Source of the DNA: Pachysolen tannophilus NRRL Y-2460
Taxonomy: Eukaryota
Length of the DNA: 64,000 nt
Reading direction: 5' to 3'
Assembly: GCA_001661245.1 (NCBI GenBank)
Contig: KV454011.1
Coordinates: 1,452,724 to 1,516,723, forward strand
The notes beneath the pieces were generated by a model. It saw nothing but the letters and a program-made list of their open reading frames with translations, searched no databases and was not told the origin of the DNA. The translations under genes were made by a program, and so were the position numbers. Below, one piece after another: positions 1-64,000 of this stretch (its first letter is position 1; each line of letters begins with the position of its first letter).

Positions 1-1310
1 TCTAAAATTTTATTTAAATCATCACCATCAACAATTTGTTGAAACAGTTTAAATTGATAATAAATAGATTGTAATTGGTAGTTTTTATGTTCTTTTGTTT
101 TAATTTTTAAAAAATTCAATATTTTGATATTATCAGAATAATCACCTTCAAAATCCATTGAATTACTACTGTTATCAGTGTTTGTACTATTCAGCAATGA
201 TAAATGTGGTTTATCTTTTATGAAATTGAAAACCCAAGTTAATAAATAATTTAAACAATTTAAATCTTTATTTTCTCTTGCAACTAATATTGCTTCTTCA
301 ATAGATCTAATTGCTTCTTCATCTGAACCAAATGAGGCATGTAGTGTTGCTAAACTTAGTAATGCATAATGGTATAATATTTTTTGTTTGTTGCTCATCA
401 TATAATCAAAGTAACGGTGTAAATTTTCAAAAGATGCTTCATAATCACCATTTTTTAAGCATTCTAAATATTTGATATAATATATTGAAGGTAAAGTTCC
501 ACTTTCCAATTGAGTCATTAAGCTTAAAATTTTAGTTAAATTTGGTGGTGTTGGAGTTCCATATGCTTCCAAAAGGTGAATTTGATAATCTAATAAATTT
601 GATAAATCAATTTGAGATATTATTAATAAATCTGGTTTATATTGTTGATTTGGTAAAGTAGATAATATTAATTTTTCAATTTTATTGTCATATGATTGAG
701 ATTCTAAAATTCTTTCTGTAAAATTTTTATTACAATTCAATCTATATTCTTTAAATGATTTCCATAAATACATTGTTTTATCAAATTCTAAATATTCAAA
801 ACTTATTATAATATTGTTAACAAATTTTCCTAAAAAACTTGATTTTGTTAAAATCTTACTATTTTTATTTGATGATAAATATAATTTTTTCCTATTTCTT
901 GAATTATCTTCAATTAATAATGATTTTGATTTAGTTATAAATTCATGTAAATCATCCAAATTTTCAATCGACCATAATGAATTTAATAAGACAGATTCAA
1001 TTAATTCAATATCTTTTAAAATCAAATCTTTTGATAACTTCAATTTATAAATTGAATGTTGTTTTATAGCATTTGAAAGATGTAATAATAAATCATCCAA
1101 AGTAGGTAAAATAATCACCCTATTACTATCCCCATTATCCTGTTGATCTTTACTAGAAACAAGATTAATGAATTCAACTATAGTTGCTAGTAAAGGTGGG
1201 TTTTGTCTTGAAGGTAACAAGACTGCACAGTACGCAGCTATTAACGAAAGTAATGATAACTTTGATGGCGATAAAGCTGGTGTTAATATAAGCTTAGTTT
1301 CCAGCGACAT
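1..1310 (-). CDS. APC5: Anaphase-promoting complex subunit Apc5 (runs off the left edge, 3' partial)
   Basis: Not in the ORF track because no stop lies in the window. ATG at 1310 (MS.ETKLILTPALSPSKLSLL). Same frame carries YEASFENLHRYFDYMM...YHYALLSLATLHASFGSDEEAIRSIEEAILVARENKD, the Apc5 signature. Confidence 0.85.
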   Translation of the reverse strand, partial: MSLETKLILTPALSPSKLSLLSLIAAYCAVLLPSRQNPPLLATIVEFINLVSSKDQQDNGDSNRVIILPTLDDLLLHLSNAIKQHSIYKLKLSKDLILKDIELIESVLLNSLWSIENLDDLHEFITKSKSLLIEDNSRNRKKLYLSSNKNSKILTKSSFLGKFVNNIIISFEYLEFDKTMYLWKSFKEYRLNCNKNFTERILESQSYDNKIEKLILSTLPNQQYKPDLLIISQIDLSNLLDYQIHLLEAYGTPTPPNLTKILSLMTQLESGTLPSIYYIKYLECLKNGDYEASFENLHRYFDYMMSNKQKILYHYALLSLATLHASFGSDEEAIRSIEEAILVARENKDLNCLNYLLTWVFNFIKDKPHLSLLNSTNTDNSSNSMDFEGDYSDNIKILNFLKIKTKEHKNYQLQSIYYQFKLFQQIVDGDDLNKIL

Positions 1311-1799
1311 TTCCAAATCAACCTTAGATTTAAACTTAAACCATAGACCCAGACCCAGACCTAGATCCTTTATCTTTATCTTTATCTTTATATATCAACC
1401 TTTATAATCCTTTCCATCAGCGGTTAAATCTTTCTCTTTGTTTACAATTTGATTTTAAGTCGTCAAATTGTACATCATATCGATTGATATCTGAATACAC
1501 TACCAAAAACAACAGCTAAACAGAAAGTTACTTGAACAAGAGTTGAAATTTACAACAAGTATTCATGTCAACGGTAATGTTTTTTTATATATTGAAGATG
1601 ATCTTATTTCTACTGAAGGAAAACCACAAAAAGAAGAAGCTGGAGAGTTTATGTTATATGTGAGTGTTGTAAGATACAACACGAGTAGAGTGCTACATAT
1701 AAATAGTTTGAAAAAAAAAAAAAAGAAACATTTCCATATCATTATCTCTATTTGTAATGTCACATATGAAATCCTTTGATTGATTATCTTTAAAAGAAA

Positions 1800-2486
1800 T
1801 CATAATCCCAATTCTTTATTTTTATCAATTGCATCCATCTCTGATAAGATTTGACTTGCTGCTACAAGTTGAATGATATTAGTAAATTGTTTGAAAAACC
1901 ATAAGGGGAAACTTATTAGGGATAAAATTTGTGGGAAAGTTAATCCAAAAACTAAAGGTTTAAAATCAAAATGTGATAAATAAAGTGCAACAAAGAAAAT
2001 TTCATTAAATGCACATACTATGAATAAAACTTTTTTATCACCATAATATAATTTTAACAAGATATTTTGATTTTTACCAATTGTCTTGTGTGATTTTGAA
2101 CCTGTAGATAAAGAGGCATACATATGCATATAATGAGAAGCTAAATCCAATGAAACTAATATTTGCCAAATTAATATATAATTTGGATATAAAACAGCTA
2201 AAAAACAAATTAATGAAGATGTAGTACATCTATCAGTAACCATATCCAATACAGCACCAAATCTACTTGTTTGATTATATTTTCTTGCAGCAAATCCATC
2301 AAAAGCATCCAATAGACAACTGATTCCATATATGAAAGTGGTGTATATAGGATGATTTCTCATCAAGAAAAATGAAAGTAAAGCAGATAAAACTCTTGAA
2401 TAGCCAATCATATTTGGTATGTAATAAAATACATCTCTTGACGTGATTCTTTTCAGAGACGTCGTTGAGGCCGTCTTTGATGACAT
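1800..2486 (-). CDS. PIS1: Phosphatidylinositol synthase
   Basis: YIPNMIGYSR and the CDP-alcohol phosphotransferase motif DAFDGFAARKYNQTSRFGAVLDMVTD. Confidence 0.97.
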   Translation of the reverse strand: MSSKTASTTSLKRITSRDVFYYIPNMIGYSRVLSALLSFFLMRNHPIYTTFIYGISCLLDAFDGFAARKYNQTSRFGAVLDMVTDRCTTSSLICFLAVLYPNYILIWQILVSLDLASHYMHMYASLSTGSKSHKTIGKNQNILLKLYYGDKKVLFIVCAFNEIFFVALYLSHFDFKPLVFGLTFPQILSLISFPLWFFKQFTNIIQLVAASQILSEMDAIDKNKELGL

Positions 2487-2972
2487 TATTAAATTAACAA
2501 ATTATAACTGATAGATAAAAAATTAATCCTATTTTTTTTTGTTTCTATGTTTCGTTTCTATGCTTCTATTAGATTATAGATCAATATAATCAATCAATAG
2601 AAGAAGTAATTATCTTATGACCTACGTTATGTCTTGATATATTAAGCTTCGCTGGAATTAAAAATGAGAGAAAAAAAAAGCCTCCATATTGGAGAATATT
2701 TTTTGAAACCCGGAGAAAAAAACTACAAAAAGTTCCGCAAAGGAGAAATTTGAAAAAGACGGAAACCAGGCTAAAAATTAAAAGAAAACTTCTCCGACTT
2801 TTGCGGTAGTCAAGTTAAAAGAGCAGAAAAGAAAAGAAATTGAATGAGTTCCATCTATCATTCGTCGTCAGGAATAAAAGACTAAACTATTTTAGTTTTA
2901 AAGTAATGAATGATTTATAAAAATCTGTGTTTGTATTTAGCATAGGTGCTTAATTGGAAATTGAATAAAATA

Positions 2973-4577
2973 ATGGGGAGCAAAACAAGTGATTATGGTA
3001 CGTGAGGTCAAAAAGCAAGATCAAGATTTTTAAACAATTATCGATGACTAACTTTAAAAATCAATATTGTGGAGTGTGTAGATTTGAATTCACTTATAAA
3101 AGATTATGGATCTGATAATAACCCAATTATACTACAAAGATTACAACATATTGTTAATGTTTCTAATGGGGACCCGAAGTTGCTGAAACTGGCAACTGAA
3201 AAAATTGATTCGATTATAGAGACTTATGGTTATTGTGTTTTAGGTTTAAAAAACAACAATAATAATAATAACAATAACAGCAACAACAATAATAATAATA
3301 ATGGAAGTAATTTAAATGAAAGAAATCAAAGTATAATTAAACAGTTGGATAATGAGATTTTAATTTTAAATAAATCAAAAAATTTGGATGATTTTGCTAA
3401 ATTGCAAAATTTAAATTATGAAAAGGCAATTAGGTATTTACTTGAAAATGAAACGATAATGGCAATTAATTCTTTAAATATCAGTAATCAATCGTATTTT
3501 AAAAGATTTTCAAATTATTCAATTTGTAAAGATTTAGAAAATTATTGTATGTTGATGGCATATAATAAAAACTTTGAATCTTTGGAGAATCAATGTTCTA
3601 GGAAATTAAATTCTTTTCGAGAATTTTATAACAAGAAAATTGATAATTCTAAAAATGATCTGAACAATGATGACTTTGATAATAACGATATTAACGGCGA
3701 TGATGATGATGACGATGAAGAAGAAGAAAATAATGATGACTTTAGATTATATGGAACGCATCAAACTTCTGAAGTAGAACAATTAAAATTAAAAGATTTA
3801 AAAGAGAGATTAATTTCTCAGGAAATTATAAGTTATTGGAATTGTAAGTTTTTAATGATTTTTGCTCATTTCCAATTATCGAATTATGAAGAAGTCATAA
3901 CAGGATTTTTTGATCTATTACAAGATGCACCAATAGGAAGAGTGAGTGCAATAGATGTCTTGAAACAGAAAATCACAGATAAAAATTTGAATCATATAAT
4001 ATCATTTGATGATTTGATTACAGTTTTTGCTTTATCAATATTAATTGTTAAACCAATAAGAGATCAGCTTGAAATGATTAAAAATGAAGATTTTCAAAAT
4101 TTATTGGATGAATATGAAGATTTTGAAAATTTGATTAAATTATTTAATTTCAATGTAAATTGTCAATTTCATATGTTTAATGAAAAATTTTATGAATTAA
4201 TAACATCAAAATATAAATATAATATATATTTATTCAATGATTTAAATAAAATAAATTTAATTCTAAGACAAAAACAGTATTTATTAATTTTTGCAAATTT
4301 TGAAAAAATTGAATTAAAATATTTATTGAAAAAATTGAATTTTTCAATTGCAAATATTGATTATTTGGAATCTGAAATACTATTATTGATTAAAGTCTTG
4401 AATTTAAACATTGATTATGATGATAATAAAAAAATTTTCAGTAGAAGAACAAATTTGAAGAATTTACAAAAATTAGAACTTGTTGATAGTTTAAATAAGT
4501 TGTATGAACAAATTAATAATGATGAAGAAGTTGCTGTAAAATTGAGGAGTACATTATTTGAAAGGGTTGGGTCTTAG
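2973..4577 (+). CDS. Probable PCI-domain protein (COP9 signalosome Csn1/Pci8-like); two exons, 2973..2997 + 3082..4577, 506 aa
   Basis: The track ORF starts at GTG. An upstream ATG (2973), GTACGT donor (2998), TGACTAAC branch (3045-3052) and TAG acceptor (3081) splice in frame (G|AT = Asp). Helical protein with a PCI-like C-terminus; family call is by resemblance only. Confidence 0.6.
2998..3081 (+). other. Spliceosomal intron (84 nt)
   Basis: GTACGT...TGACTAAC...TAG; frame-preserving and supplies the missing ATG. Confidence 0.8.
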
Positions 4578-4726
4578 ATAAAGAAAATCCCCCTCCCCAC
4601 AAGAAAAAAAATAAAAAAAAAGTTTTATACAAGTAAAAATGGAAAAGTACAAGTATAGTAAGTACAGGGAAATAAATAGTTAGTTTTTCTTTTTTTTTTT
4701 GTATCTTTTGAACAAAATAAATAATA

Positions 4727-6325
4727 TTACACTAAAACATCTACTACATCTTCTTCATAATTTGTAGTAATACCATTTTGAGCGATATTTTCTATATCAA
4801 CAATTTCCTTAGCTGCTTCTACAGTTAAATTAATTTGAGAATCTCTTTGAATTGCAATATTATCTTCGATTCTTATACCAAGATTTCTAAAATGTTTTGG
4901 CCAACGCATATCATCCGGAACATAAATACCTGGTTCAATGGTTATAACTTGATTTTTTTTCAAAAGTTTATTTCTTGAATAATCTGGAACATCATGAACG
5001 TCTAAACCTAAATTATGACCAATATAATGAGGATAAAGTTTTGTAGTTTCATATTCTGTTAAATGCAGAAATCCAATATTTTTCAATTCTTTAGTAAGTT
5101 CTTTTACACTAATATCATGTAATCCTTGCAAGGAGATTTGATTTAACTCTGTGCATTGAGAAATACAATGTCTTTGTACATTCAACAATGCTTGATATAA
5201 ATCTCTTTGTGCTGGAGTGAATTTCCCATTTACAGGCCAAGTTCTTGAAATATCTGCTCTATATCCACCAAGGGCACCAGCAGCATCAACTAAAACCAAC
5301 TCTCCATCATGGAAAATATCATCATTTCTAGTATAATGAATAGTTAAAGAATTTGGACCCCCTGCAACTACTGGAATATATGCATTTCCTGAACATCCTC
5401 CAGATATGAATTGATATTCCAAGAAAGATGCTAAAGTTCTTTCATTTTGGAAAAAATTAGCATAAGCTTTATTATAAGCTCTACCAGATATTTCACCAGC
5501 TTTTCTCAACACTGCTAATTCTGAATTTGATTTTATAACTCTTAAAGAAGTCATAATTCCTGAAATTGGATGTGGATTTTTATTATTTTTTTTCAATAAT
5601 GATTCAATTGTTGTTACAAATTTATTTTCATCATCACTTTTTTGGAAAAAATTTGCAAAAAAATTTGAATTTTTATTCTTATTTTCTAATGAATCATAAT
5701 AAATAAATTGATTTTTTTGTATTAATTTTTCTAAATGATTAACAAATCTATCATTTGGAAAAACTTGATCAGCATTAAAAATTTCTTTTGCACCTTCAAT
5801 ACCTGTTCTATTTCCTTCCCATTGTTCAGCATTAGGGTTTTTAGGAGGAACAACAAGATGAAATATAACATCTTCCAAGTTGTTTGTAGGTTTTTCCAAT
5901 ATACAAATGGAATCAGGTTCATTCCAACCAGTTAAATAATAAAAATCAGTATTTTGTTGAAATTTATAAAAAACTGCACCTGACGCATATTTTAAAACTG
6001 ATCCAGGAACAATAACTAAAGATCTTGCAGCAAGTCCTTCCACTAACCTCAACCTTCTTTCAAAATACTCAGTAGCAGCAATTCCTGGAGTTAAATCTCC
6101 CAGTTTAATCAGATGTGGTCTTGTTTCATGTAATGGTTGTCCAGCGGTAAAATCAGGAATTGATCTAGTTTTCAAAAAATGTTCAGACAGATTTAAAAAC
6201 CGCTTATTCAATTTCCCAAATGAATGGAATTGTCTCCTAATACCACCACTATTCAACAGCGGCCTCAGCAGCAGCAATAACAATGACCATATCGCCCTTG
6301 AAGAAGCAAAAGAAGAAGATAACAT
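4727..6325 (-). CDS. ICP55: Mitochondrial intermediate cleaving peptidase (Xaa-Pro aminopeptidase family)
   Basis: AGQPLHETRPH...LTPGI, YLTGWNEPDS, DISRTWP, HYIGHNLGLDVHD, EPGIY, GIRIED. First ATG at 6325 is followed by a presequence-like N-terminus. Confidence 0.95.
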   Translation of the reverse strand: MLSSSFASSRAIWSLLLLLLRPLLNSGGIRRQFHSFGKLNKRFLNLSEHFLKTRSIPDFTAGQPLHETRPHLIKLGDLTPGIAATEYFERRLRLVEGLAARSLVIVPGSVLKYASGAVFYKFQQNTDFYYLTGWNEPDSICILEKPTNNLEDVIFHLVVPPKNPNAEQWEGNRTGIEGAKEIFNADQVFPNDRFVNHLEKLIQKNQFIYYDSLENKNKNSNFFANFFQKSDDENKFVTTIESLLKKNNKNPHPISGIMTSLRVIKSNSELAVLRKAGEISGRAYNKAYANFFQNERTLASFLEYQFISGGCSGNAYIPVVAGGPNSLTIHYTRNDDIFHDGELVLVDAAGALGGYRADISRTWPVNGKFTPAQRDLYQALLNVQRHCISQCTELNQISLQGLHDISVKELTKELKNIGFLHLTEYETTKLYPHYIGHNLGLDVHDVPDYSRNKLLKKNQVITIEPGIYVPDDMRWPKHFRNLGIRIEDNIAIQRDSQINLTVEAAKEIVDIENIAQNGITTNYEEDVVDVLV

Positions 6326-6617
6326 CGTTAAGCAAACTATATACAAACCAATGAATATTTCAATATTTTCATCAAAAACTCTTTTGTTTTGTTTTAACTT
6401 TTCAGAATAATAAGCTGATTTCAAAAAAGTCGTGTCACGCAAACTCAAACAATTTTTTTTTCTTTTTCGCCAAAAAAATCTGTGCAATTTTTTTTCTTTT
6501 TGGTTAAACTTGAACAAAAGACTTCACTATTTAATAATAATATATATAACAAAAGGAATTAAATCAATCCATCAAGAAATAATATATAATATATTTTATA
6601 TATTAAGAATAAAGAAT

Positions 6618-6974
6618 ATGTCGGTGACAACAGCGGCAGGAGTGTTTGGGAGACCTTCAAGACAGAGGTTGTTAGAATTGCAGAAACTCAGCTGTGAGAT
6701 TTTCCAAACAACTTTCAATCCAACAAATCAAAGAACAGGTTCTAAAATATTGAGTAAAAGATTAATTGGTCCAACAGTAGCAAACTATTATGGGAACCCT
6801 GATTTTTTAAAATTTAAAGATGTTGCCAAATTGTATAAAAATGAAGATTTCAAGTTGGTTGATCCTAGAGAAGAGTATAGGTTAAATTTAGCTGCTTCAC
6901 GTAAAAGAAGAGGTAAAGGTGCTCCAACAAAGAAGAAAGAAGCTTCTTCAAAAGATGGAAAAAAGAAAAAATAA
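6618..6974 (+). CDS. RSM27: Mitochondrial small-subunit ribosomal protein mS33
   Basis: IFQTTFNPTNQRTGSKIL...L.GPTVANYY...RKRRGKGAP. ATG at 6618. Confidence 0.93.
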   Translation: MSVTTAAGVFGRPSRQRLLELQKLSCEIFQTTFNPTNQRTGSKILSKRLIGPTVANYYGNPDFLKFKDVAKLYKNEDFKLVDPREEYRLNLAASRKRRGKGAPTKKKEASSKDGKKKK

Positions 6975-8100
6975 TCTATAATAATAAATAATAATAACTT
7001 AAGGTGGTTTGGGCAGTAATTATATTTTTCTTTTTATTTTTTTTAAAATATTATCCTCTGTATATATGTAATGAAAAAAAAATTTCAACTTTTAAATAAT
7101 TAGTACCTTTTTTTTTGGTCTTATTTCAAGAAACAACCTAAATTAGTTCAATAACATATAAATACAAAGAGGAAAAGAAAAGATTAGGTAACTACTGCCT
7201 TGTTCATGTGACTTAATTAAAAAAAACAAAAAAAAACAAAAAAAAACAAAAAAAAACGTTTATATAAAAGTAAAGGTGGATCCAGTTTTAAAAAATTCCT
7301 TGTTTCCTTCAAATGTTAACGTTTTATTCCCATACCGGTTCTAGCTTCTCCATCAATGTTAATCATTTATTTTTATATACATATAAATAAATATAATTAT
7401 ATTTATATATATATTAATATGTATGTATAAATATAACTATAGTGCTAAGGAAGTCCGATTTGTTTTGCATTGCATTTAGTTTGGATTTCCGTGTATGGAA
7501 AATAAATAATCCGAATGTGTCATAATAATAATGTCGTACAAATATTGGTACTAATTATAATATGTGTGTATATTGTATACATATTTAAGTGTATGTATTT
7601 TTTATATAAACTGGATTGTAAAAAGCGAAACACGGATCTTATAGGAAAATATCGTATTTCATAAATTGTTATTGTGAAAATAAAACAAGGATAATCAATC
7701 ATTATTATTAAAAGAGAGAATGATATATAAGAATCCTTTCTTTGGTTCAATTTCTATACTGTTACTATCTATATATACAATTTGTAATATCTATTTATTC
7801 TTAGTTTAAAACCAAATGTCAGTTCCCCTCATCGCTTGCTCGCTCTTTCAACTAAGATTTTTCATTTTTTGTACTGTGTCTTCTTCTTCGGTGGTCAAAA
7901 AAAAGCAAAAAAAAAAAAAAAAAAAAAAAAAAGTAGGAAAAATTCGCATGAACTGATGCACCTTGAATTTTTGTCTCTTTTCTTTTCCCAAAATTGCTTC
8001 GCAAGTATAAATACTTGATGTGGTGCTCATATCTTTTAAAATTATTGTAATATCTTGTAGATAATAATAATCAAAAAAAAAAAAAAAGAATATTGATAAT

Positions 8101-9864
8101 ATGAATAGGTCCATTCTTATTAGGAATTGTCGCTTATTGCGTCTGAATGGGGCTTCGTCTTATTCAAAAAGGTTATTGTCCACTAACTTTACATTGTTCA
8201 ATGAGCTGCTGAAACCTGTTGATTCTAAACCTGTTTCTTCTTTTACTCCTCCTCCTCCTCCTCCTCCATCACAACAACCACAAAATTCTTCAAAACCAGT
8301 GGTATCAAGATTGAGGAAATATACAAAGTATGCATTTAGGGCTACGTATTTGTCTGTCTTTTTAGGTGTTGGTTATTTGGGTTATTCGATTTATTCTGAA
8401 ATGCATCCAGCAAAGCAGATTCCGCAATCAGAAAAGACATCGGTTGGTTCTAAAAAAAAGACTTTACTTATATTAGGTACCGGTTGGGGTGCTATTTCTT
8501 TATTAAAAGATTTAGATACTAGTTTATATAACGTTATTGTGGTGTCACCAAGAAATTATTTTTTATTCACTCCATTACTACCTTCGGTACCAACTGGTAC
8601 AATTGATTTGAAATCAATTGTTGATCCTGTTAGAACTATTGCTAGATTAACTCCAGGTGAAGTTCAATATTTGGAAGCAGAAGCTACAGATATTGATACA
8701 AAGAATAAGAAAGTCACTGTGAAGCATACTAGTCAATCGATAACTCCAGGTATTGTACAAACTACTCCAGATGATATTCGTAAAACTTTGGATTATGATT
8801 ATTTAGTTATTGCAGTTGGTGCAGAGACAAATACTTTCAATACACCAGGTGTTAAGGAGTATGCTTCTTATTTGAAAGAAGCTTCAGATGCAGTAGAAGT
8901 TAGAGCTAAATTGATGCAAAATATTGAAGCTGCTCAATTGTTACCATTAGGATCTGAAGAGAGAAATAGATTAATGACTTTTACCGTTGTAGGTGGTGGC
9001 CCAACAGGGGTTGAGTTAGCTGCAGAAGTTAAAGATTATATTGATCAAGATTTATCCAAACTTTTCCCAGGAATTGAAAAGGAAACCACAGTTCATTTGA
9101 TTGAAGCATTACCAAATGTTTTGAATAGTTTTAATAAAAAATTGATTGCTTATTCTGAATATGTTTTCAAAAAAATTAATATCAATCTTTCTGTTAATAC
9201 AATGGTCCAAAAAGTTGATAACAAGAATGTTTATGCAAAAGTTAAACAACCAAATGGTGAATTTAAAGAAATTGTTTTACCTTATGGTGTTCTTGTTTGG
9301 GCTACAGGTAATGGGCCAAGACAATTAATTAAAGATTTATCCACTCAAATTGATGCTCAAAAGACTGCAAGAAGAGGTTTATTAGTTGATGAATTCTTAA
9401 AACTTGAAGGAACAGATGGAGTATTTGCCTTGGGTGATTGTACTTTTACAAAACATCCTCCAACAGCACAAGTTGCTCATCAACAAGGTATATACTTGTC
9501 GAAATTATTTGAAACAATGGCAAAAGTTGAAAATTTTGAATATAAAATCGCACAAGAAGATGCATCACCAGATCGTGATACAAACAAGATTGATAGATTA
9601 CAAAGAAGAATAAATAGAACAAAACAAAATTTAGTACCTTTTGTCTATACACATATGGGTGCTTTGGCTTATGTTGGTTCAGAAAGAGCAGTTGCCGATT
9701 TGGTTTGGGGAGACTGGTCACAAATTTCTACAGGTGGACCTTTAACCTTTTTATTCTGGAGAACCGCCTATGTAGCAATGTGTTTAAGTATCAAGAACAA
9801 AGTATTAATCTGTTCCGATTGGGTTAAAATAAGTATCTTTGGAAGAGATTGCTCAAAAGAGTGA
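8101..9864 (+). CDS. NDE1: Mitochondrial type II (external) NADH dehydrogenase, Nde1/Nde2 family
   Basis: GTGWGA, SPRNYFLFTPLLPS, VGGGPTGVELAAE, ALGDC, TAQVAHQQG and C-terminal FGRDCS. Confidence 0.92.
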   Translation: MNRSILIRNCRLLRLNGASSYSKRLLSTNFTLFNELLKPVDSKPVSSFTPPPPPPPSQQPQNSSKPVVSRLRKYTKYAFRATYLSVFLGVGYLGYSIYSEMHPAKQIPQSEKTSVGSKKKTLLILGTGWGAISLLKDLDTSLYNVIVVSPRNYFLFTPLLPSVPTGTIDLKSIVDPVRTIARLTPGEVQYLEAEATDIDTKNKKVTVKHTSQSITPGIVQTTPDDIRKTLDYDYLVIAVGAETNTFNTPGVKEYASYLKEASDAVEVRAKLMQNIEAAQLLPLGSEERNRLMTFTVVGGGPTGVELAAEVKDYIDQDLSKLFPGIEKETTVHLIEALPNVLNSFNKKLIAYSEYVFKKININLSVNTMVQKVDNKNVYAKVKQPNGEFKEIVLPYGVLVWATGNGPRQLIKDLSTQIDAQKTARRGLLVDEFLKLEGTDGVFALGDCTFTKHPPTAQVAHQQGIYLSKLFETMAKVENFEYKIAQEDASPDRDTNKIDRLQRRINRTKQNLVPFVYTHMGALAYVGSERAVADLVWGDWSQISTGGPLTFLFWRTAYVAMCLSIKNKVLICSDWVKISIFGRDCSKE

Positions 9865-10481
9865 AAAATGAAAATTACATTAAAAGTACTCTTTTTTTTT
9901 GATAAATAATATTTCTTGTTGAAGTGATAAATAGCTTCTTTTTATCTGTTTTATTTAGTTTAGGACCAAGTTAATAGAATATTTCACCTCATATATATAA
10001 TATATATATATATTTGTATTTCCAGCTGTTGAAGGTGCAAACTAACTCCTGCAGGTGGTGCAGGAGCTGTTAAAGGTGCTGGTGGTGTGGGTGGTGTCGG
10101 AGGTTACTCTTTCGGACCCGACTATTTTCATGTCCTGAGAAAATTTGACAGAATTTTTCTCTTTTCAGCATTCACCTTTTTATCCGGCTTAAAGTCATCC
10201 TAAAGAATCCTAAGAACTAAGAAATAAGAATCAAAAGTAAATATCTTGTAATTAATAGTATATTATCAATTATTGATTTGTGTTAAGTCAAAGTTAATAG
10301 TGATTGACAATTAACGATTAAACCATTATTTTAAAAAAAAATTTTTTAATATTGAATTTCAAAGTGCTATTTTTGTTGTTCAACTAGTGATTTTTTGTTT
10401 TTTTTAAAGTTTTTTCTTTTTTTCTTTAATTCTTTTCTTTTCTTATTAATTATTATTAAAAATCGATTAAAAATATTAACC

Positions 10482-11972
10482 ATGTTGAGAACGTCTGTAT
10501 TACCTCGTCAAATTGTCAAGAATTTCAATTTCAAGACTCAGATCAGATCATTGGCTGATGCTGCTAATAAGAAGCATGATGTGGTTATCATTGGTGGTGG
10601 TCCAGGTGGTTATGTTGCCGCCATCAAGGCTGCGCAATTAGGATTCGATACTGCTTGTATTGAAAAAAGAGGTGCCTTGGGTGGTACTTGTTTAAACGTT
10701 GGATGTATTCCTTCAAAGGCTTTGTTGAACAATTCCCACTTGTATCATCAAATCTTACATGATTCAAAATCAAGAGGTATTGATGTTGGTGATGTATCTT
10801 TAAACATTGCAAATTTCATGAAGGCAAAGGAAACTTCTGTTAAACAATTGACTAGTGGTGTTGAGATGTTATTCAAGAAGAATGGTGTCAAGTACTACAA
10901 AGGATCTGGTTCTTTTGTTGATGAACATAACATTAAGATTGACCCAATTGAAGGTGGTGAAGAGGCCACTGTTACAGCTGACAAAATCATCATTGCTACA
11001 GGTTCTGAAGTTACTCCATTCCCAGGTATTACAATTGATGAAGAAAGAATTGTTTCTTCAACTGGTGCTTTATCTTTAAAAGAAGTTCCAAAAAGACTTG
11101 TAATCATTGGTGGTGGTATCATTGGTTTAGAAATGGGTTCAGTTTGGTCTAGGTTAGGTTCCGAAGTCACTGTTATTGAATTCCAAAATTCAATTGGTGC
11201 TTCAATGGATGGTGAAATTGCCAAGACAACACAAAAATTGTTATCAAAACAAGGTTTGAAGTTTAACTTGGGTTCAAAAGTTACTAAAGGTGTTAGAGAA
11301 GGTGATGTTGTTAAAATTGCTTATGAAAATGTTAAAACTGGTGAAGCTTCAGAAATTGAAGCAGATGTCTTATTAGTCGCAGTTGGTCGTAGACCATATA
11401 CTGAAGGTTTAGGTCTTGAAAAATTGGAATTGGATGTTGATAAGAAAGGTAGAATAGTTATTGATTCTGAATTTAAAACAAAATTCCCACATATTAGAGT
11501 CATTGGTGATGTTACTTTTGGTCCTATGTTGGCTCATAAAGCTGAAGAAGAAGGTATTGCTGTTGCCGAATATTTTAAGAATGGCCATGGCCATGTTAAC
11601 TACGGTAACATTCCAGCAGTTATGTATTCTCATCCAGAAGTTGCTTGGGTTGGTCAAAATGAAGAAGAATTAAAAGCTGCTGGTATCAAATATAAAATTG
11701 GTAAATTCCCATTCATTGCTAATTCAAGAGCTAAGACCAATCAAGACACCGATGGATTTGTTAAATTTATTGCTGATGCTCAAACCCAAAGAGTCTTGGG
11801 TGTTCATATAATTGGTCCAAATGCTGGTGAAATGATTGCAGAAGCTGGTTTAGCACTTGAATATGGTGCTTCTACAGAAGATATAGGCAGAGTTTGCCAT
11901 GCTCATCCTACATTGTCTGAAGCTTTCAAAGAAGCTGCCTTGTCTACTTTTGGTAAACCAATCAATTTTTAA
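10482..11972 (+). CDS. LPD1: Dihydrolipoamide dehydrogenase (E3)
   Basis: [11 protein letters not shown], redox motif [27 protein letters not shown] at 10482. Confidence 0.98.
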
Positions 11973-12451
11973 ATAAACTTAAATAAGAGTAGAAGAAAAG
12001 AATCATCAGTGGTGAATAATAAAAAACGAAAAAAAGTTTATTAATAAAATGAATATAACTCACATTGTTGAGATGAAAAAAAAAAAAAAAGGGTTATTAA
12101 AAAAAAAAAAAAAAAAGAGACTTTTAGTTTAGAGAATAAATGAATAAAGTTTTTGAAGTTTTCTTTTCTTTCATCTTCTTTTTCTTTTTTATTTTTTTTT
12201 TTTTTCATAACTAAGTAGTTTTTTTGTCTCCCCTATTTTTTTTTTTTAACTGGTTTCCATTATTTATTTAATCTCTTTTTTCTTTTTTTTCTAACTATTT
12301 TTTATCGTTTATATATAAATTCAAATTTTTACATATTATAATAATAGATTCATATAAAAATAGTAATGTAGAGAGAGAAAAAGAAGTTGTGTATAAAATA
12401 GATACAAAAAGAAGCAAAGAAAAAAAAAAAAAAAAAAAATTTTTTTATGAA

Positions 12452-12525
12452 TGGTCCCTAGCAGGATCGAACTGCTGATCTCCGCGTTATTAGCACGGCG
12501 CCTTAACCAACTGGGCCAAGGGACC
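12452..12525 (-). tRNA. tRNA-Ile (anticodon AAT), intronless, 74 nt
   Basis: Reverse complement GGTCCCTTGGCCCAGTTGGTTAAGGCGCCGTGCTAATAACGCGGAGATCAGCAGTTCGATCCTGCTAGGGACCA folds as a cloverleaf with A and B boxes. A long T tract lies downstream. Confidence 0.97.
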
Positions 12526-12762
12526 TTTCCATGTATTGGGAGAAGCAGTTTGGCCGTACTTACTGAAAAACCACCTTCCACAACTACTTTATTTAATTTA
12601 ATTTTATTTCATTACTACAGGAGTTGGTTGATATATTTAATTGGATTTAAAAATAAATATTATATTGTATGATTTTTCTTTTTATATATATATAAATAAA
12701 CAAATATTTCACTTCACTTCATATCTTCTTTCCTTAAATTAGGTGGGATTTTTTTTTTTTAT

Positions 12763-13430
12763 TTAAATGAAGAAAGTGTAGTAAGTACCAAAAAGAGCAG
12801 TAGTAGCCAAGACTGCGTAACCAGTTCTGTAAACACCTTTTATAGTCAATTCTTTAGCTAAATCCCAAACTAAATGTCTAATACCATTAGCAAAATGATA
12901 TACAAATGGGTAAGCCATAGCAGCTTTAGTACCATATTTAAACCATTCTGGTAATGAGGAATAAAATTCAAAAATTGCATTAGAATCAATAGGAAGACCC
13001 AAGACTGAGAATAAAGCATAACCACAAGTTAAACCGTAAAATCCAACAGCCATATAGACACCAGTAATTCTATGGAATGAAGACATTATCCAAGTAAGTT
13101 GTGGTTGATATATGGTCAAATGTGGTGAAGTAGGTCTATTTTTACGTTGAGCAACTAAAATCTTTTGTTCTTCACTATCTGTGAAATGCATTGTTGATAA
13201 TGATCTCTTGGATAAAACTGAAAGTTTAGCAGATGTTGAAGAAACATCGGTAATTATTTGACGGTTAACAGCTAAAAATTAAAACAAAAAAAACTCAATG
13301 TTAGTATAAAGAAATTCTCCCTAAAAAAAAACCAGTCTATATCTAATAACCATACACCAATGTGATTATTCCTCCCATATTAATTATACTCACATCTTAC
13401 AAGACCTAAACCTAAACGCCGAGCAAACAT
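12763..13430 (-). CDS. SDH3: Succinate dehydrogenase cytochrome b subunit; exons 13430..13394 + 13271..12763, 181 aa
   Basis: QRKNRPTSPHLTIYQPQLTW..SSFHRITG and HFANGIRHLVWD. Exon 1 MFARRLGLGLVR joins in frame across a GTGAGT/TACTAAC/TAG intron. Confidence 0.93.
13272..13393 (-). other. Spliceosomal intron in SDH3 (122 nt)
   Basis: GTGAGT donor at 13393, TACTAAC at 13306-13300, TAG at 13274-13272; phase 1, frame-preserving. Confidence 0.88.
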
Positions 13431-14898
13431 TTTTCTATCTCTTTAAGATAATTCTTTTGTTTTTTTATTATCAATACTATATTAGTATAATAATATTATT
13501 ATATTATAGATTAAATAAAATAAATAAAAAATAAATATAAACTATCAATTATTAATGTAAAGACTTTTTTAATTCCTTCCTTCCTTTCTTCCCTTATTAT
13601 TCCTCCTCCGCAAGTGACCCAAAAAAAAAATTAAAAAAAAAAAAAAAAAAAATCAAACAAGCAGTCGTGAAGCTCATATCAATAACATATCGGATGCGAA
13701 TTCTAATTGTAACCAATAGAATTTGGAAAAATTAAAATCATTTTTTTTTTCAAACGCAAGACCGTCAAATGTCGGGTCACTAAGTGAACCCATTCAATCA
13801 ATTATCGAGGGCTTTTTTTAATTTTGTTTTTGTTGCATGTTTTGGCTTAAAGTGCACTACTTATTATATACCATTTTGTGCAGAGAAGGCCCAAAAAAAG
13901 GAAAAGGAAAAAGAAAAAGAAGTTGGTTTCGGTTATCTCGCCGCTCGCTTGAAGGTATGTTTGAGTCGACAAATACAAGAAAATTTGTAAAGTTTTAAAT
14001 TGATTTTTTTTAAAAAAGTATAAGGTATCAGTTGTCTATAGGAATATACAGACTATAATTATTCTTGTATTGGTACTTTTTTTCCTATAAAATTATCCAT
14101 GTTTTAAGTTATTTGGAATTAATTTCCGGTATTATAGTTGAGATCTCAAAAAGCAAAAAAAAGAAACTTGCAGCTAATATTTTGTACTACTGTCCTAGAA
14201 GAAGAGTGTATTATTGTTTGTATTTTACTATATTCAAATAGAATGTTAGTTGTTCAATTTTAGAGCAATTAATGGCAGATAGATGATCATCACGAAATAA
14301 TAGGCAAATAAATTAATTATATTGATTCAAAATATGTATGTATGAATTCTATTGTATTTATTTTGTAAGATTAAAGAGAGGTATTAAACAACAGAAATCG
14401 GGTACTAAGTTCTAGTGTGCGTTTACGTTTACGTGCATTGGACTGGACTGGATTGAATTAGATTAGACCTTCTCAAAATCTCACGTAAACGTCTTTCTTT
14501 ATTATTACTATATTAAACCTGATTTTATTACTTTTCTAATAGTAGATTGTAAATAGAGGCTTTCAATTGATATTTGATATTAATAATAGTTAAATAGATA
14601 GATATATACTTGTTTTATTAAAGAACAAAAATAGCATTTTATCTATGAAATATAAAAATACATCTTTCAATGGCTTATATGAAATGGGTTGATCTAAATC
14701 TTCTTCTTCTCTATTCTCTATTCTCTGCTCTTGTATCTTTGTCAAAATAGATGATGTTATCTTCCTTTTTTGCTTTTCTTTTTTCTTTTAATTTTTATTT
14801 TTTTTCCCCTTTATATATTACAAAATTGATTAAATTCTATTTTTACATAATATATTTATATATATTTATATATATATATAATATATATATATAACTAT

Positions 14899-15729
14899 AT
14901 GGATATAATGACATCGTTAAATACTTCGTTATCAATTAAGAAGTTGTCTTTAATAATAGACGAGACAAATGATTTAATTGATGAGAATATAAGGTTGAAA
15001 CAGTTGGATGGTAATAAAAATGAAATAATAACAAATTTGAATAATTTAAAAAACAATTTTGAAAAAATTGATTCAGAATTAATATATAATACTAATGATT
15101 TTTTAAAAAATAAAGAAATTTTAGAAGAAAGTTTACAAGATTATAATTCATTAATAGATTCTTTAATTGGATACAATTTTAAAATTGATGATTTAGAAAA
15201 ATTTAAAATTAAAAATTTAAAATGTATTTCAAATGAAATTGAAAATAGGAAAATTAAACCTGAAAAATCAGTAAGGTTTAAAGAAAATTTAATTGAACCA
15301 GAACATATAATTTCAAATAATTTTACTCCATATAAAGATCTGATAGGACCGTCTAATGAAGAAACTCTTTTCCCAACTTCTCAATCTTTTGAAAATTCTT
15401 CATCAGATCAAAGATCTGATTCGTCATTTGATAATAGACAACTTTTTATAGATAATCAACAAGAACTTTTACAACAAGATTCTATGTTAGAATCATTATC
15501 TGGATCAGTAAGAAATCAAAGAGATATGGGAATAGCTATAAATGATGAACTTGATGATCATTTATTTATTTTACATGATTTAGAAAGAATGATTGATGGT
15601 ACAGGGGATAAATTAAATAAAGGAAGGAAAAAATTAAATAAATTTAATGAAAAAATTAAAGAAAATGGACGATGGGTTACTATACTTGTCTTGTTTTTAA
15701 TCTTAATTATGTTATTGGTTTTATTATGA
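14899..15729 (+). CDS. SYN8: Endosomal Qc-SNARE (syntaxin-8-like)
   Basis: KSVRFKENL motif, SNARE helix QQELLQQDSMLESLSGSVRNQRDMGIAINDELDDH, C-terminal TM anchor. Confidence 0.85.
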   Translation: MDIMTSLNTSLSIKKLSLIIDETNDLIDENIRLKQLDGNKNEIITNLNNLKNNFEKIDSELIYNTNDFLKNKEILEESLQDYNSLIDSLIGYNFKIDDLEKFKIKNLKCISNEIENRKIKPEKSVRFKENLIEPEHIISNNFTPYKDLIGPSNEETLFPTSQSFENSSSDQRSDSSFDNRQLFIDNQQELLQQDSMLESLSGSVRNQRDMGIAINDELDDHLFILHDLERMIDGTGDKLNKGRKKLNKFNEKIKENGRWVTILVLFLILIMLLVLL

Positions 15730-15833
15730 TTTTTATTAGCATGAATTTAATTTTGAATGTTTTACATCTACAATTATAAAAATCACTTTAATTTTAATAA
15801 TAATAATAATAATAAATAAATAATTAAATTAAT

Positions 15834-17171
15834 TTAAATGACATTTTCATGATGAGGAATTTTCCCTCTACCATACCCTTCTTTAGAATAATAATCCATT
15901 GGATAATATTTTTCATTCCACATTGTATCAGCATCTAACATAACCATTGCCTCGTATGGTGTTAATAATGGTTTATTAAAAGCATACCCCCAATCAATAG
16001 ATAATCTTGGACATGCAACTTGTACAAAAGCATCAATATCATCAAACATTGCCAATTTTTGTGGGAAAATTTCAGATAAAATAATCTTAACAACAATTTT
16101 ACCATTTGCAATTAATTTAGTTTCTAAATTTTCCAATGTTGTTGGTGAACCTTGTCTTCCTAAAGCTCCCAATATTAATCCAATTTTTTCCCCTTTTGAA
16201 GCAACTCTTATTGCATCTTCTCTAACGTCAACCATCTGTTTTTGATCATAATATTCTTTTGAAAACTTTCTAGAATATGGATCATACTGGAAAGCAGGTA
16301 TCTCTGGGTTATGAATCATTGCACTTTCTAAATGGAATCGTCCATCACCAACATAAACCATAGCATCTATTTGATTTTTATCCAATCTTTGTGAAGTACA
16401 ACCTAAAACTTCACCTTTTGAAAGTGGCATCACTTGTGGAGTAATAACGTATATTAATTTCTCGTCATTTTCTGGATTTTCCAATTTCCTCTTCATACTA
16501 TGTATTGTCGGATTAAATTGAATTGTACCAAATACTGCCAACTTGGTTCCATGATCAAAATTTCTTCTTATAGTCTTAACTAGATGTGATTCATCAATAT
16601 TTATAGTTACAAACACATATAGTACTTTAATCAATGTGATATCGATCGGTACTAAGCAAGAATGAGCATAATGTACAATAAAGTCACAATCTAATGATCT
16701 AGCAGTGTAATCATCAATACAACAGGCTCCATATGACACATCTCCCATAACTATAGTTTCACATTGACAAAATTGTTCGATAATATCACTAATAATTAAA
16801 GAATACATTAATAAACCTTCTGGCATTTGTAATGCAACTCTTTTAGCATTCTGTTTTTTAATATTCCATATTGTCTTGTGGATTTCAAAATTATAATTTG
16901 AAGGTAATAAAGCTATAGCTGCACTAAGCTCTTTATCCTCCAATATTTCTTTTGGAATTTGATTGATGACTCGGCCAATATGCCTCGACCTTGATTTTTT
17001 CACCAATGATACATCATTATTGCTATGTGATCCATTATTATCATTACTATCATTACTACCATCATTATTCTTATTACTTGCTAACGAGCTCTTTCCTACG
17101 AATCTGCTTCTCTTTCCAGCTCCATTTTCGGGATTAGTTTTCCCCGAAGCTTCAACTTCATCTATAGACAT
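15834..17171 (-). CDS. DPH1: Diphthamide biosynthesis protein Dph1
   Basis: LPSNYNFEIHKT, ALQMPEGL, GDVSYGACCIDD, HYAHSCL, ACPRLSIDWG, YPMDYY. Confidence 0.97.
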   Translation of the reverse strand: MSIDEVEASGKTNPENGAGKRSRFVGKSSLASNKNNDGSNDSNDNNGSHSNNDVSLVKKSRSRHIGRVINQIPKEILEDKELSAAIALLPSNYNFEIHKTIWNIKKQNAKRVALQMPEGLLMYSLIISDIIEQFCQCETIVMGDVSYGACCIDDYTARSLDCDFIVHYAHSCLVPIDITLIKVLYVFVTINIDESHLVKTIRRNFDHGTKLAVFGTIQFNPTIHSMKRKLENPENDEKLIYVITPQVMPLSKGEVLGCTSQRLDKNQIDAMVYVGDGRFHLESAMIHNPEIPAFQYDPYSRKFSKEYYDQKQMVDVREDAIRVASKGEKIGLILGALGRQGSPTTLENLETKLIANGKIVVKIILSEIFPQKLAMFDDIDAFVQVACPRLSIDWGYAFNKPLLTPYEAMVMLDADTMWNEKYYPMDYYSKEGYGRGKIPHHENVI

Positions 17172-17286
17172 CACTATACTGACAGCTAACCTAAGAGATA
17201 TCTTGTCGTCGTTATATATGATTATTAATCTTTAATTATTCTATTACAAAGTGAAATAAAAAAAAAAAAGAAAAAAAAAAAAAATT

Positions 17287-17340
17287 TGAAAAATTTTATT
17301 TTAAATTTAATTTCAAATTTTTTAATTTTGAGCTCATCTC
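17287..17340. promoter_or_regulatory. RRPE and PAC ribosome-biogenesis motifs in the DPH1/SHQ1 divergent promoter
   Basis: TGAAAAATTTT at 17287-17297 and GAGCTCATCTC (reverse complement GAGATGAGCTC) at 17330-17340. Confidence 0.65.
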
Positions 17341-17385
17341 TTCTATTTAAAATACTTGAATAAAAGAAGAATTAAAATCTGTAAC

Positions 17386-19029
17386 ATGATTACTCCTTTC
17401 TTCACCATTACACAGGATGATGAATATATATTTATTGCTATCAAGATTTCTCATGTGAGGTTCAATTCTGCGAATGTGGAGATGATAGTTGATGACAACT
17501 TGTTTATCTTTTCATTATCTCCGTACTATTTAAGGTTGAGGTTTCCTAGTTTGCTAGTAGATGATGATGAAAGATCTTTTGCTAAGTTTAATTCACAAAA
17601 TGAAACGATAGATATTAGAATTCCGAAATTAAATAAAGGGGAGTTTTTTGAAGATTTGGATTTGACAACTACGTTACTAGCTAGGAGTAATGAGCAACAG
17701 CAGCAGAAAGAAGAAATAGTGCCCAAAATTAATGATAATGGTTTATTGAAAGAAATCAACAGTAGAAATTTGTCAAATGAAACGCCTAACTTGCAAGTGA
17801 AGACTCCACAGATAGCTAATTTTCAGAGTAACTTGGGTTCGACTAAAAAAACTACGGGACCTTTATTCCAAGAAATTGATATTGAAGAAAAAATTGCTAA
17901 TGCTGGACGAGAAACCGATATTGCCAATGCCGAAGGATTTGGTTGGGAAATTGAACAAAAGATGCCAAATTTAGAAGATTCACAAAAAATTGATGCTCTG
18001 GATTTAGATCCTTTAATTTCGAAAAAAGTGAAATATGGTTTCAATAATCAATATGATTCGATGATGGAGTTTTCTATTGCTAATGGTAATGATATTAACG
18101 AGTTATCGGATCCTGATCACACGTCAGCAGATGACAGGATAATGGAAAGATTGATTAAGGAAAACATAAAGTTTGATCCAGAATACTATGCAGCCGACTA
18201 TATCATGGAGAAATATCCAGCAGAAGATGATGATAAAAGATTTAAAGATTTAATAAATTGGAAAAATCCAATTACTTTAATTTTTTTAAAATTTTACAAG
18301 CAAAAGCAACAACAACAAAAGGACATTATTACTGAAAATTTCCCACCTATAGAATTTACAAAAGATGAACAAGAACAAATGTTACAACTTCCAAAAAAAT
18401 CTTACCTTGTTGAAGAAAAAAAACCTTTATATACAACCATTATATCTTTATTATTTAGTTACTGTTTTGATCTTAGAGAAAATGAAGGAGATCATAATAT
18501 TGAAAGTGCATGGACAATAGGGAAATTAACACCTCAAATTTCATTTTTGGATACACAGATTATTTCTTCATCTCAACAAGAAGATTTATTAAGAGCCACT
18601 GTTATAACTTTGACAAGACGAGCTCTTTCATATCCTTTACATAGAAATTATAATTTAATATTAAAGACTTGGGATGACGTTTATTATCAATTGAGAAGTG
18701 GTAAAAGATATATTTTAAGAAATCTTTTAGCTATAAGAGAATTGTTTCGTTTCCATGATATTTATTATATATATTGCAAGATTTTATTAGATGATTTATG
18801 TTCATGGTTTATCAGTGATGTTGGTGAAGGTACATTAAGGTCAATAGCTCATGATTTGAGGAAAATTGTTAATGAACTACAAAAGAAAGATATAACATAT
18901 GAGAAAGTTTTAGGAGAAACAAAACAAGAAGAGGATAACGATGAAGATATGAAAGTTTTAAGCTTACTTGATATTGAACTTATGGCTCAAGAAATGTATG
19001 ATCAACAAGTTCTGGAAGGAAATATTTAA
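17386..19029 (+). CDS. SHQ1: H/ACA snoRNP assembly chaperone Shq1
   Basis: MITPFFTITQDDE CS domain, FSLSPYYLRLRFP, YGFNNQY, HNIESAWTIGKL, RRALSYPLHRNY. Confidence 0.95.
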   Translation: MITPFFTITQDDEYIFIAIKISHVRFNSANVEMIVDDNLFIFSLSPYYLRLRFPSLLVDDDERSFAKFNSQNETIDIRIPKLNKGEFFEDLDLTTTLLARSNEQQQQKEEIVPKINDNGLLKEINSRNLSNETPNLQVKTPQIANFQSNLGSTKKTTGPLFQEIDIEEKIANAGRETDIANAEGFGWEIEQKMPNLEDSQKIDALDLDPLISKKVKYGFNNQYDSMMEFSIANGNDINELSDPDHTSADDRIMERLIKENIKFDPEYYAADYIMEKYPAEDDDKRFKDLINWKNPITLIFLKFYKQKQQQQKDIITENFPPIEFTKDEQEQMLQLPKKSYLVEEKKPLYTTIISLLFSYCFDLRENEGDHNIESAWTIGKLTPQISFLDTQIISSSQQEDLLRATVITLTRRALSYPLHRNYNLILKTWDDVYYQLRSGKRYILRNLLAIRELFRFHDIYYIYCKILLDDLCSWFISDVGEGTLRSIAHDLRKIVNELQKKDITYEKVLGETKQEEDNDEDMKVLSLLDIELMAQEMYDQQVLEGNI

Positions 19030-19780
19030 GATTTTTTTTTTTTTTTTTTTTGCTCATTCTCTTCTTCCGCAGTCTAAGTGTAGTAGTTAATATAGTAAAA
19101 TTATAATATTATATATTATAGATGTATCAATAACATGTTTATTCCTTTTTGCACAAAATAAATAAAAGATGAAGATCAAGAAGAAAAAAAAAAAAAACAA
19201 AAAAGAAAGAAAGAAAAGAAAAGAAAAGAAAAGAAAAGACAAATAGAAAAAAAAAAATTAAAACAAAAATAATAATATATAAATCTAAATCAAAAGAAAG
19301 TCAAATTAAATAATAATAGGAATAAAAAATATATATATAAGGTAAATGCTAATATTATCATGATTCAAATAATAACTTAAATAATATCTTTTCTTTTTTG
19401 CATTAATTTCTCTTTTTGAAAAAGTTACAATCATTAACAATAAAACATTGGACTAAATGAAACCAAAAAAAAAAAAAAAAAAAATATTATATTATTTTAT
19501 TTTATTTGATTGATTGATTTATTCTCTCTTTTTTCTTTTCTTTTCTCTTTTCTTTATTTCTTTTTTAATTATTTTTATTTTCTTCTTTTTTTCCTTTTCT
19601 AGATTCTTTTTTTTTTTAAAACAAATTTTTATTTTTTTTTTTTTTATTTTTTTCCAAATTTTCTTTATGAATGTTCTTTGTATTTCATTTTCATTTTTCA
19701 TTTTTCATTTTATTTGCATTTTTTTTTAATATATCAATTGAAAGGGAAAGTGAATGGGTTGGAATTGGAAAAATGACTCT

Positions 19781-20927
19781 TTAATTTTTTGGAGGAGTAA
19801 AAGTAATCTTTCTATGCTTGAATGGAGCCCATTTGAATTTCTTAACCCAAACGGATAACAAGTATAAACCAGAGAGGACAATAATAGCTTTAATACCCAA
19901 TCTTTTTCTTTCATCATGTTCTGGTTCAGCAGCCCAATTCAAAAAAGTAACAACATCTTTAGCCATTTGGGAAGTAGTTGCTTCAGTACCATCTTCATAT
20001 TCGACTAAACCATCAAATAATACTCTACCCATAGCAATTGAACCACCTGGGAAGTAAGGGTTATAGTTACCACCTGGAGGAAGAACAACACCTGCTGGGG
20101 CTTCATCTGGGTAACCGGTTAACAAGGAAAAGATATAATCACAACCACCATGTCTTGCCTTAACAATTAAAGATAAATCTGGAGGTAAAGCACCTTGGTT
20201 AGCAGCTCTTGCAGCCTGTTCATTAGCATAAGGACCTGGAATATGATCAGCCAATTTTCCTGGTCTCTTTCTTGGATTACCTTGATCATCTGGTTCATCA
20301 TCATATTCAAATTCTTCACACATGGTTTTAACTTCTGTAGTTGAATGAGAAACACCAACTAAAGTTCTCCAAGCAACTCTATCTAAAGAATGACATGCAG
20401 CACAAACTTCTCTATAGACATGGAAACCTCTTCTAATCGAAGCATGGTCAAAAGAATCAAACATCCCATTGTGTGGCCAAGTATATTCAGGTGGATGTAA
20501 ACCATGTTCTGCAGCAGTCATAGCTTCTGCAACTTGAGAATCTCTATACAAGACATATGAAGCAGTAAGTCCAGTAAGACCAACTGAACCAACAATAAAT
20601 CTTTTCAATAATGGAGACACTTCATTGGCTTGCTTTGTAGAAGTGGAAAATGCTCTCTGCAAAGAAAATAAATAAATAAAAAAAAAAGTTAGTATATATA
20701 ATATAAAATTTTTTTATTTTTATTTTATCACCATTATTATTTATTACACTATAGAATTCAAAGCGTCTCATCCATCTATTTTGAAATCATCAACACTTTT
20801 CCCACATAGTTAACCGAATCCTTTTATATTAAAATTAAAATAAATTCATAGGCGCTAATATCTATAGTTCTTATAAATTCTTATTTATACATACAGCACT
20901 CAATTTAGAACCAATTCTGCTAAACAT
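19781..20927 (-). CDS. CYT1: Cytochrome c1; exons 20927..20895 + 20656..19781, 302 aa
   Basis: Heme motif CAACH, MTAAEHGLH, PPDLSLIVKARHGG, YFPGGSIAM. Exon 1 MFSRIGSKLSA joins in phase 0. Confidence 0.97.
20657..20894 (-). other. Spliceosomal intron in CYT1 (238 nt)
   Basis: GTATGT donor at 20894, TACTAAC at 20694-20688, CAG acceptor at 20659-20657. Confidence 0.92.
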
Positions 20928-21719
20928 TTCTAATAAACTTCTTGAATGATATTAATATTTTTATTATTATTATTATTATTATTATTAACTACTATTTAAA
21001 AGCAAAAACCAAAAAACAATACTAATAATAAATCTTTTTAATATAAGTTCATTCAATTTTTGAACCTTCTTCTTTTTCTTTTTTTTTTTTTCAAGTTTTT
21101 TAAAAACTAATATTTTTTTTTAATTTATATTTTTACCAATAAAATATTAATACTTTTCTTATGGGTTTTAACCTATTTTTCTTTCTTCTTCCTCTCTATT
21201 TGTATATATTTTTTTTGAATTTTTTAACGCATTTTTCACCACACATAATAAATTTTTTTTTTCTTTGTAAAATCGAATCGACAAAATTTTATTGGTTAAA
21301 ACCAGAATGACAGAACATGTAAGAAAATGCCGGCGGCAGCACGGGTCATTTAAATCGGTAAGTGTCCCCATTCTGCTGTTTTAGTGTTTATGTGCACTAC
21401 TAGAAAAAAAATTTTTTTTTTTAAAAAAAAAAAAATAATAATTAAAGTAGTGCATTAATGATACAATATTCTAGATTCAAATAATTAGCTACTATACGTA
21501 CTACCTAGTTTAAATTTTTTTTGTTTGTGGTGTACATACACGACTAAAGTTTTTTTTTTACAACGGGGGCGGTATATGGGATTCTAGAAAAACTAAAAAA
21601 AAAAAAAAGTTTCCTGTTTTGGCACTTTGAGTTTTGCCAACACGACTTTGTGTGAGATGAAAAATTTCAAATTTTTCAACTGTTTATAAAAATAATAATA
21701 AAAATAGTAGTAAGAGAAG

Positions 21720-21725
21720 ACGCGT
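21720..21725. promoter_or_regulatory. MCB element (ACGCGT) upstream of CDC21
   Basis: Exact ACGCGT about 70 nt upstream of the ATG; thymidylate synthase is a classic MBF/G1-S target. Confidence 0.6.
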
Positions 21726-21793
21726 CTTTGTTATTTTTTTATTATTTTTTGTTATTTTTTTTTGTACTATAGTGATGTACTGATTGTTCAAGA

Positions 21794-22687
21794 ATGACAG
21801 GAATAAATGCTGAAGAACAAGGATACTTGGACCTTTGTCTGAAGATTGTGGAACATGGCGAGTTTAGACCAGATAGAACTGGTACTGGAACAAAATCTCT
21901 TTTTGCACCTCCTCAACTTCGATTTGATTTAAGAAATAATCAATTTCCCTTATTAACTACTAAAAAAGTTTTTTCTAAAGGAATTATTCATGAATTATTA
22001 TGGTTTGTTGAAGGTTCTACTGATGGTAATAAGTTATCGGAAAAGGGGGTAAGGATATGGGAAGGTAATGGTTCAAGAAAATATCTTGATTCTTTAGGTT
22101 TAACTGATCGTGAAGAAAATGATTTAGGTCCTGTTTATGGATTTCAATGGAGACATTTTGGTGCAGAATATAAAGATTGTCATAATGATTATCTGGGACA
22201 AGGTTATGATCAATTAGCAGAAATTATTCATAAATTGAAAACAAATCCTTATGATAGAAGAATTATATTATCAGCTTGGAATCCTCCAGATTTTAAAAAA
22301 ATGGCATTACCACCTTGTCATGTATTTTGTCAATTTTATGTTAGTTTCCCAAATGATAAAAATTTAAAACCTGAATTATCATGTTTATTATATCAAAGAT
22401 CTTGTGATATGGGACTTGGTGTTCCTTTTAATATTGCATCATATGCATTACTTACAAAAATGATTGCTCAAGTTGTAGGTATGGAATGTGGTGATTTAAT
22501 ACATACAATGGGTGATGCTCATGTTTATTTAGATCATATTGAAGCTTTACAACAACAATGTAATAGAATTCCAAGAAAATTCCCAAAATTGATCTTGAAA
22601 AGAAATGTAACCGATATTGATGATTTCAAATTTGAAGATTTTGAAATCGTTGATTATAATCCATACCCTACTATAAAGATGAAATAA
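21794..22687 (+). CDS. CDC21: Thymidylate synthase; as assembled it lacks the last three residues (MSV), which lie inverted at 23759..23748
   Basis: [55 protein letters not shown]. Ends IKMK* rather than IKMKMSV*. Confidence 0.97.
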
Positions 22688-23759
22688 TAATGAAGCAACG
22701 TCTACAACCAGCTCTATGTCAATATTACCAAAACATTCAAATTCAAAGCCTACTTTGAAATCATTACCAAACTCTGTAGATATAATGCCATCGACAACAG
22801 CGACAACGACGACAGCGACAACGTCAGCAGCAGCAGCAGCAGAAACAACAACGACAACGACAATGACAGCAGAGCCTCAGAGGCCAGTTCGCTCAAGATC
22901 AAGGATTAATTATAAATTACCGTCGTTAAGGAAAAAATTAAGAAGACCCGATGATAAACTTGTTGATGCTGTGTACTATGTTGAGCAAGACGATTTAAGA
23001 ATAGTTGATGATATTGAGGAACCAAGGAATAAAAGGAAAAGAAGAGATAGTGGAAGATTCATCAAGATTAGCAATGATTTCCTTTTAGATGGCGAGCCTC
23101 AGATTAAAGAAGAAGATGTTCATAATGGTGATATAAATAGTGATTGTAACAAGTTAAGTTTACCGGTATCACAAGTAGCTGTATCACAAGAAACTATATT
23201 ACAAGAAGCAAAATCACAGTTTCCGGATAAAACCGCCATTGATATACCTCAAAAGCAAACTAGAATTCCGTTAGGTGATATTTCAAACACAAGTAATAAT
23301 AATAGCAATATCAGTGGCAATATCAGTGGTAATTCCAGTCATCAAGATAGTAATGACTCTTCAATTGTGAAACAAGAAGATCTGAAGATAATACATAAGA
23401 AATCTAGTCTTTCAGAAGGAATGTCAGCTTTTGATTTCATGGAAGATGAACAAGAAGATTTATTAAAATGTAATAGGCGTAAAACCATTTTCAGTAATAA
23501 TAGCAATAGTATTAGTAGTAATGATGAAGGGAATAAAGTACCTATAACAATGAATGATGATGAGAGGAAAAAGGTTAATAAAAAGATGAGAAGCAGTAAT
23601 ATTCAAAAGAAGAAGAATAATAATAATAAGAGGAGGTATAGTAATGTATATTAGGGCAATAACAAAAAATTTTTTTTTTTTTAAAAAATAAGAAAACCTT
23701 TTAAAATTTAAAGAAATAAAATAATTATTTATTTTTTAGTTTTCTTTTCAAACACTCAT
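22685..23759. other. Inverted segment (1,075 bp) disrupting CDC21 and SGO1
   Basis: Re-inverting it restores both reading frames with no base gained or lost (see findings). Confidence 0.92.
22686..23654 (+). CDS. SGO1: Shugoshin C-terminal part (basic SGO motif), displaced by the inversion
   Basis: RPVRSRSRINYKLPSLRKKLRRPDDKLVDAV matches the shugoshin C-terminal motif. The frame stays open upstream of the 22716 ATG right to the breakpoint ([11 protein letters not shown]). Confidence 0.85.
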   Translation, partial: NNEATSTTSSMSILPKHSNSKPTLKSLPNSVDIMPSTTATTTTATTSAAAAAETTTTTTMTAEPQRPVRSRSRINYKLPSLRKKLRRPDDKLVDAVYYVEQDDLRIVDDIEEPRNKRKRRDSGRFIKISNDFLLDGEPQIKEEDVHNGDINSDCNKLSLPVSQVAVSQETILQEAKSQFPDKTAIDIPQKQTRIPLGDISNTSNNNSNISGNISGNSSHQDSNDSSIVKQEDLKIIHKKSSLSEGMSAFDFMEDEQEDLLKCNRRKTIFSNNSNSISSNDEGNKVPITMNDDERKKVNKKMRSSNIQKKKNNNNKRRYSNVY

Positions 23760-24466
23760 TTATGATCTTGAAATACTTTGAAATTTGATTTTTTTTCTTT
23801 CCTTCCAGGTTTATTAGATAATTGTATCAGAGTTTTCTGTTTTTCAAAATTTTCCTTCATCCTCAAAAAATCTTGTTCATCCTTATCAAATTCATCTTCA
23901 TCAAGTTCAGGTATCGAAAGTTCAGTAATTGTGTGTTGTTGACTACGATTTCCAATACCATTGCTCATATCTGCCTCTGATTTTATTGGTTCTTCTTGTT
24001 GCTGTTGTTGAACATCATCAAGAACTGGTTCCTCACCTTGCGGTATCACCATTGACTCTCGTCTCCTTGTTTTTCGCCTTGCATTTACCAATGGCAAATC
24101 AGGACTCACATTGTCATCATTAGAGGTCTTTATACTGATATTAGACAATGGCTCAATATTATTTTCAACTCTAATATCATCTATCTTGTCGAAAATCTCA
24201 CCAAATTTTAAAACACATTCCTTCTCTAATTCATCTAGCACTGAATTCAAATTATGAGTTCCAGTAACCTTGTCATTTTTCAATTTAATATAATCTTTAA
24301 ATAACTGATTAAGCTTGGTTTCCAAGAAGGCAATCTTCGATAACAATGAAGAATTCACCTTAGCTAAACTTCTATTTTGGCCAATATATTTTGACCTTAT
24401 AATTTCCAATTGCTGATGAGTTATATTATTCAACTTTGAAGCACCGCCTTGATTACTATTGAACAT
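23756..24466 (-). CDS. SGO1: Shugoshin N-terminal part (PP2A-binding coiled coil), truncated at the inversion breakpoint
   Basis: LEIIRSKYIGQNRSLAKVNSSLLSKIAFLETKLNQL is the shugoshin N-terminal coiled coil. First ATG at 24466. Confidence 0.85.
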   Translation of the reverse strand: MFNSNQGGASKLNNITHQQLEIIRSKYIGQNRSLAKVNSSLLSKIAFLETKLNQLFKDYIKLKNDKVTGTHNLNSVLDELEKECVLKFGEIFDKIDDIRVENNIEPLSNISIKTSNDDNVSPDLPLVNARRKTRRRESMVIPQGEEPVLDDVQQQQQEEPIKSEADMSNGIGNRSQQHTITELSIPELDEDEFDKDEQDFLRMKENFEKQKTLIQLSNKPGRKEKKSNFKVFQDHK

Positions 24467-24559
24467 CCTACTGTCGGTGACATATATATATATATATATA
24501 TATATAAATATATAATCTCTTTCTAGTGTCTTTGTATAAAATTGTATATATTTTATCTT

Positions 24560-24584
24560 GTAAACAAAAAAGGTAAACACGAAA
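24560..24584 (+). promoter_or_regulatory. Two forkhead sites (GTAAACA) and an SCB-like CACGAAA in the SGO1/DAD2 divergent promoter
   Basis: GTAAACA at 24560-24566 and 24573-24579; CACGAAA at 24578-24584. Confidence 0.5.
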
Positions 24585-24658
24585 AAAAAAAATAGACCAA
24601 AAGTTATTATCAAAATAATTAAAAAGAACTCAGTGATTTGGGGAGTTTTTGACGAGAT

Positions 24659-25156
24659 ATGGAAACAACAGCTGGTCTTAATAATGGTGGGAAATCACCT
24701 CATTTAGATGGAAAATCTCCTTCTGTTGGTCTGAGTTCAAATAGACTTCAGCAGAAAATTTTAGAAAAACAAAAAGAGTTGAAATCACTTCAAGTAATAA
24801 ACAATCTCATCAATAGATTATTGTTAAATTTTGAAAGACTTTCTGGAGATTTGTCGAAGTTATCGTCTGGGACGGATGCTATTGCGATGATAATGTCTAA
24901 CTGGAGTGAGATATTGAAGATTATCAAGTTAAGTAATTTGAATTTACTGTTACAAACACAGCGGCTGCTGGGAGAATCGTTGTCTAATACTACATTAGAT
25001 TTTGAAAAATTTGAAAATGATAAAGATCCAGATGATATGCCATTGCCTGAGACTTTAGTGAGACTTAGGTTGAATAAAGATGTGGAGAATAACAAGGAGG
25101 AAGAAGAGGAAGATACAGGATTGGATAAACATGAAGATGGGGTTATGGAAGATTAA
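24659..25156 (+). CDS. DAD2: DASH/Dam1 complex subunit Dad2
   Basis: LQQKILEKQKELKSL, GTDAIAMIMSNWSEILKII, PLPETLVRL. Sits next to NUP133 as in S. cerevisiae. Confidence 0.9.
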   Translation: METTAGLNNGGKSPHLDGKSPSVGLSSNRLQQKILEKQKELKSLQVINNLINRLLLNFERLSGDLSKLSSGTDAIAMIMSNWSEILKIIKLSNLNLLLQTQRLLGESLSNTTLDFEKFENDKDPDDMPLPETLVRLRLNKDVENNKEEEEEDTGLDKHEDGVMED

Positions 25157-25330
25157 AGTAAATTCAAGGAAATAAATAACACGCGTTTTGTTTCATGTTA
25201 GAGATGATTATAGTTTATAAACTGTTTAGTGGGGATTAGTTTTAATTAGTTATTTAATATTTCATGTTTTTATGGAAAAATTAAAATTATTTAAATTTCT
25301 AAAATTTATTAAATTTTATGCTCTAAAGTA

Positions 25331-28300
25331 TTAACCTTCGGTCATTTGTATGTCCTGATAATCAGAGATATCATTGTTATAAAAAGTAGATACTAATTTA
25401 ATGTAATCTCTTAACCCATGCCTGGTAAAATTCTCTTTTAAAATTTCAGTTTCAACTAGGATATCTTGATAGATTTTTTTTAACAAATCCGAATCATCAA
25501 GTTGTAACCATCGTTTCAATTCTGAAATGCTAACTTGAGATATATTTTCAAATTCTGAAAAAGTACTAAATACTATCGTATTTTCTGCACTTTCTCTTAA
25601 AATTTCTCTAACATTTTTAAATAAAACTGTGTTCTTGATTAATTCTAAATTAGAATCATCATTTTTCCCAGTATCATTAACTTGTTTAATTTCAGAATTT
25701 ATCTTTTTCCAATCATCAACAATAAATAATCTTCTAAAAAAAAGCTTGTATTCAAAATTATCTGAATCTGCTATTTTCAAAATATTAAAACCTTTAGCAA
25801 AATTTAACTCTAAAGAGGAATTCAATGTTAAATCTATCATTGTTAACAAATCAATCAATTCATATTTAGTTAAAATTTTGTTGGATAAAAACTTGGAAAC
25901 CTCTTTTTTGAAAAAATTCTCCTTAAAATTAGTTGCTGGGTTTTTTCCAAAATAATCATTCTTAGTCAAATTATTCATGACATTAGATTCCTGTTTATTA
26001 ATATCATTATCGTCAATCAAAAATTGTAATATGTTTTCATAGAGTTCTTTCTGATATGATATTATTTTCAAATCAAGACTGATTTCCTTTATTAAATTGT
26101 CCAAATATTGTTTATCCCTAAATTCTGTTCTGATGGACAATAAAGATAATTTAGCAGTACTTAACTGCAATGATCTATTAGTTATATATTTCTCTTCTTT
26201 GCAGTCAATTAATGTTAAACCTGCTTTTTCAAACTTTTCATCCAATAAATATTTAATCCAAGAAATATTAGCATACTGTCTATTCTCTTTGAAAAATTGA
26301 TCAAGATAAGTCGCATATTTGGAAAACCTGAAAAATAGTATTTTAAAATCTTTATTTTTAATCAAGTATTTATAAAAACAGGAAGCAAATCTGTATTTGA
26401 ATTTTTCAAAATATAGATTGAATGTATTTTCAATGAACAGTGTTTCTTCTTTTAAAAGATCCTTACTGTCCGGTTCAGTTTTAAATCTAATTCTGTTATG
26501 ATCCAAAATTTCAGTTATAGTGAGCATATCTTCGAAATTTTCAGCCATTCTTAAAATCAATTCCTTCCGATCAAATAGTATTAAAATATCCAACCATTTA
26601 GATTTAGTCTCCTCATATTCGGTAGTTAATTCTAATAATAATTGACTTTTAGTTTTTTCAGTTTTTGATAAATATGAAATAGAATCATTAAAAATGTAAA
26701 ACAAAAATTCAGCTATTCCTAATAAGTCTGAACCAATCTTAAACAAGAAATCATCTTTAAAAGATTTTTGTAGTAATAATTCATAGTAATTTTTGTAAAA
26801 TAATTTGAAAATTTCGTTCACTTTGAATAATAAAAGAGAGCTTTCTACTGAAAATGGTTTAACCAATAATGTTGTCTCATCATAATTCCATAAATCCAAA
26901 TTTTGAGCATTATACCTTAAAGTTTTCTCAATATCAATATAACCATTGACAAAAGTTAGGTTCAAAATGTTCAGAATTTTAGAAGCATCAATATTTTCAA
27001 CTCTTGGGCCAATATCTTCTAAAAAATTTGTAATAAACAGAGAAATTAATTCATCGATTTTGTCTAACTTGTTGAAATAGAAAAAACTGATCATATTTTT
27101 TTCCTTAACTTCTTCATCATTAACTATATCTTTAATTGATTTGATTAAAATTGTATTATATCTTCCAGGAAGGCTAGAATTAAAACTGGAGTAAAATTCT
27201 TTTGCGATCTTCAATTTTTCATATTTTTTCAAGATAAAAATTTTTAAATCATTTGAAATCAGGGAAATAAAATTTTCAACAATATAATTAATTAATTTTT
27301 CATAAGTCAAATTAATTTGAATTAAAAAATCATCCACAGATGGATAATTTTTATAAGAATCTTTGAAATTTTTGTTAAAAACCAAGTCATTAATCACGTT
27401 TAATATTGCATTTTCCACATCTTTTGTAAGATACTGATATTTTGGGAATTTGAAAAAAACTGGATTATCTAATGACCCATCAGTGTGATTATAAATAGCC
27501 TGCTCAATATATGATTTAATATACATCATTGGTCTTTGTTGTAATTTCAAATTATATTCATAATCGGACATTTCAGTAGGTTCTGTATCATTTTCATCTG
27601 GTATTCTTTCAATTTTCAAGATTCCAGAACGTGAAGTAACTAACATTAAACCATTCTCAATACTTTGGCTATGATCATAACCAACAACTGATACACCACG
27701 TTTCAAAGTTATAGCATCTTCCCATCTTGGTTTATAATTCAGATTACTCATATCAATTGGTTTAAGTGAAGTCATAACTTCAATCATTATGACTGAACTT
27801 TCTAAAACGATATAACAAAAATTGAAAGGTTTAGGTAAAACTAGTTTTGGTCTATCTAATTTAGTTGCAATATAACATGTTGATTTATATGTTGAATAAA
27901 GTGTGACACTCTTTGTTGATTCGTTAATTTCCACTGAGTATAATACTAAATATTTTTCATCATCATTATCATCATCATCTTCATCTTTGTTAAAGCTGAT
28001 CAATACCAAGTAAACATTTTTAAGTGGTAATGGAATCATATCTAATACTTTGAAAGAACGGAAAACATTAGGATAAAGTGGTTCTATAAATGAAGCCAAT
28101 GTTTCTTTTAAATTTTTTTGGAAAAGTTCAACAACTTTATTATTACTTTTAATTTCAAATAAATGAAAATTTCCATCTGAATCCTGTATAGCAAGTCTAT
28201 TCTCCTTTTTCTTAATAGATACTATTCTACTACTATTAATTATATAATCACTCAAGTCATAATCTAATTTCATACCTCCTTTGAAAATGGATCCGAACAA

Positions 28301-29071
28301 TTTCATCGACCCCCAGATACCACTCATGATATCAATTTTATTCAATTTTGGTTTACCAAGATTATCTCTTAAATTGATTAATGAAACTTTTTTAAAATTA
28401 GTCGTTATGAAAATACTATCCATATCTTTAACGTATTCACATTCCGTCACAAATTCATTTTTATTTAAATTCAAATTCATATCTAAAATTTTATAATTTA
28501 AAACTTTCAATGCAGGAGCATTATTAATAGATTCATAATATTTTAAACTACCAGTATAAGAATCAATTATTACCAACCCTGGATCATCAAGTTCTTCATC
28601 CGTGACATCATTATTATTATCAACCAATAAGGCAAACGGCTTCAACAGATATGGATTAAGCGCATACGAAAACGCCATTGCAATACCATGCTCTTTAAAA
28701 TGGTAAATATAAATCGAAGAATTATCAATTAAAATTGAATAATTCTTATATATTGAAGAACCATATTGTAAAATATGCAGCTCAATATCATTAGCTATCA
28801 CTGATGGCAAATCAGGTAATTTCAAAACCTTATACTTATCAGTCCGAGTCAACTCAACAAAAGAGTCACCGCTACTAGATGTTGGTGAAACTGCTGTTGT
28901 TGTTGTTGCCGTTGCCGTTGCCGCTGTTTCTGTTGCTGTTATGGTTTTAAACTCTTGCAGCTCATTATTCTTATTGTTATTCTTATTATTATTATTAGCA
29001 TCGGATTCATCATTACGATAAGCCAGCTTACTATTATTTTTCAATTTCCTCGCTGTAAATAAAGTAGACAT
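25331..29071 (-). CDS. NUP133: Nucleoporin Nup133
   Basis: LF..RK N-terminus, ELTRTDKYKVLKLP, PGLVIID..TG...YYESI, WED.I.L, AENFEDM.T..EI, ISWI. About 1246 aa; divergent from RPF2. Confidence 0.9.
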   Translation of the reverse strand: MSTLFTARKLKNNSKLAYRNDESDANNNNKNNNKNNELQEFKTITATETAATATATTTTAVSPTSSSGDSFVELTRTDKYKVLKLPDLPSVIANDIELHILQYGSSIYKNYSILIDNSSIYIYHFKEHGIAMAFSYALNPYLLKPFALLVDNNNDVTDEELDDPGLVIIDSYTGSLKYYESINNAPALKVLNYKILDMNLNLNKNEFVTECEYVKDMDSIFITTNFKKVSLINLRDNLGKPKLNKIDIMSGIWGSMKLFGSIFKGGMKLDYDLSDYIINSSRIVSIKKKENRLAIQDSDGNFHLFEIKSNNKVVELFQKNLKETLASFIEPLYPNVFRSFKVLDMIPLPLKNVYLVLISFNKDEDDDDNDDEKYLVLYSVEINESTKSVTLYSTYKSTCYIATKLDRPKLVLPKPFNFCYIVLESSVIMIEVMTSLKPIDMSNLNYKPRWEDAITLKRGVSVVGYDHSQSIENGLMLVTSRSGILKIERIPDENDTEPTEMSDYEYNLKLQQRPMMYIKSYIEQAIYNHTDGSLDNPVFFKFPKYQYLTKDVENAILNVINDLVFNKNFKDSYKNYPSVDDFLIQINLTYEKLINYIVENFISLISNDLKIFILKKYEKLKIAKEFYSSFNSSLPGRYNTILIKSIKDIVNDEEVKEKNMISFFYFNKLDKIDELISLFITNFLEDIGPRVENIDASKILNILNLTFVNGYIDIEKTLRYNAQNLDLWNYDETTLLVKPFSVESSLLLFKVNEIFKLFYKNYYELLLQKSFKDDFLFKIGSDLLGIAEFLFYIFNDSISYLSKTEKTKSQLLLELTTEYEETKSKWLDILILFDRKELILRMAENFEDMLTITEILDHNRIRFKTEPDSKDLLKEETLFIENTFNLYFEKFKYRFASCFYKYLIKNKDFKILFFRFSKYATYLDQFFKENRQYANISWIKYLLDEKFEKAGLTLIDCKEEKYITNRSLQLSTAKLSLLSIRTEFRDKQYLDNLIKEISLDLKIISYQKELYENILQFLIDDNDINKQESNVMNNLTKNDYFGKNPATNFKENFFKKEVSKFLSNKILTKYELIDLLTMIDLTLNSSLELNFAKGFNILKIADSDNFEYKLFFRRLFIVDDWKKINSEIKQVNDTGKNDDSNLELIKNTVLFKNVREILRESAENTIVFSTFSEFENISQVSISELKRWLQLDDSDLLKKIYQDILVETEILKENFTRHGLRDYIKLVSTFYNNDISDYQDIQMTEG

Positions 29072-29383
29072 TCTCAACCAACAACACTCTCCAGATCAAA
29101 TCAATTAACCGTTGACAACAACAATTACAAGAGAAAGAGTACCACCACTATTATTGTTTCAGCTTCTTGTTTACTATTCAAAACACCGTTTCCCAATATA
29201 TATTTGTTAGAAAAAAAATAGAAAAAAAAAAAAAAAAAAAAATTTAATTCAGCGCACGCACTTTGCTACGCATTTGAAATCACAAGATGCGCAAAAAGTT
29301 ATAAATGCGCGCACTTTTAAACAGTGCACTCTTGCTGTTTTGTGTGCACCTTTGCAGCGCATCTAGATAAGCCAAGTGCGCAC

Positions 29384-29427
29384 GGATGAGATGAAAAAAA
29401 AAAATTTTTTCTTTTGAAAAATTTTTT
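29384..29427 (+). promoter_or_regulatory. PAC-like (GGATGAG) and RRPE (TGAAAAATTTT) motifs upstream of RPF2
   Basis: GGATGAGATG at 29384 and TGAAAAATTTT at 29415; RPF2 is a ribosome-biogenesis gene. Confidence 0.55.
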
Positions 29428-29549
29428 AAAGCCTGTGTGAAAAAAAAAGAAGAAGAAGAAGAAGAAGAATAAAAGTTAAGTTGTTTAACATTAACATTTG
29501 GTATATTCATATATTGGTATATTGATATAGGTTACAGGGGTGGTTCATT

Positions 29550-30592
29550 ATGATTAGAACAACTAAACCAAAGACTGCAAGGTCCAAAAGAGCTTTGGCT
29601 AAGAAGGAACCTAAGATAGTGGAGAATGTTAAGACTGCTCTTTTCATTCCAGGTAGTTCTTCTAATAAATTTTTACATGATTGTACTGTTGATTTAAGCA
29701 ATTTGAAAAAACCAGATATTAAAAGGTTTAATAAGAAAAATGATATTTTAGCATTTGAAGATGCTTCTAAATTGGAATTTTTAAGTGAAAAGAATGATTG
29801 TTCTTTATTGGTTTTAAGTACAAATAATAAGAAAAGACCAAATACTTTAATATTTGCTAGAACTTTTAATTATAAGATATATGATATTATTGAATTATCT
29901 ATTTTAAATAATTATAAATTATTATCTGATTTTAAAAAAAAACTTTTGGTATAGGTTTAAAACCAATGTTTATTTTTAATGGACAAATTTTTGAAACTCA
30001 TCCTGTTTATAAACATTTAAAATCATTATTTTTAGATTTTTTCAGAGGTGAAGTTACAGATTTACAAGATTTGAGTGGATTACAACATATGATTGCAATA
30101 AGTGCTGCAGAAGTTGATGATATTGATGAAACTTTTTCAAAATTACCAATTGTTTATTTTAGAGTTTATAAATTGAAAACTTATAAGAGTAATCAACCAA
30201 AGATTCCAAGAGTTGAAATTGATGAAATTGGACCTCGTTTAAATTTTAAAGTTGGAAGATATGAAGAACCTTCTGCTGAATTGGAGAAAGAAGCTTTGGC
30301 AAGACCAAAACAATTAGAACAAAAGACAAAGAAGAATGTCGAAACCGATTTTATGGGAGATAAAGTTGCTCAAATCCATCTTGGTAAACAAGATTTGAGT
30401 AAATTACAAACTAGAAAGATGAAAGGGTTGAAAAGTAAATATGATCAGTTAAGCGATGATGACGACGATGATGTCGATGAATTCCAAGATGCTGTTGAAG
30501 ATTATGGTGAAGAAGAGGAGGAAGAAGAAGATGAAGAAGAAGAAGAAGAGGAGGAGGAACAACCTTCTTCAAAAAGGACAAAATTGAATTAG
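29550..30592 (+). CDS. RPF2: Ribosome assembly factor Rpf2 (Brix domain), split by a 1-nt frameshift in the A9 run at 29934..29942
   Basis: MIRTTKPKTARSKRAL...EFLSEKNDCSL in ORF 1. The second frame reads TFGIGLKPMFIFNG...EIGPRLNF...KLQTRKMKGLK. Adding one A gives a continuous 347-aa protein. Confidence 0.93.
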
Positions 30593-30793
30593 GTTTTATT
30601 TTTATTGTATATTAATAGATGATCCAAATAATTATGGGAATCATCCATATATATAGATATATATTTATATGTATATCAAGATGGAACAATTAAATCTTCT
30701 GAGGTGAACACTAAATAATAATAAATTCTTTTACAAAAAAAAAAAAAAATAAAATAACTAAACAAAATATAAACGTTTGTTTTACTTCAAAAT

Positions 30794-32962
30794 CTAAAAT
30801 TTACAGCTTTCATAAAAAGTTTCCCATAATTCAATAACTTCCTTTTGGGATTCAATCAAACTTTCCCAATAAATTTCAAGTGAATTTTTAAAATCATTTA
30901 ATCTCTCAATTTCAAAAATTTTTAAATTAGATTTAATTTTATTCTCCAAATTCAGTTTTATAGTTTTCTCTTTTGTAATCATTTTTTCTAAATCTTCAAT
31001 CTCTTGTTCATAATTTTTTAATTTATCTATCTGAGTTGTATGAAATTTCAATTTAAACTTTGATAAATTTTTTTGTTTTTTAATAGATGAAGATGTTAAA
31101 ATTGTTAAATTATTTGAAACTTTTAATCTTTGTTCTAAAATCAATCTAATTGAGCCAATTAATCTGATGTATTCATCCACCGTATTGCCAATTGTTAACA
31201 ATTCACTCATAGAAAGTCTGTCCATTAACTCGCCTATATTTGAATTTAATTTCGAATAGTTATCAAATATCAAAGTTAATTCATTTGTAATTTCCAACTC
31301 GGTGAGTTGTTTTGAAATTTTCAAAAATTCATCTAATGATAACACTAGATCCTGTCTAGTGGTTATAACCATCTCTAAAGATCTATATAAAGATTTCAAT
31401 TCAGCTTCAAGATCATCAATATATTGAGTCTTTTCAACAAAATATGGATCCTGTTCCACGTACTTTGGTTGTGATAAGGAAAATGCACCTGTAATTGCAG
31501 ACATAAATCCACTATTTGAAGATGAATTTGATGTAACCGAGTTAAAATTTAAATCTAAAGATGAACTTAATTCATCATCACTATTAGCACCATTGGATAC
31601 ATCGGCTCCAATCTTGTCAGATTGGTTATGATAATGGATATTCTCCCTTTCCTTTGACTCACTATTGAAATTTTCACTACTCAAGAATATTATAAAATCA
31701 TAATCTTTTTGTAAAACGTTATGTTGACTAATCTTGGTCAACATTCTTTCCAATAACAATCTTCTGTTTTCCACAAAATTTTCATTGAATCTACCAACAA
31801 CTTGTTTTTCAGGTGGCGGTGGAATAATGTAACCTGGATGATTGTGAGCTAATTGGTTATACAACCACAAGAAATCTTTATAACGTCTAGTTACAGTAAC
31901 CTCCTTATTATCATTATTTTCATCATCTTCATTTTTAATCAAAGCAGGAGAGTTTGATATTGTGGCAACTCTATACACAATATGTGCATTAGTCAATTCA
32001 CCTACTTTGATCGGATCTCCAACAGTAATTGAAAAATTATACTCTGGTTGTATTTGGTTTAATAATTCCTGAACATCACCTTGTTGTTGTGCAGCAATTG
32101 TGGAATTAGCTGTTGAAGATGGAGATAAATTATTATTATTATTTACTCCAGTCAGCAGTCTTGATGATTTCCTGATTGGTGACGAAATAGTATGTGTAGT
32201 TTCAAATAACGGCTTATCAATAGACTTAATTAATTCTTCTCCACGGTCAATTATCTTACCCCTTGGTTCCTCATTATCCTCGATATTGCCATTATTACCA
32301 CCAACCAATCCTAGAGGATCAATATCTTTTTCCTGTGTTGCTTTTGAATTTTCCTCTTCCAGTTGCTTCTTCTGCAATTCCTCTTGTAAAGGTTTTCTAA
32401 CGTGACGACCAAATCTTCTTGCCCTTGGAGCTACATACATTGAAGCAGAATTTTTCCTCAAAGCAACCTTCTTTGGTGAAGGAGATGTTGTCTTTTCATT
32501 ATTCTCATCTACAACAGCAACCGGTAAGATCAAATCATCCTTATTGGATTGAAATAAATTTTCATCTTTATTGAGTTTAACTGATTCAATATTATCGTTC
32601 TCATTATCATTTTCATCAATCAACGAGCTTAACAATTCTTTTTTCTTAATTTTCGATTCATCTTGCTGTTGCTCTAATTCGTATTCTTTAATGTAATTGC
32701 TATTACTATTAATATTGTTATTATTGTAGCCATCATCTTCCTCATCATGATCATGATCACGTTCATGTTCATGTTCATGTTCTTCTTCTTCTTCTTCTTC
32801 TTCTTCTTCATCGACATGCGTAGCATTCAACGTATCATTTAATTCATCAACATTCTCATCTCTAAACAGGTTTTCATTTAATATATCAGCATAATTGGTA
32901 GTTCTAGGTGCTGGAGATGATTCCAATAGATCACCCCAATGCGATTCTGATAAATCATCCAT
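30794..32962 (-). CDS. VPS5: Retromer sorting nexin Vps5 (PX-BAR)
   Basis: ITVGDPIKVGELTNAHIVY, VTRRYKDFLWLY, IPPPPEKQVVGRF, C-terminal QKEVIELWETFY. Confidence 0.95.
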   Translation of the reverse strand: MDDLSESHWGDLLESSPAPRTTNYADILNENLFRDENVDELNDTLNATHVDEEEEEEEEEEHEHEHERDHDHDEEDDGYNNNNINSNSNYIKEYELEQQQDESKIKKKELLSSLIDENDNENDNIESVKLNKDENLFQSNKDDLILPVAVVDENNEKTTSPSPKKVALRKNSASMYVAPRARRFGRHVRKPLQEELQKKQLEEENSKATQEKDIDPLGLVGGNNGNIEDNEEPRGKIIDRGEELIKSIDKPLFETTHTISSPIRKSSRLLTGVNNNNNLSPSSTANSTIAAQQQGDVQELLNQIQPEYNFSITVGDPIKVGELTNAHIVYRVATISNSPALIKNEDDENNDNKEVTVTRRYKDFLWLYNQLAHNHPGYIIPPPPEKQVVGRFNENFVENRRLLLERMLTKISQHNVLQKDYDFIIFLSSENFNSESKERENIHYHNQSDKIGADVSNGANSDDELSSSLDLNFNSVTSNSSSNSGFMSAITGAFSLSQPKYVEQDPYFVEKTQYIDDLEAELKSLYRSLEMVITTRQDLVLSLDEFLKISKQLTELEITNELTLIFDNYSKLNSNIGELMDRLSMSELLTIGNTVDEYIRLIGSIRLILEQRLKVSNNLTILTSSSIKKQKNLSKFKLKFHTTQIDKLKNYEQEIEDLEKMITKEKTIKLNLENKIKSNLKIFEIERLNDFKNSLEIYWESLIESQKEVIELWETFYESCKF

Positions 32963-33153
32963 CTTCTTCAATCGTTTCTTATTAATATTATAAAATTTAT
33001 TTGATAAGACAGAGTTATTTTTTTACTCAATTTTTTTTAGTAAAAAAACAAAATTCTTAACGTTGTAAATTTAAATCATTATTTTTAAAAGCTTTTTAAG
33101 ACGATTTTTAAACGTTTTCACAATTGGAATAAAAGAAATTGAATAGGCGGGAT

Positions 33154-34275
33154 ATGACTGATTTGACTCCTTTGTTCAATCAGTGTGTTAAGATAGTTGA
33201 AAAAGAGTTTGATGTTGACGAGCATCTGAAAAGTAATAAGAAAAATGTATTGGCATCTATAAACAAGCTGGATTTAGAATTCAATACAAAATTTATAAAT
33301 GATTGTTCGAATTTGAGTAAGACAATACAAGAATTCAAGACTCAGATTAATCAAATAAGACAGCCATATTTGTTATTGGATTTAGATGGTAATGGCAATG
33401 GTACTGGTGGTCGTGGTCATGGCCATGGCGGTGGCGGTAGCGGTGGTCACGGGGATAGGGATGGCGATGGTACATTGTCTGAAAGTGATAAAGATTTGAT
33501 TGATGAATCAACTTCGATTACGTTGCACAAATTGATCAAAAAGTTTAAAGAGTTGGAAGAGTTGAACCAGTATAAAATTGAAAATGTTGATAATAAGGTG
33601 ATAGAGGACATTGGAAGTGTTAGTGGGAATTTTTTAAAATTTTTAGTTGGTGATTTGGATCTTGATGAGGAAGATAACAATAAATTATATGTCAAGACTA
33701 TGATTATAGTGAGAAATTCCATATTGAAATATTTATCAAATCGATTAAAACAGGAAAGTGAAGATTTATCTGAAATGAAAGAAATCAGATTATCTAGAAA
33801 GAAAGAAATGAATAAAAGTTCATTTGCATCAAATTATTCAAATATCAATTCTTCAAATGGATTGGATATAGATAATGGATCAAGCAATTTCTTATTGATT
33901 GATGAAGAACAAGAAAAATCCAACCAAGAATTTTTACAAAAATTATCTTCAAAGCAACAAACAGTGTTGAAGAATGAAAATTTAAATATCTTGTTGAAAT
34001 TTAAAAATGAAGAATCTGCAAAGATAAAAGTCTTGGAAAGTTCAATTATGGACATTTTAAATCTACAAAAAGAATTGTCCATATATATTGACGAACAAAA
34101 TGTCAAGATCAATAGCCTTGAAGATCTTAATGATGATATCTTGCTCAATTTGAAAAGCGGGAATAAAGAAATTTTGAAAACAAGTGAAAGGTACTCGAAC
34201 GGAACTTCAAATATAGTGATGCTTATTATACTATTAGGGTTTATAGTCTTATTCTTAGATTTTATAAAACCTTAG
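33154..34275 (+). CDS. UFE1: ER Qa-SNARE (syntaxin-18 family)
   Basis: MTDLTPLFNQCV N-terminus, SNARE coil, C-terminal TM ...LFLDFI. Confidence 0.85.
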   Translation: MTDLTPLFNQCVKIVEKEFDVDEHLKSNKKNVLASINKLDLEFNTKFINDCSNLSKTIQEFKTQINQIRQPYLLLDLDGNGNGTGGRGHGHGGGGSGGHGDRDGDGTLSESDKDLIDESTSITLHKLIKKFKELEELNQYKIENVDNKVIEDIGSVSGNFLKFLVGDLDLDEEDNNKLYVKTMIIVRNSILKYLSNRLKQESEDLSEMKEIRLSRKKEMNKSSFASNYSNINSSNGLDIDNGSSNFLLIDEEQEKSNQEFLQKLSSKQQTVLKNENLNILLKFKNEESAKIKVLESSIMDILNLQKELSIYIDEQNVKINSLEDLNDDILLNLKSGNKEILKTSERYSNGTSNIVMLIILLGFIVLFLDFIKP

Positions 34276-34490
34276 ACTCTAAATAATAAAAAAGCTTTAC
34301 CCATCTTTTATCTTATAAATTTGTAATGACTCAACAACCTGTTGAAAGTACTATTTGCAAAGTCTCAAAAATTGTGCATTTTCTCAAAACCTCGATGTGT
34401 AAATATTAAATATATTATATATTTATACTAATTATATATTATTTAAGTTAATTGTTAAGGTATAATTTTTTTCTCCATCAATTATAGAAG

Positions 34491-37215
34491 ATGTCGAGAC
34501 TTGATGACTTTGACGAAGATGATTTGAATGATTATCAAAATGAGGAATTAAGTGGAGGCGAAGAATTCATTGAAGATGAATTATCAAATGAAGATTTAGA
34601 TCTTTTATATGATTTATTACCAAAGTTAAAAGATCAATTTGCAAATTATAATAATTCACTGATTAACGACCAAGTGTTGAAAGAAACATTATGGTACAAC
34701 TACTATAACTTAGAGGACTCAATCAAGGAGATCAAATCTAAATTCAAACCAGTCAAGAAAACTGAAATTGAAGGTATGTATATTTATTTAAAAAAAAAAT
34801 AGCCATTTTTTGAGCTCTATTTTTTTTTTTATTTTTTTATTTCTTCTCTATCTTGAATTGATTACAATGTTTGTTTGATTCTATTAAGTGTTTCTTTGAA
34901 GGGTTTCCTTCTTAAATTTTGTTTTTTTTCCATCCAAGAGTTCTTTTCTAATAGTCGTTGTGTATGGTATGGATAAAGAATGAAAATAAAAAAAAAATTG
35001 ACTAATTGTGAAAGAGAAAGAAAACTAACTTGTTTATTATGATGTATGATGATTAGGTGCCACTAATAAAGTAGGGTCTTCAAAATTGGCGATGTTGGCT
35101 AAGAAGAGAGCAGCAAAGAGAAGTGAGGTGTCTTTAGAAAGTACAATACAAAGTAGTAATTCCAATTCAGCAATTTCAATTTTAGATAGATTGTCTAAAA
35201 ATATCAATAAACATGAACCCGAACCTAGAAGAAGACGAAGACTTCCATTGAGGCCAAAACATATAAGGAATTTGAATGATCAAGTGAAAGAACAAGAAAG
35301 AATTAATGAAGTGCCCACATTTTCTGAAGGTACAAAAGAAATTACAATGGATCCCCAGGCCTCAAAGGAAAAACAAAATAGTTTGCTCAAATTCAGATTT
35401 GTGGTGACTCAACAATTAAATCCAAATTTATTAGGAGATCCTCAAAAATCAATTACTTTCACTTTAGCAAAAGAACTGGAAAAGGAAAACTTTTACGAAA
35501 GAAAAAAATCTTACAAACGTACATTAATAGAATCAAAAATACTATATCCAATCCCATTTTTATTCGATGATACTAACAAGAATAATGAATTGTTGCCATT
35601 AGCCAAAAAAATTAAAACCAATTTCAGTAAGGCAAGCCCCGATGATATTATTATCGCTGCTCAGAAGCAAGCTTTTGAAAGTGAAGGAAAACAAATTGAA
35701 ACAGTCAATAAAAACTTGTCTAATTTAAAAATTAGTAACAAAAAAGGTATTTATAAATCCACAGCTCCAAAGTTGAAAAATTTAGACGTAAGACAAGAAT
35801 TGATTCAAAAAAACTTAAAACCAGCACTATCATTTGTAGTTTTTGGTCATGTTGACTCTGGGAAATCTACAATGATTGGTAGGTTATTGTATGATTTGAA
35901 AATTGTTGATTCAAAAACATTACATAAATTGACTTTGGAGAGTGAAAGAATGGGTAAATCGTCATTTGCTTTAGCTTGGGTTATGGACCAGACTTCTGAA
36001 GAGCGTACTCGTGGTGTGACAATTGATATTGTTCAAACCCAATTTGAAACCAATGATTCAAATTTTACAATAATTGACTCCCCGGGACATAAAGATTTTA
36101 TTCCACAAATGATCAACGGTGTTTCTCAGGCAGATCTAGGTATATTAATAATTGATGCCAATAATTTTGAAAGTGGATTTGGTTTGAATGGTCAAACAAG
36201 GGAACAAATATTAATTGCTAAAAATCTTGGGTTGGATAAGTTGGTAATTGCAATTAATAAGATGGATATATTTAACTACGATCAGGATAGATTCCAATAT
36301 ATTAAAGAGCAATTATTGACATATTTGACGAATAACGATATTGGATATGAATTATCAAATTTAAAATTTTTACCTTGCTCCGGTTTAATTGGTGGAAACA
36401 TTGTAAATAAATTTACAGGTAATGAACTGGATTGGTATCAAGGTGGTACTTTGATAGAATTGTTGGAGGAAGAAAATAAATTGAAACATGGAAAAGAGGA
36501 TTCACTTCAAGCATTAATTGATGAGTTATTTTTAATGACCACGAATGATATTGACGAAGGTTCGAATAAAGGTGATGATTTAACAATCAATGGAAGGATT
36601 AATTCGGGTATAATACAACCTGGAGAATCAATAATATCTTTACCAACAAAGCAAGTTTTTGTTGTTGAGCAGTCAGCAATTTTGAAGGAAAACAATCAAC
36701 CTATAAAACAAAAGTTAATAACTAGAGGTGAATTTGTCACTTTAAAGTTGAAAAAAAACCAAGCACTGTCAGATCCAGTTGATGAAACGGTAAAAGTAGG
36801 CGATGTCTTTGTCAAGATCTCCAACGCTAATTTTGACTTGAACTCTATACCAATTAAGAATTCAGTCATTTTTAAACTGAGCTTGAAAATTTTTGAGTCT
36901 TTAAACAGACCACTCTTGATTGGTACCCCATTCGTCTTATTTAGAAACAGTATTGCAGTTCCTGCAAAGATAACCAAGATCCATTCTGTTTTACGTAAAA
37001 CATTGGATGAAAATGGCCATTACAAGAACTTGAAGAAAACCAAAAATTTGAAACATGTCAGTTCTTCACAGTCGGCACAAGTGGATATTCAGCTCATGGA
37101 TAACAGACAATTACCTCTAACTCGTTACCAAGATAATACTACTTTGGGAAGAGTCGTTATTAGAAAAGATGGTATTATTGTTAGCGCCGGTGTTGTTGAT
37201 CAAATATATACTTAA
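34491..37215 (+). CDS. HBS1: Hbs1/Ski7 translational GTPase; exon 1 34491..34773, exon 2 from 35057 (813 aa) or 35603 (631 aa)
   Basis: Hbs1 N-domain in exon 1 (LKETLWYNYYNLEDSI). GTPase motifs GHVDSGKST, DSPGH, NKMD. Donor GTATGT at 34774 and two in-frame acceptors. Confidence 0.93.
34774..35056 (+). other. HBS1/SKI7 intron, proximal acceptor (283 nt)
   Basis: GTATGT...AACTAAC (35023-35029)...TAG (35054-35056); G|GT = Gly, in frame. Confidence 0.85.
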
Positions 37216-37532
37216 ATATTTCTTTTTCAGTTTTCCCTTCACCAAAAAAGTTATTTTTACTCTCACCAATACCATCAATTGGAACTTGGATTCTCTTCCA
37301 AGAACACCATTTGAAAGATAATTGTAACTTTTACGCCTGTAGAGTTGTCGCTCCTTCCATGGAACGATTTGGAGAGTGGACACGCCTTTTGAAATCTGTC
37401 AGAGTAAAGCACCGAAGCATATATGGAGCACAACAGTTGACGTTTAGTATGTTGTTGATATTTCGATATTCACCGTAAGATCATAGATATTCAGGTATGG
37501 TGATATCTCATTACGACAGGATTGGGCAGTAA

Positions 37533-39104
37533 ATGATTGGGTATATGGATTACGTAGAGAAATGTTTTTATTCTACCACCAATTGGAATATAGACAATTT
37601 GACTGAGAATATATTGTCAACTTCAGAGAATTTGATAAATTTTAAATTACCAAAAGGTTTTAAATTTGATATCAGTTCAAATTCAACTGATTATAATTAT
37701 TCAAGTTTGAGTTTATCCAATAATGGGAAGTTGTCGGGGTCTTTAGCGTATTTGTATTGTTCTAAAAAATTGAAAATTGTTAATGGTACAAAAAATATTT
37801 CTTTACAAGAGGCAATTGATGGATATAGAGTAATTGAAAATCCTTTAAATAATTATGATTTTCTAGACAAGAAGAGGTCTCATGAAGATGGATCTTTGTT
37901 ATATGGACGTATGCATTTTCCAACAAGGGCCTTGGAAGCAATGATGATAAAAAGATTATCACCTACCTCGCAATTCACAGTCAAATGTATTAATTTGCCA
38001 AAACAAGTGAAAAATCAACTGAACCCTGGTATTATCACATTTTATTATCAAAATGATTTTGGGAAATATTCTAGGGAGTTTATATTCTCATCCAATGAAG
38101 CATTGATGGGATTTAGGTTCTTGTATAATATCGGATCCAACAAGAAGAATTTCAACTCTAAGAATAACACTAGTGGTGCTAATACGAATTTTAACACCAA
38201 CAATTCAAATAGTTTTGATAGTACTATAATCAAAAACTTTCACATGTACAATTCTATGTTATCATTAGGGACGGAGGTCTGGTATGGTGCTTTGAATATG
38301 TCACCTGGTTTGTCAAGTTCCTTACGTTATGCAACTCATTCTACTTCAACTGGGAAACCATTGACAATGACATTGTCTTGTAACCCCATTTTAGGAAATA
38401 TTTCATCTTCATATTCTGTAAAGACCAGCGTAAGTTCAACTTTTTGCTCGAAATACGATTTTAACATATATTCTTATGAAAGTAATTTATCGTTGGGTTG
38501 TGAATTATGGAAATTTTCTCATTCAAAAAATCCTAAGGTAGAATCTGATGTAGAAAGTCGGCGAAAAGATAAGAAGAAAGTTATTTTAGAAAATATCAAT
38601 GGATCAGATGATGATTTCAGAGTTTTGAATAAAAGCTTTCCTATTCTAAATGATAAAGGAAACAAAAAGCGAAGTATTGTTCATGGTATTGATGACGCAG
38701 ATTACATTCATAAGGAAAATTTAATCATACCTCAATACAATCCATACTATATAAATGTTGAGAATATAAATCGAAATAATAATGCATCAAGCTCGAATAA
38801 TAACAATAACAACAATAATAATAATCATAATAACAAAAACAATAACTTTAAAAAAAATAACAATAATTCCAGTTCAGAAGACGCTGAAAGTAATGATGTT
38901 ATTGCAACTTTTAGTAAATTAGTCAGCGACAGTGATTTTTCTAGTGTAATTAAAGCATCAACATCTTTGAAAGATAAAAATTTGAAGCTCTTGTGGCAAG
39001 GAAGATTTAATGGGTTCTTATTATCTGGTGGTTGTTGTATTTCTTTCAGAGAGCAAGTTCCTCAGTTGCCAGTTGTAGGCCTACAAGTACAGTATTCTTC
39101 ATAA
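37533..39104 (+). CDS. MDM10: ERMES/SAM beta-barrel protein Mdm10
   Basis: YMDYVEKCFY..T.W..DN, GSLAYLY, LLYGRMHFP, SPGLS..LRY.T, NPILG.ISSSY, YSYES, C-terminal QYSS. Confidence 0.95.
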   Translation: MIGYMDYVEKCFYSTTNWNIDNLTENILSTSENLINFKLPKGFKFDISSNSTDYNYSSLSLSNNGKLSGSLAYLYCSKKLKIVNGTKNISLQEAIDGYRVIENPLNNYDFLDKKRSHEDGSLLYGRMHFPTRALEAMMIKRLSPTSQFTVKCINLPKQVKNQLNPGIITFYYQNDFGKYSREFIFSSNEALMGFRFLYNIGSNKKNFNSKNNTSGANTNFNTNNSNSFDSTIIKNFHMYNSMLSLGTEVWYGALNMSPGLSSSLRYATHSTSTGKPLTMTLSCNPILGNISSSYSVKTSVSSTFCSKYDFNIYSYESNLSLGCELWKFSHSKNPKVESDVESRRKDKKKVILENINGSDDDFRVLNKSFPILNDKGNKKRSIVHGIDDADYIHKENLIIPQYNPYYINVENINRNNNASSSNNNNNNNNNNHNNKNNNFKKNNNNSSSEDAESNDVIATFSKLVSDSDFSSVIKASTSLKDKNLKLLWQGRFNGFLLSGGCCISFREQVPQLPVVGLQVQYSS

Positions 39105-39216
39105 TAAAAATATTTTCCTATCCATATAGAATTTCTTTACATTTTATTAATATATATTACAAATGATTTATAAAATCATCAAAAATGTCAACATTTAAGT
39201 ATTCAGCCTGGTGAGC

Positions 39217-42200
39217 TTAAATCCTCTTCCGTCTATGACCACTTTTTTTGACTGTCTGGTTTTCCAACGTTATCAAATTACTTCTTAATTGCTCACTTAA
39301 TATTTCGTCATTAATACCATCCAACTGATACCAAACATAATCTTGTTCGTACCTTACACCATTTTCAATCAAATTTTTCATCTTCTTTTGAACAGATTCT
39401 AAATCATCAGCACTATTTGCAATAATTGGTGAAAGATGATCAGGTATATTAATTAACTTCGCTGTCACTGAAGAATAAATTGGTACTGGTTTGACTAGTT
39501 CAGGATCTTCTTTTTTCTCCTCGGTGACTTCTTTTTCTCGAAGTTTTGGCTTTTGAAACCTTCTGTTCCTACCCTTTCTTCTTGATCTTTTCGTTACCTT
39601 ATTAGGAGGAGAGGAAGCCATCAGAGCTGAAGATGAAGTTGCTTGGGATTCAGGTGCTGAAGAATCCAACTTCTCACCATTGACTTCCTCCTCATTGTTG
39701 TGCAGTTCATCCTCCATTTTTATCCTGACTTCTTTCTCTTTTTCTTTCTCTTGTTTTTCTTTTAACCAGTTCTCGTATTTGTCAACATCATCCTGATTAT
39801 GAACCCACATAAATGATAATAGATAATCTCCATTATCTAATAGTTCAATAATACATTCTTTCGGTAAGAAATACCGAACTGAAGTATTTTCAACAAATTC
39901 AAATATTAAAGTTGCACCTTTACAATATTTTTCTTGTAATGGTGTTAACTTCTTACCTTCCTTCTTAACTGGCTTCGGTTTGGGTTTACTCTCGTCACTT
40001 TTTTTTGTCAGATTTTTCACTTGTGACTTAGATTCCTTTAGCTTTTCTTTTTCTAATCTTTTTTGCTCTTTAATTTTATCTTTCTCTTTTTGCTTTTCAA
40101 GTTGTTTCTTTAACTTTTCTTGTTGTTTTTTCTCTCTCTCCAGCAATTTTTTTTCTTGTTTCTGTTTCTTAGATTGCAGCCGATAAATTTTTGTTAGCTC
40201 TCCCGTTGGGTCCCCCTTAGCTTTAGCTTTATGGATATAACCTTGAAATTCAACTATTTGTTCATGGCTAGCTGATCCTGATGCTACAATTTTCATCAAG
40301 TCATTCAAGGCTGAATTTGCCCTAGCGAGAGCATTCAAATTTGAGATCATTATGTAATTCTCTAAAGTTTGCATGATTTTTTGAGGTTTTCTAGCCTCTT
40401 TTTTTTCTGTTTCAAGTTTATTGGCAGTCGTCTCCTCTGACTTCTTTTCGCCTTTATTATCTCCCTTATCATCTTCTCCTGGGGTCTTGGCTTTTTCCTT
40501 TGTTTCGACTTTATCTGCAGTCTTGTCTCCATCTTTACCAGATTCTTTAGTAGGTTCTTTACTTTCTATCTCCGGTGTCTTCACTTTTGTTTCTGATTCT
40601 ATTTTATGTGTAGTCTTTTCACCATCTTTATTGCTAGGTTCTTTGGTTTGCAGTTCCGGTGTCTTGACTTTTGCTTCTGATTCTATTTTATCTGTAGTCT
40701 TTTCACCATCTTTATTGCTAGGTTCTTTGGTTTGCAGTTCCGGTGTCTTGACTTTTGCTTCTGATTCTATTTTATCTGTAGTCTTTTCACCATCTTTATT
40801 GCTAGGTTCTTTGGTTTGCAGTTCCGTGTCTTGACTTTTGCTTCTAGATTCTATTTTATCTGTAGTCTTTTCACCATCTTTATTGCTAGGTTCTTTGGTT
40901 TGCAGTTCCGGTGTCTTGACTTTTGCTTCTGATTCTATTTTATCTTCAATCTCTTCGCCATCTTTGCTGGGTTCTTTACTTTCTACTTCTGGCGTCTTAG
41001 TAGATTCATCCTCGGTCTTCTCCTTGGATTCATTTTGTTCCTTACTATCTTCCTTGTTTTCTTCTTTCAGTACTTCGGTTTTTTTGTCTACTCCTTCTGT
41101 TTCTACCACTTTCTCACTTTTATCTTCTTCTACATCCAGGGTCTTTGCTTTCTTTTTCCGGACATTGTTTCACTATCTGGGTTCCTGATTTTGTTGCCCA
41201 TGCTGTGTTTTGCTTTCATCTTGCAGTACATTATTTGAAGNNNNNNNNNNNNNNNNNNNNNNNNNNNNNNNNNNNNNNNNNNNNNNNNNNNNNNNNNNNN
41301 NNNNNNNNNNNNNNNNNNNNNNNNNNNNNNNNNNNNNNNNNNNNNNNNNNNNNNNNNNNNNNNNNNNNNNNNNNNNNNNNNNNNNNNNNNNNNNNNNNNN
41401 TGATTCTATTTTATCTGTAGTCTTTTCACCATCTTTATTGCTAGGTTCTTTGGTTTGCAGTTCCGGTGTCTTGACTTTTGCTTCTGATTCTATTTTATCT
41501 GTAGTCTTTTCACCATCTTTATTGCTAGGTTCTTTGGTTTGCAGTTCCGGTGTCTTGACTTTTGCTTCTGATTCTATTTTATCTGTAGTCTTTTCACCAT
41601 CTTTATTGCTAGGTTCTTTGGTTTGCAGTTCCGGTGTCTTGACTTTTGCTTCTGATTCTATTTTATCTTCAATCTCTTCGCCATCTTTGCTGGGTTCTTT
41701 ACTTTCTACTTCTGGCGTCTTAGTAGATTCATCCTCGGTCTTCTCCTTGGATTCATTTTGTTCCTTACTATCTTCCTTGTTTTCTTCTTTCAGTACTTCG
41801 GTTTTTTTGTCTACTCCTTCTGTTTCTACCACTTTCTCACTTTTATCTTCTTCTACATCCAGGGTCTTTGCTTCTTTTCCGGACATTGTTTCACTATCTG
41901 GTTCCTGATTTTGTTGCCCATGCTGTGTTTTGCTTTCATCTTGCAGTACATTATTTGAAGTTTCCTGTTTCTGTTCATCCAGCATTACTTCAGGACTCTT
42001 GGATTTAATAACGACTTCATTACCATTTTCTCCAGCATCCTTTTGCTCTTTTTGTACATTATCTGTCGAGACTTCTTCCCTTTTAAGACTTGTGTCGCTA
42101 TTCAGTTGTTTCTCAAGATTGTTATCCTTCATGAGAAATAATCTGAGATCAAAGAAATGAGGACCTAATTGGATTACAGGTTCACATAATCTAATCAATT

Positions 42201-42693
42201 TCTCTCTTCTCTTCGTATGTGTCAGGACGTTGGTTCCGTCTGCTGAATTGTGATCCAGACTGTGATCCAGATCGGTAACAGTTTCAACCTCCTTTTTAGC
42301 CTCTTCCTTATCATTATCGTTACCATTTCTTTCGTTGATTTCATCTTTCTTACTCCAATATGGCTTGAATATACCACTTTCATCGTTGTATAACCAATTT
42401 TGCCTCGATATTATAAGAGAATTGTACAAAGTGGCACTGTCTTTGATCGACAACAAATCATCTCCTAATTCATCATAAACTGGCTCTTCAACAGATACCG
42501 GAAGAGAATTTGAAACCTTGAAAGGTCTATCGATCGATGGCAAATCCAACTCTAAATTAGCTAGAGACGTGGTTTTCTGTAATTCGGTCATAACTCTTGT
42601 CGAATTCAACGGCCGACCTCTTTTCCTGGGTGAATCATCATTCTCAGTCGATTGCAATGTCCCAACACTGCTGATACGACGCTTCGGTGGCAT
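39217..42693 (-). CDS. SWC3: SWR1 complex subunit Swc3-like protein; interrupted in the assembly by an N gap and an apparent false duplication (about 917 aa if merged)
   Basis: RPFKVSNSLP, LSIKDSATLYNSLIISRQNW, LGPHFFDLRLF, MISNLNALAR...LNDLMKIVASG.AS.EQIVEFQGYI, FEFVEN..VRYFLPKE, WYQLDG. Adjacent to MDM10 as in S. cerevisiae. Confidence 0.85.
40560..40945 (-). repeat. 84-bp (28-aa) coding tandem repeat IESEAKVKTPExQTKEPSNKDGEKTTDK, about 4 copies plus diverged flanks
   Basis: Units recur at roughly 84-nt spacing; one unit carries compensating -1/+1 indels. Confidence 0.9.
41241..41400. other. Assembly gap (160 N)
   Basis: Run of n. Confidence 1.
41401..41670 (-). repeat. Second array of the 84-bp repeat (3 copies), truncated by the gap
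   Basis: TGATTCTATTTTATC recurs at 41401, 41485, 41569 and 41653. Confidence 0.9.
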
Positions 42694-42827
42694 CTTCAAT
42701 GCCAATACTTGTATTTTTTTATCAATTTTTCTAATATATAAATATTGTTTGATCAACTGGAAAAGTTCAATTTTTAAATAATTTTTCTTTGTCGTGCTCA
42801 AGCTGTATTTTATAAATTTTTATTTAT

Positions 42828-42833
42828 ACGCGT
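42828..42833. promoter_or_regulatory. MCB element (ACGCGT) upstream of SMC5
   Basis: Exact ACGCGT about 80 nt upstream of the SMC5 ATG. Confidence 0.55.
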
Positions 42834-42911
42834 ACAACAACAAACAACGAAACATCAATCTTTTCAAAGATTGGATACGGTGGCTAGGTTAATTGAGGTT
42901 GATATCTGATT

Positions 42912-45900
42912 ATGGCTGCTGGGACAGTTGACTTGGAGGAGTTTGTTTCTCCAAGCAAGAGGCGGAAACTTTCAACAAATAGACATTCTTTATTGGATTT
43001 TATTCCTGGATCAATTATTAAAATCAAATTGATAAACTTCATGTCTTATAGTTTAACTGAGTTTCAGATGTCACCTTATTTGAATATGATTATTGGTCCT
43101 AATGGAACAGGTAAATCGACTATAGTGTGTGCGATTTGTATTGGGTTAGCTGGGAAATTTGAATATTTGGGGAAACCAAATATGCAAATTAATCAATTTA
43201 TCAAGACAGGACAGGATTCAGCTACTATAGAAATTGAATTAAAAGGTAAAGAATCAGATGATACTATTAATATAAGAAGAGAGATGATTGCTGCTACTGG
43301 TAAATCGAATTGGTTTCAAAATGGGAAACAATCTAATGAAAAGCAAATTAAAGAATTAGTTAGAGATTTAGATATACAGCTAGATAATTTATGTCAATTT
43401 TTGGCCCAAGATAGAGTTTCTAAATTTGCTAGTCAAAAGCCAAATGAGTTATTAAAAGAAATAGAGCGTTCATACAAGAATGGGGAATTATTACATGAAC
43501 ATCAGCAGTTGATAGAACTTTCAAATACTAAAATCAAACTTGATGTTGAAATTGAAGAAATCGAACAAGAATTATCACGACTGGAAAAATTAAAGGAATC
43601 TTTGCATGCTGATGTTGAAAAATATAAGAAATTTCAAGAAAAGAAACAAGATCTTCAAATGCATCAAAATTTAATTCCATTTGTTCAAATCCAAGATGCA
43701 AAAGCTAGGTTACAAAGAGCTAAAGAGGAAAGAGATTTGAAAATACTGAAATATCGACTGTTTGAAGAAAAAATCAAACCAATTTCAAATTTAATTGATA
43801 GATTCAGTGATGATTCGAATGAATTACATGAAGAGATTAGCCGTTTGGAAAAGAAATTAAACAAATACGTAAATAAAGTCGATCAATACAAGAATCAAAT
43901 TGAAGAATTTGAAACCCTGATTTCAGATAAAGAAGAAGAATTGAAAAACAAGTTAGTTGAAATTGTTAGAAAAAAACAACATTTATCAAAAGAACGTTCT
44001 AAATTGGAAGATTTAAAAGAAAGGGAAGCACAATATAAGACAAGATTGATTTCTAACGAGGATTTACAAGAATATAATGAAAAAAGATCCGAAATACATC
44101 AACAGATCAAAGTATTAGAGCGCGAAATTATAAATTTAGAATCAGATGTTGGACCATTAAGAGGACTGGAGAAAAATTTGGAACGCATCATTAAAAGAAA
44201 TGAACAACAGTTGAATTCGAAGGATAAAATTCAGGTTTTGAATAATAGAGATCAGCATTCAAGAGATTATATTACTCAGCAGGCAATATATTATTTACGT
44301 GATAATAAGGACAAATTTCCTGGTGTTTTTGAACCACCAGTAGTGTCTTTAGATGTACATCCAAGATATGCAACAATTTTATCAAATATTGTCAGTTATG
44401 ATGCCCAGTTAGCATTTACTGCTATTGATGAAAAAGCATATAATATAGTATCCAAAATTCTTTTAGATCAGTTAAAGATAAATGTTTCATTAAGACAGTT
44501 ATCTCGTGATTTTCAATATGATAAATTCAGGATTTATTCAAAAGAAGAATTGCATAAATTTGGATTTGATGGTTATTTATCTGATTTTATTAAAGGGCCA
44601 TCGGAGGTGATTCAAATGGTTTGTGAACAAAACAATATTCAATGTATTCCTGTATCGGTAACACCTTTGAACAACCAACAAATTAGTCTGGCCTGTGAGC
44701 CTCTTCCAAACGGAGAGGTGAAATTCAATACTTTTGTCTCTGGTGATCAGATTTTCTACGTTAATAAATCGATTTATGGTAAACAACAAATTTATACTTC
44801 CACTGGTTGGATAAATCAGTATCATAATAAATTTAACAATGATGGTTTATCGGAAGAAGCAAGAAGTAATATTCAAAGTCAAATTCTGAAACAAAAAGAA
44901 GAACTTACAGAAATTGGGCATAAACTTGATGATTTGAAAGAAAGAAGAAGCTCTAGAGTGGATGAAATACAAAATTTGAAAATTCAGTATAAAGATGTTG
45001 ATAGTTATATAAAAGATGCAAAGGAAACTACTAATCGTTATACGAAAGCTCAATCTGTTATTCAAGTAGTGAAAGAGACTATAGGACAACTTGAAGCCGA
45101 AATTGAGGAGATTAGTGAACAAAATAGTAAACGAAATTTTAAGAAGGAAGTTCAACAGTCTATACGAGATTTGATTATTTCGAAATTAGAAAGTTTGAAC
45201 AAGATGGTTGCAGTTTTTAAAGAAGTAAATGAAATCAAGAAACAAATTACTTTTAAAACAGTAACTAGATTACAGCAAGATAATAAGAAAATATCTATAG
45301 AAGGATTAATCAAAGAAACTGAGAATAAAAAATTGAAATATCTTCATGAAGCCGAAGAAGCTAAAAGGTCATTTAAACAATTAAAGCAAGATACTTTTCA
45401 AGTTATGTCTCGATTAAATGATGTTGTGAGAGAAACTTTTAGCGATGAGGAGCGTGAAAATTTAGCATTGTTAGCTAGAAGATATATCAATGAAGGTCAA
45501 TTTGAAGAAAGTTTAATAAGATTAAAAATTGATCAAATCAAGACAGAGATGGCATCGTTTGATGATTCTTCTGCGTCATCCATTAGTAGATTGACTTCAA
45601 TTGAGAAAAAAATTGAAAATTTTAATGGAAGATTACCAGATTTAAAAATTCAACAAGCTGAGATAAATACAAAGATTCAAACAATTGAAGAAAAATGGTT
45701 ACCTGAATTAGAGAAAATAATTTTGAAAATTTCAAAGAAATTTAATAAAAATTTTAGCATGATTGCTTCTGCTGGTGAAGTACAATTAAATAAGAATTTT
45801 AATTCTTATGATGAATGGAGATTAGAAATAATGGTTCAATTTAGAGATAATTCACCTTTAGTACCATTAGATGGAACTACACAATCTGGAGGTGAAAAAT

Positions 45901-46265
45901 CAGTATCAACTGCAATTTTTTTAAATTCTTTACAAGGATTAACAAATTCTCCCTTTAGAGTTGTTGATGAAATTAATCAAGGTATGGATGCAAGAAATGA
46001 AAGAAAAATTCATGAATTTATAGTACAAAGTGCATGCAAATCAGAACAAAATTTTTTTGAAGATGAAGAATTTAATAGTGATAATAATCAACCTGAAAAA
46101 ATTTCTCAGTATTTCTTAATAACACCAAAGTTATTAACAGATTTATATTATCATGAAAAGATGAGTGTTCATTGTATCATGTCAGGAAGATATTGTCCAG
46201 ATCCTATTAAAGATGAAAAATTGTTAGGATTTGGTATTACTGAGAGTTACATACAACGTATATAA
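42912..46265 (+). CDS. SMC5: Structural maintenance of chromosomes protein 5
   Basis: Walker A GPNGTGKST, IQLDNLCQFLAQDRV, signature QSGGEKSVST, Walker B FRVVDEINQGMD, QYFLITPKLL. Confidence 0.97.
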   Translation: MAAGTVDLEEFVSPSKRRKLSTNRHSLLDFIPGSIIKIKLINFMSYSLTEFQMSPYLNMIIGPNGTGKSTIVCAICIGLAGKFEYLGKPNMQINQFIKTGQDSATIEIELKGKESDDTINIRREMIAATGKSNWFQNGKQSNEKQIKELVRDLDIQLDNLCQFLAQDRVSKFASQKPNELLKEIERSYKNGELLHEHQQLIELSNTKIKLDVEIEEIEQELSRLEKLKESLHADVEKYKKFQEKKQDLQMHQNLIPFVQIQDAKARLQRAKEERDLKILKYRLFEEKIKPISNLIDRFSDDSNELHEEISRLEKKLNKYVNKVDQYKNQIEEFETLISDKEEELKNKLVEIVRKKQHLSKERSKLEDLKEREAQYKTRLISNEDLQEYNEKRSEIHQQIKVLEREIINLESDVGPLRGLEKNLERIIKRNEQQLNSKDKIQVLNNRDQHSRDYITQQAIYYLRDNKDKFPGVFEPPVVSLDVHPRYATILSNIVSYDAQLAFTAIDEKAYNIVSKILLDQLKINVSLRQLSRDFQYDKFRIYSKEELHKFGFDGYLSDFIKGPSEVIQMVCEQNNIQCIPVSVTPLNNQQISLACEPLPNGEVKFNTFVSGDQIFYVNKSIYGKQQIYTSTGWINQYHNKFNNDGLSEEARSNIQSQILKQKEELTEIGHKLDDLKERRSSRVDEIQNLKIQYKDVDSYIKDAKETTNRYTKAQSVIQVVKETIGQLEAEIEEISEQNSKRNFKKEVQQSIRDLIISKLESLNKMVAVFKEVNEIKKQITFKTVTRLQQDNKKISIEGLIKETENKKLKYLHEAEEAKRSFKQLKQDTFQVMSRLNDVVRETFSDEERENLALLARRYINEGQFEESLIRLKIDQIKTEMASFDDSSASSISRLTSIEKKIENFNGRLPDLKIQQAEINTKIQTIEEKWLPELEKIILKISKKFNKNFSMIASAGEVQLNKNFNSYDEWRLEIMVQFRDNSPLVPLDGTTQSGGEKSVSTAIFLNSLQGLTNSPFRVVDEINQGMDARNERKIHEFIVQSACKSEQNFFEDEEFNSDNNQPEKISQYFLITPKLLTDLYYHEKMSVHCIMSGRYCPDPIKDEKLLGFGITESYIQRI

Positions 46266-46690
46266 TAACTTTAAATATAATAAATATTAATAATATATAT
46301 ATATAGTAACTATGCTAAATTGACTGTTGACTTTCATTAACTATAGTTCTAGTATTTAAACCAAGCAAAAAGTAAAAATAAATGATGATAATAAAAAAAA
46401 AAAAAAATATAAAAAAAAATAAAAAGTAAAAACCAAGCACCAGGATAAAACTTAGACATTCAGACTAATAATGATCATGATTCACATGATGTTAAAACAA
46501 AAGACTGAATGCTTTTTTTTTTTTTTTTTTTTTTTTTATAAATACAAAATTTAAGCTTTAAATCTAATGAACTGGAATCCCTAAAACCCAGGGATTGAAA
46601 ATGGAAAGTATAATAATATCATCCAAAAGCAGATAAAAACAAATGTTTGAAAAAAAGGAAGAAGACAAAACAAAAACAAAACAAAACACT

Positions 46691-47650
46691 TTACTCGATC
46701 AAATAAACTAATCCAAAAGCGGCAGAAGCAGCAATGGAGCCAATTAAAAACATTTGAACACCTTCTGAAGTTTTCTTGTATAAACTGACATCGTTACCAA
46801 GAGAAACTACAGTTTTTATATATCCGAACCAAAATAATGTGAACCCCATCAAGATTATTGAGCAAAGTAAACCCAGTCTTACTGTATGTGTGAAAAAATA
46901 AGGAATTAAAGGAACAAATCCACCAAAGAAATAAGATAGACCGATTGTTAATGCGGATGTCAATTGTCTTCCATCAGCTGGTTCTTCCAAGCCTCTTCCA
47001 AATCTTATAATGAAATCAATCATTGTCTTTGGAGATTTTTCTAAATCTCTCAAGAATAATTCTATTGTATCATCTTTAGCACCAATATTTAACATGATAT
47101 CGTATACTTCATCAGCCAACATTTCTGGTTTTTCAAAAAACAGTTGTTTTTCCTTTTTAACTTCACTTTTATAATATTCAGATTCTGATCTTGCAGCTAA
47201 AAACCCACCTAACCCCATTGATATGGCACCAGATACCAATTCTGCCATACCTCCTGTGATCACCAACTTTGAATCTCCCAAGGAAGATAACCCTGCAGTC
47301 AAGGCAAACGGAACTGTCAACCCATCAGACAACCCTATGATGATATCACTCATTACTCTTGGATCAACTTTGGTAAATAACCCCCCAAATACACTATCCT
47401 CTTGACTCTTCTTACTTTCTGAAGAAGATGACAAGGTTTGTTCCAAATTATTTTCTTCATCTAAAGATGAGATTCTATTGGACAGCAGCAAGCCCTGTTG
47501 CTGTTGTTGCTGTTGCTGATCTTGTTGATAATCTGATGTAGAACCATAATATTCACGCGTTGTTGAATTTGTTAACGGCTGTTTTGCAATGCTATCATTT
47601 CCTGGATTTATAACAGCGGCAATCGAGTTTTTCAAAGCTACCAAAGACAT
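46691..47650 (-). CDS. CCC1: Vacuolar Fe/Mn transporter (VIT1/Ccc1)
   Basis: DPRVMSDIIIGLSDGLTVPFALTAGLSSLG, AELVSGAISMGLGG, GGFVPLIPYFF. Confidence 0.96.
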   Translation of the reverse strand: MSLVALKNSIAAVINPGNDSIAKQPLTNSTTREYYGSTSDYQQDQQQQQQQQGLLLSNRISSLDEENNLEQTLSSSSESKKSQEDSVFGGLFTKVDPRVMSDIIIGLSDGLTVPFALTAGLSSLGDSKLVITGGMAELVSGAISMGLGGFLAARSESEYYKSEVKKEKQLFFEKPEMLADEVYDIMLNIGAKDDTIELFLRDLEKSPKTMIDFIIRFGRGLEEPADGRQLTSALTIGLSYFFGGFVPLIPYFFTHTVRLGLLCSIILMGFTLFWFGYIKTVVSLGNDVSLYKKTSEGVQMFLIGSIAASAAFGLVYLIE

Positions 47651-48801
47651 TATTATTATTATTATTATGAATATTATTATTATGATGATTATGATGATGA
47701 ATCAAATTCTGGTTTTGTTGTGAATATTATAGCTAGCTGTAAATGATTTGATCAAGAAAATGAAAAAAAATTTAGATAATTCAATAAAGTTTTGTTTATG
47801 TCCAAGCTATTTTATTTATTATTAAAAAGCGTTTTCCAAATAAAATTTTTTTCTAATTAGTTTCTATTGAATAAACTTCTCTTTTTATTATTACTATTAC
47901 TGTTTTGCTTCTTCTTCTTCTTCTTCTTCTTCTTTAGCTCTATTACTTTTTCAAATAATAAATAAATAAATGAAAAAAAAAAAAAAAAAAGATGACTATA
48001 TTATATCAAACACCAATCTACTAATGTACCATATATATATAATATAAATAATATATAATATATATTATATATTATAGTACTATAATCTATATTAATAGTA
48101 CTATATATATTATGCTTCAAAATATACAAGGAAGCAAATAAGGGGAAACAAAGAGAAAAAATAGAAAAATTTGATAAGGTTAAAATAAATAAATAAAAAA
48201 AAGAAAAAAAAAATACCCTAAAAAGTCGTTCCGTTTGGTACAAAATATCCATTTGAGGAAGTTTTTCATTAAAGATGACATTTTTCTAAACTCTGATTGG
48301 CTAGAGTCGGAGTTTCTTTTTAATTTTTTTTTTTGTCTTTACAACTGGGGAAGTCGGGGTATTCAGGGTCTAGAACCGCACAATACACTAAACTAAACTG
48401 TATTTTTTAGCTTGCAGTCAGCATCATTTGTAAGAAATAAAGAAATAAAGAAATAAATAAAGAAATAGCCGCATAGATAAATTAATGCAAAAAGACAAAA
48501 AGAAATAAAATACAAGATGAAAAAAGAGATGAGCAGAGATGAGCAGAGAACAAACAGAAAAGATAAGATTAAAAGTTAAAAAAAAAATAGGAAAAAAATT
48601 AAGATGGTATTACATATATATGAGGATATAGTTATTATTTATTATTTATTATTTATTATTAATTTATTTTAATTTATTTATTTGGATTGATTAATCCAAA
48701 TCTACCTTCATCAGATCGAGAAAATAATAATTATATATATATAGACAAGACAGCACAGCACGCAAGATATTTTTTTTTTTTTTTTTTCGTTTTTTTTTTT
48801 C

Positions 48802-50415
48802 TCAGATAACCTCATTTCCAATAATTTCTTCCTCATCTTCATCTTCATCTTGTCCTTTATAATTATTATTTGGAGTTGATTCATTATTTCTTGTAAAATT
48901 TCTATTTGTATCTGTGACATCATTTTTATTTTTGTTTTGTTTTTGGTTTTGTGTACGTTCGCGAAGATTTTTATTGCTGCAACCATTACGTAATAGTTTT
49001 TTCGATTCCATTACTATTATCTCATATGAAAATAAAATTCCTAATAATAAAGTTGTTAATCCTAATAATTTTGCTGGTTTTAATTCAGCAAATGATAAAC
49101 ACATTATTATAATACCAATTGGGAAACGTGGTAAAATTCTAAAATTTTTTGGAACATGTTTTGAACTAATATCATCAATTGGTTTATCCATCATAGCAAT
49201 AAAACCAAGACAAAAAAGTGCAATACATATACCAGCACTAAAATAAAATGATAAACCATATAAACTTATTTCTTGTTCAAAATTTTTTGCTAAAGGTATT
49301 TCAGATAATTTAACTAATTCAGAACTTGCATCTGCAACTAATATTAAACTACCAATTAATGGAATATGTAAAAAAATCCACAGAAATGAAGTATTAACAT
49401 TTCTTCTTAAAGCATGTACTGCAATAACACTTCCTTCTCCATTAAAATATAAAAACATAAAAATATAACCAATTATTAAAACTAAAATTGCCTTCCACAT
49501 CTTATCATTTATTCCAGATCCAGTAATATGAGCAGTAACAATCCCATATAAAAATTCACCAATTGCAATTGTATAAAAAGCTCCAAATCTTTCAACTTCA
49601 TGTTCTATATTTAAAGCAGTACTATATTCCAATTTTAAAAAATTTTTAGTAATTGGATGGAAACTCATTGAAAATGAAAGTTGTTCTAAAAACATAATAG
49701 CAATTGATAATCCAATCTTGGCTCTAATACCAATAAATATAACAGGAATCCATATACATGTAGTAATAATTATTAATATAGAATATAATCTTATTTGTGA
49801 TTTATGTTCCATAACATAAAAACTATAAAAAAAATAAGCAGCAGCTGATGAATATCGACACAACATATAAGAAATAACAACCATTGCTGTTTCAGAATGA
49901 CTCTCTAATACATAATTACTATTATTTGCATAAATAACTAATAAAACCATTATCCATAAAACATATAATCTTTGAGTTAAATCATCGTTATAATAATAAT
50001 TCATAAAATCTTTTAAATCTGCCCATACTGTCCAAACAGGTATAAATAAAATAATATATTTTAATAAAGCAAGTCCATCACATTTCTCAGTAGCTTGTGA
50101 TGCTAATGCAGCAACAATTCCAACATAAAGTAAATCTAAAAAAAGTTCTAACACACTTGAAGACCTTTCATTTCTTGTTCTATAAAGTTTCCCTGCATGA
50201 AAATAATTTAAAGCATGAGGCCTTGTGAAAAATCTACTCTTTGGTGGAGGTTGAATATATTCAACATTAATAGCTCCATATTTCTGAATAAAATCAGTCT
50301 CTTCAAATGGAATTGAAGATTCTTCTCCACCATGAGCTTCAACTTCTTCTCGATATAATTCTCGAGGGTCAACTTCAATTTGACTATTAGTTAAATGTGA
50401 TTGTTCATTAGGCAT
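48802..50415 (-). CDS. Multi-pass membrane protein, LtrA (low-temperature requirement A)-like, paralog 1
   Basis: LELFLDLLYVGI and EHEVERFGAFYTIAIGE resemble LtrA motifs (LELFFDLVFV, H..ERFG.F.II.LGE). Many TM segments. An acceptor-like TTCTTACAG precedes the ATG, so the start is uncertain. Confidence 0.75.
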   Translation of the reverse strand: MPNEQSHLTNSQIEVDPRELYREEVEAHGGEESSIPFEETDFIQKYGAINVEYIQPPPKSRFFTRPHALNYFHAGKLYRTRNERSSSVLELFLDLLYVGIVAALASQATEKCDGLALLKYIILFIPVWTVWADLKDFMNYYYNDDLTQRLYVLWIMVLLVIYANNSNYVLESHSETAMVVISYMLCRYSSAAAYFFYSFYVMEHKSQIRLYSILIIITTCIWIPVIFIGIRAKIGLSIAIMFLEQLSFSMSFHPITKNFLKLEYSTALNIEHEVERFGAFYTIAIGEFLYGIVTAHITGSGINDKMWKAILVLIIGYIFMFLYFNGEGSVIAVHALRRNVNTSFLWIFLHIPLIGSLILVADASSELVKLSEIPLAKNFEQEISLYGLSFYFSAGICIALFCLGFIAMMDKPIDDISSKHVPKNFRILPRFPIGIIIMCLSFAELKPAKLLGLTTLLLGILFSYEIIVMESKKLLRNGCSNKNLRERTQNQKQNKNKNDVTDTNRNFTRNNESTPNNNYKGQDEDEDEEEIIGNEVI

Positions 50416-50887
50416 CCTATCCTGTAAGAAAATCAAAAAATTAATTAATTTTTCAAAAATATATATTTATATAAACTTTCTTAACCGATAAATAACCAAA
50501 TTCAATTCTCATTGAATACTCATAGTTGATGATATAATAAATAATCAATATTTTTTTTATATGATTACTTGATTGCTGAACTTTAAAAAATTTAGTAAAT
50601 TGTGCTGCTATCAAACTAAAATTAAAGAGAGAGCTAAAAGTTGCATTTGCAGGCGCCGTGTACACTACTGATGAGGAAAGAAAAAGAAAGAAAGAAACAA
50701 ATCAAACTGGGATCCTTAATTCATTCATTCATTCATCGCCGTAATAATTAGAAAATGCAAATAAGAAATTTGAATATTTTGAATAAATTGAAAATAAATA
50801 ATTTTGTTTCAATAGAAAGGAAAGAATAGTCAAAAAAATAGAAAATAAAAATAAAAAAAGAAAATTGATTTTAAAAATGTGTATTTC

Positions 50888-51331
50888 TTATCGCCTGTGA
50901 AAGAATTTTATAAAATCATTTAGCACATTGAGATCAAAATTGATTTTTTCTTCTTTTAAAATTTTTGTAAAATTATTCATCTTCATTTGAACATCTTTAT
51001 CATTTATAAAATTTATCTGTTCAAAAGGTGATAAATTTGGGGACAAAAACCCCTTATTATTGATTAAATCCATTATATCTTCTAAAGCTTTTGATATTCT
51101 AGGGTTTGTGGTCACTTTATAATAAAGTTCAATTGCTTTAACATCATTATCATTACCAAGTTTTGCATAACATCTCCTTAGTATCAATGGTTTATGGATC
51201 TTATTATCGGTACTTAATAACCGGCTAGTATTTATGAACCGACTTTGATTTATTGTAAATAATGATCTTTTGGTTCCAGCAAATGCTGTAACACCACAAA
51301 ACCCCAACCTTGGTACTAATATCATAATCAT
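50888..51331 (-). CDS. Small uncharacterised protein with a mitochondrial presequence-like N-terminus
   Basis: 147-aa ATG ORF in an otherwise empty interval; R/S/L-rich, acid-poor N-terminus followed by a helical domain. Confidence 0.65.
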   Translation of the reverse strand: MIMILVPRLGFCGVTAFAGTKRSLFTINQSRFINTSRLLSTDNKIHKPLILRRCYAKLGNDNDVKAIELYYKVTTNPRISKALEDIMDLINNKGFLSPNLSPFEQINFINDKDVQMKMNNFTKILKEEKINFDLNVLNDFIKFFHRR

Positions 51332-51779
51332 TTCCCACTGATATTCTATTCAAATCAATATTCTAACCTCTCTTTCTTACCAATAACTATTTGTTTGACT
51401 GGAAAAGACATTTGCTTTGAAATCTCCAATTTTCCGGTTTTCTTTTTTTTTGCTATTTTCGCTGAGCTCTTGAGCTCTCGAGCGGCGGCGGTGACACCTC
51501 TGCTGTGACACTAAAAATTTTTTGTGGTGTCGCTTTTGCTGTGGGTGACACGAGGTAAGGTGATTACAACTTTTCAATCATGAAGGATTATGGATCTTTC
51601 CACTCCATCAATTGTTATATTTTAAGCAGAAAAGAATACGCCACTTGTAATAATTTTCAGATCCAATGGTTTTGGATGTTAATCAGGTATGATTAACTAA
51701 GTTGAAATATATAATTTCTTTCGTTGCAATTGTTTGTAATTGTTTGTTAAGATTTCCTGTTTATACTCAATTGATAAGA

Positions 51780-52568
51780 ATGTCTGATAACGAAAAAAGG
51801 TATAAGATCATAATTTTAAGGCATGGTGAGTCTGAATGGAATAAGTCAAACTTATTTTGTGGCTGGGTAGATGTTCCTTTATCAGATAAGGGTAAAGATC
51901 AAGCAGTTTCTACTGCAAATTTGATTTTACAAAGCAAGGAAAATTTTAATCCTACATTAGTTTTCACTTCAAAATTAACTAGATCATGTCAAACAGCAAA
52001 TATAATATTGGAAAAATTAAACAAACAGTATTTGGATATATATAGGTCTTGGCGTTTAAATGAAAGACATTATGGTAAATTACAAGGTGAAACTAAATCT
52101 GTAATATTAGCAAAATTTGGTAAGGAAAAATATATGTATTGGAGAAGAGCTTATGAAGGTTGTCCTCCTCCAAGCACTTTAGATGATAAATTTTGTGGAA
52201 CAAATGATGAACGTTATAAAAACATTGATTTGGAGCCTGGGGAACCGTTACCTGTGGCTGAATCTTTAAAAATGGTTGTTCATAGGTTAATGCCATATTT
52301 TAATAATTTTATTAAACCAAAATTAATTGATAACAATACCATATTAATTGTTACTCATGGATCTGTTGTGAGAGCTTTGATTAAAGAAGTCTACCAGATA
52401 TCGGATGAAGATATTATCAATATCAATATCCCGAACGGGATTCCAATGGTTATAACATTGGATGAGAATTTTGAAGCAGTTGGAGATTACTTTTATTTGG
52501 ATCCAGAAATTGCAAAAATAGAAGCTGAAAAAGTCGCAAGACAAGGTTTTGAAAATCATCATAAGTAA
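51780..52568 (+). CDS. Cofactor-dependent phosphoglycerate mutase-family protein (histidine phosphatase)
   Basis: LRHGESEWNKSNLFCGWVDVPLS, WRLNERHYGKLQG, WRR.Y...PP, ESLK, VTHG, NIPNGIP. Confidence 0.92.
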   Translation: MSDNEKRYKIIILRHGESEWNKSNLFCGWVDVPLSDKGKDQAVSTANLILQSKENFNPTLVFTSKLTRSCQTANIILEKLNKQYLDIYRSWRLNERHYGKLQGETKSVILAKFGKEKYMYWRRAYEGCPPPSTLDDKFCGTNDERYKNIDLEPGEPLPVAESLKMVVHRLMPYFNNFIKPKLIDNNTILIVTHGSVVRALIKEVYQISDEDIININIPNGIPMVITLDENFEAVGDYFYLDPEIAKIEAEKVARQGFENHHK

Positions 52569-52651
52569 TTTATAGCTTTCTTTTAGAATTTGGTTTAATT
52601 TTCCAATTATTATAAATTTTTATAATACTAATGATAATAATGTTACTTTCT

Positions 52652-54298
52652 TTATACAGTTGCAAAATTAAAATTTTGAGAATTTTCAGTTCCTACCTTT
52701 GTTGTATCATCTTCACAGTTTGGTAATGAAGATGCTGTAGTGACATTGGATCTATTTTTTTCAAATGATAAAGATCTTAAAATTTCTGTGATTCTGTGTT
52801 TGATCTCAGATAAAGGAGTCGATGAAGAAATTGAAAGATTTTTCTTATTATTCAGTTTAATCAAATGTCCATAACCTAAAATTATTCTTTCATAAATAAA
52901 GATAAAACTTAACATCAAAGTAGTTAACCCAATTAACATCAGTGGTTTCAATTCAGCAAAGGATAAACATAAAATTGCAATGGCAATTGGGAACCTTGGA
53001 AAAACTCTAATAATTTTGGAAAGATATTTAGAATCAACATCTTCAAGTGTTTTATCCGACATGGCGATTATACCCAATGAAACCAAAGTAATACAAGTAC
53101 CTCCTGAGAAAAAAAATGACAACCCATAAAGACTCATTTTATCAATATACCCACCTTTAGATAAGGTAATCTCATCCAAAGAAATTAAATTTGATGATGC
53201 ATAAGCAACTAAAACCAAGCTTCCAATTAATGGAACATGAATGAAAATCCAAATATATGCAGAGTGAACACTTCTAGTCAATGCAGGCAAATGTACTATA
53301 TCTCCAGTACCATCAAAATATACAAACATGAAAATATACGCAATTATTAAAGTTAACAAAGCTTTCCATAACTTCTCATGGATTCCAGGTCCCGTATACA
53401 GACTGGTGACAATGTTATATAAAAATTCACCTATAGCAATGGTGTAAAAAGCTCCAAATCGACTAACTTCTCGTTCAACGTTTAATGCTGTGCTAAATTT
53501 CAATTTGAGTAATTTCTTGGTAATTGGATGGAATGCTATAACATAAGAAACTTGTTCTAAAAACATTATTCCTATCGTTAGCCCAACTTTAGCTCTTGTA
53601 CTCACAAATATAACAGATATCCATGCACAAGTGACAACTAATATTAACAGAGAATAAATCCTTATTTGAATCCTATGTTGAGGAACGAAAAAACTGTAAA
53701 AAATATAAGTAACTGCTACCGAATATCTACACATCATATACGGCACAACTACCATTGCAGTTTCTCCATGACTTTGTAAAATGTAAACACAATTATTGAC
53801 ATAAATTACCAATAAAAGCATAATCCATAAGACGTATGTTCTTTGCGTCATATCATCGTTAAAATAGTAATTCATAAAATCTTTTAAATCTACCCAAACA
53901 ACCCACACAGGAACGAAAAACAAAACATATTTCAATAATGTCAAACCAGTACATTCTAAAGTAGTTTGAGCAGCTAACGAAGAGACAATCCCAACGTATA
54001 ATAAATCTAAAAACAATTCTAATGCACTTGCAGAATTTCCATCTTTTGTTCTGTACAAGATATTATCACAATAATAATTCAAAGCATATGGTCTTGTAAA
54101 AAGCTTATTTCTTTCTGGAGGTTCAATATATATAACCTTAGTTGTCTCATATCTTTCTTCGTATTCTAATTCTTCTTCCGAAGCTAAAGATCGGCTTATA
54201 CGCTCTATATCAACATCTTCATCTAAAGTTTCTCTAGTTACTCCATTTGAATCTCTTGGTCGAATACTTTCTGTGAGATCGTCGGAGGCCTGCGACAT
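52652..54298 (-). CDS. LtrA-like membrane protein, paralog 2
   Basis: Colinear with 48802..50415 (FTRP.ALNY, LELFLDLLYVGIV, DLKDFMNYY.NDD.TQR, RFGAFYTIAIGEFLY, PRFPI). First ATG at 54298. Confidence 0.78.
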   Translation of the reverse strand: MSQASDDLTESIRPRDSNGVTRETLDEDVDIERISRSLASEEELEYEERYETTKVIYIEPPERNKLFTRPYALNYYCDNILYRTKDGNSASALELFLDLLYVGIVSSLAAQTTLECTGLTLLKYVLFFVPVWVVWVDLKDFMNYYFNDDMTQRTYVLWIMLLLVIYVNNCVYILQSHGETAMVVVPYMMCRYSVAVTYIFYSFFVPQHRIQIRIYSLLILVVTCAWISVIFVSTRAKVGLTIGIMFLEQVSYVIAFHPITKKLLKLKFSTALNVEREVSRFGAFYTIAIGEFLYNIVTSLYTGPGIHEKLWKALLTLIIAYIFMFVYFDGTGDIVHLPALTRSVHSAYIWIFIHVPLIGSLVLVAYASSNLISLDEITLSKGGYIDKMSLYGLSFFFSGGTCITLVSLGIIAMSDKTLEDVDSKYLSKIIRVFPRFPIAIAILCLSFAELKPLMLIGLTTLMLSFIFIYERIILGYGHLIKLNNKKNLSISSSTPLSEIKHRITEILRSLSFEKNRSNVTTASSLPNCEDDTTKVGTENSQNFNFATV

Positions 54299-54799
54299 CT
54301 GTTCGTTTGATAGAGAGGTGCCTAACAAATAAATAAACCTGTTAACATGAAACTATGAAGCATTTATTCACCTAAACGTTGTTTACTAATGTTTTCATGC
54401 AACAGCGAGATCAAAGATCTCAAATTCAAGATTAAGAACGAAAAAAAAACCTAGTTAAAATGATTAGATGAGCTCTTAATCTTCCCAAGGTCAGAAAGCA
54501 CTGAACTTCAGCAGCAAACGGATGAATGAATGGTCTGACTTAACTACCAATGTTTCTAGAAAGTATCACGCTTCTTAGTGATAAACCCTTTTCGGAAATA
54601 GTTTGTTTTTTTCTCTAATTTTTACTTCCGGTATATAATTAATAATAATTGATATCTTTTATTGTAAATACAAAGGAGAACTAACTATAATAGAAAGCGG
54701 TGCTTAATAGAATTTGTGTTTTTAATACTCTGTTATTTTGTAGACCTTATTTATTTGAAGGTAGTATATAGAATATTTGGATTTATTGTATAATAAACA

Positions 54800-55540
54800 A
54801 TGGTTAATTCAGCGAACGGAGGAGTTGCTGATAACGCTGATAAGACAACAACGACAACAACAACAACAAATAATGTGGTTGATATAAATAAACCAATTTT
54901 ATGGGAAGAGCTTCAAGAGATTGTCAGTACAAATGAGATTCAAAACTTAAGAAGAAACCCTGAAGTTAATGTGAAGTATCAAAATTTCAAAACACAATTA
55001 TCTTCTAAAAATGAATCACTTTTCAGCCATTTAATATTTGATGAATTGAAATGGGCTGATAGAAACGATTATTTGCAACACTTGACAAGCGATAAGATTA
55101 ATGATCTTCCAAAAGTTTTGAAGCTAAATCCAACTGACAAGAGGCTTTTAGCTAATGCTCTGGATATTAAAATCTTACCAAATGATTTCCCATATTTTTT
55201 TGAATCTAATGTTTGTCATTTATGCATATGGTCCAAGGTAGTTATTAAAGATGACCCGCTCAGTGGCAAGGGAGATATCTCAAGGAAGACAAGGAAAATT
55301 ATCGACAGATATGTGGAGAAAACTTTTGTTGATTACTTGGGTATTCCAAAGGAAAATATTTTATGGTTCAGAAATTGGTCTGCGTTGCAAAGCGTTAAGG
55401 CTCTTAGTCACATCCATGTTGTTATCAAAGATTTTACAACAGAAAATTATGAAAAAATAGTCATGCAAGCTGGAATTCCTATAGATTTCGATGGTAAAGA
55501 TTATGATTTATTAGAAGATGTACAAGAATATTTAAATTAG
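54800..55540 (+). CDS. DUF3605 family protein (Gig1/Htc1-like, HIT-related)
   Basis: W..L..IV..N....L.R, DIKILPNDFPYFFE..V.HLCIWSK, WFRNWSALQSVKALSHIHV. Confidence 0.85.
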   Translation: MVNSANGGVADNADKTTTTTTTTNNVVDINKPILWEELQEIVSTNEIQNLRRNPEVNVKYQNFKTQLSSKNESLFSHLIFDELKWADRNDYLQHLTSDKINDLPKVLKLNPTDKRLLANALDIKILPNDFPYFFESNVCHLCIWSKVVIKDDPLSGKGDISRKTRKIIDRYVEKTFVDYLGIPKENILWFRNWSALQSVKALSHIHVVIKDFTTENYEKIVMQAGIPIDFDGKDYDLLEDVQEYLN

Positions 55541-55681
55541 AAATACGTTTTCCATCTCTACTGTTGATCAGCGGAGTAGCGCTGTTCCATTTATTGTCTG
55601 TTAATTTTCTTTTAGAAAAGAGAATTTTTATTTTTTTATTTTTATAGATAGATATATACATATAGAAACGTGTTTGTTGTG

Positions 55682-55756
55682 TTCGCCATTCGCCATTAGC
55701 CATTCGCCATTAGCCATTAGCCATTAGCCATTCGCCATAATCGCCATAATCGCCAT
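55682..55756 (+). repeat. Imperfect heptamer tandem repeat: (TT[C/A]GCCA) x8 then (TAATCGCCA) x2
   Basis: Read directly from the sequence. Confidence 0.9.
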
Positions 55757-55856
55757 ATAATCGTCCTACCTTACACATCACATCTAGTAGTGTTATGTAA
55801 ATAATACCTTCCCGCCCTTTACCGCCCAAAATCACCCAAAAATCCCCCAAAAAATC

Positions 55857-55991
55857 CCCCTAAATTCCTTTACCAACCGGCCGCCCCTTTCGTCCCTCTC
55901 GCCTTTTCCCCCTTTCTCTTTCTCGAGTGTTCCAGAAGAAACCGGATTTTCCTTTCCCATTGTTCTTGCAGAGGTACTAAAGATCGCCCCT
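55857..55991. promoter_or_regulatory. Stress-response promoter of HSP42: four STRE (CCCCT) and one heat-shock element
   Basis: CCCCT at 55857, 55884, 55909 and 55987; TTCtcGAGtgTTCcaGAA at 55920-55937. Confidence 0.7.
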
Positions 55992-56106
55992 AATAATAAA
56001 TACCCCATGATGTCTATCTATTATATGTGATAGTACTATACTATTCGGTTTATTCAATCATTGAAATATCAATTGGAAGAAAGTGAATTAAATTGAGTTC
56101 TATAAT

Positions 56107-57657
56107 ATGAGTTATTATAATAGTGATCCAACTTTGTACGATTTGCTTGATGCATTGAACCAGCATAGGCAACAGCAATCGCAGGTACCAAGCGGTTATC
56201 CATTTGGTTCTTATTATCAGAGACCTAATTCTTACCGTGGTGCTCGTTCTGCTGGTCCAGCTGGTCTTACTCGTCCTGGTCGTCCTGGTCGTCCTGCTCC
56301 AGTTATTTCTGATGCTCGCGCTGGAAGGTTCAATCCATTATCCGGGTATTACTATCAACAGCCAAGCTATAGGGAACCGGGATTTCTCCGTCCTTATTAC
56401 TATTATGACTTGCCAGAGGGCGAAGATAATGAAGGAGAAGATGTAGATGATAATGCAGAAGGAGAAGAAGCAGAAGAGGCAGAAGGAGAAGAAGAGCATA
56501 ATGATGCAAATGACAGAGATGATGAAGGTGAAGAAGCAGGTACCAGAGAGAAGCAACTGCCAACCCGTTTAGATCCTGAGAGTGTGTTGTATAGATCATT
56601 GTATGGTGATGAGCCATATTTCCAACGTCCTCTGTCTTCCAATTATTCTGCACCTCCAAGACATCTCAGAGCTGGATACGGTGCTCCAAGGCCAGATCGT
56701 TACCAGTCTCCATTCCAACTACAGCCATCATTTGCTCCTCCAGCAAGAGTTGCTCCTCGAGAACCACCAGTTGCTAAGGCACACCCAGTTCAAAGCTTAT
56801 TGGATGTTTTGAACGCATTGTCAGGCGCAGGAGGCACTGATTATAATGATGGTTATGCGGATGAAGGATATGATGAACTTCAAGGACCTCTGGCAAGACC
56901 AAAGATTTATGCAAGACCGCAACCACCATTAGTTCCTGAAAATGATTTATTCAGGAGAGAATCGTTGCCAAAAGAGGAAACCGAGGAAAGAAGTGAAGCT
57001 AATCTGTATGCACCTTCTGGTATTGATGAATCTCAAGGATCACTTAAACAAAAAGAACCAGATTCTAGCACAGCGGATTTTAAACAGCCTTTAACAAGAC
57101 ATGAATCTTCTTCGGCTTCTTTCAGTAAACCTTCGTCTTTACGTAGAAGAACTTCAACTTTGAATTTACATGCATCTGCTCCTTCACCAGTTATTGATCT
57201 TTTACAAGTATCAAAACCACAATTGAGTACTGATTTACCATTTTCACCTCCAGTGAACGTTTATGATAGAACTAAAGATTATTTGGTCTTATTATCATTA
57301 CCAGGTGCTGATAAGTCATCATTCCATATTGATTTCCATCCAACTTCTCATGAATTGGTTGTTAGAGGCGAAATTAAAAATAAGTATCATGAAGAAGATG
57401 CTTCAAATGATGATTTTTTAAAAGTCTCTGAACAAAGATTTGGATCTTTTGAGAGAAACATCAAATTTCCAACATTACCACGTGTGAAGGATGAAGAAAT
57501 TAAAGCTTTGTATAACAATGGTTTATTGGAAATTTTTATCCCAAAAATTTTACCTCAAGAAGAAACTGAAAAGCCAAGGCCAAAGAGAAGAATTGAAATT
57601 GAAAACGTTGAAGATGAAGAATTGAAAAGAGAAGCAAACGGAGGTTTTTTAGTTTAA
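56107..57657 (+). CDS. HSP42: Small heat-shock protein Hsp42
   Basis: Y/Q/P-rich N-terminus (LYDLLDAL) and alpha-crystallin domain FSPPVNVYD...LSLPGA...IDFHPTSHEL...E.RFG.FER.IKFP.LPR..DEEIKA.Y.NGLL. Confidence 0.92.
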   Translation: MSYYNSDPTLYDLLDALNQHRQQQSQVPSGYPFGSYYQRPNSYRGARSAGPAGLTRPGRPGRPAPVISDARAGRFNPLSGYYYQQPSYREPGFLRPYYYYDLPEGEDNEGEDVDDNAEGEEAEEAEGEEEHNDANDRDDEGEEAGTREKQLPTRLDPESVLYRSLYGDEPYFQRPLSSNYSAPPRHLRAGYGAPRPDRYQSPFQLQPSFAPPARVAPREPPVAKAHPVQSLLDVLNALSGAGGTDYNDGYADEGYDELQGPLARPKIYARPQPPLVPENDLFRRESLPKEETEERSEANLYAPSGIDESQGSLKQKEPDSSTADFKQPLTRHESSSASFSKPSSLRRRTSTLNLHASAPSPVIDLLQVSKPQLSTDLPFSPPVNVYDRTKDYLVLLSLPGADKSSFHIDFHPTSHELVVRGEIKNKYHEEDASNDDFLKVSEQRFGSFERNIKFPTLPRVKDEEIKALYNNGLLEIFIPKILPQEETEKPRPKRRIEIENVEDEELKREANGGFLV

Positions 57658-57880
57658 AGTAATGATAAAATCGATCTAGTTTCTTCTTATTTGAATTCAA
57701 CAAATTCCTCATCCATTTTTTTTTTTTTGTTCTTTTATTAAAATTATTATTATCATTATTTTTTGTCTTTTTTTTTTTACAAATATATTTTTATATTAAA
57801 CCAACCTATATATGACTACAACAACAATATACAACCTGTTTACGAAAAAAAAGAAAAAGAAAAAAACTGACTGTACTCAT

Positions 57881-58480
57881 CTATTTGCTGATAACTGCTT
57901 TCAAAGTCTCATCATCAAAGATATTAGCTCCACTTTTCAATAATTTTGCCAAGAGTGGTAAAGATTTTTCTGTAAAATCTGGTTTTTTCCTCAACTCATC
58001 CACATCTTCACTGTAAGTTGAAGCCATCAAAGAAAGATAATCATTCAGTAAAGCATCTCTTTCACTTTCAATTTTTGATGAGATTTTTTCCAAATTAAGT
58101 TGGTTATTTTTAAACCCAGATTGCATCTTTTGTTGAGTTAACAACGATATTGAAGGTTGAGAATTGATATCTATTTTTTGTAATTTACTTCTTGTTTCAT
58201 CAACTATTTTCAAAGGCTGTATCTTTGTAGAAGCTTCTTCCGAATCCGAATGCATGTTAATGTCATCTATAGTTATATTATTATTATTATCTTTATCATT
58301 TTCAATATCTTGTTGAGAAGTTGTTACGTTATCTGAGTCTTTATTATTATCTGAATCATCTTCAGATGATGAAGAGGAATCTGATGAAAAATCTTCAGTT
58401 CTTCTCTTCTTTCTTCTCCTTCTCTTATTTTTTTTGCTATTACTACTGTTCACCTGTTCATCTTTCAACGCTACACCCAT
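57881..58480 (-). CDS. RSA3: Ribosome assembly protein Rsa3
   Basis: RRRRKKRRTEDFSSDSSSS and YL.LMASTY.EDVDELRKKPDFTEKSLPLLAKLL.SGANIF. Confidence 0.9.
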   Translation of the reverse strand: MGVALKDEQVNSSNSKKNKRRRRKKRRTEDFSSDSSSSSEDDSDNNKDSDNVTTSQQDIENDKDNNNNITIDDINMHSDSEEASTKIQPLKIVDETRSKLQKIDINSQPSISLLTQQKMQSGFKNNQLNLEKISSKIESERDALLNDYLSLMASTYSEDVDELRKKPDFTEKSLPLLAKLLKSGANIFDDETLKAVISK

Positions 58481-59337
58481 TATCAAAGATCAATGAAGGT
58501 CTAACCTAATGAAGTTTAACCAATAAATATTATATAAAAAAAATTTAACAATACTTTATTTAAAAAAATAAAAATAAAAAATTTTTTTTTAAGATGATGT
58601 AAAAACAAGGTGAAAAATCTATTTATCAGATAATAAAACCAACACCACAAAACTTATTAAAACATTAGATAAACGCTTTTTGATAATAAGAATAAAGCTA
58701 GATTTTAATTCTGGTCTACGTTCTAAACTTTTTCTGGTTTTTCTTTTTTAAAATAGTAATAAATAATATGCTTTACTTGAATATAGCAGTATAACCGGTA
58801 ACATCACCCATTTAATAAGTAAGTAGCTAGCTTATAAATTAAGTCAAATGGGGATCTCTTGGATGGGTTGAAGAATATAAAAGTGGATGAACTTCCTGAC
58901 GATTAGAAAAAAATAAAAAAAAAAAATTTACTCAAAATTAAGACTTCAAAAGAAAGAAATAAAGAAAAGTTCGGGATATCTTTTTTTTTTTTAGTTCCTC
59001 ATTTCCATCAAGGCATATAGATAGGACAAAATTTCATTAATTTATCTTTATAAAGATTTAAATTAAATATCATTTTAATAAATTTATATATTAGTATTAA
59101 AAGAAAAGTGAAAATACTGGAGGAAAATACTGGGAAAAGGTAGTGTTCTAAACACACAAACTCTTCAAACGGTTTTTCTTTTCTAGAATTTTTTTCTATT
59201 TAAAAAGATCAAAATTACTAATATATATATATATATCAATAATAATATTATACAATTTATTAAAAGATAAATTATATTTGATTTGAATAAATTTTCCTAT
59301 AATTTCATTTTCATTTTCATTTTCATTATTTAGGAAG

Positions 59338-59607
59338 ATGTCGACAGTTGTAGAGCATTCTGCAAAAGATGTTTTGGCTTTATACAGATCATTTTTAAGA
59401 AATGCTTCAAAATTTGGAAATTATAATTTTAGAAGTTATTTTTTAAGAAAGACAAGAGATACATTTAGAGAAAATAAAAATATAACAGATAAAGAGCAAA
59501 TTGATAAGTTTTTTAAGCAGTCACAATTGGATTTGGCAATTTTGAAAAGACAGGCTACTATTTCTCAAATGTATCATTTTGATAAGACAGTTGTTGAAAA
59601 ACTTTGA
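59338..59607 (+). CDS. ISD11: LYR-family cysteine desulfurase activator Isd11
   Basis: VLALYRSFLRNASKFGNYNFRSYFLRKTRD.FRENK...LKRQATISQMY.FDK.VVE. Confidence 0.93.
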   Translation: MSTVVEHSAKDVLALYRSFLRNASKFGNYNFRSYFLRKTRDTFRENKNITDKEQIDKFFKQSQLDLAILKRQATISQMYHFDKTVVEKL

Positions 59608-59907
59608 AAAAAAACAAACACACAATTCAATTAATATAATAGATCTGTTTAAAAAAGAGCAAAAAAAAAAAAGAATTGTTATGAAGGTATTTGTATCTCT
59701 TAGGAGAGAAGGCATCAAAAAAAAAAAGAATGATGTTGAATGAAGATAGGGTTTTGTATTTATAATTTTATCATGGTGATAAAGAGGAAATCAGATTAAA
59801 GATGTAGGAATTTCCAATTTTTTTTTTTTTTTTTATTTTCCTATACGTATCTTTGAATCTTGCTTCTTCTTTCTTTTGCTTTCGTTATTGACTATCATAT
59901 TTAAGAA

Positions 59908-60963
59908 TCATATAGGTTTTCTTTTCTTTTTTTCAACTCTTTTCTCGTATAATGATTTGTATGATGATTTCAAAGTACCGCCACTTACACCAATTTTATT
60001 TGAAATCATTGATGTTTCTATTGGAACTTTCATTACTCTTGCAGCCATATAAATTGAACCAGCAGCCACTGTTATAGGAGATTTACCTGCCAACACACCA
60101 ACATCTTTTGATTTCTTTGCTATATGCTCTGCTACATTTGCCACTTGAGGTGTCAACCCCAAGTTTGAACAATAACGGCCAATTAAATCTTCTGCAGAAG
60201 TCAATTTAGCAGGTGGAGCATTATTTTGTATAAGTCCTTCTTGAGATTTTGCTAATAAAATTTTATTTATAATTTGGAAAACTTTAAAAATCTCCTTTTC
60301 TGGTATATTTGTTAAAGACCATATTTCTTTAAAAGTACGATTCACACGAGCTTTTCTACAAGCTAAAAAAATACTTGCAGCCATTATACTTTCTTGTGAT
60401 TTACCTTTTAAAACTCTTTCATCATTAACTAATTTATAAATTTCCTTTGCACCATCAGAAACATTTTTAGTTAAATGAAATCCATCACATAAAGAAGAAA
60501 TTTTAGAATAAGCAGCTTGTAATAAATTATCTTTTTTTTCAACAATACTTTTACTTTGAGTTCTACTTAAATCCCTACTTGTTTTACCATTTTCCTTTGA
60601 ATATGAAATCATGGTCGATAACTGATCCCCATCCAATAAAGGATTGAACGCTTGGCCAACACGAGATGGATCATCTCCGTTTTGATCATCATTCGAAAAA
60701 GTTCTCCATTCAGATCTCGTATCAATTAATCTATCCTTTAATACTAAACCACAAAGACCACAAACAATATCACCCTCACTAAATCTTTCAACCAACTCTG
60801 GCGGAAACACCTTACACTCAGGACATGTTAATATAACATTTAAATTTGGTCCCATATAAACATCCTGATTACCATTTGTAGAAGACAGCGATGATGATGA
60901 TGTTGATGATGTTGATGATGAAGACGACAGTGACGACGACAGTGGCGACGTTGCAGCTGACAT
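59908..60963 (-). CDS. SUA7: Transcription factor IIB
   Basis: [42 protein letters not shown], two cyclin folds ([16 protein letters not shown]). Confidence 0.96.
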
Positions 60964-61336
60964 AATCTTACTCTTACTCCAACACTTATCTATCACTAGA
61001 TCAAGCCTTTCCAGGACGGTGAATCAAACTTGACTAAGAAAATAATAGATTCACTCTACTACCTTCTCTTCTTGATTGATTAATTAAATAAACAATAAAG
61101 TGATAAAAAGAAAATTAGTAATAATTTCAACACTGGTTTAACTGTTAAATAAAGAATAAAAAAAAAAATCTTTTTTGTTTGAGATTACACTACTTTAATT
61201 CTTAATTATAATTTTTAATGTTTATGACGGCGGTTAATATATAAGAATTGTTTGATATTATTTTAATTTGTATTTATCTTATATTATATTATTGTAATTG
61301 GGGACAAAAAAATAGAGAAATTGTGGTGGTGACAAT

Positions 61337-61834
61337 ATGTCTCAGTCTGTGCAGTTTGTGTTGGTTGCAGTTTACAGTGTTTTGAAATCTGTATTTTATC
61401 ATTCAGGAAATTTGGCGATTAAGATGATTATAGAGCATCAAACGATTTCTTCTGTTGTACTTTTAGTGTTAGGAATATTGATTGCCATTTTTGTTATTAA
61501 AAATTTAATAATATTTATTTATAAGTCTGTGATACAATTGATTAAGCTACTGGTCTTGACGTTATTTTTGTTTGTTGCCATAAGTGTTTATTTCAGAGGT
61601 ATGGCTTTTTTCACAAATGATTTAGTAAAATTTTATAATTTAATAGTAAGAGATTTGAATAATGTGGAAAATGATACTGCAAGATTAGTTAAAAATGTTA
61701 ATAATTTACATTGGGAAGGAAATGATTTTCAAGGAGATATCTTGAATGAAGATTTCTTTGATTATATTTCATCTGCTGGATATTTTGATAATCTTAGAGA
61801 AATTGGAAATTATTTTGCACATGCAGAATTTTAA
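61337..61834 (+). CDS. Nuclear envelope two-TM protein, Apq12-like
   Basis: Two TM helices joined by an amphipathic linker and ending VYFRG, resembling the Apq12 family. Confidence 0.6.
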   Translation: MSQSVQFVLVAVYSVLKSVFYHSGNLAIKMIIEHQTISSVVLLVLGILIAIFVIKNLIIFIYKSVIQLIKLLVLTLFLFVAISVYFRGMAFFTNDLVKFYNLIVRDLNNVENDTARLVKNVNNLHWEGNDFQGDILNEDFFDYISSAGYFDNLREIGNYFAHAEF

Positions 61835-61896
61835 ATAATGATATTAATATAAATTAATTAAAACAAAATGTACGATTCAATTCATAGAAGAGATAT

Positions 61897-61939
<43 letters not shown>

Positions 61940-61981
61940 ACTAAAAAAAAAAAAAAAAAATAGAGAGAGATTATTTCTTAA

Positions 61982-63457
61982 TCAAGTTTTTTCAATTTCT
62001 TCAAACAATTCTTCAACTGATTTTGTGAATCTATTTGTTGCCTCGGTGATAGTTGCATGATCAGGTGGAGATGCAATAGTCAACCTAACGAAATTACAAT
62101 GTTCATCTGCTAAATTGTCGAAAGCCATATTTGGACCATGAACCACTGCAACACCATTTTCTATTGTTTTGTAAAACAAGTTTTTGGAAGTTAATTGTTT
62201 ATACTCTGCAGGTGTATATTTTGATTTATCATAGTTTATAACAACAGTGATAAACATACCTGCATCTGGATCAATGACAGTGATAAGATTTTTCTTGTAA
62301 GCGTCAGAAGCATACAAGGCATCAAGCATAACATTTCTTCTAATGATATATTCCCTTCTAACTTTAATGATCCATTCTAACCAACCATCAATCCCTCCTA
62401 AATGTTGAATCACATTATTAACTAAAAATTGAGATGGACCACTTGGAGATCTAGTTGAAATATTAGAATAATTGTTAATTGCCTTGATAAAACTTTTATT
62501 AGCAATGATATAACCTAATCTTAAACCTGGTGCAAAAACTTTTGAAAAAGTCTCAACTCTTACAACTCTTTTTGAAGTATCAATTGTTAAATAAGATGGC
62601 GCCAATTCTTTAACAAAATTGTCCACAGTGACAGGAGCATCAACATCAAACTTACCGGATTTGACATCTTTATAAGGTGGTAAAGTTAAATAACCATATG
62701 GATCATCTTCCAAGATACCAAAATCAAATTTTTCAGCCAATTTATAAATTTTCTTTCTTAATTCAAGAGGTTGAGTTAAACCTGTTGGATTTTGACCTGT
62801 AGGAATTGTATATAAAAATTTAGGTAATGGTAAACCTGGATGTAAAATTTCCCAATTTTCTAATTCATATTTTAAATGATTATAATCTAAACCTTTACCT
62901 TGAAAATCAAGTTTAATAGGAATTGGAATACCTCCACAGTTTTCAACACTTTGTAAGAAAGGTGTAAAAGTAAACTCTTCTACTAACACAACATCACCAG
63001 GATCTAAAAATAAATCACAAACTTTGTTTAATCCATTACCAGCACCATTATTAAGTACAACTTCCCAATCATTATAAGCTGGAGGATAAACTTTTTGAAC
63101 AAATTCTTTTAAAAATAAAAGTAATGGTTTCAAACCTTGAATATAAGAATATTGTAACCCATTTTTTAAATCAATAATATCATCTGGTCTATCAGTAACT
63201 TTTGGAATAATAACAGGATTTTTTGATTTTGAATCCAGTTTTAAAGTTTCAAGTTTCTTATCAGAAAAAGGTGCATCTGTCAAATGAACCGCAATAGACT
63301 CAACTGGGAAAAACCCATAATGAGGCATCCCACCACCTAAACTTAAAGGCTCAGGATGTGCCTTAATATGAGCTGGTGCTGTATTCTGAGAAAAATGACT
63401 CGAATATCTTGCGGCTGCTCTTTTGGAAATCAAATGTTCCAAATCCGAAGTCGTCAT
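61982..63457 (-). CDS. Aromatic amino acid / 2-aminoadipate aminotransferase (Aro8/Aro9 family, Aro9-like)
   Basis: LSLGGGMP..GFFP, LQYS, YTIPTGQNPTG, ILEDDPYGYL, PLP lysine motif ETFSKVFAPGLRLG. Confidence 0.92.
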   Translation of the reverse strand: MTTSDLEHLISKRAAARYSSHFSQNTAPAHIKAHPEPLSLGGGMPHYGFFPVESIAVHLTDAPFSDKKLETLKLDSKSKNPVIIPKVTDRPDDIIDLKNGLQYSYIQGLKPLLLFLKEFVQKVYPPAYNDWEVVLNNGAGNGLNKVCDLFLDPGDVVLVEEFTFTPFLQSVENCGGIPIPIKLDFQGKGLDYNHLKYELENWEILHPGLPLPKFLYTIPTGQNPTGLTQPLELRKKIYKLAEKFDFGILEDDPYGYLTLPPYKDVKSGKFDVDAPVTVDNFVKELAPSYLTIDTSKRVVRVETFSKVFAPGLRLGYIIANKSFIKAINNYSNISTRSPSGPSQFLVNNVIQHLGGIDGWLEWIIKVRREYIIRRNVMLDALYASDAYKKNLITVIDPDAGMFITVVINYDKSKYTPAEYKQLTSKNLFYKTIENGVAVVHGPNMAFDNLADEHCNFVRLTIASPPDHATITEATNRFTKSVEELFEEIEKT

Positions 63458-64000
63458 AATTTTTTTTTTCTTATTTATCCAATAAAATTTATTCCTACTA
63501 ATTTATGATATTCAACTTATACAATACTATAAATCCATGATATGATTAATATGAATAAAAAAAACTGAAACAGAAATAATCAAATAATATCAATAGCATA
63601 TATATATATATTTATATATATCAAACAAAAGTTAACAAATATTAATAACCTATGAAACCTATGGCTTAATTTCCATAACCTATTTGATCGGCAACTCTTA
63701 TCGCCGCCTAAAGTCCAGGAAAAGGCAGCTTCTCTAATCCGGAAGACTAAAAAAAAAAAAAAAAACTACTTGTGTACGCGTGTGTAAGTCCTGTTATCAA
63801 AGGCTGTTTATCCTTATCGTACCTATTTAGCTAAACCTTTAGAAACCGTAATTGTTTACGGCCACTTTTTTTTGAGGTCCTGTTTAGTGGAGTACCGCTT
63901 TCTCTTTCTTCGATATGGATAATTGCGTAGTTTGTAAGCGAGCCACCAAAGTACACACACAAATGATAAAGAGAATATCCACAGAGAATATCCCCGTGTA

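What the first reader, a model, noticed from the sequence alone, without database searches (positions are those of the whole stretch)
22679..23764. Base-exact 1,075-bp inversion that removes the C-terminus of thymidylate synthase and splits shugoshin
Seen in sequence: CDC21 ends ATG AAA | TAA (IKMK*). On the minus strand at 23759..23748 is ATG AGT GTT TGA (MSV*), the missing tail. The Sgo1 N-half (minus, from 24466) ends GAT CAT AA|A TGA, and the Sgo1 C-half (plus) is open right up to 22685 (T AAT AAT GAA GCA). Reversing 22685..23759 gives CDC21 ...IKMK-MSV* (300 aa) and SGO1 ...QDH-N-NNEATS... (558 aa, coiled coil plus SGO motif). The two genes then converge across a 93-bp AT-rich spacer, with no base gained or lost. 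The junctions share only AA/TT (22683-84 and 23760-61); there are no long inverted repeats. Established: yeast TS ends in MSV, the TS C-terminal residue matters for catalysis, and SGO1 (YOR073W) and CDC21 (YOR074C) are convergent neighbours in S. cerevisiae. Inference: CDC21 is normally essential, so a mis-oriented or edited sequence, or a rare/heterozygous rearrangement, is most likely. If both orientations exist in cells, it would be an undescribed flip switch coupling dTMP synthesis to centromeric cohesion protection.
Basis: partly seen in the sequence, partly recalled or inferred. Interest (0 to 1): 0.93.

Follow-up and report, generated by a model that had tools for sequence, protein, structure and literature searches.

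The report
Mis-oriented 1,075-bp segment: assembly artefact
The inversion that seems to truncate thymidylate synthase and split shugoshin is in the assembled record, but contigs built from raw reads all show the other orientation with both genes whole, so it is an assembly error.

Summary
In the window, thymidylate synthase (TS, CDC21-like) stops after IKMK at 297 aa. Its last codons, MSV*, lie on the minus strand at 23759..23748. A shugoshin gene is split into an N-half (minus strand) and a C-half (plus strand). Reversing 22685..23759 gives a 300-aa TS ending MSV and a 558-aa shugoshin, 93 bp apart. All 119 other TS homologues listed run exactly three residues further and end M-[S/A]-[V/I]. 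The arrangement is in the deposited assembly, because the protein collection holds the same 297-aa TS and a 263-aa shugoshin fragment on a 2.51-Mb contig. Read-built contigs of 4 of 4 runs laid (2 samples, 2 studies) join 22684 to 23759 and 22685 to 23760 on opposite strands, which is the restored orientation. They differ from the window at no base and account for all the depth at both junctions. The window also differs from them in homopolymer lengths. Verdict: a local mis-orientation in a draft assembly (about 0.9), not a real inversion or a flip switch. Contigs cannot exclude a rare minor form. Interest is low.

The parts
21794..22684 (+). Thymidylate synthase (CDC21/TMP1-like) codons 1-297. 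In the window a TAA at 22685-22687 follows directly and cuts off the last three residues.
   Evidence: ORF. Pfam PF00303 at 369.1 bits, profile positions 2-263 of 266. Identical apart from CTG read as Ala to stored protein P0002, 297 aa.
23748..23759 (-). The displaced end of the TS gene: codons 298-300 (MSV) plus a TGA stop.
   Evidence: Sequence. The restored TS is 300 aa ending KMKMSV*. All 119 other homologues end MSV, MAV or MSI.
22685..23759 (.). The 1,075-bp segment that lies in the wrong orientation in the window compared with read-built contigs.
   Evidence: tables 5 and 8: opposite-strand joints 22684|23759 and 22685|23760 in X2, X4 and X5, and 22682|23761 and 22683|23762 in X1. These are the same event, shifted within the 2 shared letters.
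23760..24466 (-). Shugoshin (SGO1-like) codons 1-235 plus the first two bases of codon 236. This part holds the N-terminal coiled coil.
   Evidence: ORF. Pfam Shugoshin_N PF07558 at 30.3 bits against a cutoff of 30.
22685..23654 (+). Shugoshin from the third base of codon 236 to the stop (residues 236-558 of the restored protein), with the basic SGO motif. It lies on the plus strand only because of the mis-orientation.
   Evidence: Frame. Pfam Shugoshin_C PF07557 at 20.8 bits, E 3.4e-4, cutoff 23.3, residues 66-87. The restored length is 558 aa. P0001 is a stored 263-aa gene model of part of it.
23655..23747 (.). AT-rich spacer between the two convergent stop codons, 93 bp in the window. The read-built contigs of X1, X2 and X4 carry 4 more letters within the inverted segment. 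One is a T after 23731. I place the other three in the T/A runs at about 23657-23698.
   Evidence: for the 93-bp spacer. table 4 for 23731 +T in 4 of 4 runs, and table 8 for 4 gaps in the middle piece in X1, X2 and X4. The placement of the other three is inferred from X5, whose pieces have 0 gaps over 22685-23656 and 1 gap over 23699-23759.
22683..22684 (.). AA, the 2-bp overlap shared with TT at 23760-23761. It makes the breakpoints ambiguous by 2 bases.
   Evidence: table 5, column 'both' = 2; three equivalent breakpoint pairs.

Best explanation
The 1,075-bp segment 22685..23759 is mis-oriented in the deposited draft assembly from which the window was cut. In the organism's DNA, as read in four sequencing runs, the segment lies the other way round. 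TS is then an ordinary 300-aa enzyme ending MSV. Shugoshin is one 558-aa protein with an N-terminal coiled coil and a C-terminal SGO motif. The two genes converge across an AT-rich spacer of about 93-97 bp. Nothing 'works' here: the truncated TS and the split shugoshin are products of an assembly or finishing error. Shown: the orientation in read-built contigs, the intact frames after reversal, and the presence of the broken models in the public protein collection. Inferred: that the error arose during assembly, scaffolding or finishing. The step that caused it cannot be identified here.
For: (1). In X1 and X2 a single 3,105-bp contig, and in X4 a 2,926-bp contig, runs through both junctions with 22685..23759 on the strand opposite to its flanks. 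In X5, from a second sample and study, one contig joins 21452-22684 to 23759-23699 and another joins 22685-23656 to 23760-24471. That makes 4 of 4 runs in the restored orientation. (2), tables 2 and 8, with my arithmetic. The depth in the bins holding the junctions equals the depth of these contigs alone: 169, 63.8 and 165.3 in X1, X2 and X4. In X5, 120.1 and 118 equal the length-weighted mix of its two contigs. No further contig therefore lies on either junction. (3), table 3. There is no base difference over 4.5 kb in any run, so this is the same strain or a nearly identical one. (4) Reversal restores two conserved genes exactly. All 119 other TS homologues carry the three residues that the window's TS lacks, and the Pfam TS profile lacks only its last 3 positions. 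(5) The window's record shows draft-quality errors. Its homopolymer lengths differ from all 4 runs after 21252, 23731 and 24581 (table 4), and a run of 160 N lies at 41241-41400. (6) The observed word share of 0.95 in all five holders fits the roughly 0.944 expected if they hold the restored form plus these indels. (7) The TS C-terminal region acts as a lid over the ligand site in the closed conformation (PMC5148040, passages read), so a strain living on a TS that lacks it is unlikely.
Against: All four runs are Logan contigs, not raw reads. Contigs drop rare variants, so a minor fraction of cells with the window's orientation is not excluded (tool caveat). One search did not show 59 further pieces and 32 further loose ends. 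I rely on the depth bookkeeping to say that none of them bridges a junction. X1, X2 and X4 are one sample, so the independent support amounts to two samples and two studies, and one of these may be the assembly's own source. A base-exact inversion with only 2 bp of overlap, no N gap and no repeat at the ends is not what a typical scaffolder orientation error looks like. It looks more like an end-joining event in real DNA. I could not identify the assembly step that produced it.
Confidence: 0.9

Rival explanations
1. A real inversion that arose by end joining at a 2-bp overlap in the particular clone or DNA preparation used for the reference assembly. It would be absent from the cultures behind the four runs laid.
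For: The junctions are base-exact with 2 bp of shared letters and have no flanking repeats, as expected of non-homologous or microhomology-mediated joining. The arrangement is in the deposited record.
Against: It would remove the near-invariant TS C-terminus, present in all 119 other homologues, from an enzyme that I recall to be essential in yeast. It would also break shugoshin. Three of the runs share one sample that may be the assembly's own source, and they show the restored form at full depth. There is no base difference between the window and the runs. No second TS copy could be sought, because no whole genome is held.
Confidence: 0.05
2. The segment was reversed after deposition, as an edit of the window and not of the record.
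Against: The protein collection already holds a 297-aa TS ending KMK (P0002) and a 263-aa fragment of the shugoshin C-half (P0001). Both have precomputed data, sit on a 2,514,465-bp contig, and were translated with CTG as Ala. Gene models were therefore called on a public record that already had this arrangement.
Confidence: 0.03
3. A reversible DNA flip switch. Both orientations would coexist in cells, toggling TS and shugoshin between intact and broken states.
For: Only that the flip is exact and involves two cell-cycle genes. Contigs cannot exclude a rare second form (caveat).
Against: There are no inverted repeats at the ends for a recombinase to act on. None of the four adjacent genes scanned is a recombinase: they are cytochrome c1, Dad2, Nup133-like and TS itself. 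In 3 of 4 runs the contigs pass both junctions without a branch, and in the fourth they break elsewhere, in the T/A run. The broken state would lack a working TS.
Confidence: 0.02

Closest known systems
Local inversion (mis-orientation) errors in draft genome assemblies
   Same: A short internal segment is reversed relative to the reads. Independent read-built contigs disagree with the record. The record shows other draft-type errors, namely homopolymer lengths and an N gap.
   Different: The step that produced the error is not identified.
The convergent SGO1 (YOR073W) and CDC21 (YOR074C) gene pair of S. cerevisiae
   Same: After reversal the two genes converge tail to tail across a short spacer. 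Cytochrome c1 lies nearby.
   Different: The organism reads CTG as Ala according to its stored gene products, so it is a distant budding yeast. Its nearest TS in the collection is only 78% identical.
Invertible DNA switches (Hin/Gin invertases, fim switch, FLP/FRT of the 2-micron plasmid; recalled)
   Same: A DNA segment in one of two orientations that changes which proteins can be made.
   Different: The defining inverted repeats are absent. No recombinase is among the four adjacent genes scanned. Only one orientation is found in the runs.

Membership tests
Thymidylate synthase (Pfam PF00303) | Full-length match to the family profile | tested here: met
   369.1 bits against a cutoff of 24.3, profile positions 2-263 of 266.
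Thymidylate synthase (Pfam PF00303) | Conserved C-terminal end M-[S/A]-[V/I], the lid over the ligand-binding site | tested here: not met
   Not met in the window as given, which ends KMK, against all 119 other homologues. Met once 22685..23759 is reversed, which is the orientation of the read-built contigs. The lid role is taken from PMC5148040, passages read.
Shugoshin | N-terminal coiled coil (Pfam PF07558) | tested here: met
   30.3 bits against a cutoff of 30, residues 23-56 of the N-half. It passes only narrowly.
Shugoshin | C-terminal basic SGO motif (Pfam PF07557) | tested here: inconclusive
   20.8 bits against a cutoff of 23.3, E 3.4e-4, covering profile positions 2-24 of 24. It is below the curated cutoff but matches almost the whole profile.
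Shugoshin | Both regions on one polypeptide | tested here: not met
   Not met in the window, where the halves lie on opposite strands. Met in the orientation of the read-built contigs, which gives one 558-aa frame.
Invertible DNA switch | Inverted repeats at the two ends of the segment | tested here: not met
   None of the 25 longest pairs shown, out of 270 found, has its arms at the junctions. Only 2 bp are shared.
Invertible DNA switch | Both orientations present in the DNA of a culture | tested here: not met
   In 4 of 4 runs only the restored orientation is seen, and the depth at the junctions is fully accounted for. These are contigs only, so a rare form is not excluded.
Invertible DNA switch | A recombinase gene nearby | tested here: inconclusive
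   The four adjacent genes scanned are cytochrome c1, TS, Dad2 and Nup133-like. The rest of the 64-kb window was not scanned.
Assembly mis-orientation | Reads or independent assemblies contradict the record at the breakpoints | tested here: met
   Opposite-strand joints at 22684|23759 and 22685|23760 in 4 of 4 runs from 2 studies.

The most novel reading that the evidence does not exclude
The window's orientation is a true allele that exists at low frequency, or in one clone, alongside the intact form. It would be an exact, microhomology-bounded inversion that disables TS and shugoshin together, perhaps reversibly.
Probability: 0.03. Interest if true: 0.6.

Novelty: not a real feature. Interest (0 to 1): 0.06.

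Why it matters
There is no biological novelty. The value is practical. The public record carries a truncated TS model (297 aa) and fragmentary shugoshin models, including a 263-aa one, that misdescribe two intact conserved genes. Anyone using that proteome would score shugoshin as missing or split and TS as aberrant. The case also gives the scan a template: when an exact inversion breaks two conserved genes in a draft assembly, check it against read-built contigs before proposing any mechanism.

Tried and rejected
- **Whole-genome search.** It would have looked for a second TS copy or other inversions, but no genome is held for this window.
- **RNA evidence.** No RNA holder was listed by the look-up of sequencing runs, so nothing can be said about transcripts.
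- **Shugoshin relatives.** The search with the C-half at 177-564 aa returned only the window's own 263-aa model. No relative was found, so there is no comparison of full-length shugoshins. I did not run the 'longer' search with the N-half.
- **Earlier notes of the scan.** None exist for this genome or for similar wording.
- **Literature on the TS C-terminus.** The first search returned unrelated papers. The second gave structural papers, of which I read passages in two. The classic C-terminal deletion study (Perry et al. 1993) I saw only as an entry in a reference list. Its kinetic results are recalled, not read.
- **tRNA scan.** It found one tRNA-Ile and nothing that bears on the reading of CUG.
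- **Flip switch.** Considered and rejected; see the rival explanations.
- **Heterozygous diploid with one inverted allele.** Rejected, because contigs run through both junctions without branching in 3 runs, at about the depth of the neighbouring contig.

Full report
**Observation.**
- A thymidylate synthase (TS) ORF runs 21794..22687 on the plus strand. It ends IKMK and then TAA, at 297 aa.
- Twelve bases on the minus strand at 23759..23748 read ATG AGT GTT TGA, which is MSV*.
- A 236-aa minus-strand ORF, 24466..23756, ends QDHK*.
- A plus-strand frame is open from 22683 to the stop at 23652-23654.

Pfam identifies these pieces:
- TS matches PF00303 at 369 bits, covering profile positions 2-263 of 266, so exactly the last three positions are missing.
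- The N-half matches Shugoshin_N at 30.3 bits against a cutoff of 30.
- The C-half matches Shugoshin_C at 20.8 bits, E 3.4e-4. This is under the cutoff of 23.3 but covers almost the whole 24-position profile.

A script that reversed 22685..23759 gave a 300-aa TS ending KMKMSV*, a 558-aa shugoshin that is continuous across the joint, and 93 bp between the two stops. Only 6 of 625 breakpoint pairs in a 25 x 25 grid gave a TS ending MSV together with a long shugoshin frame. Three of them are the same event, shifted within a 2-bp AA/TT overlap. No inverted repeat sits at the ends.

**Is the truncated TS plausible?** Among the 120 best TS homologues listed, out of 3,478 with E <= 1e-100, the only one ending KMK is the window's own protein. 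In a MAFFT alignment, all 119 others continue for exactly three residues past that point: MSV 92, MAV 26, MSI 1. Structural work describes the C-terminal region as a lid over the ligand-binding site in the closed conformation (PMC5148040, passages read). That C-terminal deletions cripple the enzyme, and that CDC21 is essential in yeast, I recall and did not read here.

**Where does the arrangement come from?** The protein collection holds two proteins marked as the window's own. P0002 is a 297-aa TS, and P0001 is a 263-aa fragment of the shugoshin C-half. Both sit on a 2,514,465-bp contig.

P0002 differs from my standard-code translation only at two CTG codons, which it reads as Ala. That is NCBI table 26, the code of the CUG-Ala clade of budding yeasts. 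At those two positions the homologues carry Leu in 0 of 119 and 1 of 119 cases, which fits CTG not being Leu. Gene models were therefore called on a public record that already had the inversion, so it is not an edit of the window. The nearest other TS is 78% identical, so no close relative is available for comparison.

**The decisive test.** Five runs from two studies hold 0.95 of the sampled words of 21700-24600. I laid four of them on 21000-25500: X1, X2 and X4 from one sample, and X5 from a second sample and study. All four are contigs that Logan built from each run's raw reads.
- In X1 and X2 a single 3,105-bp contig, and in X4 a 2,926-bp contig, covers the region up to 24471, starting at 21452 in X1 and X2 and at 21621 in X4. 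In each, the piece 22685..23759 lies on the strand opposite to its flanks.
- In X5 one contig joins 21452-22684 to 23759-23699, and another joins 22685-23656 to 23760-24471.
- The joints table lists only 'opposite strands' joints, at 22684|23759 and 22685|23760, with 2 letters fitting either side. In X1 they appear shifted by those 2 letters.
- The depth in the bins that hold the junctions equals the depth of these contigs alone. It is 169, 63.8 and 165.3 in X1, X2 and X4. In X5, 120.1 and 118 match the length-weighted mix of its two contigs (my arithmetic). No other contig therefore lies on either junction.
- No base differs over the 4.5 kb in any run.

So 4 of 4 runs have the restored orientation.

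**Further signs of a draft record.** All four runs carry an extra T after 21252 and after 23731, and an extra A after 24581 (table 4). The middle piece has 4 gaps in X1, X2 and X4. From X5's pieces I infer that the other three lie in the T/A runs at about 23657-23698. All four are in the intergenic spacer, which would then be about 97 bp. The window also has 160 N at 41241-41400. The 0.95 word share agrees with the roughly 0.944 expected if the runs hold the restored form plus these indels.

**Interpretation.** The most likely account, at about 0.9, is that a 1,075-bp segment was mis-oriented during assembly or finishing of the record. In the organism, TS and shugoshin are intact convergent neighbours. 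The surrounding genes are ordinary: cytochrome c1 at 19781..20521, Dad2 at 24659..25156, and a Nup133-like nucleoporin at 25331..29071.

Two things remain odd:
- The cleanness of the error is unexplained. There is no N gap, no repeat, and only 2 bp of overlap. I could not identify the step that produced it.
- For that reason I leave about 0.05 for a real end-joining inversion in the particular clone behind the assembly, 0.03 for a later edit, and 0.02 for a flip switch.

**Limits.**
- Contigs show presence, not absence, so a rare second orientation is not excluded.
- Three of the four runs share a sample that may be the assembly's own source.
- One search did not show 59 further pieces.
- No RNA run was listed, and no whole genome is held.
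- Earlier notes of the scan held nothing on this genome.

**Verdict.** The feature is not real biology but an assembly artefact. Interest is low, apart from the correction it implies for the record's TS and shugoshin gene models.

Noticed in passing
window 21794..22687 (codons 16 and 134) and stored proteins P0001, P0002: The stored gene products read CTG as Ala (NCBI table 26), which marks the source as a budding yeast of the CUG-Ala clade. At the two CTG positions of TS the homologues have Leu in 0 of 119 and 1 of 119 cases.
   Followed up: partly
window 21252, 23731, 24581, and about 23657-23698: The window's homopolymer runs are one letter shorter than in the read-built contigs of all 4 runs laid. 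This suggests homopolymer-length errors throughout the record.
   Followed up: partly
window 41241..41400: A run of 160 N, either a scaffold gap or a withheld stretch.
   Followed up: no
window 24472..24522: A long (AT)n microsatellite lies directly upstream of the shugoshin start codon. The read-built contigs of all four runs break there.
   Followed up: no
window 24659..25156 and 25331..29071: Dad2 (DASH complex) and a Nup133-like nucleoporin lie next to each other, beside shugoshin. I recall DAD2 and NUP133 as neighbours in S. cerevisiae too.
   Followed up: no
window 22790..22870: A Thr/Ala-rich low-complexity run (ACN/GCN codon repeats) lies inside the shugoshin C-half. Short pieces of other contigs match it at 22844-22868.
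   Followed up: no
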